Shown piece after piece: positions 1 through 30,915 of a DNA stretch of 30,915 nucleotides. A program made the translations under genes and the position numbers. Source of the DNA: Deltaproteobacteria bacterium (GTDB lineage Bacteria; Desulfobacterota; DSM-4660; Desulfatiglandales; HGW-15); contig JAHECH010000001.1 of NCBI GenBank assembly GCA_024641835.1, positions 1 through 30,915 on the forward strand, written 5' to 3'. Within the stretch, counting starts at the first letter, position 1. Every line of letters begins with the position of its first letter. The notes under the pieces are model-generated. The model did no database searches. It saw nothing but the letters and a program-made list of their open reading frames with translations, and was not told the origin of the DNA.

Positions 1-32
1 CTTCGAAGGACGCGGCTTGAGGGGGGAGGCGA

Positions 33-509
33 ATGAAAGAGAGAGTTGTGCGGTTGAAAGTGAATGGCATGTACAGGAAGATAATGCTTGAACCTAGAAA
101 ACTTCTGATAGAGGTGCTCCGAGAAGATTTAGGGCTTACCGGTTCAAAAGCGGGCTGCGATGATGGTTCCTGTGGGGCCTGTACAGTCCTACTAGACGGA
201 AACCCGGTGCGGTCGTGTTTGCTTCTTGCAGTCGAAGTTGAGGGCCGGGACATAACGACGATTGAAGGAGTTGCAGGAGAACAAGAAATGCACGGGATAC
301 AAAGAGCCTTTGTACAAACGGGAGCGGTTCAATGCGGCTTTTGCACTCCAGGAATGATTTTGTCGAGCAAAGCTCTCCTCGATAGGAACCCAAATTCCTC
401 AGAGAAAGAGATAAGGGAGGCGATTTCTGGAAACCTGTGCCGGTGTACCGGTTACGTGAAAATTGTGGAAGCTATAATGGCAGCGGCTAAGGAAAAGCGA
501 GGGGAGTGA
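33..509 (+). CDS. 2Fe-2S subunit of a xanthine dehydrogenase-family molybdoenzyme (CoxS/HcrC-like)
   Basis: Motifs GCDDGSCGACTVLLDG..SCL and QCGFCTPG..CRCTGY (two 2Fe-2S centres); GGGAGG RBS upstream. Confidence 0.93.
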   Translation: MKERVVRLKVNGMYRKIMLEPRKLLIEVLREDLGLTGSKAGCDDGSCGACTVLLDGNPVRSCLLLAVEVEGRDITTIEGVAGEQEMHGIQRAFVQTGAVQCGFCTPGMILSSKALLDRNPNSSEKEIREAISGNLCRCTGYVKIVEAIMAAAKEKRGE

Positions 510-512
510 GGC

Positions 513-2819
513 ATGACAAGATACTCTGTCATCGGAAAGAGATTGCCAAGATGGGATGCAGTAGAGAAAGTGCTGGGACAGGCGCTTTACTCAGGGGATT
601 TGAAACTGCCCGGCATGCTCATCGGAAAGGTTCTTAGAAGTCCTTATGCACACGCGAGAATATTGAATGTTGACGTGGGTAAGGCAAAAAAAATCGACGG
701 CGTCGTGGCTATAGTTACGGGAAAAGATACGATAGGTAGGAAATGGGGGGTTTTCCCCTATACTAGGGATATGGATTTATTGAATAGGGAAAAGGTTCGT
801 TACATTGGAGATGCCGTGGCCGGTGTGGCTGCTATTGACGAAGAAGCTGCTGAAGAAGCATTAGATTCGATCGAAGTAGAATATGTTAAACTGCCTGCTG
901 TTTTCACAGCAGATCAAGCGATGAAAGAAGGGGCTCCTCTTCTGCATGCCGACAAGCCAGGAAATATAGCTGTAGAAGTCCACGTCCATGTTGGTGATGT
1001 GGACAAGGCATTGAGTGACTCATATTATGTGTACGAGGGCCATTATACCTGTCTGAACGATCAGAATGATAGTTATTGCATGCTCGAGCCCTATGCCGTG
1101 ATCGCGGACTATAGAGGGGCAGGAAAGTGTGCTTATTTGGATGTTTTTGCTCCCAGCGCAGCTCCACATATGACAGCTAGGGCGTTGAGTGGGCTTCTTG
1201 GCTTGCCAACAGCCAATGTGAGATTACACAAAGTTTTCATTGGCGGGGCCTTCGGGGGCCGATCTGAGGTATTTGCTCCCACGTTCATTTGTTCGTTGCT
1301 TTCTATGAAGGCAAAGCGTCCTGTACAACTCGTTCTTACACGAGAAGAGAATTTTGAGCTTCGGCAGGCTCACTCAATGGCAGTAGACGTCAAGATTGGC
1401 GTTAAAGCGGATGGGACTATAAGGGCGATAGACATAAGAAACGTTATGCAAGGGGGAGCCTATGCGAGCACCGGCCCGATTGCAAGTTCCATCCCCTATA
1501 TGGTGGCTGAACAGACCTATAAAACATCCAATTTTAGGTACAACGTGTGCGATGTTTATACCAACACCCCTCCAAGGGGAATGGTACCGTACCATGCGAG
1601 ATGGCTGAACATTGCGATTGAAGCAGGAATGGACGCTATCGGCGAAAAGCTGGATATTGATCCGGTAGAGGTGAGGATGAGAAACATCGCAGACAAAGGA
1701 TACACAACACCAACGGGATCGCGAATAGGGTCATGTGGTCTTGAAGAGGCCATTCAGAAAGTCATAGAAAAATCCCGGTGGCGCGAAAAGAAGGGGAAAT
1801 TGCCTTACGGGAAGGGGATAGGGCTGGGTATCGGTGGTGTGATGAGCGGGTTTCCCATGGGTTTTCGCGGTGGATCATCAGCGGTTATAAAATTCAGCGA
1901 GGATGGAGACCCTACGGTGATCACCGGCGCCGTTGACAATGGTCAAGGGAACGAAAACACGATGCGGCAGATTGCCGCGGAGGTTCTGGGCCTCCCGATG
2001 GAAAGGGTGCATTTGGCAAATGCTGACACATTTATTTCCGGTATAGACGTTGGGGCCTATTCTCAAGCCGCGACTATGATCTCTGGCAAAGCAGTAATGG
2101 AAGCAGCTAAAGATGCTAGGGAGCAAATTCTTGTCCTCGCCTCGGAGATGCTGAAGGCGAACGCCGAAGACCTGAATCTGGCAGATGGTATGGTCTATGT
2201 CCTGAGTGGCCAAGAGAAGAGAGCAGATCTAGGAAAGATCATTCAATATGGGATTTTGGGGAAAAGGGTAGTCATCGGGCGGGGCCAGTGTATGCCCCCT
2301 GTTGACCCTACGAGAGAATGGTTGAACAATCCAAAGGGCCAAATTGCAGCTGGCTTTAGTTTCGGGGCTACTGTGGCGGAAGTGGAGGTTGAGATTGAGA
2401 CAGGAAAAGTGAAAGTGCTTGATGTCGTATTGGCTCACGACTGTGGTTATCCAATTAATCGCATGAACGTAGAAGGCCAGATGCACCGAGCATTTTTTGA
2501 GTCGGTGTTTAAAGCTGGGCTTTTCGAAAGGCACATACGGGACAAAACAGGTTATTCTTTTAATCACAACTTTTTGGACTATCATTTTCCCACAGCATTA
2601 GACACGATCAGCCCATCAGCCACCCTAATCATTGAATCAAATGATCCATTTGGCCCGTTTGGTGCAAAAGAGGGAAGCCTTTCCATCTGCATGAGCGGAT
2701 ACTGTGCGCTAGCGAATGCGATTTACGATGCTGTAGGGGTGCGCGTTACGGACTGGCCAGCAACGCCTGAAAAAGTGCTAAAAGCACTCGATCATGGTAA
2801 GCAGAAAGGAGCCCCATGA
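513..2819 (+). CDS. Xanthine dehydrogenase-family molybdopterin-binding large subunit (HcrA-like), several cofactor/active-site motifs degenerate
   Basis: 768 aa; N-terminus SVIGKRLPRWDAVEKV..Y..DLKLPGML, GGAFGGR, GGAYAS, TNTPP, GPFGAKE; follows the 2Fe-2S subunit. Confidence 0.9.
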   Translation: MTRYSVIGKRLPRWDAVEKVLGQALYSGDLKLPGMLIGKVLRSPYAHARILNVDVGKAKKIDGVVAIVTGKDTIGRKWGVFPYTRDMDLLNREKVRYIGDAVAGVAAIDEEAAEEALDSIEVEYVKLPAVFTADQAMKEGAPLLHADKPGNIAVEVHVHVGDVDKALSDSYYVYEGHYTCLNDQNDSYCMLEPYAVIADYRGAGKCAYLDVFAPSAAPHMTARALSGLLGLPTANVRLHKVFIGGAFGGRSEVFAPTFICSLLSMKAKRPVQLVLTREENFELRQAHSMAVDVKIGVKADGTIRAIDIRNVMQGGAYASTGPIASSIPYMVAEQTYKTSNFRYNVCDVYTNTPPRGMVPYHARWLNIAIEAGMDAIGEKLDIDPVEVRMRNIADKGYTTPTGSRIGSCGLEEAIQKVIEKSRWREKKGKLPYGKGIGLGIGGVMSGFPMGFRGGSSAVIKFSEDGDPTVITGAVDNGQGNENTMRQIAAEVLGLPMERVHLANADTFISGIDVGAYSQAATMISGKAVMEAAKDAREQILVLASEMLKANAEDLNLADGMVYVLSGQEKRADLGKIIQYGILGKRVVIGRGQCMPPVDPTREWLNNPKGQIAAGFSFGATVAEVEVEIETGKVKVLDVVLAHDCGYPINRMNVEGQMHRAFFESVFKAGLFERHIRDKTGYSFNHNFLDYHFPTALDTISPSATLIIESNDPFGPFGAKEGSLSICMSGYCALANAIYDAVGVRVTDWPATPEKVLKALDHGKQKGAP

Positions 2820-3229
2820 AAGCAATGAGGATAGATCATATTTCCCTTGCAGTGAAGGACCTGAGTAAAGCAAGGGAGGCCTATGAGAAAGTTCTTGGCT
2901 TGGAGTTGGATTCCACGTACGTTTCAGAGAGGGAAAAAATTAGAGTTGCAAGATACTATTTGGGGGATGTGGCACTCGAACTCATGGAGCCTACCGCACC
3001 GGATAGTGAAGTTGCAAAATTCATTGAGCGCCGGGGGGAAGGTGTCTTTGTAATCTCCTATGAAGTCGGCGATGTAGACGAGGCGCTAGCCGAGCTAAGA
3101 AAGCAAGGCTGCAAGTTGATTGACGAAAAAGTACGTCATTTGCTGGGTGCTCGATATGCTTTTACTCTCCATCCAAAGGAACTCTGTGGGGTTCTTACGG
3201 AGGTGATCGACTATAGGAGAGGGGGATGA
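2816..3229 (+). CDS. VOC-family protein (methylmalonyl-CoA epimerase-like)
   Basis: IDHISLAV, LELMEP, GEG, LTEVI; ATGA overlap with the previous gene. Confidence 0.85.
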   Translation: MKAMRIDHISLAVKDLSKAREAYEKVLGLELDSTYVSEREKIRVARYYLGDVALELMEPTAPDSEVAKFIERRGEGVFVISYEVGDVDEALAELRKQGCKLIDEKVRHLLGARYAFTLHPKELCGVLTEVIDYRRGG

Positions 3230-3311
3230 GGAGACCCGCGCGTATAAGAGGCAACAATATTCGAATTGATTCTCGGGTGTTAGGAAGCAAATGCCAGTGG
3301 AGGAGCCGCAG

Positions 3312-4709
3312 ATGGTAGGAATCACATCTTTCGGAATCTACTTGCCGTTGTGGAGATTGCCCCTGGCCATGATTTCGGCGGGCTTCAAGGGAGAAAAGGC
3401 CGTGGCTGGTGCAGATGAGGACAGTGTAACCATGGCTGTCGCTGCTGCGATAGAGTGTTTAAAAGGTAGAAGTAGGAGCGAAATTGATGGGTTGATATTT
3501 TCCACTACAACGTCTCCGTATGCGGAGAAACAATTGGCGACACTGATTGCCTGTGCCTGCGATCTAAGGGAGGACATTCTTACTTTGGATATATCTGGTT
3601 CGCTTAAGGCCGGAACCGGGGCCCTTGCCGTCGGTTTGAACCTGGTTAAGGCAGGCGCAGCCCAAAACATCTTAGTTGTGGCTGCAGACTGCCGTATAGG
3701 GGCACCTGGCAGTGCTTTAGAGTTATCCATTGGCGATGGAGCGGCCGCGGTTATAGTGGGCAAAGATAACGTTCTTGCCGAATTTGAAGACGGTTTTTCC
3801 TTGGCCAATGAAATGATAGACGTGTGGCGGCACCAAAAGCAAAATTTTGTGCAGTCGTGGGAGGAGCGATTTGTCTCAGCGCTAGGTTACCAGAGAACGA
3901 TGATTGAGACGATCAAAGGCCTCATGGCCCGACAGGGCTTGAAAGCCCCAGATTATACTCGAATGGCTCTTTATTCTCCTGACATGAGAAGTCCGAGTCG
4001 AGTGGCGAAGGCCGCGGGATTTGACCCGAGTTCTCAGGTGCAGGACAGCTGTCTTTTTGCTATGGGAAACGTTGGCACCCCTCAACCTCTCTTGTTGTTG
4101 AGCGAGTTTTTGAGAGATGCCCAGGAAGAGGAGAGGGTCATGATAGCCGGATATGGGGGAGGAGGAGATGCGTTAAGCTTTAAGACTACAAAGAAGGTTC
4201 TTGATGCGCATAAGAAACGAGGTTTGAAGGAGTACCTTAACTCCAAGCGGGAGGTGCCCGACTATGTTACTTATCTCAGATGGCGGGAGCTGATTGATCA
4301 GGATCCGCCCACAGCTGAGTTCGGAAGCACTGAGGCGTCTGCTGCGTCGATTTGGCGTGAGCGTGGGCAGATATTCGCTCTTAAAGGCGCAAAATGCCGG
4401 TCCTGCGGGACCGTCCAATTTCCGTCGCAAAGGGTCTGTGTTCAATGTCACAGTAAGGATCAATTTGAAGTGATCCGGTTATCCGAGAGTGGAGGCAGGT
4501 TGTTTAGCTTTTCCAGGGACCCCCTTACTGACAACACGATGGGAATTGTCAATTTTGAGGAGGGCGGTCGAATGTTTGGGACTCTAACGGACTGTGTTTT
4601 TCATGAGCTGGAGGTAGATATGAGGGTAGTGATGCAGTTTCGTAAGACATTCTTTGATGGAAAAAAGCAGAACTATTTTTGGAAAATTTCACCTCAGAGA
4701 TTCTCATAG
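3312..4709 (+). CDS. HMG-CoA-synthase-like domain fused to DUF35 zinc-ribbon/OB-fold (thiolase partner)
   Basis: DEDSVTMA, KAGT, GNVG in the N-terminal domain; CRSC..CVQC zinc ribbon and OB-fold at the C-terminus; start moved to ATG 3312 (GGAGGAG RBS). Confidence 0.85.
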   Translation: MVGITSFGIYLPLWRLPLAMISAGFKGEKAVAGADEDSVTMAVAAAIECLKGRSRSEIDGLIFSTTTSPYAEKQLATLIACACDLREDILTLDISGSLKAGTGALAVGLNLVKAGAAQNILVVAADCRIGAPGSALELSIGDGAAAVIVGKDNVLAEFEDGFSLANEMIDVWRHQKQNFVQSWEERFVSALGYQRTMIETIKGLMARQGLKAPDYTRMALYSPDMRSPSRVAKAAGFDPSSQVQDSCLFAMGNVGTPQPLLLLSEFLRDAQEEERVMIAGYGGGGDALSFKTTKKVLDAHKKRGLKEYLNSKREVPDYVTYLRWRELIDQDPPTAEFGSTEASAASIWRERGQIFALKGAKCRSCGTVQFPSQRVCVQCHSKDQFEVIRLSESGGRLFSFSRDPLTDNTMGIVNFEEGGRMFGTLTDCVFHELEVDMRVVMQFRKTFFDGKKQNYFWKISPQRFS

Positions 4710-4724
4710 GGGAGGACCGATAAG

Positions 4725-5909
4725 GTGGGTAGAATTACAGACAAAGTAGCCGTTGTTGGTATGGGCTGCACGCGTTTCGATGAGCACTGGGATAAGGGTA
4801 TTGAGGATTTGGCTGTAGAGGCAGCCTATGAGGCGTTCGCGGATGCAGCGGTATCCTCCGAAGACATAGAAGCGGCTTGGTGGGGTACGGTTGATGGCGG
4901 GGAACTGGGCCGGACATTAGGGCGGTTTCTGAAGTTCGAATATATTCCGATTACTCGGGTGGAAAATCGATGCGCGACCGGTAGTGAGGCTTTCCGCAAT
5001 GCTTGTTTTGCTGTGGCCTCAGGGATGTATGATTTGGTGCTCGCTTTGGGTGCAGAAAAGCTCAAGGATTCAGGTCTCGCGTCAGCGGGTCTCGACCCCC
5101 GTCAGCCTTATACCAGCCGGATGGAGTCGATGATTCATCCTCCGGCTGCTTTTGCTCAACTGGCGAGACGTTACCAGTACCATTATGGCCTCGACTACGA
5201 TGAATTCAAAAAGGCTCTGAGCCTGATTGCGGTTAAGAATCATCACAACGGGAGCTTGAATCCCAAGGCCCAATTTCAGAAGGAGATAACGCTGGAGCAG
5301 GCTGTGAAGGCTCCTATGGTATCAGAACCTTTGGGACTCTTTGATTGTTGCGGGGTTTCGGACGGTGCTGCTGCGGCCATTATTACCAGACCGGAGATAG
5401 CTAAAGAAATGCGAGATGACTATATCCTCGTGAAGGCTTTGGCGCTCTCATCCGGATCATTTCAAAATCGGCTTCGCTCTGATCATGATCTGGTCCATAT
5501 GGAAGAGCTGATCCGCTCTTCAAAGGACGCTTACGCACAGGCAGGCATCAAAGACCCACGAAAAGAAATAGACCTCGCAGTGGTGCATGACTGCTTTACG
5601 ATTACTGAAATGGTTATCTACGAGAATTTCGGTTTTAGCGAATGGGGCAAGGCCAGAGATGACGTGGAGCAAGGGACTTTTACCCTTGAGGGAGAACTTC
5701 CTATCAACACCGATGGAGGTCTTAAATGCTTTGGCCACCCCCTCGGAGCTTCTGGTTTAAGAATGATTTATGAAGTGTATAAGCAACTTCAAGGAAAGGC
5801 TGACAGAAGACAGGTCAAAAATGCCCGGTTGGGATTGGCGCACACATTTGGCGGGACGCCCATAGACTCGGGGGTAAGCGCGGTCACAATCCTGGGGAGG
5901 AACGACTAG
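4725..5909 (+). CDS. Acetyl-CoA acetyltransferase/thiolase (SCP-x-like)
   Basis: ENRCATGSEA (catalytic Cys), HDCFTITE, GHPLGASG; GTG start with GGGGAGGA RBS. Confidence 0.92.
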   Translation: MGRITDKVAVVGMGCTRFDEHWDKGIEDLAVEAAYEAFADAAVSSEDIEAAWWGTVDGGELGRTLGRFLKFEYIPITRVENRCATGSEAFRNACFAVASGMYDLVLALGAEKLKDSGLASAGLDPRQPYTSRMESMIHPPAAFAQLARRYQYHYGLDYDEFKKALSLIAVKNHHNGSLNPKAQFQKEITLEQAVKAPMVSEPLGLFDCCGVSDGAAAAIITRPEIAKEMRDDYILVKALALSSGSFQNRLRSDHDLVHMEELIRSSKDAYAQAGIKDPRKEIDLAVVHDCFTITEMVIYENFGFSEWGKARDDVEQGTFTLEGELPINTDGGLKCFGHPLGASGLRMIYEVYKQLQGKADRRQVKNARLGLAHTFGGTPIDSGVSAVTILGRND

Positions 5910-5959
5910 ATGACAGGCTGATGCACAATGCGCAGCAAATTGAAGTCAGGCTTATGATG

Positions 5960-6254
5960 CGAACCATTTCAGTGGGACCCCCTCATGCGATTGATGCGAT
6001 ATCCGAAGCAGTGGGCATCGGAGCGGATGAAGGGATCCTGCTCACAGACAAGGCGTTTGCAGGAGCAGACACTTGGGCCGCTTCCACGACCCTGGGAAAC
6101 GCGGATAGAAGGGGTTGGGCATTTTGATTTGATTCTCTGTGGGCGTCAGGCCATTGACGGGGATACAGCCCGGATCGGTCCTCAGGTGACGGATTATCTG
6201 CGAATACCTCAGGTGACCTACGTTTTCGGGATTGAAGAGATCAAAAAGGGCTAA
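5960..6254 (+). pseudogene. etfB: Internal fragment of an electron transfer flavoprotein beta subunit, frameshifted
   Basis: ISVGPP..GADEGILLTDKAFAGADTW in one frame continues as DLILCGRQAIDGDTARIGPQ..PQVTYV in another; one extra base at about 6104; normal N- and C-terminal parts absent. Confidence 0.85.
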
Positions 6255-6312
6255 TCATTAAGTCAAAATGTAGTGGCCCGGAAGGATCGTCAGCTCAGTT
6301 GAGGAGGAATCT

Positions 6313-7446
6313 ATGTTGAGGTCGAAGACAGAGGAGCTGATAAGGAAGACGATGGCCAGGTTTGTAGACAACGAGGTCATTCCAAGAGCCCAGGAGATCG
6401 ATGTAAAGGGTGAGTTTCCTTGGGAAATGTTTCAGCAAATGGCGAAGATGGGAGTTTTCGGAATACGGTATCCTAAAGAAAGAGGGGGCTCAGGTGGGAA
6501 CACGACCCTTTACTGCATTATCATGGAAGAGTTGTCCAGAGGACTATTCAGCGTAGCTCATGTCACTGGCATGCAGTGCCTCATGGGTACTAATTTTCTT
6601 TTTCATTTTGGCACAGAAGAGATGCACAAGAAGTACTTCCTTCCTGCCATGAGAGGGGAGAAGATAGGTTGTTTTTGTTTGACCGAACCGGAAGCGGGAT
6701 CTGATCTTGGAAATGTGGCCACATTAGCGATTCGGACCAATGATGGATATATCATTAATGGCATGAAAACGTGGGTCAGCAATGGACCTGTGGCCGATTT
6801 TTTTACGGTCCTATGCCAGACAGACCCTGCAAAGAAACTCAGGGGCCTTGGTTTCTTCTTTGTACCAGGCGATACGCCGGGGATCTCCAGGAGCAGGCCT
6901 TTTGACCTTCTGGGAACGCGATCGTCAAAGATTTCAGAAATAGCCTTCAATAATTGCCATATTCCTCCCAATCACCGTCTGAGCGATGAGGGTCAAGGTC
7001 TGAACAATCTTCTTTCAATTCTGGCTGAGATCAGGACTGTAACAGCAGCTATGGCTGTTGGCCTTGGGAGAGCCGCCCTCCATGATTCTATTAAATATGC
7101 CCGTGAACGCGCCCAGTTTGGCAAAACGATTAGTAATTATCAACTCATCCAGTCTAAGATCGGTGAAATGACGGTTGATCTGGAAGCTTCTAAGCTTCTG
7201 ACTTACAGAGCGACCCATATGATTGACGAGAAGATACCATGCTTGCCGGAGGCCTCAATGGCTAAATACTTTGCCACCGAAGCAGCGTGCAAAGCAGGGG
7301 ATTATGCAACAAGAATTTTCGGCGCTTACGGATATTCCATGGAATACACGGCGCAGCGTTACTATCGCGACAACCGCTTCCTTCTTTACGGTGGTGGAAC
7401 CCACGAGGTTTTACTGCCCAACATCGCCCGGTGGGCCGGACTGTAA
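6313..7446 (+). CDS. Acyl-CoA dehydrogenase family protein
   Basis: CLTEPEAGSD, GMKTWVSNG, RAQFGK, YGGGTHE; GAGGAGG RBS. Confidence 0.93.
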   Translation: MLRSKTEELIRKTMARFVDNEVIPRAQEIDVKGEFPWEMFQQMAKMGVFGIRYPKERGGSGGNTTLYCIIMEELSRGLFSVAHVTGMQCLMGTNFLFHFGTEEMHKKYFLPAMRGEKIGCFCLTEPEAGSDLGNVATLAIRTNDGYIINGMKTWVSNGPVADFFTVLCQTDPAKKLRGLGFFFVPGDTPGISRSRPFDLLGTRSSKISEIAFNNCHIPPNHRLSDEGQGLNNLLSILAEIRTVTAAMAVGLGRAALHDSIKYARERAQFGKTISNYQLIQSKIGEMTVDLEASKLLTYRATHMIDEKIPCLPEASMAKYFATEAACKAGDYATRIFGAYGYSMEYTAQRYYRDNRFLLYGGGTHEVLLPNIARWAGL

Positions 7447-7617
7447 AGCCCTGGTCATCAGAGCCCTGAGGCTTTTTCAAAGATTTTTTCGCCCGTGATA
7501 CCTGGGGTAGAGGATTTGATTTGGCCTTTTCAGTTTGAGAGTCGTCCCTTTGGGATCGTTGCTAATTCGGTGGAATGCACTTGAGATCTTTGGACTGGGT
7601 AGAGAGTGCTCAAATCC

Positions 7618-9183
7618 ATGAACATAGCGTGGTGGGTGAAGCGCTGGAGTGATTTGTACCCCCATAAGCCCGCCATCATCTTTGAGGAAGAGCAAATCAG
7701 CTACGCGGAGCTTCACAGCAGAGCAAAGAAAACGGCCTGTTGGCTTCGCTCCCTGGGATTGGGAAAACATGACCGGGTGGCTGTCATATTGCAAAATTGC
7801 CCTGAATTTATTGAGCTCTATCTATCGTGCGCATATTTAGGAGCGATATTTGTTCCCATCAATTTTCGGCTGTCTCCGCCGGAACTTGATTACATCCTGA
7901 GAAATGCGGGACCGAGACTCCTCGTATTTGGAGAGAATTCCACAAAGGTGGTGCATGCGCTTGATTTAGAGCGGTATAAGCCTCCTTTGCTGTTAGCGAG
8001 CGTTGGAAGCAAAGCCCTTCTATCGGAGGCTTTGGATTACGGCTCTTGCATTCGATCTTTTGAGGGGGAGGAGGAGGTCTGCGAGAAATTGCTGGCTCAA
8101 GTCGATTGTGAAGAGCCTCAGGCTATCATGTATACCTCAGGTACTACCGGTAATCCCAAAGGTGCTGTTCTCTCTTTTCGTAAGACTTTTTTCAACTGCC
8201 TCAACGCTGATATTTTTCTCAAGCTTACATTTGAAGACATCATGCTCGTTGTACTGCCGCTTTTTCACTCCGGAGGGCTTTTTATACAAGCCTCGCCAAG
8301 CATCTACAAGGGAGCAACAATGATCATCCATCCCGGGTTTAATGCCCCCAGGGTTTACAAAGACATGGAGCGTTATAAGGTCACAAAATTCCTGGCCGTG
8401 CCAACCGTCTTTAATAGACTTCTCCAGCTTGAAACGAACGAAAGGAGTGATCTATCTTCTCTTGAAGTATGTGCCATCGGTGGTGAGAAAACGACGGCGG
8501 AAATAATAGACCGTTGCTGGAAAGCAGGTTTCAGGCTTCGACAGATTATGGGCCAAACAGAGACATCTATCCTCCTCTGCTCGTCAGAAGAAGAATCACT
8601 TCGTAAGCCCGGAAGTGCGGGGAGGCCCGTATTTCATTCTGAGGTCGATCTGGTCGATGAGAAAGGGAGAAGAGTGGGTCCCAACGAAGTGGGGGAAATA
8701 GTCGTGCGAGGTTCCATCCTGATGACCTCATACTGGCAGGATCCTGCTAGGACTCTGGAAACCTTGAGGAACGGATGGCTTCATACAGGTGACCTTGCGA
8801 GAAGGGACGAGGAAGGATATTTCTATCTTGTGGATCGAGCTAAGGACATGTACATTTCAGGCGGAGAGAATGTTTACCCGGCGGAAGTTGAGCGTGTATT
8901 GAGAGAACATCCGGAAATCGAAGATGCGGCCATCGTTGGGGTTTTTGACGAAACCTGGGGTGAAGTCGGGCATGCCTTTGTGATATGTAAAGCAGGTTCG
9001 GAGCTTCGTGCTGAAGACGTAATTTCTTTTTGCGAGGGGCGACTTGCTAGTTATAAGTGGCCAAAAAAAATAAGCTTCTGCAAAGAGTTCCCCCGCACCT
9101 CACTCGGCAAAGTACGTAAACGGCTTTTGCTCTCGCAAAGCTGGCCGGCGAATGTGTGGTCTTACGAAGAGGCGGAAAATTGA
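7618..9183 (+). CDS. AMP-dependent acyl-CoA synthetase/ligase
   Basis: YTSGTTGNPKG, GQTE, TGDLA, KDMYISGGENVYPAEVE, SLGKV; start at ATG 7618 or GTG 7606. Confidence 0.92.
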   Translation: MNIAWWVKRWSDLYPHKPAIIFEEEQISYAELHSRAKKTACWLRSLGLGKHDRVAVILQNCPEFIELYLSCAYLGAIFVPINFRLSPPELDYILRNAGPRLLVFGENSTKVVHALDLERYKPPLLLASVGSKALLSEALDYGSCIRSFEGEEEVCEKLLAQVDCEEPQAIMYTSGTTGNPKGAVLSFRKTFFNCLNADIFLKLTFEDIMLVVLPLFHSGGLFIQASPSIYKGATMIIHPGFNAPRVYKDMERYKVTKFLAVPTVFNRLLQLETNERSDLSSLEVCAIGGEKTTAEIIDRCWKAGFRLRQIMGQTETSILLCSSEEESLRKPGSAGRPVFHSEVDLVDEKGRRVGPNEVGEIVVRGSILMTSYWQDPARTLETLRNGWLHTGDLARRDEEGYFYLVDRAKDMYISGGENVYPAEVERVLREHPEIEDAAIVGVFDETWGEVGHAFVICKAGSELRAEDVISFCEGRLASYKWPKKISFCKEFPRTSLGKVRKRLLLSQSWPANVWSYEEAEN

Positions 9184-9394
9184 GAATGAGTGTGGAACCT
9201 GGCGTTAGAGCGAGAGGGGTCTGTCCCGTATTGTGAGACGGAGCGGAGGGCAATCAAAAGCTGCGTGGAAGTAAAGGCGGATATTATTTGCTGTTTTTGA
9301 CCAAGCGTAAAGGTCAACGGTTTAAATCGCAAGTCTGAGTTTTGGTTCATGGACGGTAGCCGGACATAACGCGATGTTTCTCCGGAGGAGGATC

Positions 9395-11503
9395 ATGTCA
9401 AATTACAAAGTGGGCATTGATGTAGGCGGCACTTTTACGGATTTTCTTCTCGCGTTTGAGGATGGTTCGTCACGGATCTACAAAGTGCTCTCGACACCGG
9501 AGGATCCTTCAATTGCTACAATGAAGGGCCTGGAGGAGATGGCTTCGGATCTTCAGCTTGGGCTAGAGGAGTTTCTACGCAGAGTTTCTGCTATTATCCA
9601 TGGAACCACAGTTACCACAAACGCTGTGCTGACCCGGACAGGCGCGAAAACCGCACTCTTGACCACAAAAGGCGTAAGAGACGCTCTTGAAATGAGAAGG
9701 GGAATCCGGGAAGAGCAGTACAATAATCGCTACAAGAATGTGGTTCCTCTGGTCGAAAGGTATCTCAGGATTCCTATTGATGAGAGACTGGATTACAAAG
9801 GAGACCCGATTGTTCCTATTAACTTGGAACAAGTGGATAAAGCTACGAATATCCTTCATCAGGAAGGTGTCGAAGCTGTGGCCATTTGCTTCATGAACTC
9901 TTTTGCTAATGATATGCATGAGAGAGAGGCAGCAAAAGTGGTTAGAAAGGGCCTTGGTGATGCATACCTCACCGTTTCCAGTGAGGTTTTGCCTTCTATC
10001 AGGTTTTATGATCGGGTTAGCACGACAGTGCTGAATTCTTACGTCGGCCCTATTCTTGCGCGATATTTGAAGTCGTTGATAAGCAGACTTCAGAAACTTA
10101 AGTATGCAGGAATTTTGCTCATCATGCAATCAAACGGGGGGGTGATATCGCCTGACTTGGCCATCGAGCGGGCGGCAGTCACACTGCTTTCGGGCCCTGC
10201 CGGAGGCCCCGCGGCTGGAATAGCCTATACAACGGTTTGCGGATATGACAGTTGTATTACCGTCGACATGGGTGGAACGAGCTTTGATGCATCCCTCGTC
10301 GAGAACAAATGTCCTATTGTTACAACGACTGGAGAGATAGACCGGCTGAGACTGGCCCTGCCCATGCTTTATGTAAGGACGATCGGCGCTGGTGGAGGAA
10401 GCATTGGCTGGATCGACGAAGGTGGCCTTCTGAGAATGGGGCCCCAAAGTGCGGGTGCAAAGCCAGGTCCAGCTTGCTATGGCTTGGGAGGAGAACTGCC
10501 GACTTGTACGGATGCAGATCTTCTTTTGGGATACTTGGACAAGGAGTTTTTTGCCGGGGGCCGGATGCCTCTGAGCGTAGAAAAAGCAGAGAAAGCCATT
10601 GAAGAACACATAGCCAAACCCTTGAAATGCGATCTATATGAGGCAGCTGTTGGGATGTATAATGTTATTAATGTGAACATGGCGGCTGCAGTAAGGGAGG
10701 TGTCTGTGAAGCAGGGTTATGACCCTAGAGATTTCCCTCTGGTGGTGGCCGGGGGCGCTGGACCCAACCACGCGTGCATGATAGCACTCGAGCTTGAAAT
10801 TCCTGTCATGATCATTCCTAAAGAGTCATCAATCTTTTGTGCTGCGGGCATGCTCATGTCGGATCTCAAACACGATTTTGTGAGGACCTACGCGACGCCG
10901 CTTCACGCGGCAAGCCCAAAGAAATTCAAAGGGCTGTTTGATCAGATGAAAAAAGAAGGTATGGATCTTCTCATTTCGGAGGGTATAGAGAAGGAAAAAA
11001 TTGAATTTGTTCATTCATTGGATTTGCGGTATGTGAAGCAGTATCATGAGGTCAATGTGGTGATCAGCGAAGAAGAGGCGGCGAATGTGGATTTTGATTC
11101 AATGGCAGCGCGATTCCACCCGCAGCACAACAAACTGTTTGGCTATTCATTGGAAGATGAGGGTACCGCTATCGAACTGATCAATATGAGATTTGCATGT
11201 ATTGGTAAGACCGAGAAGCCTGTATTTAGAGAAGAGACATATGACGGTGAAGATCCTTCGAAAGCTTACAAGCGTAGCAGACGAGCATTCTTGCCTATGG
11301 AGAAGAAGTTTCTTGAAATTGACGTCTTTGATGGTGCTAGAGTTCAATATGGAAACAAAGTAGTGGGACCTGCGATTATAGAACAGGTTAATACAACAAC
11401 TTTTGTGTCTCCGGAATACAACGTACTTGTTGACAAATATGGCTCTTACACCGTTCATTTGAAGACGGAGGAAGATGAGATTAGGAAAAGGGTGCTCAAA
11501 TGA
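9395..11503 (+). CDS. Hydantoinase/oxoprolinase A subunit (ATP-binding; N-methylhydantoinase/acetophenone carboxylase family)
   Basis: GIDVGGTFTD, HGTTVTTNA, LSGPAGG, DMGGTSFD, IGAGGGSI, SAGAKPGPACY; GGAGGAGG RBS supports ATG 9395. Confidence 0.92.
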   Translation: MSNYKVGIDVGGTFTDFLLAFEDGSSRIYKVLSTPEDPSIATMKGLEEMASDLQLGLEEFLRRVSAIIHGTTVTTNAVLTRTGAKTALLTTKGVRDALEMRRGIREEQYNNRYKNVVPLVERYLRIPIDERLDYKGDPIVPINLEQVDKATNILHQEGVEAVAICFMNSFANDMHEREAAKVVRKGLGDAYLTVSSEVLPSIRFYDRVSTTVLNSYVGPILARYLKSLISRLQKLKYAGILLIMQSNGGVISPDLAIERAAVTLLSGPAGGPAAGIAYTTVCGYDSCITVDMGGTSFDASLVENKCPIVTTTGEIDRLRLALPMLYVRTIGAGGGSIGWIDEGGLLRMGPQSAGAKPGPACYGLGGELPTCTDADLLLGYLDKEFFAGGRMPLSVEKAEKAIEEHIAKPLKCDLYEAAVGMYNVINVNMAAAVREVSVKQGYDPRDFPLVVAGGAGPNHACMIALELEIPVMIIPKESSIFCAAGMLMSDLKHDFVRTYATPLHAASPKKFKGLFDQMKKEGMDLLISEGIEKEKIEFVHSLDLRYVKQYHEVNVVISEEEAANVDFDSMAARFHPQHNKLFGYSLEDEGTAIELINMRFACIGKTEKPVFREETYDGEDPSKAYKRSRRAFLPMEKKFLEIDVFDGARVQYGNKVVGPAIIEQVNTTTFVSPEYNVLVDKYGSYTVHLKTEEDEIRKRVLK

Positions 11504-13266
11504 AAAAGAATAAGATAGACAAGGTATTGGTGTCCATTCTCCAGCGAAGATTTAAGTCTATTACGGAGGAGATGAGCATTGCTTTGAGCCAAACGACCCG
11601 GTCACCGATTCTTTGCGAGGCAAAGGATTTTGTTACAGGTCTCTATGATGCGAAGGGGAGGATGCTTGAGCAGACAGAAAATCTGCCGATTCTGGCATTC
11701 TCTCTTGGACCCGTATGTGAGTACATCATTGATTACTTCGGGAATGACATCAACCCTGGAGACGTAATTTTTCATAATGATGTGTTTTCCATGGGAAACC
11801 AAAATAACGATGTCGCTGTATATAAGCCTATCTTTCACGGTGGGGAGCTTGTGGGTTGGGCTGCTTGTAAGGGGCATCAAGCCGATATAGGAGGTGCGGT
11901 TCAAGGCGGATACAACCCGAATGCGACCGAAGTGTGGCAGGAGGCATTGAGAATACCGCCAGTGAAGGTTTATGATAGAGGGAAATTGCGTGAAGATGTA
12001 TGGGATCTTATTTTTGCCAATATCCGATTGAAGATCGTCCAAGAGGACATGCGAGCACAGATAGGAAGTTGCGTGGTTGGAGAGAGAGGGATGCTCCGAC
12101 TTTTGGAGAGGTACGGGCTGGAAGTCTTCGAGGTCCATAAAGAACATCTCTTCGATTCTACCGAGAAGATGATGAGGGCGGAAATCAAGACTATTTGCAA
12201 TGGCACCTATTATGGTGAAAGCACTGTTTACTATGATGGCAGGACACCAGGCTCAAAATATAAAATCCGAGTGAAGATAGACGTGGAAGATGAGGATATC
12301 TGGTTTGATTATTCGGAAACGGATAAGCAGACGGACGGTTTTGTTAATGGGACATACACGTCGAGCGCCTCGGCTACGTTGCTGACTTTTCTCCAAATGG
12401 TAAATCCCGATATTCCGCATAATAATGGTATGGTTCGGCCGATTCATATCATCATACCAGAAGGAACAATTCTCAATGCAGCTTACCCCGCGGCTACTAC
12501 TTACGGAAATCATCTATGTCCCAATAATGCGGACGCGATAATGCGAGCTCTTTCTCCCGTCATACCTGACCGTGTCACTGCGGAGTGGAATGAGCTGCTG
12601 GCTTCACTTATTACAGCGATTGATCCTAGAAAAGGAGAACCTTATGTGGACTTGGGATTCATGGAGATGAAGGGAGGCTCTGGAGCGATAAAGGGGTGTG
12701 ATGGATATGATCATATAGGTATGATAGACGCGTCAGGGGGGGTTTTGGATCAGGATTATGAAATGTTCGAACAACAAACACCTCATCTGCTTCTAGAGCA
12801 CGAATATTGGCCGGACTCTGCGGGTGAGGGTCAGTGGCGAGGGGGATTAGGAGTCATAACAAGATTTAGAATCGGTAGTGAAAGAACAAAACTGGTGACT
12901 TTTGGGGATGGGGATGTAGAACCTCCCTTCGGCGCGCAAGGTGGAAAACCCGGCACTTTAAATAAGATAGAATTGATCTATCCGGATGGCCACGTGTATC
13001 GATGCAAGAGCAAAGACATGATTGATGGGATCCCATCCGGAACGATGTATTACCAAGAGGCGGGGGGCGGCGGGGGATATGGAGACCCTCGACTTAGGCC
13101 CGCGAGTTTGGTTGCTGGAGAGGTGCGAAATGGAATCATTTCGCTGCAAAAGGCTAGAGAAGTCTATGGAGTTTCAATTGATTCACATAGCTTTCAGGTA
13201 AACGAGAATGAGACAAAAAGAATGAGGGGAGTCCCTTGGAAGGGAGAGACCTCAGGGGGCCGTTAA
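11500..13266 (+). CDS. Hydantoinase B/oxoprolinase family subunit
   Basis: HQADIGG, QEALRIPPVK, SAGEGQWRGGLG, GGGGGYGDP; ATGA overlap with the A subunit. Confidence 0.92.
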   Translation: MKKNKIDKVLVSILQRRFKSITEEMSIALSQTTRSPILCEAKDFVTGLYDAKGRMLEQTENLPILAFSLGPVCEYIIDYFGNDINPGDVIFHNDVFSMGNQNNDVAVYKPIFHGGELVGWAACKGHQADIGGAVQGGYNPNATEVWQEALRIPPVKVYDRGKLREDVWDLIFANIRLKIVQEDMRAQIGSCVVGERGMLRLLERYGLEVFEVHKEHLFDSTEKMMRAEIKTICNGTYYGESTVYYDGRTPGSKYKIRVKIDVEDEDIWFDYSETDKQTDGFVNGTYTSSASATLLTFLQMVNPDIPHNNGMVRPIHIIIPEGTILNAAYPAATTYGNHLCPNNADAIMRALSPVIPDRVTAEWNELLASLITAIDPRKGEPYVDLGFMEMKGGSGAIKGCDGYDHIGMIDASGGVLDQDYEMFEQQTPHLLLEHEYWPDSAGEGQWRGGLGVITRFRIGSERTKLVTFGDGDVEPPFGAQGGKPGTLNKIELIYPDGHVYRCKSKDMIDGIPSGTMYYQEAGGGGGYGDPRLRPASLVAGEVRNGIISLQKAREVYGVSIDSHSFQVNENETKRMRGVPWKGETSGGR

Positions 13267-13493
13267 GCGAGGCTTGTTGGCAGCCTGCGCTGAATGTTCA
13301 GTTAGTCCAAGGTGAGTGCGGAAACGGATTAGCATCTTCCGTCGGGCGCTGGCCTATTCGATGGTAGAGGAGCAGCACCATCCGGGTGAAGGAGGGTCTG
13401 CTCATATCAGGGATAAAAGCCCAAAAAGGTTAGAAGCCTCAGAAAGTTTCGCCAGAGAAAGACCTAAAACCGGCATCATGGAGGTTTGAAGAA

Positions 13494-14684
13494 ATGCTGA
13501 TTGAGAAACAGGAAGATTATACTTCTCTCACATCCAACAAAACTAAGGGATGGGATGTCCCTTTTCCTGTGGCTAACTATAGGTTTGACCAGAGGAACGA
13601 GATGTTTAAACGGGCAGCGTGGGATGAGAAGATGCAGCCCTATGCCCATCGTTTTTACAGAGAAGCCGTATTCAAGGATCAGGTCGGTTACCGCAAAATA
13701 GACTACGCCTTGCGCAACGCTGCGTGGAACCTGGAGTGGACAGCCGGTCTGGGTAATTCAAGAAGTAACTTTGGGCTTTATTCGTGGGAAGGCGTTCCCG
13801 AAAAGATCCGCCACTGGGTGGAAAAAGACGGCCCCGTTCAAGGCAGTCCTGAAGAGATGAGTAAGATCGTCAAAAAAGCGGCTAAACTTCTTGGCGCGGA
13901 TCTTGTTGGCATCACGCGACTTCACCCGAACTGGGTCTATTCCCATGAATTCAACCTGATCACCCGTGAGCACTACCCCTTAGAAATTCCGGATGAATGC
14001 AAATATGCCGTTGTCATGGCTATCGCCATGGATTACAAGGCTATTCGCTCGCGATTCACCGGAATAGCCGGGGCCGCTACGGGGCGGGGATACTCTGATA
14101 TGGCCTTTGTGGGCAATCTTGTAGCAAGCTTTCTTCGGGGCCTGGGTTATCGTGCGATTCCCTGCGGAAATGATACGGCCCTCAGCGTTCCCCTTGCCAT
14201 GGCGGCTGGACTGGGAGAGTGCAGCCGGATGGGTCTTCTCGTAACAGAGACATTTGGACCACGGGTTCGGTTATGCAAAGTCTTTACAGATCTGCCTCTC
14301 GCATGCGATAAATACCGCCCTTTCGGCGTTGAAGCAATGTGCCGGATTTGCAACAAGTGCGCAGAAAATTGCCCCTCTCAAGCCCTCCCACACGGAGATA
14401 TGACCAGGGAAGGCCCTTCCATGTCGAATCAACATGGACTACTGAAGTGGTATTCGAATCCAGAAAAATGCTTTCAGTTTTGGTCCAAGAATCGCATGGA
14501 CTGCGCCAATTGTATCCGTGTGTGCGTCTTCAATAAGCCGAAGGGGCTTCTTCATGACTTAGTTAGAGCCATGATCAGAAGGACAACTATTTTCAATCAG
14601 CTCTTCGTATGGGGAGATGGTCTCATGGGTTATGATAAACCCTGGGATGCTGAAAGATTCTGGAGTTCTCTCATAGATCCCTGA
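13494..14684 (+). CDS. Reductive dehalogenase-family protein (cobalamin, 2x[4Fe-4S]), no TAT signal
   Basis: VKKAAKLLGADLVGI, GYS, LSVPLAMAAGLGECSRMGLLVT..GPRVRL, CRICNKCAENCP and C..W..DCANCIRVC; GGAGG RBS. Confidence 0.88.
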   Translation: MLIEKQEDYTSLTSNKTKGWDVPFPVANYRFDQRNEMFKRAAWDEKMQPYAHRFYREAVFKDQVGYRKIDYALRNAAWNLEWTAGLGNSRSNFGLYSWEGVPEKIRHWVEKDGPVQGSPEEMSKIVKKAAKLLGADLVGITRLHPNWVYSHEFNLITREHYPLEIPDECKYAVVMAIAMDYKAIRSRFTGIAGAATGRGYSDMAFVGNLVASFLRGLGYRAIPCGNDTALSVPLAMAAGLGECSRMGLLVTETFGPRVRLCKVFTDLPLACDKYRPFGVEAMCRICNKCAENCPSQALPHGDMTREGPSMSNQHGLLKWYSNPEKCFQFWSKNRMDCANCIRVCVFNKPKGLLHDLVRAMIRRTTIFNQLFVWGDGLMGYDKPWDAERFWSSLIDP

Positions 14685-14849
14685 TGTCCACCGGAAGTTG
14701 TTACGCCTTGTAATCAGCTATGACCAATGGCAGGCTCTACCATTTCCAATTCCTTCAATGTCTTGGGCCAGTGTTCCCGAATTCTCTCCAGGGGAAGGGA
14801 TGCTAAATTGCTGAGAGCAGCACCTCCATCAAGATTTATAGACCCTTTA

Positions 14850-15040
14850 CTAACCGATTCACGAGCCCAGCAGAAACGGCTATTCCTCAGCAAGCTTGTG
14901 AAGAGCATCACAGTCCATCCTGACAAGCTCACCGTAGAATACCACCCACCCATTCTCGCCAAAAAAAAGCCCCACCGGCAAAAGGCGAGACTTTTTCCGT
15001 AATTGACATGGCGTCCCCAAAGGTACTCCCCATTCACTAG
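14850..15040 (+). pseudogene. C-terminal remnant of a large serine recombinase
   Basis: QKRLFLSKLVKSITVHPDKLTVEY; one extra A in the A8 run at 14961-14968 would give KKKAPPAKGETFSVIDMASPK, resembling LSR tails that read into a tRNA-derived att site. Confidence 0.55.
15009..15020 (-). other. Putative att core: 3' fragment of a tRNA-Glu-like gene
   Basis: + strand TGGCGTCCCCAA = minus strand TTGGGGACGCCA; bacterial tRNA-Glu genes end GGGGACGCCA; no tRNA body follows. Confidence 0.45.
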
Positions 15041-15228
15041 TGTTGTTATGTTCGCCTAAGAAGTCATGGAAATAACTTGGAATTCTATCCAACCAAGAGG
15101 CACAAGACTCCGATCATCGTGCGGATGAAATGCGCTGACTATGAAAAGTGACGGAGGGTTCTATTCTATCTTGAATCGAGCTGGGTTCTCATGTGTGATG
15201 TTTGCTTCGTCTCAAGGGCCTCAGAAGA

Positions 15229-15897
15229 CTAGAAAATGCAAAAACTACCAAGTTGGCGGTTTGCCAATTGCGGTTCCATCAGACAGATGTAGGGATCTGG
15301 ATACTGATATCTTGCATACTGGCTCTTGTCTATTGTGAATGAACCTGAAGCTAATTTTGACAGTTCCTTGTTTTTTCTAAGGTAGGGAAACGCAAACAGC
15401 ACCCTTTTGGTCGGGAAGAGGGACATCGCTGTTCTCACAGCAGGGGCGAGATCCGTATCTCCAGTTACTAACACCGCCGTATCACACTCATTCCTGAGAA
15501 ACACTTCTAGTAATTTTACCGCAATGGCCACATCTGTCTCCTTCTCTTCGTGTTTGAAGAAGATTTTGCCGCACTTTGGTTCCGGGCATTTTACTTGTCT
15601 CGGCTTAAACCGGCTCAACTCAACTATGACCCCAGTGTCCTCAAGGCATTTGATAAAACGCCGGTGCCGGGCAGTCACGTCCGGGTCAACGGCTTCTATA
15701 TGCGTGGCCAATGCCGAAAAGTAGTAGACATTAGCCAATCGCGTTTTGTCGCCAACTGCTTTCGCGACAAGGTGCAAGTAAGATGAACACAATCTCTTGA
15801 TATCCAGCCACTTTGTCGAGAGGCGCAAAATTTTTTCTGCTGATCGCACCGAGTGGTATAGATTGAACCCATCGACTAGGAAGGTGACGAGATTCAT
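15229..15897 (-). CDS. NYN-domain (PIN-like) ribonuclease, with probable 1-bp deletion near the C-terminus
   Basis: FLVDGFNLYH, EEKETDV, LVTGDTDLAPA acidic motifs; start ATG 15897; alternate frame ends LSDGTAIGKPPTW* at 15245. Confidence 0.88.
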   Translation of the reverse strand: MNLVTFLVDGFNLYHSVRSAEKILRLSTKWLDIKRLCSSYLHLVAKAVGDKTRLANVYYFSALATHIEAVDPDVTARHRRFIKCLEDTGVIVELSRFKPRQVKCPEPKCGKIFFKHEEKETDVAIAVKLLEVFLRNECDTAVLVTGDTDLAPAVRTAMSLFPTKRVLFAFPYLRKNKELSKLASGSFTIDKSQYARYQYPDPYICLMEPQLANRQLGSFCIF

Positions 15898-15939
15898 GGT
15901 GGAAGGCGGAATCCCTTCATGCAGAGTAAGGAAAGAGAC

Positions 15940-15970
15940 AAAAAAACCCGTTGGATCGCAACCCAACGGG
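15940..15970 (-). terminator. Intrinsic terminator upstream of the NYN gene
   Basis: Minus strand CCCGTTGG-(8 nt)-CCAACGGG followed by T7. Confidence 0.75.
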
Positions 15971-16006
15971 GGCCAGGGAGCCTATAAGGCCCCACTGGGG
16001 TAGACG
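15940..16006 (-). ncRNA. Candidate ~65-nt two-hairpin RNA/leader between the NYN promoter and terminator
   Basis: Hairpin CCAGTGGGGCC-TTATA-GGCTCCCTGG (15973-15998; 10 bp, one bulge, one G-U) followed by the terminator hairpin. Confidence 0.5.
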
Positions 16007-16011
16007 TAAGA

Positions 16012-16040
16012 ACTATATGCTCCCCATCCACATGTGTCAA
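16012..16040 (-). promoter_or_regulatory. Sigma70-type promoter driving the leader/NYN gene
   Basis: Minus strand TTGACA-N17-TATAGT. Confidence 0.8.
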
Positions 16041-16053
16041 GTTTTTTGATTTG

Positions 16054-16071
16054 TCTCGAATCGATTCGAGA
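16054..16071. promoter_or_regulatory. 18-bp perfect palindrome, possible operator
   Basis: TCTCGAATCGATTCGAGA, 13 bp upstream of the NYN -35 box. Confidence 0.4.
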
Positions 16072-16534
16072 TTTCCTCAAGATTCCTTGAGTGTGTGCCT
16101 TTGGCTCCTGGATCGATCTGCCGCTGACATGCCTCATAACGCCCCAACAATCTCCGATCCGCACCCATCTCATGCTCCGCTCCGAGCGCAAGTCCCGCCA
16201 CCCCATAGGGCGCAGGCGAAGTGCGGCTCACAATAGGGCAGGAAGGGCTGCCTTGCGGGCACGCAGAAATTAGAAATGTCCAAATACAGGAGGGGCGCAA
16301 TTCCCCGATGCCACCCGCACTGGGGAGAGTGTCCATCATGCACCTGTAAGGAGCGGGAGGATGATATAGAGTAGATGAACCCTGACGCCCATGGTGGTTT
16401 AGAAGATAGAAGGATTTGACGACTGTGAGTAAGTAAAACTGGGGTTTTCTAAACCGAATTCTGTGTAATCCTCGTCTCCGGCTGGGGGTCAAAATGCCCT
16501 TCGGGTATCCCCGCCTGCGGCTCTGATCTCCGCC

Positions 16535-16912
16535 CTACCGTTCTCCTTTGAACTGCTTTACGTTCAAAGCCTTCCACTGCAGGCCGGGATGATTTTGTAT
16601 CTTTTTCATCATCTCTTCATCATCCGTAATCAAGGAAGGGTCTATGTCTCCATGGTCCAGGATGTGGTCAAGAAACTCGCGCTCTCTTTGTGTGAATGGT
16701 AACACGACGGAGATGGCCTGCCGGCACTCTTCAACGACACGGGAAGCCCATCTTTCAGGTTCACGAACATAACCCGGCTCATCAATGCGCAATACAGGAG
16801 TCAACTCATTTGCCAGCTCAGCAGCACCATACCGGATGTCATCTACCGACACAGTACGCCAATCCTTTCGGTTCATCGCACCGTAAACGATCCTTTCTCG
16901 TGAGAGCTTCAA
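16535..16912 (-). pseudogene. abiEii: AbiEii nucleotidyltransferase toxin remnant with a large in-frame internal deletion
   Basis: TTG start overlapping the abiEi stop (TTGA) with GGAGG RBS; MKLSRERI joined directly to C-terminal VYGAMNRKDWRTVS..HPGLQWKALNV; no KGGT/S.D.D catalytic motifs; 125 aa. Confidence 0.75.
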
Positions 16913-17715
16913 CCCACTTCCTCCCATCTTCTTTCCAGTATTTCAGGTGGCACCACGAGATTCCATCTTTTTAAGAAACGGCCAGCTGTTCGGCCCTTAT
17001 GGACCATGTAGTGAGGTTTCACCGGTATAAATGAACCAAGACGATCAAGGTGACCCTCATCAGGCATCAGGGTATCCTGATGTTGCTCCAGAAAAAAACC
17101 CACTTTCGCGGCAGTTGTCGCATTGCCCAGGAGATGGGTGTATTCAACCACATTGTCAAGGTCAAAGAACTCGATCAACTCAAGCGACCTCCATATCTCT
17201 TCCCAGGTTCCTCCCATGGAAGGACGATCCAGCACGTCCACAAAGGTACGATCCAAGCTGGTCACTCGGACGTCCAGTCCCTGCCTATCAACGGACGTCA
17301 CGCCGAAGGACTCCTGTCCTTTTTCTCTCAGCTTCCTGGGGTGGGCTACCCCACGGTATCTTTGGCCTCTTAAATTCAGTGGACGGCTTTTTGATCGTGT
17401 GAGATACGCAAACTCCTCGCGCACTGAGTACGCCTTGCCGTGCAGCTCAAGGGCGGTGTGGTAGGCAAGGACTGCGTCAGGGGCCATTCTCGAAGTAAGC
17501 AGGTATGGATCAACTGGGCATTTTTCAGGGGTGAGTCCAGGCGGCACTGTGACATAAAGCCCACGCCGGACCCGCAGAAGATGCCCGCTCTTCGTATGAT
17601 GGTTCAGGATGGACTCGCGCGTTTTGACATTGGTGGAGCCTTTATCTGAGAGAAACTCCACTAAGTCCTGATAGGTGAAGACCGGGTGTGTTGCGAAGAA
17701 ATCTTGTAGTTTCAT
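16909..17715 (-). CDS. abiEi: AbiEi-type antitoxin/transcriptional regulator (type IV toxin-antitoxin)
   Basis: N-terminal wHTH (VFTYQDL..LLRVRRGLY), AVLAYHTALELHG, TSLDRTFVDVLDRP; start ATG 17715. Confidence 0.85.
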   Translation of the reverse strand: MKLQDFFATHPVFTYQDLVEFLSDKGSTNVKTRESILNHHTKSGHLLRVRRGLYVTVPPGLTPEKCPVDPYLLTSRMAPDAVLAYHTALELHGKAYSVREEFAYLTRSKSRPLNLRGQRYRGVAHPRKLREKGQESFGVTSVDRQGLDVRVTSLDRTFVDVLDRPSMGGTWEEIWRSLELIEFFDLDNVVEYTHLLGNATTAAKVGFFLEQHQDTLMPDEGHLDRLGSFIPVKPHYMVHKGRTAGRFLKRWNLVVPPEILERRWEEVG

Positions 17716-17746
17716 TTCCAACGCCCCGCTTGATAACAGGGATCTA

Positions 17747-17769
17747 CACCCTTGAATTATTTAAAGGTA
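17747..17769. promoter_or_regulatory. Imperfect palindrome IR1, putative AbiEi operator
   Basis: CACCCTTGAATTATTTAAAGGTA; core 17/21 identical to IR2. Confidence 0.55.
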
Positions 17770-17776
17770 TTGATGA

Positions 17777-17805
17777 TTAGTATCAAGTCTAAAAACCGAT
17801 TGCAA
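17777..17805 (-). promoter_or_regulatory. Putative abiEi promoter
   Basis: Minus strand TTGCAA-N17-TACTAA with TGn extension, between IR1 and IR2. Confidence 0.45.
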
Positions 17806-17830
17806 GCAAATATTTGATGCCACAAAGCAA

Positions 17831-17853
17831 TACCCCTAAATTTATTAAAGGTA
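17831..17853. promoter_or_regulatory. Imperfect palindrome IR2, putative AbiEi operator
   Basis: TACCCCTAAATTTATTAAAGGTA, 84 bp from IR1. Confidence 0.55.
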
Positions 17854-17988
17854 ATGCATACAAAAATCAAGTCGAGGAGTCCCGGCCTGTTAAGGCTCTG
17901 GCAAGAGATGATCATAGGGCGGCTCAACCTTTCTTGAACAGCAAGGAAAAGTCCTCCAAGTAGCCTTTAAAGCGAAGGAAAATGCTTT

Positions 17989-18162
17989 GGTTGACAATCA
18001 CTAACAACCAGAGTAAATTGCCTCCAAACTTCGGCAATTCTTACAGATAGTTACCCCAGACAAATAAAACTCACTGGTGGATATGGCCTATTTCATTGAA
18101 AAGAAGGCTGCACCAAAGAGAGACGGATAGAGAACCCCATTTCTCAATTTGAGGGATGGGGT
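17989..18162 (+). repeat. Copy 1 of a 174-bp promoter + structured leader + terminator element
   Basis: Ungapped alignment to 22645-22818, 148/174 identical by hand count. Confidence 0.95.
17991..18019 (+). promoter_or_regulatory. Sigma70-type promoter, copy 1
   Basis: TTGACA-N17-TAAATT. Confidence 0.75.
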
Positions 18163-18172
18163 TTTGTTGTTG
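18133..18172 (+). terminator. Leader terminator hairpin, copy 1
   Basis: AACCCCATTTCTCA-ATT-TGAGGGATGGGGTT followed by TTGTTGTTG. Confidence 0.65.
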
Positions 18173-18245
18173 ATGGTTGCTTCACGCTTTTTCGAGATTC
18201 CTGCGGCAGCGATCGACGAAATGCAAGACCGAGGCGGGAGGATAA

Positions 18246-18728
18246 GTGGCTGATATCTTTACAGACCAGGAAATCGGTGTTCTGATAGGCGAGAAGAAAC
18301 CCCTTCCTGCCGACTATCGAACGAGGATACTGGTCAGGCCCAAGAGGGGTCACAAAGAGCGGGAAATGGATCTCAAAGGAGAGAGCGGAAGCGAGTTTCG
18401 CCTCGTCTTGCGACAGAGCATCTCAAACCCTCTCGATTTCTCTATCATCCTGGCGTACAGGCCACCAAACTCAAACATCTTGTTCAGGCTCCGAAGATAT
18501 AATGGGAAAAGCCATGAGCACACGAATATCATAGAGGGTTCGTCATTCTACGATTACCATATTCATCAGGCTACGGAGCGGTACCAGCTGATGGGTGCAA
18601 GGGAGGATTCCTATGCTGAGAAAACGGACCGTTTCTCTGACTTTCGGCGGGCAGTTTCGTGCCTGATTGAGGACTGCGGGTTCGAGATTCCTCCCGGAAC
18701 ACAGAAGTCGCTCTTTGAGGAGATTTGA
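18246..18728 (+). CDS. His-rich conserved hypothetical protein (DUF6978-like)
   Basis: GTG start with GGAGG RBS; LRRYNGKSHEHTN..YHIHQATERY; directly upstream of DUF1828 gene. Confidence 0.7.
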   Translation: MADIFTDQEIGVLIGEKKPLPADYRTRILVRPKRGHKEREMDLKGESGSEFRLVLRQSISNPLDFSIILAYRPPNSNILFRLRRYNGKSHEHTNIIEGSSFYDYHIHQATERYQLMGAREDSYAEKTDRFSDFRRAVSCLIEDCGFEIPPGTQKSLFEEI

Positions 18729-18731
18729 GCT

Positions 18732-19505
18732 ATGAATCCACAGAAGATTGAACAGGATTTCCGAGAAAAGGTTTGCGACAAACTCAGAATCTCAAGTGAA
18801 GGCATGGACCGTTTTCGCGTCTTCACTCCTTTCATGTTTGAGGATGGCGACCATCTCTCGATCGTCCTGAAGAGGGATAATGGGGCGTGGATACTCTCGG
18901 ACGAAGGGCACACATACATGCACCTGACCTACGACCTGGATGAGAAAGACCTTCAACGAGGGACCAGGCAGAAGATCATTTCGAACGCCCTATCAGTGTT
19001 CAAGGTCCAGGACAGGGAAGGAGAACTGAGAGTCACCATAGAAGAAGACCAATACGGCAATGCCCTGTACAGTTTTGTCCAAGGGCTGCTCAAGATCACG
19101 GACATCACCTATCTCTCTCGCGAAAGGGTCCGATCCACCTTCATGGACGATTTCAGAGCATTCATGGAGGAATCCGTTCCTGAACATCGCAGGGTGTTTG
19201 ACTGGAACGATCCTCTCCATGATCCGGATGGAAAGTATACAGCCGATTGTAGGGTCAACGGGATGCCAAAGCCAGTCTTGGTTTATGCACTCCCGAGCGA
19301 CGACAAGACCCGGGATGCCACAATCACTCTGCTCCAGTTTGAAAAATGGGGCCTTGCCTTCCGGTCCCTTGCGATCTTTGAAGACCAGGAGATGATTAAT
19401 CGGAAGGTGCTGGCCCGCTATAGCGACGTCTGCGAGAAGCAGTTCTCAAGCCTGGGAGCCAACAGGGAAAGAATCAAACGGTACTTGGAAGAGTCTATGG
19501 AATAA
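18732..19505 (+). CDS. DUF1828-domain protein
   Basis: [28 protein letters not shown]-terminal pattern; C-terminal domain [17 protein letters not shown]. Confidence 0.78.
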
Positions 19506-19842
19506 ATGATTCTGATTGGAGCCTCATCCAACTCCACTTTCAAGTTCAGCCGGGTTACTCACGCTTTCCGCGCACACGGATCGGTGCTGAGGCGTCAAGG
19601 CGAGTTTCATGTCCCACTACCAGTGGAAAGAAGTAGGCCCCGCAAGTGGCTGAGACCTACTAGCTCCATTTGGGCGATGACGCAGTGGGCGAATCACCCG
19701 AGATTATGTCCAACCATAACCCGGTGGCGAAACACCAGCAGGTCTAGCGGGAAGTTGTGCCGGACAGCTTCTGCGTGATTTTGGGTGAATGGGATTCATT
19801 TCAATTCCCACATTTCTGATTGACCTGGAAAGGATAATGATC

Positions 19843-22323
19843 ATGGAAAAAAGGGGGGTGTTCAAGACAATCTTTGGCGGTACCCCGCGGGCTACAGATC
19901 CCGAAGGTCTTTTCCGCGACTTACGCGGCCGCTCCCCGGACATCAAACATCTGTGGTCGCATCAGGCTGACATTCTCAGGGACTACCATCAAAACTTCCA
20001 AACCGCAAAAGATGTGGCTATAGAACTTCCAACCGGCGCGGGCAAGACGCTGGTTGGACTAATCATTGCCGAGTTCCGTCGTCAGCTTTTTGACGAACGG
20101 GTGGCCTATCTATGCCCGACTCGCCAGCTCGCACGCCAAGTCGGGGCGCAAGCCTTGAAGTATGGCATCAGAGCACACGTTTTTGTTGGCAAACAAAAAG
20201 ACTATCCCCCCCTTGAGTTCAGCGAGTTCCAATCGAGCAAAGCAATAGGTGTTACTACTTACAGTGGAGTTTTCAACTCGCGCCCGCGCATTCGTGATGC
20301 CCAAACACTTATATTGGATGATGCCCACGCCAGCGAGAATTACATCTCAAATATGTGGTCAGTTGAAATTAACAGAAAGGCGACCGGAGAGCTCTATAGG
20401 GCCGTCGCGGACTTGTTTCAGGAGGGACTCCCTTCGGCCTTCTATGCCGATATTTGTGGTGATCGATCCCGAACGGATCTTATTGAGTTGATACCTGGCA
20501 AGTATGTACGGGCATTCCAAAAGGGTCTGCGAGATTTGCTGGACACCAAGCTAGAAAAGCAGAGCCCATCTTGGTATTCTTGGGAACTGATTAAAGAGCA
20601 CGTTGCTGCTTGCGGTATCTTCATATCGTGGGATTCGATTCTGCTACGTCCCTTCATCCCACCAGCACTCACACACACTGCCTTCACACAGGCTAATCAG
20701 CGAATTTACATGTCCGCCACCCTCGGAGCTGGTGGGGAGCTTGAACGAATCACCGGGATTTCATCCATCAAGAGATTACCAGTCCCGGCAGGTTGGGATA
20801 AACGTGGCAGTGGCCGGCGGCTGTTCCTAGCGCCGCAAGTGGCCATGGCTGATGCGGAGGCGATGGAAGTATTGCTGAAGGCTGTTCAGGCTACTCAAAG
20901 AACCTTGGTACTCACACCTAGTCAGCCCGAAGCTGCTGCTTTTGGTGCTGCCCTTGCTGAAAAGGGCGTAACCGTCCTTGGAGCGGCGGACATAGAGGAC
21001 TCAATCGAGCCGTTTTCGAAGAGCCAGGGTTCAGCCTTGGTTCTTTGTCGATACGATGGGTTAGATCTTCCCGATGACGCCTGCCGCCTGCTCATCATGG
21101 GCGGGCTGCCGAGCGGAACAAACCTCCAGGAGAAATTCTTGTGGTCCAGAATTGCTGCCTTTTCACTCCTTCGCGATCGTGTACTCACTAGGTTCACACA
21201 AGGAGTTGGCCGTTGTACGCGATCAGACAACGATTTTGCAGTGATATTCATATGGGGCCGTCCACTTGTGGACTTTGTCCTAAAACAGGAAAATCGACGC
21301 ATTCTTAATCCTGAACTCCAGTCCGAACTTGAATTTGGAATCGAAAACTGCAAGGACACAAAGGGAGAACAGTTCGAGGGCCTGTGGAACGCATTTCTAG
21401 CTCAAAGCGAAGAATGGGAAGATGCTGAGAATGCAATAATAAACCTGAGGGAACAAAAATCGAGGAACGCTGATCCCATTTCAGAACGACTTTTCTCCGT
21501 GGTAGCCGACGAGGTATCTTATCTTTACTCGATGTGGAAAGGAGACTATGAGTCAGCTTTGGAACTCGCTCGCAGGATTGCAGACGGGTTAGGCGGTGAC
21601 GAGACAAAGGGCTATCGAGGCTGGTGGTATTATCTTGCGGCTGATGCAGCTATGGCCCTTTATGAGGCAACCGGAGAGGATGATCTTTCCGAAACGGCTA
21701 AGGACGCTTTGAAGCGCGCATCCAAGTGCTGTTCGGCGATCAGTTGGTTCGCCCGCCTAGCTCGTTCTGCCCGAGCTGGAGTGGATGTCAGTGCACCCAA
21801 CGAAGTTGCGGCCATTGCCGTGGAAAACATCCGTGACAAACTCACTGAGTGGGGAACTGTAGGTAAACGGTTCGAGCGAGAGGTTTCCCAGGCGATTAAG
21901 GATCTTCAAGCCACAGAGCACAAAACATTTCATAGAGGGTTGAAAGTTCTTGGTGAGATGCTTGGATTCCGATCTGAATTGCCCCGCGGCGATGGCGGGC
22001 CAGATTGCATCTGGTCAATCGGAAATGATCTATATATTGTTCACGAGGCCAAGTCGGATCACACGCCTGGTGACACCATCGGAGTCAATGCTGTAAGGCA
22101 GGCGCAAAGCCATGAAGATTGGGTCCGGGGTAATCGCAAATGCAGCGATGCAACTCAGGTGTTGCCTTTGATCGAAACACCGCGCAAAGTAGTGTCCCAA
22201 GATGCATTACCGTATGCTAAATCCCTTTGTCATGTATCGCCAGTACAACTGAAGGGCATGTGCGAGCGGGTTTCAGAAGTTCTTCGCCGAATCAGGGCTA
22301 ATTCTCCCAATCTAAGCGATTAG
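19843..22323 (+). CDS. SF2 DEAD/DEAH helicase with C-terminal PD-(D/E)xK nuclease (Hna-like); TAG at 22321 probably premature
   Basis: ELPTGAGKT, YLCPTRQLARQV, LDDAHA, YMSATLG, QGVGRCTR, PDCIW..HEAKS; AGGA RBS supports ATG 19843; frame stays open 35 codons past TAG to TGA 22431. Confidence 0.85.
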   Translation: MEKRGVFKTIFGGTPRATDPEGLFRDLRGRSPDIKHLWSHQADILRDYHQNFQTAKDVAIELPTGAGKTLVGLIIAEFRRQLFDERVAYLCPTRQLARQVGAQALKYGIRAHVFVGKQKDYPPLEFSEFQSSKAIGVTTYSGVFNSRPRIRDAQTLILDDAHASENYISNMWSVEINRKATGELYRAVADLFQEGLPSAFYADICGDRSRTDLIELIPGKYVRAFQKGLRDLLDTKLEKQSPSWYSWELIKEHVAACGIFISWDSILLRPFIPPALTHTAFTQANQRIYMSATLGAGGELERITGISSIKRLPVPAGWDKRGSGRRLFLAPQVAMADAEAMEVLLKAVQATQRTLVLTPSQPEAAAFGAALAEKGVTVLGAADIEDSIEPFSKSQGSALVLCRYDGLDLPDDACRLLIMGGLPSGTNLQEKFLWSRIAAFSLLRDRVLTRFTQGVGRCTRSDNDFAVIFIWGRPLVDFVLKQENRRILNPELQSELEFGIENCKDTKGEQFEGLWNAFLAQSEEWEDAENAIINLREQKSRNADPISERLFSVVADEVSYLYSMWKGDYESALELARRIADGLGGDETKGYRGWWYYLAADAAMALYEATGEDDLSETAKDALKRASKCCSAISWFARLARSARAGVDVSAPNEVAAIAVENIRDKLTEWGTVGKRFEREVSQAIKDLQATEHKTFHRGLKVLGEMLGFRSELPRGDGGPDCIWSIGNDLYIVHEAKSDHTPGDTIGVNAVRQAQSHEDWVRGNRKCSDATQVLPLIETPRKVVSQDALPYAKSLCHVSPVQLKGMCERVSEVLRRIRANSPNLSD

Positions 22324-22427
22324 AAGGTTCTTGAGCACCTGAACCAGCAAGTCGCGGTGGCTAAGCTGACGCCGCCGGATATAGTTGAAATACTTAGCGC
22401 TAACCCAGTTGCGAAGATGCGGACCAG

Positions 22428-22631
22428 ATGAAAAGCGACAAAATTCAGAAGACAATTCAGTTCATTAACGACCGGCGGCTGATTGAGGATTACCTGCCCA
22501 TCCAGGCCATCAGCAAAGAGGCATCGTGGGAGATGTATGTCGGCAAGGGACAAATTTCCATCCTGCATCATCAATTCATTTTTGCCAGCCTCAAGATCTG
22601 TCGTCTGGAGAGCAAAACACCATTGGGCTGA
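22428..22631 (+). pseudogene. N-terminal remnant of a DUF1156-domain adenine DNA methylase
   Basis: DRRLIEDYLPIQAISKEAS...KGQISILH resembles the DUF1156 N-terminus (RLIE..LP..EIS..REK..GHISTLH.WWARRPL); similarity stops before WWARRPL. Confidence 0.65.
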
Positions 22632-22644
22632 GGCAAAACGCCAA

Positions 22645-22818
22645 GGTTGACAATCACTAACAACCAGAGTAGATTACCCCTAAATTTCGTCTTTTGTTAC
22701 AGATAGTTACCATTTGCAACCAAAACTCACTGGTGGACATGGCCTGTTTGCATGAAAAAAAGGCTGCACCAAAGAGAGGCGGATACAGAACCCCATTTCT
22801 CAGGTTGAGGGATGGGGT
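22645..22818 (+). repeat. Copy 2 of the 174-bp promoter + structured leader + terminator element
   Basis: Offset 4656 bp from copy 1, no indels. Confidence 0.95.
22647..22675 (+). promoter_or_regulatory. Sigma70-type promoter, copy 2 (CBASS operon)
   Basis: TTGACA-N17-TAGATT. Confidence 0.75.
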
Positions 22819-22830
22819 CTAGTTTTTTCT
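22790..22830 (+). terminator. Leader terminator hairpin, copy 2
   Basis: ACCCCATTTCTCA-GGT-TGAGGGATGGGGT followed by CTAGTTTTTTCT. Confidence 0.65.
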
Positions 22831-22940
22831 TGGAGCTTTGTGGCCTAATCTATCAAAGGGATGCGGTATATGGGGAGTGGACGGGTAATTGAAGGTGGAC
22901 GGATTCGAGGCCCATTCTCCAATCCAGAATACCATGGCTG

Positions 22941-23525
22941 ATGGCTCAAACGTCAAAACACATCACAAATAACCCCAGGGCATGGGTTCTACTGAGCGGA
23001 GGGATCGACTCAACCGCATGCTTGGCCTTCTACTTAGAACAAGGATTCTCAGTGGCCGGAATATTCGTAGATTATGGCCAAATCGCTATGCCAAGGGAAG
23101 TTCGGGCAGCGGAGGCCGTCGCTAAACATTATCGCATCCCTCTAACTAAACTTAAGTGGATGGGGGTGCAGCAAAAAACAAGTGGGCTGATTCTCGGGCG
23201 AAATGCATTTCTCCTTATGGGAGCCCTGATAGAACTGCCAGAAGACCAGGGAATTCTATCCATTGGTATCCATGCTGGAACGCGCTATCAGGACTGCAAA
23301 GGGCTTTTTGTTCGAAAAATGCAGTCGCTCTTTGATACATATACAAAGGGAAAGGTTCAGATAGGGGCACCTTTCCTGAAATGGACGAAGGGGGACATTT
23401 GGCAATATTCTAAATCGAGAGGAGTGCCTCTTGATTTGACTTACAGTTGTGAACGGGGGGAAAACCAACCTTGTGGCATTTGTCTCTCGTGCCAGGACCT
23501 GGAGCGACTGTATGCTAGCACGTAG
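22941..23525 (+). CDS. cap9: QueC-like protein of type IV CBASS
   Basis: LLSGGIDST PP-loop, GRN, TYSC..PCGICLSC zinc site; context with TGT-like gene and CD-NTase. Confidence 0.88.
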   Translation: MAQTSKHITNNPRAWVLLSGGIDSTACLAFYLEQGFSVAGIFVDYGQIAMPREVRAAEAVAKHYRIPLTKLKWMGVQQKTSGLILGRNAFLLMGALIELPEDQGILSIGIHAGTRYQDCKGLFVRKMQSLFDTYTKGKVQIGAPFLKWTKGDIWQYSKSRGVPLDLTYSCERGENQPCGICLSCQDLERLYAST

Positions 23526-24549
23526 ATCGGTCCTACAGCATCCGCAGGGTGCGACTATCGACATGCCCCGGCTAGTCCCATCTTTTTCGAGTAAAGGCTT
23601 TCCGTTTGTTGAGAATAAGGAATTGAAACGCGAGATCTCAGAGGTCAATGACGCATTAGAACTGACCGGGCCTATCATAAACGACTCAATTCTTATTAGC
23701 GCTTACGATATCTCCCACAAGTACCTTGTGAGGCCTGAACGCTTTTATGGGAACAAAGAACTGGTCATCATTGACAGTGGTGGGTATGAGCTCTCTGTTG
23801 ACTTCGACTCAACTGAACCAAAGCAAGACCCTTACACGCCGGATAAGAACTATCGTTTGGAGTCCTATAAGCGAGTCCTGTCGGCTTTGCCAAAGAACCG
23901 TCCTATCGCCATCACCAATTTCGATCACGAATCCATTGGAAAAGACATTGAGATACAAATCCAGTCAGCGCAAGCCCTGTTCAACCGATATCCGGAATAC
24001 CTCCATGACTTTATCATCAGGCCGTCGGTTCACAAGAGATTTGTTAATTTGGACGAAATCATCTTCAGTATCGAGAAGATGCGAAGATTCCATATCATCG
24101 GGGTCACTGAGAAAGAGTTGGGAGGGACCATTCTGGACAAGCTTGTCGACATCGCCAATCTGCGGACTGCGATGAACAAGAAGGGTATAGACGGTCCGAT
24201 CCATGTATGGGGTGGTCTTGATCCTGTGACATCCCCCCTCTATTTCTTTGCAGGAGCCGAGATCTTTGACGGCGTCTCCTGGCTGCGATATGGATATTTC
24301 AGCGATGCCGCAATTCCGAGAGATTCCTATACGGCTTTGGACCTTGGCATTCAAACCTCGTGGAAAAAGGCTCAGACCATAAGGCTTGCGAAGAACCTCG
24401 GTTATTTGGATACCCTGACTCTCCGCATGAGACAATTCGTGGATAAGGGGAAGCCTGACTTTTCCATTTTCAGTACACACCACAAGGCGATTGAAATCGC
24501 GTATAATGCTTTGTGCACGCGCGTCCCGGAATTGAAAGGAGGCACCTGA
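23512..24549 (+). CDS. cap10: tRNA-guanine transglycosylase-like protein of type IV CBASS
   Basis: IDSGGYE (TGT DSGG motif), HVWGG, IFDGVSW; ATG 23512 with GGAG RBS overlapping the queC-like 3' end. Confidence 0.82.
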   Translation: MLARRSVLQHPQGATIDMPRLVPSFSSKGFPFVENKELKREISEVNDALELTGPIINDSILISAYDISHKYLVRPERFYGNKELVIIDSGGYELSVDFDSTEPKQDPYTPDKNYRLESYKRVLSALPKNRPIAITNFDHESIGKDIEIQIQSAQALFNRYPEYLHDFIIRPSVHKRFVNLDEIIFSIEKMRRFHIIGVTEKELGGTILDKLVDIANLRTAMNKKGIDGPIHVWGGLDPVTSPLYFFAGAEIFDGVSWLRYGYFSDAAIPRDSYTALDLGIQTSWKKAQTIRLAKNLGYLDTLTLRMRQFVDKGKPDFSIFSTHHKAIEIAYNALCTRVPELKGGT

Positions 24550-25472
24550 TGGGCGGAAGTGGAGGGGGAAGGAGCTATTTCCCTCGAACTGACCCGGTTC
24601 TTCAAAGATTGGCCCTGGATTCTAAACAGGAAACAGACCGGCAAAGGTTGGATAGCGATGTGGCCAATCTTCTGAAAGTGGTGCTTGCATCTTGTGAGAG
24701 AGACTCAGCTGAAACCTCGGAGCGCCTTGACGAAATTGCAAGTGCCCTAGAAGACAAGGTTGAGATGGAAAAGTTCCTATTTGGTGGTTCTGTGGCAAAG
24801 CACACTTACGTCGACGGTCTTAGCGACGTTGATGCCCTGGTAATAATGACCAAAGAGGATTCGGCTGGTAAGTCTCCGAAGGAAGTCCTCGACTCTTTAT
24901 ATAAATCACTTCAGGACGAAATCACATATGACAAAGTCAAGTCAGTGGAAAAGGGGAGGATGGCCATTACAGTGGTTTATCGTGAGGGATCGGAGATTCA
25001 GTTGCTTCCTGCTATTCGCATTGGAAAGAATATTCTTATACCGCAGGCGAGGGCGAATGAGTGGAAAGAGACTAATCCAAAAGCGTTTCAACGAACACTT
25101 ACAACAGCGAATGAGAGACTCGATAGCACCTTGGTGCCTACAATCAAACTGATGAAGTCAATAAACGCAGGCTTCCCAGAGCAGAAGCAGTTGACCGGAT
25201 ATCACATTGAGTCTCTTTCTGTCGAGGCTGTAAAGGGATATCGAGGAGCCAAGACAGTAAAGGCTTTGCTCACTCATATCCTGGAGCAGTCTTCAAAAAG
25301 GGTGCTGAGCCCTATCCAAGATGTCACAGGACAGTTCAGAATAGTCGATTCTTATCTTGGAAAGGCATATAGTACAGAACGACGAATTGTCGCCGATGCG
25401 TTGGGCAGCGTTGTGAGGAAATTGAACGCGGCAAAGACAGTTGAGGAATGGAAGAGAATTCTGGAGCCGTAA
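24549..25472 (+). CDS. CD-NTase (cGAS/DncV-like oligonucleotide cyclase) of type IV CBASS
   Basis: GGSVAKHTYVDGLSDVD (GS..DxD), EIQLLPA, TIKLMK, GYHIE; N-terminus MGGSGGG; TGATG overlap. Confidence 0.88.
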   Translation: MGGSGGGRSYFPRTDPVLQRLALDSKQETDRQRLDSDVANLLKVVLASCERDSAETSERLDEIASALEDKVEMEKFLFGGSVAKHTYVDGLSDVDALVIMTKEDSAGKSPKEVLDSLYKSLQDEITYDKVKSVEKGRMAITVVYREGSEIQLLPAIRIGKNILIPQARANEWKETNPKAFQRTLTTANERLDSTLVPTIKLMKSINAGFPEQKQLTGYHIESLSVEAVKGYRGAKTVKALLTHILEQSSKRVLSPIQDVTGQFRIVDSYLGKAYSTERRIVADALGSVVRKLNAAKTVEEWKRILEP

Positions 25473-26068
25473 GGGTAGTGGATATAACTGCCAAGGAGTT
25501 GAGTCGCCAGTTTAGGCTCTTGACCCAGATGCTTTCGATGCATGCAGTGTTAAGGGACCGCTACACGCGTCGTGCCTTGTTTATCGACATTTTGTTCTTG
25601 GCCTGTTCCGTGGTTTTCTGCGCCACAACATTTGCCCGTGATGATTTGTTCATCCGGATAGGCTTCGCTCCGAGTGATGTACAGTATCTTCTTGGTGTTG
25701 CTTCAGTTGTTGCTTTTTTTTCTTCCTTGGTGGCTCTGAGAGCCGATTGGAAAGGTATGGCTGCCTGCCACAAGGAAGCTATCCAGAAACTAGGCAGAGT
25801 CCTCTGGGAATTCAGAGGGTGCAGGCAGGAAGACGGGTCATGGCCGTTAGATCGGATGGTGGATCTTGACCGGGCATATTGGGAGGCAATGAACAATATT
25901 GTCGGCATTCCCGATAGGCTTTTTGTTGGCCTTAAAGCACGGCACTTGAGAAAGGTGGAGATCAGCGGGATGTCCGACTCTGCCCCGGGGTGCCCACTTT
26001 TTCTGCTTCGGCTGATTCTGCTCAAGCGATCTATCTCGAAGGCGAGCAGGAAACCGGAAAAGATATGA
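25448..26068 (+). CDS. Two-transmembrane SLATT-like CBASS effector
   Basis: Two hydrophobic helices (ALFIDILFLACSVVFCATTF; LLGVASVVAFFSSLVAL) flanked by H..LRDRY and AACHKEA; exact start uncertain. Confidence 0.75.
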   Translation: MEENSGAVRVVDITAKELSRQFRLLTQMLSMHAVLRDRYTRRALFIDILFLACSVVFCATTFARDDLFIRIGFAPSDVQYLLGVASVVAFFSSLVALRADWKGMAACHKEAIQKLGRVLWEFRGCRQEDGSWPLDRMVDLDRAYWEAMNNIVGIPDRLFVGLKARHLRKVEISGMSDSAPGCPLFLLRLILLKRSISKASRKPEKI

Positions 26069-26739
26069 AGATGCGCCAATATATACCACCGAGCCGCAAA
26101 GAAATGAACAAGATTCACCGTATCGTTGAGGCATATCTAATAGCTAAAGAGTATGTTCTCAAAGAAGGCTATGGGGAAGAAATTGACTGGCAGGATAGCC
26201 TTATGCTGTGGCATATAACAGAGTCAGATTTCCTAAGAGAGTCTGCTTGGGTCGTCTTGTCATCAGGCATGGCTGAAGTAGTCATCCGAAGAAAGTTTCC
26301 CTCTTTATCAGGGGCTTTTCACTATTGGAGAAGCGCAACGGAAATCATCGACGATTCGGAGCAATGTCGCAAAAGAGCTCTCGATGTTTTCCGAAACAGT
26401 AGGAAGATAGAGGCCATCATTTCAATAGCACAGCGAATATGCAGGCAAGGCTTCAAGATAGTCAAGAGACAGATACAGGAAGATGGTGTGAAATTCATTC
26501 AGTCTCTGCCTTTCATGGGACCAGCAACATCGTACCATCTAGCAAAGAACATAGGTCTTGACGTGGTAAAGCCTGACCGTCATTTGTTGCGGGTTGCCGC
26601 CGCTGCTGGCTTCGCGACCCCAGAGCAACTGTGCAACGAAATCACTTCCGTTGTCGGTGATCGCGTTTCAGTTGTCGATCTTGTAATTTGGCGGTTTGCC
26701 ACTTTGAAGGCAAACTATCTTGAGATTTTTGCCCAGTGA
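26065..26739 (+). CDS. cap11: HhH/OGG-like N-glycosylase/DNA lyase of type IV CBASS
   Basis: QSLPFMGPATSYHLAKNIGLDVVKPDRH helix-hairpin-helix plus Asp; ATGA overlap at 26065. Confidence 0.8.
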   Translation: MKMRQYIPPSRKEMNKIHRIVEAYLIAKEYVLKEGYGEEIDWQDSLMLWHITESDFLRESAWVVLSSGMAEVVIRRKFPSLSGAFHYWRSATEIIDDSEQCRKRALDVFRNSRKIEAIISIAQRICRQGFKIVKRQIQEDGVKFIQSLPFMGPATSYHLAKNIGLDVVKPDRHLLRVAAAAGFATPEQLCNEITSVVGDRVSVVDLVIWRFATLKANYLEIFAQ

Positions 26740-26878
26740 TAACCTTGTCCTTTCCGCAATTCCCGAACAATTATGAGTATCCGGTCGAACGAGCACATAC
26801 AAGAGCGACCTAAGCTAGATTCGAATGAATTTTGGACAGGTGCCTCCTACCATGGTCACCCCATCCACCTCCCCGTCG

Positions 26879-26927
26879 AGTGTGTAACCGGGTCCCAAGA
26901 GTTATCTGAACGCATTCACGTTTGCAA
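26879..26927 (+). repeat. 49-bp direct repeat, copy 1
   Basis: AGTGTGTAACCGGGTCCCAAGAGTTATCTGAACGCATTCACGTTTGCAA; 45/49 identical to 30739-30787. Confidence 0.9.
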
Positions 26928-27216
26928 ATCATTATAGCCCTCCGTCACCGCTACCTGACTTCACCATTTCCATCCTCCTCCAAGATCTTCAACCCAAACT
27001 CCCAGCAAGTAAATCCGATCATAATCACTAGGAGCAAACGGAAGAGAAAGCCCGGCCAGCAAGGCCGGTAATACTTACTGGGATAAATCTAGGCTTTGGA
27101 ATTGCCATTTCGTTGTGATGGCAGGCAGTTATGACGATTTCGGTGTTATCAACCTATGAAATGCGAGTTTGGGGCAGAGCGCACAAAGAATGGGTAAGTA
27201 AAGCACGAAATCAGAA

Positions 27217-27603
27217 TTATCTTGGATTCCAATTCCCTTGAGAATCATAGAAAGGACATTGAGGCTGCCCGGCCGCATTCCACAATGCGTCAAAAGCAGG
27301 CTTCAAAATGGTTTCAGGAGGCCATGTGACATCTTCAACGAAGATTTCCGGGACTATAAGATCGTTCCTATCTATCAAATTGGTTTGAAATCCAGCTGCT
27401 CGGATGCGAGTAGGTAAATTGTATCCCTTTACTCCAAGGAGAGATAAAAGCACAAAAAAGGGAGGTTCAGCGTCAAGCCTGTTTTGAATAATGAAGAATC
27501 TCCCTAATGCCTTGACCAATTCCTTTTCAAAATCCGGGCTCGGGATTAATGGCGGATTTCTATCCAGATTAAAAAGCGTTGTAGTGACAGATTCGATGAC
27601 GCC
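27217..27603 (-). pseudogene. C-terminal remnant of an AlbA/Schlafen-associated protein
   Basis: Open frame GVIESV..LIPSPDFEKELVKAL..VLLSLLGVKGY..PEIFVED..LKPAFDALWNAAG..FYDSQGNW; N-terminal half missing. Confidence 0.55.
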
Positions 27604-29290
27604 AGAGGAACTCAGAAAACTTGTTGAAGAGATCCAACAACGTCAGAGCGAGTCTGATGATGTCGAGGTGAAGACAGCGAAGGGTGGAACCCCCAAACGG
27701 CTTTATGAGTCCCTTTCGGCTTTTGCCAACCGCCCTGGGGGAGGAGTGGTTGTATTTGGTCTGGACGAAGCCCGCGCTTTCGAGATCGTCGGCGTTGGCG
27801 ACCTAAAGCGCCTGCAAGAAGAGCTCAGCAGTGTGGCTTCGGATCAAATGGAGCCGGCGCTTCGCCCTGCGTTCACCATAGACGAAATCGATGGCGAAAT
27901 AGTGGCTGCAATCGAGGTCGAGGAAGTCTCTGCAGCTCAGAAGCCCTGCTTTTACAACAATGCGGGCCTGCCAAAGGGCGCCTACATCAGGGTGGGGAAT
28001 ACCAACCGGCCTATGACCGAATATGAAGTTTTCGGCTATTTGAGCGGCCGCGGCCAACCATTAAACGATGAAGAAATGGTCCCAAGCGCTACGGTTGATG
28101 ACCTCAATCGGGAACTCCTGGACCGCTACCTGGACCGGATGCGGAAGGCCAGGCCGAGGGCGGGATTCTTGGAGGGCCCCATTGAGGACGTCTTGGTGCG
28201 GTTGAACGTAATGCGGCAAGATAAGGGTATCCTGCGTCCCACTCTTGCAGGCCTCCTCATGTTCGGCAAGTATCCACAAGAATTCTTTCCGCAATTGATG
28301 ATTACATTCATCCAGTATTACGGCACCACCGAAGAAGAGAAGACTCCTCACGACGCGCGATTTGTGGATAATCGATCTTTTGAAGGGTCTATTCCGGAGA
28401 TGGTGGAACAGGCTGAAACCTATGTGCTAGGGGCCATGCGTAAGTCTACCCTGATACAAGGACTTTTTCGAAAGGAAATTCCGGAATACCCCCAGGAAGT
28501 AGTGCGGGAGGCGGTGTGCAATGCGGTGGCCCACAGGGACTACAGCTCCTATGTCAGGGGGAGTTACATTCAGATCCGGATGTTCGCCGACCGGCTTGAG
28601 GTTCAGAGCCCAGGCGGACTCTTCGGGAATGTGACAGTAGAGAATATTGAGGAGGAGCATTCCACTCGCAACGCACGCCTCATGCGGATGATGGAAGATA
28701 CGCACCTTGTAGAGAACCGTGGGAGCGGTATTAAAGCCATGCTTTACGCCATGCGGGCAGCCAACCTAGAACCGCCCCGCTTTGATGACCGGCGATCCTC
28801 TTTCAAGGTCGTTTTCATGAACCACACCCTTATGAATCCCGAAGCTATTGCCTGGTTGAACCAGTTTAGCGGACTGGAGCTCAATGACCGGCAGCGCCTC
28901 GCACTGGTTTACCTGAACCATCATAATGCCATAACAAACAGCGAGTACCGCAGACTCAACCACGTAGATACTACAGTGGCCGGTCAGGAGCTAAGGGGGC
29001 TGGTTCAAACTGGGCTTGTTGAACAAAGAGGCGCAGGTCGTTGGACTTCTTATTCTCTTAAGATCTTAGCGGGAGCTGCAACAGAAGCAAAGATTGAAAC
29101 AGATGAGGACAAAATTCTGGCCTATGTGAGAGAACACGGCTCAATCAGCAATACGGAATGTCGGGATCTTGTGGGCGTGGACGATGCTCGCGCTTACTAT
29201 CTTCTCACAAAGCTTTCCAAAAAAAGGAAAATACGCCCAAGGGGAAGGGGCAAGGGGCGCCGGTATGTGCTGCATAGTTCAGTTATTTAG
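27596..29290 (+). CDS. AlbA_2 (Schlafen-like) + HATPase_c_4 + tandem wHTH ATP-binding protein
   Basis: EVKTAKGG, SLSAFAN.PGGGVVVFG, REAVCNAVAHRDY, RNARL, ENRGSGI, ITNSEYR and ISNTECR HTHs; start ATG 27596, no clear RBS. Confidence 0.85.
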   Translation: MTPEELRKLVEEIQQRQSESDDVEVKTAKGGTPKRLYESLSAFANRPGGGVVVFGLDEARAFEIVGVGDLKRLQEELSSVASDQMEPALRPAFTIDEIDGEIVAAIEVEEVSAAQKPCFYNNAGLPKGAYIRVGNTNRPMTEYEVFGYLSGRGQPLNDEEMVPSATVDDLNRELLDRYLDRMRKARPRAGFLEGPIEDVLVRLNVMRQDKGILRPTLAGLLMFGKYPQEFFPQLMITFIQYYGTTEEEKTPHDARFVDNRSFEGSIPEMVEQAETYVLGAMRKSTLIQGLFRKEIPEYPQEVVREAVCNAVAHRDYSSYVRGSYIQIRMFADRLEVQSPGGLFGNVTVENIEEEHSTRNARLMRMMEDTHLVENRGSGIKAMLYAMRAANLEPPRFDDRRSSFKVVFMNHTLMNPEAIAWLNQFSGLELNDRQRLALVYLNHHNAITNSEYRRLNHVDTTVAGQELRGLVQTGLVEQRGAGRWTSYSLKILAGAATEAKIETDEDKILAYVREHGSISNTECRDLVGVDDARAYYLLTKLSKKRKIRPRGRGKGRRYVLHSSVI

Positions 29291-29314
29291 ATATCCAGAA
29301 TTTAATCAGAGAAT

Positions 29315-29347
29315 TTCTGGATAAATTCTGGATAAATCCTGGATAAA
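29315..29347 (+). repeat. Three tandem 11-bp repeats T(T/C)CTGGATAAA, with an inverted partial copy at 29292-29300
   Basis: TTCTGGATAAA TTCTGGATAAA TCCTGGATAAA; TATCCAGAA upstream. Confidence 0.85.
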
Positions 29348-29476
29348 CAGGCAAGATCCTGTAACAGCTAGGAAATTGCTTATCTGATCACTTAGCAATC
29401 AATGGGTGATCGGTGCTGATAGCTTCCGAATAGGCTTTTCTATCCGTGATTCAGATCGAATACCTAAGAGGTAGTT

Positions 29477-30160
29477 TTGGGGAAACAGTACGAAAGTATG
29501 CAGCCACATATCGAGCTCATAACCCCCAAAAGCAGGGAAGATTCCACCTACTTCCGAGATAAAAAGGATGGTGCTCTTTTCCCTCAAATATGGGCGCTGG
29601 GAGACGCATCTATCCTCCAGAGGCCCCTGCTCGGCTTTTTCTGTTCCATCAAATGCCCGGGTGACTTGATTTTGCGGACCTATGATCTGGCTCGGGCACT
29701 GCGAGACGCCGGCGTTCCGGTCATCAGTGGCTTTCATACGCCCATAGAAAAGGACTGTGTGGATCTGCTCTTGCGAGGGAGCCAGCCGGTCGTGGTTTGC
29801 CCTCCCCGCAGCATTCAGAATATGCGCTTGAGCAAAAATCTTAAGGCAGGCGTTGGTGAGAAAAGGGTTCTGCTCCTATCGCCTTTTGAAGAAAAGGTCA
29901 AGAGACCGACCGCAGAGGCATCCCAGCGCAGGAACCAGTTCGTCGGTGCCCTTGCTGCGGCAGTTTTCGTGGCCTACGCCGAACCTGGGGGAAAGACAGA
30001 AGAATTTTGCAAGGCCATACTTACAAGTGGCAAACCTCTATATACTTTTGAAAGCCAATACAACAAGGCCATTGTCGATGCAGGTGCCAAGCCGATTGAC
30101 ACGAAGATGCTCGCCCAATGGGCAGGTTTCTTAAATGCAGTGGTTGTTGATGGTCAATGA
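29477..30160 (+). CDS. Short DprA/Smf-like Rossmann-fold protein
   Basis: LLGFFCSIKCPG, VISGFHTPIEKD, SQRRNQFVGALAAAVFVAYAEPGGKT; TTG start with GAGG RBS. Confidence 0.8.
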   Translation: MGKQYESMQPHIELITPKSREDSTYFRDKKDGALFPQIWALGDASILQRPLLGFFCSIKCPGDLILRTYDLARALRDAGVPVISGFHTPIEKDCVDLLLRGSQPVVVCPPRSIQNMRLSKNLKAGVGEKRVLLLSPFEEKVKRPTAEASQRRNQFVGALAAAVFVAYAEPGGKTEEFCKAILTSGKPLYTFESQYNKAIVDAGAKPIDTKMLAQWAGFLNAVVVDGQ

Positions 30161-30191
30161 GACACATCAAATCTGCTAAGGGAGGGAAAAG

Positions 30192-30470
30192 ATGATACAG
30201 GAACCCACCAAGAAAACGTTCTCGTTCGGCGGCTGCTCGTTCTGCAATACGAGCCCGAAGCGATTGGATTTGAAACCCGACACCAAGATTCTCAATGTAA
30301 TGATGACGTTTGAGGAGGCTCTAAAGCTAAATCTGGCGATCGACGAATGCGTTCGGCGTCTGAATTCCTATAAGCGCAGTACCAAGAGCGGAAGGTCAAC
30401 TGGGCTGAATCTTGCTATCCATCTGGAAGCTGGAAGAGTAACTGTAAACGAGGAGAGACTGCCAGATTGA
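30192..30470 (+). CDS. Hypothetical protein (92 aa)
   Basis: GGGAGG RBS, same strand and 31 bp after the DprA-like gene; no recognised family. Confidence 0.6.
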   Translation: MIQEPTKKTFSFGGCSFCNTSPKRLDLKPDTKILNVMMTFEEALKLNLAIDECVRRLNSYKRSTKSGRSTGLNLAIHLEAGRVTVNEERLPD

Positions 30471-30738
30471 ATGATCGGGTTCGTACCTTGATTATTGATT
30501 AAACAAATCCGCTCTTTCCCTTGTACGCGCAAACAGTGGGACTTGGCGGCATCAGCGATCGAGTCAGGGTCGGCTTCAGGCATTACCTGCCGGTTCAGGC
30601 AGGGCAGAGGCCATGCCCATGGCCCGACGGAGAGGCTTGGAGAAATCTCTGAGTTTCTGTGACAGGAGCCGTCTCACCAGGGAGGGCTGAAGATACGCTT
30701 AGCGAAGAATCGTGGTCATCCCCTCGCTTGATCCCCAT

Positions 30739-30787
30739 AGTGTGTAACGGGGTCCCAACAGTCATCTGAACGCATTCACATTTGCAA
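30739..30787 (+). repeat. 49-bp direct repeat, copy 2
   Basis: AGTGTGTAACGGGGTCCCAACAGTCATCTGAACGCATTCACATTTGCAA. Confidence 0.9.
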
Positions 30788-30800
30788 GGCGTTATTAAGG

Positions 30801-30820
30801 GGTCAAGTCTGCTCTTGACC
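30801..30820. repeat. REP-like hairpin upstream of RAYT
   Basis: GGTCAAG-TCTGCT-CTTGACC, 33 bp before the transposase start. Confidence 0.55.
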
Positions 30821-30853
30821 TGTTTTTGGGATGATTGTAATGTGAGAAACATC

Positions 30854-30915
30854 ATGTCAAGACCGCTTCGCATAGAATATCCTGATGGATGGTACCATGT
30901 CATGAATCGCGGCCG
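30854..30915 (+). mobile_element. Start of a REP-associated/Y1 (HUH) tyrosine transposase, truncated by the window end
   Basis: MSRPLRIEYPDGWYHVMNRG, the typical RAYT N-terminus; not in the ORF track. Confidence 0.8.

Follow-up and report, generated by a model that had tools for sequence, protein, structure and literature searches.

Does the short structured RNA encoded directly upstream of an NYN ribonuclease gene act as an antitoxin of that nuclease, or is it a leader through which the gene is expressed? The question is raised by a locus on the minus strand of the window, by which we mean the whole 30,915-nucleotide stretch of DNA analysed here, where a promoter, a small RNA, a terminator and a nuclease gene follow one another. 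This layout had been compared in a preliminary description with type III toxin-antitoxin systems, and its geometry indeed corresponds to theirs. The systems ToxIN, CptIN and TenpIN share with it a promoter, a non-coding RNA, an intrinsic terminator and a ribonuclease gene (PMC3401426, PMC8860590, PMC13682666), as well as a nuclease expressed through read-through only and a mobile module found in defence islands. However, the RNA of the window is a single two-hairpin unit and not a tandem repeat array, and its nuclease is NYN/PIN-like and not of the ToxN/AbiQ, CptN or TenpN family.

In two other systems described as type III-like, a protein toxin is likewise controlled by a small RNA without repeats that is encoded beside the effector gene: AvcID, where the sRNA AvcI is paired with the deoxycytidylate deaminase AvcD (PMC10511110), and the ncRNA-associated AbiF (PMC12373285). 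The effector families and the RNAs of both are nevertheless unrelated to those studied here, and Rfam scans gave no similarity. In the literature searched we found neither a description of the two-hairpin RNA nor any RNA partner for an NYN protein, and the earlier statement that no RNA antitoxin is described for such a protein agrees with that search.

The locus in the window and its nuclease

The features of the locus are collected in Table 1. The sigma-70 promoter proposed at first, TTGACA-17-TATAGT, is present at 16040-16012, matches the consensus at 11 of 12 positions and is the top-scoring one in the 6-kb region scanned. The RNA that follows begins at G16005 (position 1) and occurs as one copy in the source genome when searched with our covariance model R1, which it matches with 75.6 bits (E 7e-19). 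Folding of positions 16007-15938 (70 nt) gives two hairpins, with an energy of -33.5 kcal/mol (z = -3.5 relative to dinucleotide shuffles). Folding bears out the bulged hairpin of the preliminary description, here called P1, in which a bulge of 1 nt separates 4 bp at the base from 7 bp in the apical stem. The second hairpin, P2, and the U7 tract are a textbook intrinsic terminator, whose position and U-tract had been recognised correctly, whereas its stem, first counted as 8 bp, has 10 pairs. The gap of 42 nt between the terminator and the NYN start codon was found as described. A GAAGG/CCTTC stem said to cover the Shine-Dalgarno sequence does exist in the sequence, but lies outside the minimum-energy fold of the longer transcript.

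Table 1. Features of the promoter, small RNA and NYN gene, in window coordinates
Feature	Position	Strand	Basis or remark
-35 hexamer TTGACA of the RNA promoter	16035..16040	-	promoter scan
-10 hexamer TATAGT	16012..16017	-	end lies 6 nt upstream of RNA position 1
Small RNA gene, 66 nt: 5' tail, P1, CC junction, P2, U-tract	15940..16005	-	covariance model, fold
Single-stranded 5' tail GUCUACC, 7 nt	15999..16005	-	family consensus AUCAUCC
Hairpin P1: CCAG/CUGG base, bulge, apical stem of variable length	15973..15998	-	fold, covariation
Conserved CC junction between P1 and P2	15971..15972	-	alignment
Hairpin P2, 10-bp, G+C-rich, UGCG (UNCG-type) tetraloop; intrinsic terminator stem	15947..15970	-	fold, terminator scan
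U7 tract of the terminator	15940..15946	-	terminator scan
Spacer from terminator to NYN start, 42 nt	15898..15939	-	without space or signal for a promoter of its own
NYN (HEC-09-type) ORF, 222 aa; residues 1-204 homologous, final 18 aa out of frame	15229..15897	-	homologue alignment
1-nt deletion, ATC-CTG to ATC-TG, frame shifted at codon 205	15285..15286	-	comparison with P0002
Ancestral C-terminal coding segment (LSDGTAIGKPPTW plus stop), now out of frame	15245..15284	-	frame comparison

The ATG at 15897 is backed by the conserved N-terminus of the homologues, M-N-R-x-x-F-L-V-D-G-F-N-L-Y-H. At the other end of the protein, the window copy and its homologues share no identity beyond residue 204. 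The closely related protein P0002 ends in ILSDGTAIGKPPSW, and the window contains LSDGTAIGKPPTW followed by a stop codon (15247-15245) when it is read in the other frame, so that one base must have been lost between 15286 and 15285. This deletion exchanges the conserved C-terminal 13 residues for 18 unrelated ones. Since an independent Logan contig of the source sample covers 15100-15669 with zero differences, the deletion is not an artefact of a single assembly, though the sample is shared. As judged by the loss of the conserved C-terminus, the nuclease of the window is probably disabled. In a close relative (L329) an intact NYN gene follows a near-identical promoter and an RNA that has the same GUCUACC tail and differs from the window RNA at two places in the loop of P1, by a substitution and by an additional base.

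Around the locus lies a defence island that has partly decayed. PADLOC identifies in it an intact AbiEi gene, an AbiEii remnant that encodes the last third of the protein only, and PDC-M24B and PDC-S28 candidates.

The window protein matches the Pfam NYN family (PF01936) with 42.4 bits against a cut-off of 24.2 (E 1.3e-10), and its relatives, of 212-217 aa, number in the thousands. Among 60 homologues, residues G10, F11, N12, Y14, H15, S16, E118, K119, D122, G146, D147 and D149 are invariant, the motif GFNLYHS is invariant or nearly so, and D9 is conserved in at least 90%; the four aspartates D9, D122, D147 and D149 are all present in the window protein. Three cysteines (C37, C104 and C109) are also invariant in this set and a fourth (C138) is nearly so, a pattern that suggests a metal site. 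A structure model of P0002, which is 91% identical to the window protein, reaches a pLDDT of 96.1, and the PDB entries that match it best are 2qip, a LabA-like protein (E 2e-8), and, with TM scores by target of 0.66-0.71, 5yaa and 6fdl, which are NYN domains of MARF1. On the grounds of the profile match, the conserved residues and the PIN-like fold, membership in the NYN family is firm and the family looks catalytically competent.

The NYN/PIN-like catalytic fold is also that of Regnase-1/ZC3H12A and MARF1, although these are eukaryotic, multidomain proteins without a dedicated small RNA gene, at 10-12% identity. Stem-loops are recognised by Regnase-1, whose targets for cleavage include its own mRNA, and it is thus a precedent for the recognition of a hairpin RNA by an NYN protein.

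Among the systems compared is also HEC-09, or Hma-embedded candidate 9, a candidate defence system of PADLOC whose protein has an NYN/MARF1-like RNase fold and three conserved Asp (Payne et al., bioRxiv 10.1101/2024.01.29.577857). The three conserved Asp and the MARF1-like fold are common to both, and the PADLOC model of HEC-09 (PDLC04163) matches residues 2-201 of the window protein (E 6.4e-39). Unlike HEC-09, the window gene lies outside any Hma system, and it adjoins the decayed AbiE pair. When cloned with its putative native promoter region, HEC-09 did not protect against the phages used in that work, whose main text contains neither 'ncRNA' nor 'non-coding' (Payne et al., bioRxiv 10.1101/2024.01.29.577857). 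The negative result with phages counts against the antitoxin reading of the RNA.

A structured RNA that accompanies NYN genes

Whether the arrangement belongs to the window or to the gene family was examined at 80 NYN loci from species-representative genomes, whose proteins are 42-68% identical to that of the window. They come from Desulfobacterota, Acidobacteriota, Bacteroidota, Chloroflexota, Actinomycetota, Gemmatimonadota, Verrucomicrobiota, Eisenbacteria, Thermotogota and other phyla. At 71 of the 78 testable loci, a simple scan detected a hairpin resembling a terminator no more than about 80 nt from the start of NYN, with a conserved loop and covarying stems. Model R1 matched 78 of the 80 loci at 21-80 bits (E at most 3e-7 for all but one), always on the NYN strand and immediately upstream of the gene. 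As for the two negative loci, the upstream sequence of L036 is only 3 nt long, and L066 has what by eye is a degenerate copy of the RNA. The RNA also misleads annotation into extending the NYN ORF upstream: the N-termini of P0014 and P0003 are spuriously lengthened across the RNA gene.

We tested covariation in an alignment of 61 RNA copies (A2), for which the structure was specified by hand. The consensus consists of a purine, UCAUCC, P1 (CCAG ... CUGG), CC, P2 (CCCnCCGGGU-UGCG-AYCCGGnGGG) and a U-tract. With the specified structure, 89.9% of the cells are paired and 18 of the 20 pairs have changes on both sides; the covariation values were reached in none of 500 shuffles, and the signal collapsed to much lower values when the 3' partners were slid. 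Both-side changes affect all 10 modelled pairs of P1 and 8 of the 10 pairs of P2, where 96.5% of the cells are paired. The structure is therefore conserved upstream of the NYN homologues.

Conservation within the RNA is uneven. Sequence is conserved in the 5' tail (U2, C3 and C6 in at least 90% of copies), in the base of P1 and in the CC junction. The P1 apex is variable in both sequence and length; insertions there, found at L047, L061, L062, L068 and L071, can be as long as about 15 nt. The tetraloop of P2 occurs as UGCG, UACG or CACG, all of the UNCG type, above a closing pair that covaries between U-A, C-G and G-C; this fits better than a T-loop or tRNA mimic, an interpretation of the P2 loop that we rejected. 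The copies have a median length of 65 nt (58-78) and a median minimum free energy of -33.8 kcal/mol; in 69 of 79 of them, the 10-nt window formed by the last 7 positions of the model and the next 3 nt contains 7 or more T. An RNA so rich in G+C and capped by a UNCG loop may be long-lived, which fits poorly with the model of a labile antitoxin.

The RNA does not fall into the classes compared here. No match in the window reached gathering scores in Rfam 15, the check called for at the outset; the best permissive match was anti-hemB, which reached 14.7 bits where its gathering score is 49.5. Tandem or direct repeats are absent from 15100-16500 and the RNA is a single unit at all loci, so that it is not a classical ToxI-like array. 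Nor is it type I-like, since antisense complementarity to the NYN mRNA was not found: duplexes of the 5' tail with the spacer and the first 90 nt of the ORF had a mean of -7.4 kcal/mol, compared with -6.6 kcal/mol in shuffles, at scattered positions, and the reverse complement of a tail or P1 hexamer was present in 3 of 79 cognate spacers and in 3.5% of non-cognate pairs. By inspection of alignments A2 and A3 we found no conserved antiterminator or alternative pairing, and the only element seen 5' of the terminator is the hairpin with a variable apex, with no domain of aptamer size, which makes a riboswitch unlikely. On comparative grounds, the RNA is a well-supported new family of bacterial non-coding RNA, about 65 nt long and present in many phyla, whatever its function.

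Promoter and gene are placed with similar regularity around this RNA. Most of the 80 loci have a TTGAC-type -35 element with a spacing of 16-18 nt, and a promoter with at least 9 of 12 matches precedes the RNA in 57 of 80 copies; in 45 of these 57 the -10 element ends 5-8 nt before RNA position 1, a distance from which we conclude that the conserved tail is the 5' end of the transcript. On the other side, the end of the RNA is separated from the NYN start codon by a median of 14 nt (range 1-51; at most 20 nt in 57 of 79 copies). So short a gap leaves no space for a separate NYN promoter, and NYN should thus be transcribed by read-through of the terminator. The spacers vary in sequence as well as in length, and the GAAGG/CCTTC stem, being restricted to the window and the near-identical L329, cannot be taken as a feature of the family. 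Because an SD-like 4-mer is present in only 28 of 79 spacers, translation of NYN is probably weak too; where the spacer is very short, the G-rich 3' arm of P2 is the sole purine-rich element, and at many of these loci the sole SD-like one.

The upstream genes differ at every locus, and no neighbouring protein family is common to more than 3 of the 80 loci, so that we found no conserved protein partner. Because no protein neighbour is conserved, the conserved unit, as judged from these loci, is the promoter, the RNA and NYN, a self-contained module. The promoter-RNA-terminator unit is real and far beyond chance, since the whole of it recurs with covariation at 78 of the 80 homologues; linkage to the NYN family is thus specific and almost invariable for this short structured RNA, which has a promoter and a terminator of its own, in line with what was proposed from the window. 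That there is no dedicated RNA, and that a promoter-like site, a hairpin and the upstream gene's terminator merely lie side by side by chance, is vanishingly improbable: counts of promoter-like and terminator-like sites in the window alone are not above those in shuffles, but covariation in the form of compensatory changes, the linkage at 78 of 80 loci in many phyla and neighbours that are not shared refute it.

Copies in viruses and searches in other genomes

The RNA is also carried by viruses. It occurs together with NYN in the IMG/VR contigs L091-L093, L095, L100, L103-L113 and L116, with protein identities down to about 30%. In addition, three viral records (L144, L090 and L227) contain the RNA and were negative for NYN when the whole record was searched, a count of three that comes from pattern scans biased towards the consensus. 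Two loose DNA patterns run on viral contigs gave about 120 mostly random matches each, of which only L144 and L227 passed the covariance model. The first of the three (L144) is a 33-kb phage record, 99% complete by CheckV, where the RNA (49.7 bits) has the tail-terminator gene on one side and the major-tail gene on the other and is located just upstream of the tape-measure gene. The second (L090) is a 70-kb provirus, 94% complete, with the RNA (50.8 bits) after a tail-fibre-like gene and without a U-tract. The third (L227) is a fragment, 22% complete, with a match of 32.6 bits. The phage orphan RNAs occupy spots typical of ordinary terminators.

These orphan copies favour a trans-acting inhibitor, comparable to a type III antitoxin, over a purely cis-acting leader. 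Their terminator-like position counts against the antitoxin reading, and they could also be remnants of modules that have lost NYN. They would make sense if the RNA inhibits in trans and can be supplied by the phage. A phage has reportedly escaped ToxIN by carrying a toxI-like RNA, and the orphan copies parallel that case.

Searches elsewhere were largely negative. In 150 genomes of the same phylum, R1 gave only four weak matches (26-30 bits), which we rejected as ordinary terminators with no NYN gene nearby; in one case the terminator directly follows a sequence like the T-arm of a tRNA. A distant blastn search of E. coli chromosomes and plasmids, with the copy from an enterobacterial MAG as query, gave no match. 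Small enterobacterial plasmids encode an NYN protein that is 32% identical, and its leader scores 10.6 bits with R1; as the model does not recognise this leader, the RNA family as modelled stops short of these plasmids. Logan contigs of two metatranscriptomes covered neither the RNA nor the NYN gene; one of the two contained short pieces matching at 90-95%, apparently from other organisms.

Function of the RNA

Taken with the geometry of the locus, these results make a type III-like antitoxin a plausible interpretation of the RNA. In its specific form, namely an RNA antitoxin whose terminator also throttles expression of the toxin in cis, we give the proposal about an even chance of being correct. 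The near-consensus sigma-70 promoter would drive constitutive transcription from the purine just before the tail AUCAUCC, and the very stable P2 terminator would stop most transcripts and so yield an abundant two-hairpin RNA. NYN would be made only from rare read-through transcripts, mostly without a free Shine-Dalgarno sequence. A strong promoter, a stable terminator, a promoterless nuclease gene and a poor ribosome-binding site should together give much RNA and little nuclease, which would be the stoichiometry of toxin-antitoxin systems of type III. The tail, the base of P1 and the CC junction may form the surface recognised by the protein, for the sequence conservation of single strands and helix ends suggests that a protein recognises them, and NYN is the sole conserved partner. 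We infer that the RNA binds NYN and keeps the nuclease inactive, that NYN is toxic, and that the module responds to a trigger, which in the preliminary description would be the shut-off of transcription by a phage, and has a role against phages; to phages with only the RNA, it would serve as a decoy antidote.

How the RNA might hold the nuclease is more speculative. P1 and P2 may stack on each other across the CC hinge, so that the 5' tail and the 3' U-tail meet like the flaps of a flap-nuclease substrate, and such an arrangement might suit a PIN-like active site as a pseudo-substrate. The broadest proposal, that of a widespread and undescribed class of RNA-protein toxin-antitoxin or anti-phage module where a single-copy two-hairpin RNA locks an NYN/PIN-like nuclease, perhaps through a pseudo-substrate resembling a double flap, and where phages use RNA decoys, is tentative and on balance unlikely to hold in full.

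Among the alternatives, a leader that acts purely in cis is improbable, though the likeliest of them. The constitutive terminator and an occluded ribosome-binding region would together gate NYN, and the short RNA would be a by-product; in variants of this scheme, NYN may bind or cleave its own leader in a form of autoregulation comparable to that of Regnase-1, or antitermination induced by a phage may switch NYN on. The strict position of the RNA, always immediately upstream on the same strand, is equally expected for such a leader, and NYN has no promoter of its own. The dependence of many short-spacer loci on the 3' arm of P2 for an SD-like element points in the same direction, as does another promoter-leader-terminator unit that heads other defence operons in the window. 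However, the conservation of the 5' tail, the base of P1 and the CC junction across phyla exceeds the needs of a terminator, the alignments offer no conserved pairing by which a switch could operate, and the two near-complete phage and provirus records contain the RNA alone, with no NYN to regulate.

A quite unlikely alternative is that the RNA is a positive cofactor or scaffold, needed for the folding, assembly, target choice or sensing of NYN, which would be inactive without it. Co-inheritance of the two is nearly obligate over a range of about 30-91% protein identity, as would be expected of such a cofactor, and the defence systems retrons, DRT9 and DRT10, among those described recently, reportedly have a dedicated ncRNA as a structural component. 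The RNA of the NYN loci, however, is mostly base-paired, the variable apex of P1 is a closed hairpin and nothing in it is guide-like; its conserved single strands are no more complementary to the NYN mRNA than background, and a phage has no obvious gain from an activator alone.

If the RNA does neutralise the nuclease, as the antitoxin reading holds, the module would be a structurally new family among the few RNA-antitoxin (type III) systems, and the first with an NYN/PIN-like toxin and a hairpin RNA without repeats. The negative test of HEC-09 would then have a possible reason in an RNA:protein balance or a trigger that is specific to the host or the phage, and the orphan RNAs borne by phages would be candidate anti-defence elements.

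Versions of the NYN module and its RNA

Contigs assembled from two sequencing runs of the source sediment (X1 and X4) match the window through the terminator hairpin P2 of the small RNA, and then part from it exactly within the first hairpin, P1 (window 15932-15977), the loose end of the diverging contigs lying at 15977. The contigs of these runs also carry several NYN variants, with 2-18 differences. Taken together, these contig sequences indicate that the source sample contains other versions of the module in which the P1 sequence is different.

Among the fetched loci, L072 has, besides the copy linked to NYN, an extra copy of the RNA (2360-2418, 54 bits), which lies 534 nt further upstream and precedes a small ORF that, judged by eye, is HicB-like in appearance. 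In L330 a HicB-type gene (Pfam HicB) adjoins the RNA-NYN module, and HicB-type genes possibly stand beside the module in L057 and L058 too.

Database gene calls for the homologues P0003 and P0014, and the call at 2908-3654 of locus L001, begin upstream and read straight through the RNA gene, which is thereby mis-annotated as coding; spurious N-terminal extensions of 30-37 aa result from such calls in some homologues.

Neighbouring genes and signals in the window

The features flanking the module are collected in the table. The match of the AbiEii remnant to its model is so limited that the AbiE pair beside the NYN module is without most of its toxin gene, which, as read from the sequence of 16535-17721 (minus), has mostly been lost. 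Between this pair and the RNA promoter, the 151-aa ORF had no match in Pfam, PADLOC or NCBIfam and may not be a real gene. Downstream of NYN, the terminator-like hairpin is placed within or after the 107-aa ORF, for which no family match was found. The promoter-terminator unit on the plus strand is an element distinct from the NYN RNA.

Features around the NYN module in the window
Feature	Position	Strand	Remark
107-aa ORF	14714-15037	minus	
Terminator-like hairpin + T8 tract	14969-14986	minus	~240 nt 3' of NYN stop
151-aa ORF, TTG start	16037-16492	minus	3' end inside -35 hexamer of RNA promoter
AbiEii remnant, 130-aa ORF	16535-16927	minus	PADLOC AbiEii model, positions 203-305 of 306 only
AbiEi	16909-17721	minus	full length, PADLOC E 9e-112
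Promoter TTGACA-17-TAAATT + 16-pair terminator	17991-18165	plus	second such unit in window
PDC-M24B (DUF1828) + PDC-S28 (DinG-like helicase)	18732-22323	plus	PADLOC candidates, 3' of second promoter/terminator

The NYN subfamily and its plasmid relatives

In the family alignment (A4, 60 homologues), three of the cysteines C37, C104, C109 and C138 (numbering of P0002, 91% identical to the window's NYN) are invariant and one is nearly so. Two of the four lie in an inserted KCPxxxCG knuckle directly before the catalytic EKETD motif, and this pattern suggests that the NYN subfamily has a zinc site of its own.

Approximately 300 plasmid records, mainly of small enterobacterial plasmids (for example L086, 1255-1416, and L087, from E. 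coli and Klebsiella, 3.5-4.2 kb), code for a NYN protein of 32% identity, which starts ~20 nt 3' of a strong terminator closing a leader of ~160 nt. This leader is highly structured (z = -6.5) and differs from the window's small RNA, whose covariance model (R1) did not recognise it; it may be a further RNA family that has NYN as its partner.

Follow-up and report, generated by a model that had tools for sequence, protein, structure and literature searches.

A candidate portable transcription-attenuating leader shared by unrelated anti-phage operons in a Desulfobacterales-like family

In one Desulfobacterales-like family of uncultured bacteria resembling sulfate reducers, many unrelated anti-phage operons are preceded by a self-contained 175-bp unit that runs from a strong promoter through a structured RNA (about 140 nt) to a strong terminator. 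The unit is interpreted as a portable transcription-attenuating leader shared by these operons, a reading given a probability of roughly 0.55. It suggests that a single transcriptional gate, of a type so far undescribed, is common to unrelated defences. To our knowledge, the expression and co-ordination of whole defence islands are largely unknown. Known defence regulators (BrxR/CapW-type repressors and C proteins, for example) serve a single system and are encoded alongside it. Here, one cis element forms the 5′ end of at least 17 kinds of defence cassette, with which it travels.

Two copies of the unit in the window

The window, the whole stretch of 30,915 nucleotides of a deltaproteobacterial contig that was analyzed, includes two co-oriented units 4656 bp apart. 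The gapless match between 17989-18162 and 22645-22818 in the first-pass annotation (148/174 identical) was reproduced exactly. blastn gave an E-value of 6e-52, and a repeat search of the window paired 17974-18182 with 22630-22838 at 81%. The features of the two copies and the operons behind them are as follows.

17991..18019, + strand: copy 1 promoter, TTGACA, 17-nt spacer, TAAATT (sigma-70 score 10/12)
18026..18169, + strand: copy 1 predicted leader RNA, about 144 nt, to the U tract (start placed from the -10 position; fold)
18041..18055, + strand: conserved 5′ block TTACAGATAGTTACC, 90% conserved among 77 copies, a candidate operator or single-stranded RNA site
18070..18120, + strand: copy 1 stem-loop P1, 3 + 5 + 6 bp, GAUA bulge, 15-nt loop, -14 kcal/mol (fold)
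18083..18130, + strand: copy 1 upstream ORF, putatively translated, 15 codons and TAG, AUG inside P1, stop 7 nt 5′ of the hairpin
18118..18126, + strand: purine-rich linker GAGAGACGG, able to pair with the terminator 5′ arm and overlapping the P1 base (fold)
18131..18169, + strand: copy 1 predicted terminator, 16-bp stem, 3-nt loop, U tract, -21.7 kcal/mol
18246..22323, + strand: operon behind copy 1, a 160-aa ORF, DUF1828 (PADLOC PDC-M24B), a 90-aa ORF and a PDC-S28 helicase
22647..22675, + strand: copy 2 promoter, TTGACA, 17-nt spacer, TAGATT (sigma-70 scan)
22682..22829, + strand: copy 2 predicted leader RNA, with P1 at 22726-22776 and the upstream ORF at 22739-22822
22790..22829, + strand: copy 2 predicted terminator, 13-bp stem, -20.2 kcal/mol, interrupted U tract
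22837..22873, + strand: degenerate second motif after the copy 2 terminator, TTTGACC-N4-TCTGWCAA, followed by nAnGAT at a constant distance of 21 nt
22941..26739, + strand: type IV CBASS operon behind copy 2

The two copies are identical in both stem arms, TTGACA-N17 and TTACAGATAGTTACC, which were among the parts listed as invariant. The 26 mismatches fall in four places, namely the -10/TSS region, the linker (18056-18065), the apical loop (18090-18103) and the terminator loop (18147-18148), in agreement with the earlier observation that they cluster in loops and linkers. Homology among copies extends no further 5′ than the -35 box and no further 3′ than the end of the terminator stem. Thus, the unit extends exactly from promoter to terminator. 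Conservation among 77 copies is 0.99 for the -35 box, 0.68 for the spacer, 0.81 for the -10 box, 0.96 for P1, 0.97 for the terminator 5′ arm and 0.63 for the loops, and 0.40-0.53 for the flanks.

The two hexamers, 17 nt apart and better conserved than the spacer between them, correspond to a near-consensus sigma-70 promoter. In a scan of 12.8 kb, two of the three top sigma-70 matches and both of the top terminator matches fell in the two units. The predicted hairpins have the sequence characters of intrinsic (Rho-independent) terminators: stems of 16 bp and 13 bp, energies of -20 to -22 kcal/mol, and U tracts that are partly interrupted. While the terminator 5′ arm is 97% conserved, the 3′ arm changes only in such a way that U-A or U-G pairs persist. 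P1 includes two G-U pairs, and this stem is therefore specific to the + strand. The G-U pairs in P1 and the terminator, and the way in which 3′-arm variants keep their complementarity to the U-rich 5′ arm, suggest an RNA on the + strand. Three small metatranscriptomes from the source sample included nothing at the unit locus.

Distribution and the genes behind the units

In total, 83 distinct copies were collected, 76-77 of them full length, from Desulfobacterales-type MAGs and from sediment or wetland metagenomes. The source genome carries a third copy. A private duplication, in which only the two copies of the window would exist, is excluded by the third copy and the 83 distinct copies collected. 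The unit body covers three genera; in other genera the hairpin is kept with a different body. Rfam 15 gave no match at the gathering score for the whole window, only noise (E > 3) for the unit itself, and none at E <= 0.1 for seven loci of the wider family, in agreement with the earlier remark that no riboswitch class was recognized. A phage or plasmid origin was rejected, as INPHARED, PLSDB and IMG/VR gave no match.

Copy 1 had been described as preceding DUF6978, DUF1828 and a helicase. The DUF1828 protein and the helicase (PADLOC PDC-S28, 1e-122) were recovered, while DUF6978 was not; the 160-aa ORF has no Pfam match at E <= 0.01. The type IV CBASS assigned to copy 2 is present with QueC (2e-71), TGT (1e-89), cyclase (2e-91), 2TM (2e-38) and OGG (5e-86) in order. 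The next open frame is co-oriented with the unit at 56 of 64 copies, and at many loci its start codon lies 13-75 nt from the terminator. These start codons follow the terminator too closely for a separate promoter to fit in between, and thus downstream expression needs read-through.

The genes following the units represent type I, II and IV restriction, BREX, SNF2/DISARM-like systems, DUF499, DarT, HEPN, RadC and type IV CBASS. More than fifteen unrelated types of defence cassette, counted as at least 17, were found behind the units, along with several proteins without a family match and a few non-defence genes (MFS, TPR, Lcl_C, rpoN). With this diversity behind 83 distinct copies, the description of the unit as a portable defence-associated element holds. 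At least 8 contigs carry two units, and one relative carries 6 hairpin units in 10.9 kb. One upstream cassette precedes differing downstream cassettes at various loci, and the converse was also seen.

Read-through and the upstream ORF

In the proposed mechanism, transcription would begin at the unit's own promoter, as indicated by its consensus and its pattern of conservation, and most transcripts would terminate at the hairpin and be released as a small RNA. The defence genes would be expressed only by polymerases reading through, which is supported by the proximity of their start codons to the terminator. Read-through is probably set by competition for the invariant terminator 5′ arm CCCCAUUUCUC, for which the terminator 3′ arm and a weaker mimic in the upstream linker (GAGRGRCGG) would compete; the first three bases of the linker would double as the P1 base. 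The linker is paired to the 5′ arm in the nascent-RNA MFE fold of most copies. At -6.1 kcal/mol, the alternative hairpin is much less stable than the terminator, which reaches -20 to -22 kcal/mol, and conservation of this pairing is trivial because purine changes in the linker face U. The P1 stem is paired in 93-98% of alignment cells, its 5′ arm being fixed by the search pattern used for collecting the copies. No P1 pair is altered on both sides among the collected copies; the long stem thus lacks covariation, a check proposed in the first-pass annotation, because it hardly varies in sequence.

The favoured gate is a ribosome. The 15-codon ORF starts in P1 and ends 5-7 nt short of the hairpin, so a ribosome at its end would mask the terminator foot; without translation, P1 and the terminator would both form. 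An upstream ORF of such length with its stop 5-7 nt ahead of the hairpin is present in 53 of 76 copies, and in 10 further copies the stop falls within the hairpin loop. In copy 2 (22739-22822), TAG is changed to TAC, and the frame therefore continues through the hairpin. In this subfamily, a Shine-Dalgarno-like GGUGG lies merely 2-3 nt from the AUG, whose conservation is partly built in as it belonged to the search pattern. The TAG stop is conserved no more than its neighbouring positions.

The wider family, selected by the hairpin pattern only, includes an invariant AUG 17-24 nt upstream of the hairpin, with GAGGG 4-5 nt upstream of the AUG. Of 33 members, 14 have an AUG-X-stop ORF, in which X and the stop codon occur in about 10 different combinations, and the stop is placed 3-16 nt ahead of the hairpin in 21 of 33. 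This invariant AUG, so often followed by X and a stop, is suggestive of ribosome gating. Promoterless partial units retain the AUG, the terminator and what lies between. A conserved micro-protein was rejected: codons 4, 5 and 14 of the peptide vary freely, 5 copies have a frame shifted by one-base indels, and about 20% have lost the stop. For the wider family, sequestration of the Shine-Dalgarno sequence by a strand upstream of it is not claimed; it appears in most folds, which cover 17 of 22 sequences, yet shuffled controls show it in 40-80% of cases. The upstream ORF in the stem, the pairing of the linker with the 5′ arm, the hairpin-only family and the arrays of units go beyond the first-pass annotation.

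Ribosome-mediated attenuators, such as amino-acid leader peptides, pyrBI and antibiotic-responsive resistance leaders, share with the unit a promoter-proximal short ORF, an intrinsic terminator just downstream and a stop near enough for a ribosome to mask the stem foot; their upstream strand competing for the terminator 5′ arm would have its counterpart in the linker. By position, the stop codon is placed as in these attenuators, where a ribosome would overlap the terminator. The unit differs in that it has no runs of regulatory codons and its peptide is not conserved as a peptide. Its start codon lies within a hairpin and has a Shine-Dalgarno sequence that is weak and closely spaced, and one leader serves many unrelated mobile operons, in a wider family that is often AUG-X-stop.

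A broader and more tentative reading is that mini-ORF attenuators with one terminator hairpin, often with AUG-X-stop, are present lineage-wide, and that one branch is a defence regulon following ribosome loading behind RNA polymerase. This defence branch would lead the restriction, BREX, DISARM-like, CBASS, DarT and HEPN systems. If this is true, the leader would in effect sense the translation state of the host or transcription-translation coupling, which is disturbed by phage takeover. The AUG-X-stop version would be a compact case of a ribosome, parked on a minimal ORF, acting on the adjoining terminator.

The first-pass annotation proposed a cis-regulatory attenuator keeping defence genes off until induction. 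The anatomy of promoter, leader and intrinsic terminator is present, but restriction-modification and BREX require standing expression, and thus these systems are unlikely to sit behind a purely inducible gate. Since methylase-carrying systems cannot be kept off, read-through may be a plain constitutive leak. The direction of control and the signal proposed here are putative. If the unit is a gate, a single signal would set the levels of restriction, BREX, abortive-infection and CBASS systems jointly, and the unit sequence would be a cheap genomic marker for new defence genes. If it is only a strong promoter with a leaky terminator, it would still be a natural "expression adaptor" for toxic genes gained by horizontal transfer.

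Alternative readings and known leaders

The unit may instead be a free-standing, multi-copy gene for a trans-acting sRNA that rides in defence islands, with the 5′ block as the seed and read-through as incidental. This is unlikely, but it accommodates several characters: the conserved module spans exactly promoter to terminator, the predicted terminator is strong, and the 15-nt 5′ block is 90% conserved in a predicted single-stranded region. No covarying pairing partner of TTACAGATAGTTACC was found in the copy alignment. Its pairing with the motif after the terminator was considered and rejected, as consistent covariation was absent from the alignment read by eye. That motif, seen in a subset of units and also behind copy 3 (L002, about 270-307), could be a second promoter, which would speak against the leader reading and suit an independent sRNA gene. 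The sRNA reading leaves unexplained the co-orientation at 56 of 64 copies and the start codons 13-45 nt past the terminator. No target was identified, and partial copies lose the putative seed while they retain the 3′ half. Type III toxin-antitoxin systems (ToxIN-like) resemble the unit in the series of promoter, small RNA, terminator and defence gene, in which read-through sets the protein dose. Unlike their RNA, the unit contains no tandem repeats according to the repeat search of the window, and a specific RNA-toxin pairing is implausible because the same RNA precedes many unrelated proteins.

Slightly less probable again is antitermination that is controlled by a ligand or a protein and free of ribosomes, with P1 binding a small molecule, an RNA-binding protein or a NusG-like antiterminator. 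Within P1, conservation covers the bulge, the internal loop and most of the apical loop, four loop positions varying freely, and the P1 base overlaps the putative antiterminator strand; both are as expected of such a switch. The layout is also that of the LoaP-dependent dfn leader, in which a small RNA hairpin and a NusA-dependent intrinsic terminator are present in the 5′ leader (PMC12691694). As in the unit, a conserved hairpin is followed by a terminator ahead of accessory clusters, and read-through is needed (PMC12691694). The unit differs in that no LoaP-like gene, nor any other regulator gene, is linked to it, and in that its targets are defence systems and not polyketide clusters. Most genomes of the family carry a second NusG-family gene, but its presence does not track that of the unit: PF02357 was found in 2 copies in most of 61 genomes, with or without the unit, and the NusG-paralogue profile was set aside as uninformative. 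Against a ligand or protein switch are also the lack of an Rfam match and the narrow spread over 3 genera, with the same hairpin on another body elsewhere.

The JUMPstart/ops element of RfaH is likewise a short conserved leader element, common to many unrelated operons of horizontal origin. A resemblance exists between the linker GGCGGATAG and what we take to be the ops core, GGCGGTAG, which is a lead only. Compared with the 12-nt ops GGCGGTAGnnTG, presumably the consensus, the linker does not match, reading GGCGGATAGAG with one base extra. The ops element differs in acting as non-template DNA at a pause site, against Rho and not at an adjoining intrinsic terminator, and RfaH is gammaproteobacterial.

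Improbable is a cassette junction, conserved mainly as a homology or recombination site for shuffling defence cassettes (integron/CALIN-like): the co-oriented arrays, the cassettes combined in differing pairs and the integron integrases above the cut-off in 4 of 5 carrier genomes would fit, but RYYYAAC/GTTRRRY core sites are absent from both strands of the unit, no unit or hairpin lies in the 1.5-19 kb around five integrase loci, the cassettes have their own promoter and up to 4-5 genes, and the G-U pairs argue for an RNA function. The attC sites of sedentary chromosomal integrons (e.g., VCRs) are likewise lineage-specific repeats of high similarity that punctuate co-oriented accessory or defence arrays. 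The unit differs in its lack of core sites, its 5′ position, its own promoter, the absence of an adjacent intI and its RNA-type G-U pairing. An attC site was thus rejected, as there are no core sites, no unit lies near the five integrase loci and the cassettes are not promoterless.

Two neighbours were also considered. A REP element of the RAYT transposase at 30854 was rejected, as its hairpin differs from that of the unit. An HU/IHF-like gene is divergent to 14 units; it is one of 8 paralogues in its own genome, is absent beside the units of the window, and is probably a hotspot neighbour.

Copies and distribution of the unit

Direct alignment of 17989-18162 (copy 1) and 22645-22818 (copy 2) reproduced the gapless match at 148 of 174 positions reported in the first-pass annotation, and a repeat search lengthened it to 17974-18182 and 22630-22838 with 81% identity. 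TTGACA-N17 and TTACAGATAGTTACC are identical in the two copies, as are the paired arms of the long leader stem-loop P1 and of the terminator stem (hereafter, the hairpin). The two loops (apical and terminator), the -10/start-site region, and the linker spanning 18056-18065 account for the 26 mismatches. Of the three top-scoring promoter matches between 14700 and 27500, two belong to the units, as do the two top-scoring terminator matches. The features in the window are as follows.

17989-18162, copy 1, followed by a 160-aa ORF, DUF1828 (PDC-M24B), a 90-aa ORF, and the PDC-S28 helicase
18070-18120, P1 of copy 1
22645-22818, copy 2, upstream of a complete type IV CBASS
22837-22873, post-terminator motif behind copy 2
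15947-16040, minus strand, NYN-domain gene with its own TTGACA-N17-TATAGT promoter, short structured RNA, and 10-bp terminator with T7 directly upstream
26879-26935 and 30739-30795, 57-nt direct repeat (88% identical) flanking the AlbA_2/HATPase_c_4, DprA-like, and 92-aa genes
30854, start of a RAYT-type transposase, after a small hairpin of its own

The DUF6978 label given in the first-pass annotation behind copy 1 was not recovered. The NYN-gene leader ranks first among the promoter matches of the island and third among its terminator matches; it resembles the units in architecture and is unrelated to them in sequence. AlbA_2/HATPase_c_4 proteins were found again in 11 unit-adjoining cassettes elsewhere.

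The repeat is not private to these two copies. A third copy, 93% identical to copy 1, was found on contig C432 of the same genome, where it precedes an ORF longer than 434 aa that carries no annotation. Of the family's 61 species-level genomes, 6, representing three genera, carry full copies; another 148 genomes from the order carry none. A search with a 27-nt degenerate pattern hit 84 contigs in metagenomes and 9 in genomes, corresponding to 83 distinct copies once duplicates were dropped (76-77 full length), and a covariance model search added second copies on contigs already retrieved. The carriers are labelled as Desulfobacterales, Desulfobacteraceae, or deltaproteobacterial MAGs. The phage, plasmid, and IMG/VR collections contained no copy, and a phage-borne element was rejected on this basis. 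The unit has no match in Rfam, in agreement with the earlier remark that it matches no recognised riboswitch class; it is a putative undescribed RNA family.

When all copies were compared with one another, flanks included, the shared sequence extended from the -35 box (or from a more internal point if the spacer had diverged) as far as +80 to +100, where the terminator stem ends. The conserved module is thus exactly promoter to terminator. The conservation by segment is consistent with a transcription unit.

Conservation of the segments of the unit
-35 box: 0.99
Promoter spacer: 0.68
-10 box: 0.81
5' block: 0.90
P1 strands: 0.96
Terminator 5' arm: 0.97
Terminator 3' arm: 0.93
Loops: 0.63
Flanks: 0.40-0.53

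The terminator includes two U-G pairs and P1 one U-G and one G-U pair, all of which are mismatches on the opposite strand. The terminator 3' arm varies (GAGGGAUGGGG, GAGAGGUGGGG, GAGGAAUGGGG) against a constant 5' arm, CCCCAUUUCUC, and pairing by U-A or U-G is retained in every variant. The strand-specific G-U pairs and the pairing-preserving variants are evidence that the unit functions as a plus-strand RNA. Formal covariation is weak: 94% of cells are paired overall, with two-sided change in seven terminator pairs and in no P1 pair in the alignment of copies, where the P1 5' arm is fixed by the search pattern itself.

Downstream genes and neighbours

In 56 of 64 copies, the longest open frame in the 700 nt behind the unit runs in the unit's own direction, and at many loci the terminator-to-first-gene distance is only 13-75 nt (XamI 34 nt, Mrr 35, HsdM 39, and PLD-SNF2 55). 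Such a gap leaves no room for a separate promoter, and these first genes must therefore be transcribed through the hairpin.

First genes behind the units
Type I methylases, four loci
Nucleases: XamI, Mrr, REase-ARP, RE_endonuc
BrxA of BREX, two types
Helicases: SNF2/DrmD-like, PLD-SNF2, ResIII
HEPN, seven loci
DUF499, DUF6079, a DarT match, RadC, and the PDC-S48 DEDDh exonuclease
The two systems of the window itself
Non-defence, four: MFS, TPR, Lcl_C, and rpoN (at 1.2 kb)
Without a family match, about nine

On this list, the first genes are very diverse, and the defence enrichment predicted in the first-pass annotation holds. The first-pass annotation regarded the unit as a portable attenuator that keeps defence genes off until induced. 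That interpretation is partly supported: a portable, defence-associated promoter-leader-terminator module is upheld, and a gate, of whatever nature and direction, is a proposal. The unit is rated here as a transcription-attenuating leader, a known kind of element, unusual in being shared by many defence systems at their 5' end.

Proteins of 180-1394 aa without a Pfam or PADLOC match directly behind units are candidate undescribed defence genes (fetched loci L063:737-4921, L085:41-1444, L122:253-1077, L064:372-920, and L002:453-1754, L002 being the locus of copy 3). A post-terminator motif, TTTGACC-N4-TCTG(A/T)CAA followed by nAnGAT exactly 21 nt past TTGACC, a spacing unlike sigma-70, is common to units heading different genes; it was found at 22837-22873 in the window, at about 270-307 in L002, and at at least about 11 other loci.

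Pairs of co-oriented units occur in the window as well as on eight or more short contigs. One upstream cassette, a DUF1828-helicase remnant, is accompanied by different downstream cassettes across contigs, and one downstream helicase is preceded by units whose promoter spacers differ. Three partial units between a HEPN gene and the following gene are devoid of the promoter and 5' half and retain the AUG-to-terminator stretch. Upstream neighbours include AbiEii toxins (5 loci), ordinary core genes, and a divergent HU/IHF-like gene (PF00216; L060:9878-10291 and 13 other loci), which begins about 75-90 nt upstream of the -35 box and may be a conserved hotspot marker or a DNA-bending partner of the promoter.

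Integron integrases score above the cut-off in four carrier genomes, and none of five integron-integrase loci examined has a unit nearby. An integron attC site was rejected, since the unit has no core sites and has its own promoter. TIGR02249 integrases exceed the curated cut-off in the window's genome (G000:C723:1000-1929; L199/L206) and relatives (G004:C62; G003:C70 and C110; G037:C11 and C1), versus 0 of 14 control genomes, and no conserved repeats were seen beside them. A REP of the neighbouring RAYT was likewise rejected as the identity of the unit, as was a type III antitoxin array, the unit having no tandem repeats.

The wider hairpin family

Searched for alone, the hairpin pattern gave hits in 24 of the family's 61 genomes, and a reversed control gave none. 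Sites of this wider family, picked by the hairpin pattern only, have the same hairpin with a different body. Four more are in the window's own genome (G000:C384:2679, C589:1596, C593:1854, and C790:1283; L222-L225), three of which carry AUG-GAG-UGA, AUG-GCA-UGA, or AUG-AAG-UGA 13-14 nt ahead of the hairpin. A locus of a relative (L193; G004:C48:1-10878) includes six co-oriented promoter-RNA-hairpin units in 10.9 kb, spaced 1.2-2.8 kb, with a TTGACA promoter and the subfamily hairpin around a shorter, different body. They separate V4R/XylR_N and a histidine kinase, SnoaL and a nitroreductase, PfkB and HSP20, an unknown gene, and an alpha/beta hydrolase, and the arrangement resembles an array of cassettes in which attC-like sites are absent.

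The wider family has an invariant AUG 17-24 nt ahead of the hairpin, with GAGGG 4-5 nt ahead of the AUG. The ORF is AUG-X-stop in 14 of 33 members, with about ten middle-codon/stop-codon combinations; by our estimate, the chance of a stop at exactly the third codon is about 5%. Another seven of the 33 have ORFs of 4-6 codons ending 3-6 nt ahead of the hairpin. The downstream genes are mixed, including Cas3, SNF2, a MazG and Schlafen-type helicase pair, and HNH as well as transporters and sensors, and the defence association thus belongs to the subfamily of full-length units, not to the hairpin.

The leader ORF and a possible gate

The homologous AUG of the subfamily begins a frame of 15 codons (consensus MAYLNEKKAAPKRGG) that crosses the loop and 3' strand of P1. 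Its length and a stop 5-7 nt ahead of the hairpin are kept in 53 of 76 copies, and the stop is inside the hairpin loop in 10 more. Since indels shift the frame and the peptide as such is not conserved, any function would lie in translation itself.

The purine-rich linker GAGRGRCGG between P1 and the hairpin approximates a copy of the terminator 3' arm, and its first three bases double as the base of P1. RNAfold of the nascent transcript pairs it with the terminator 5' arm in most copies. P1 has a predicted energy of -14 kcal/mol, compared with -6 for the alternative hairpin and -20 to -22 for the terminator. With the terminator so much stabler, the modeled RNA alone should terminate, and a further factor would be needed to shift the outcome. 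A ribosome is the simplest candidate: from its usual footprint, at the end of the upstream ORF it would mask the linker together with the first bases of the terminator 5' arm; without translation, P1 would conceal the start site and the terminator would form. The weak points are a Shine-Dalgarno sequence that is weak and close to the AUG in the subfamily, and a stop codon conserved no better than its neighbours and absent from copy 2. By analogy, a protein or small molecule acting on P1 may possibly be the gate, for which the LoaP leader is a precedent (PMC12691694). Plain leaky termination giving a low standing dose is also possible, and such a dose is what methylase-bearing systems would need.

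At L132:644-961, an insertion of about 150 nt, which may be a small mobile insertion, divides one unit between the 5' leader and P1.
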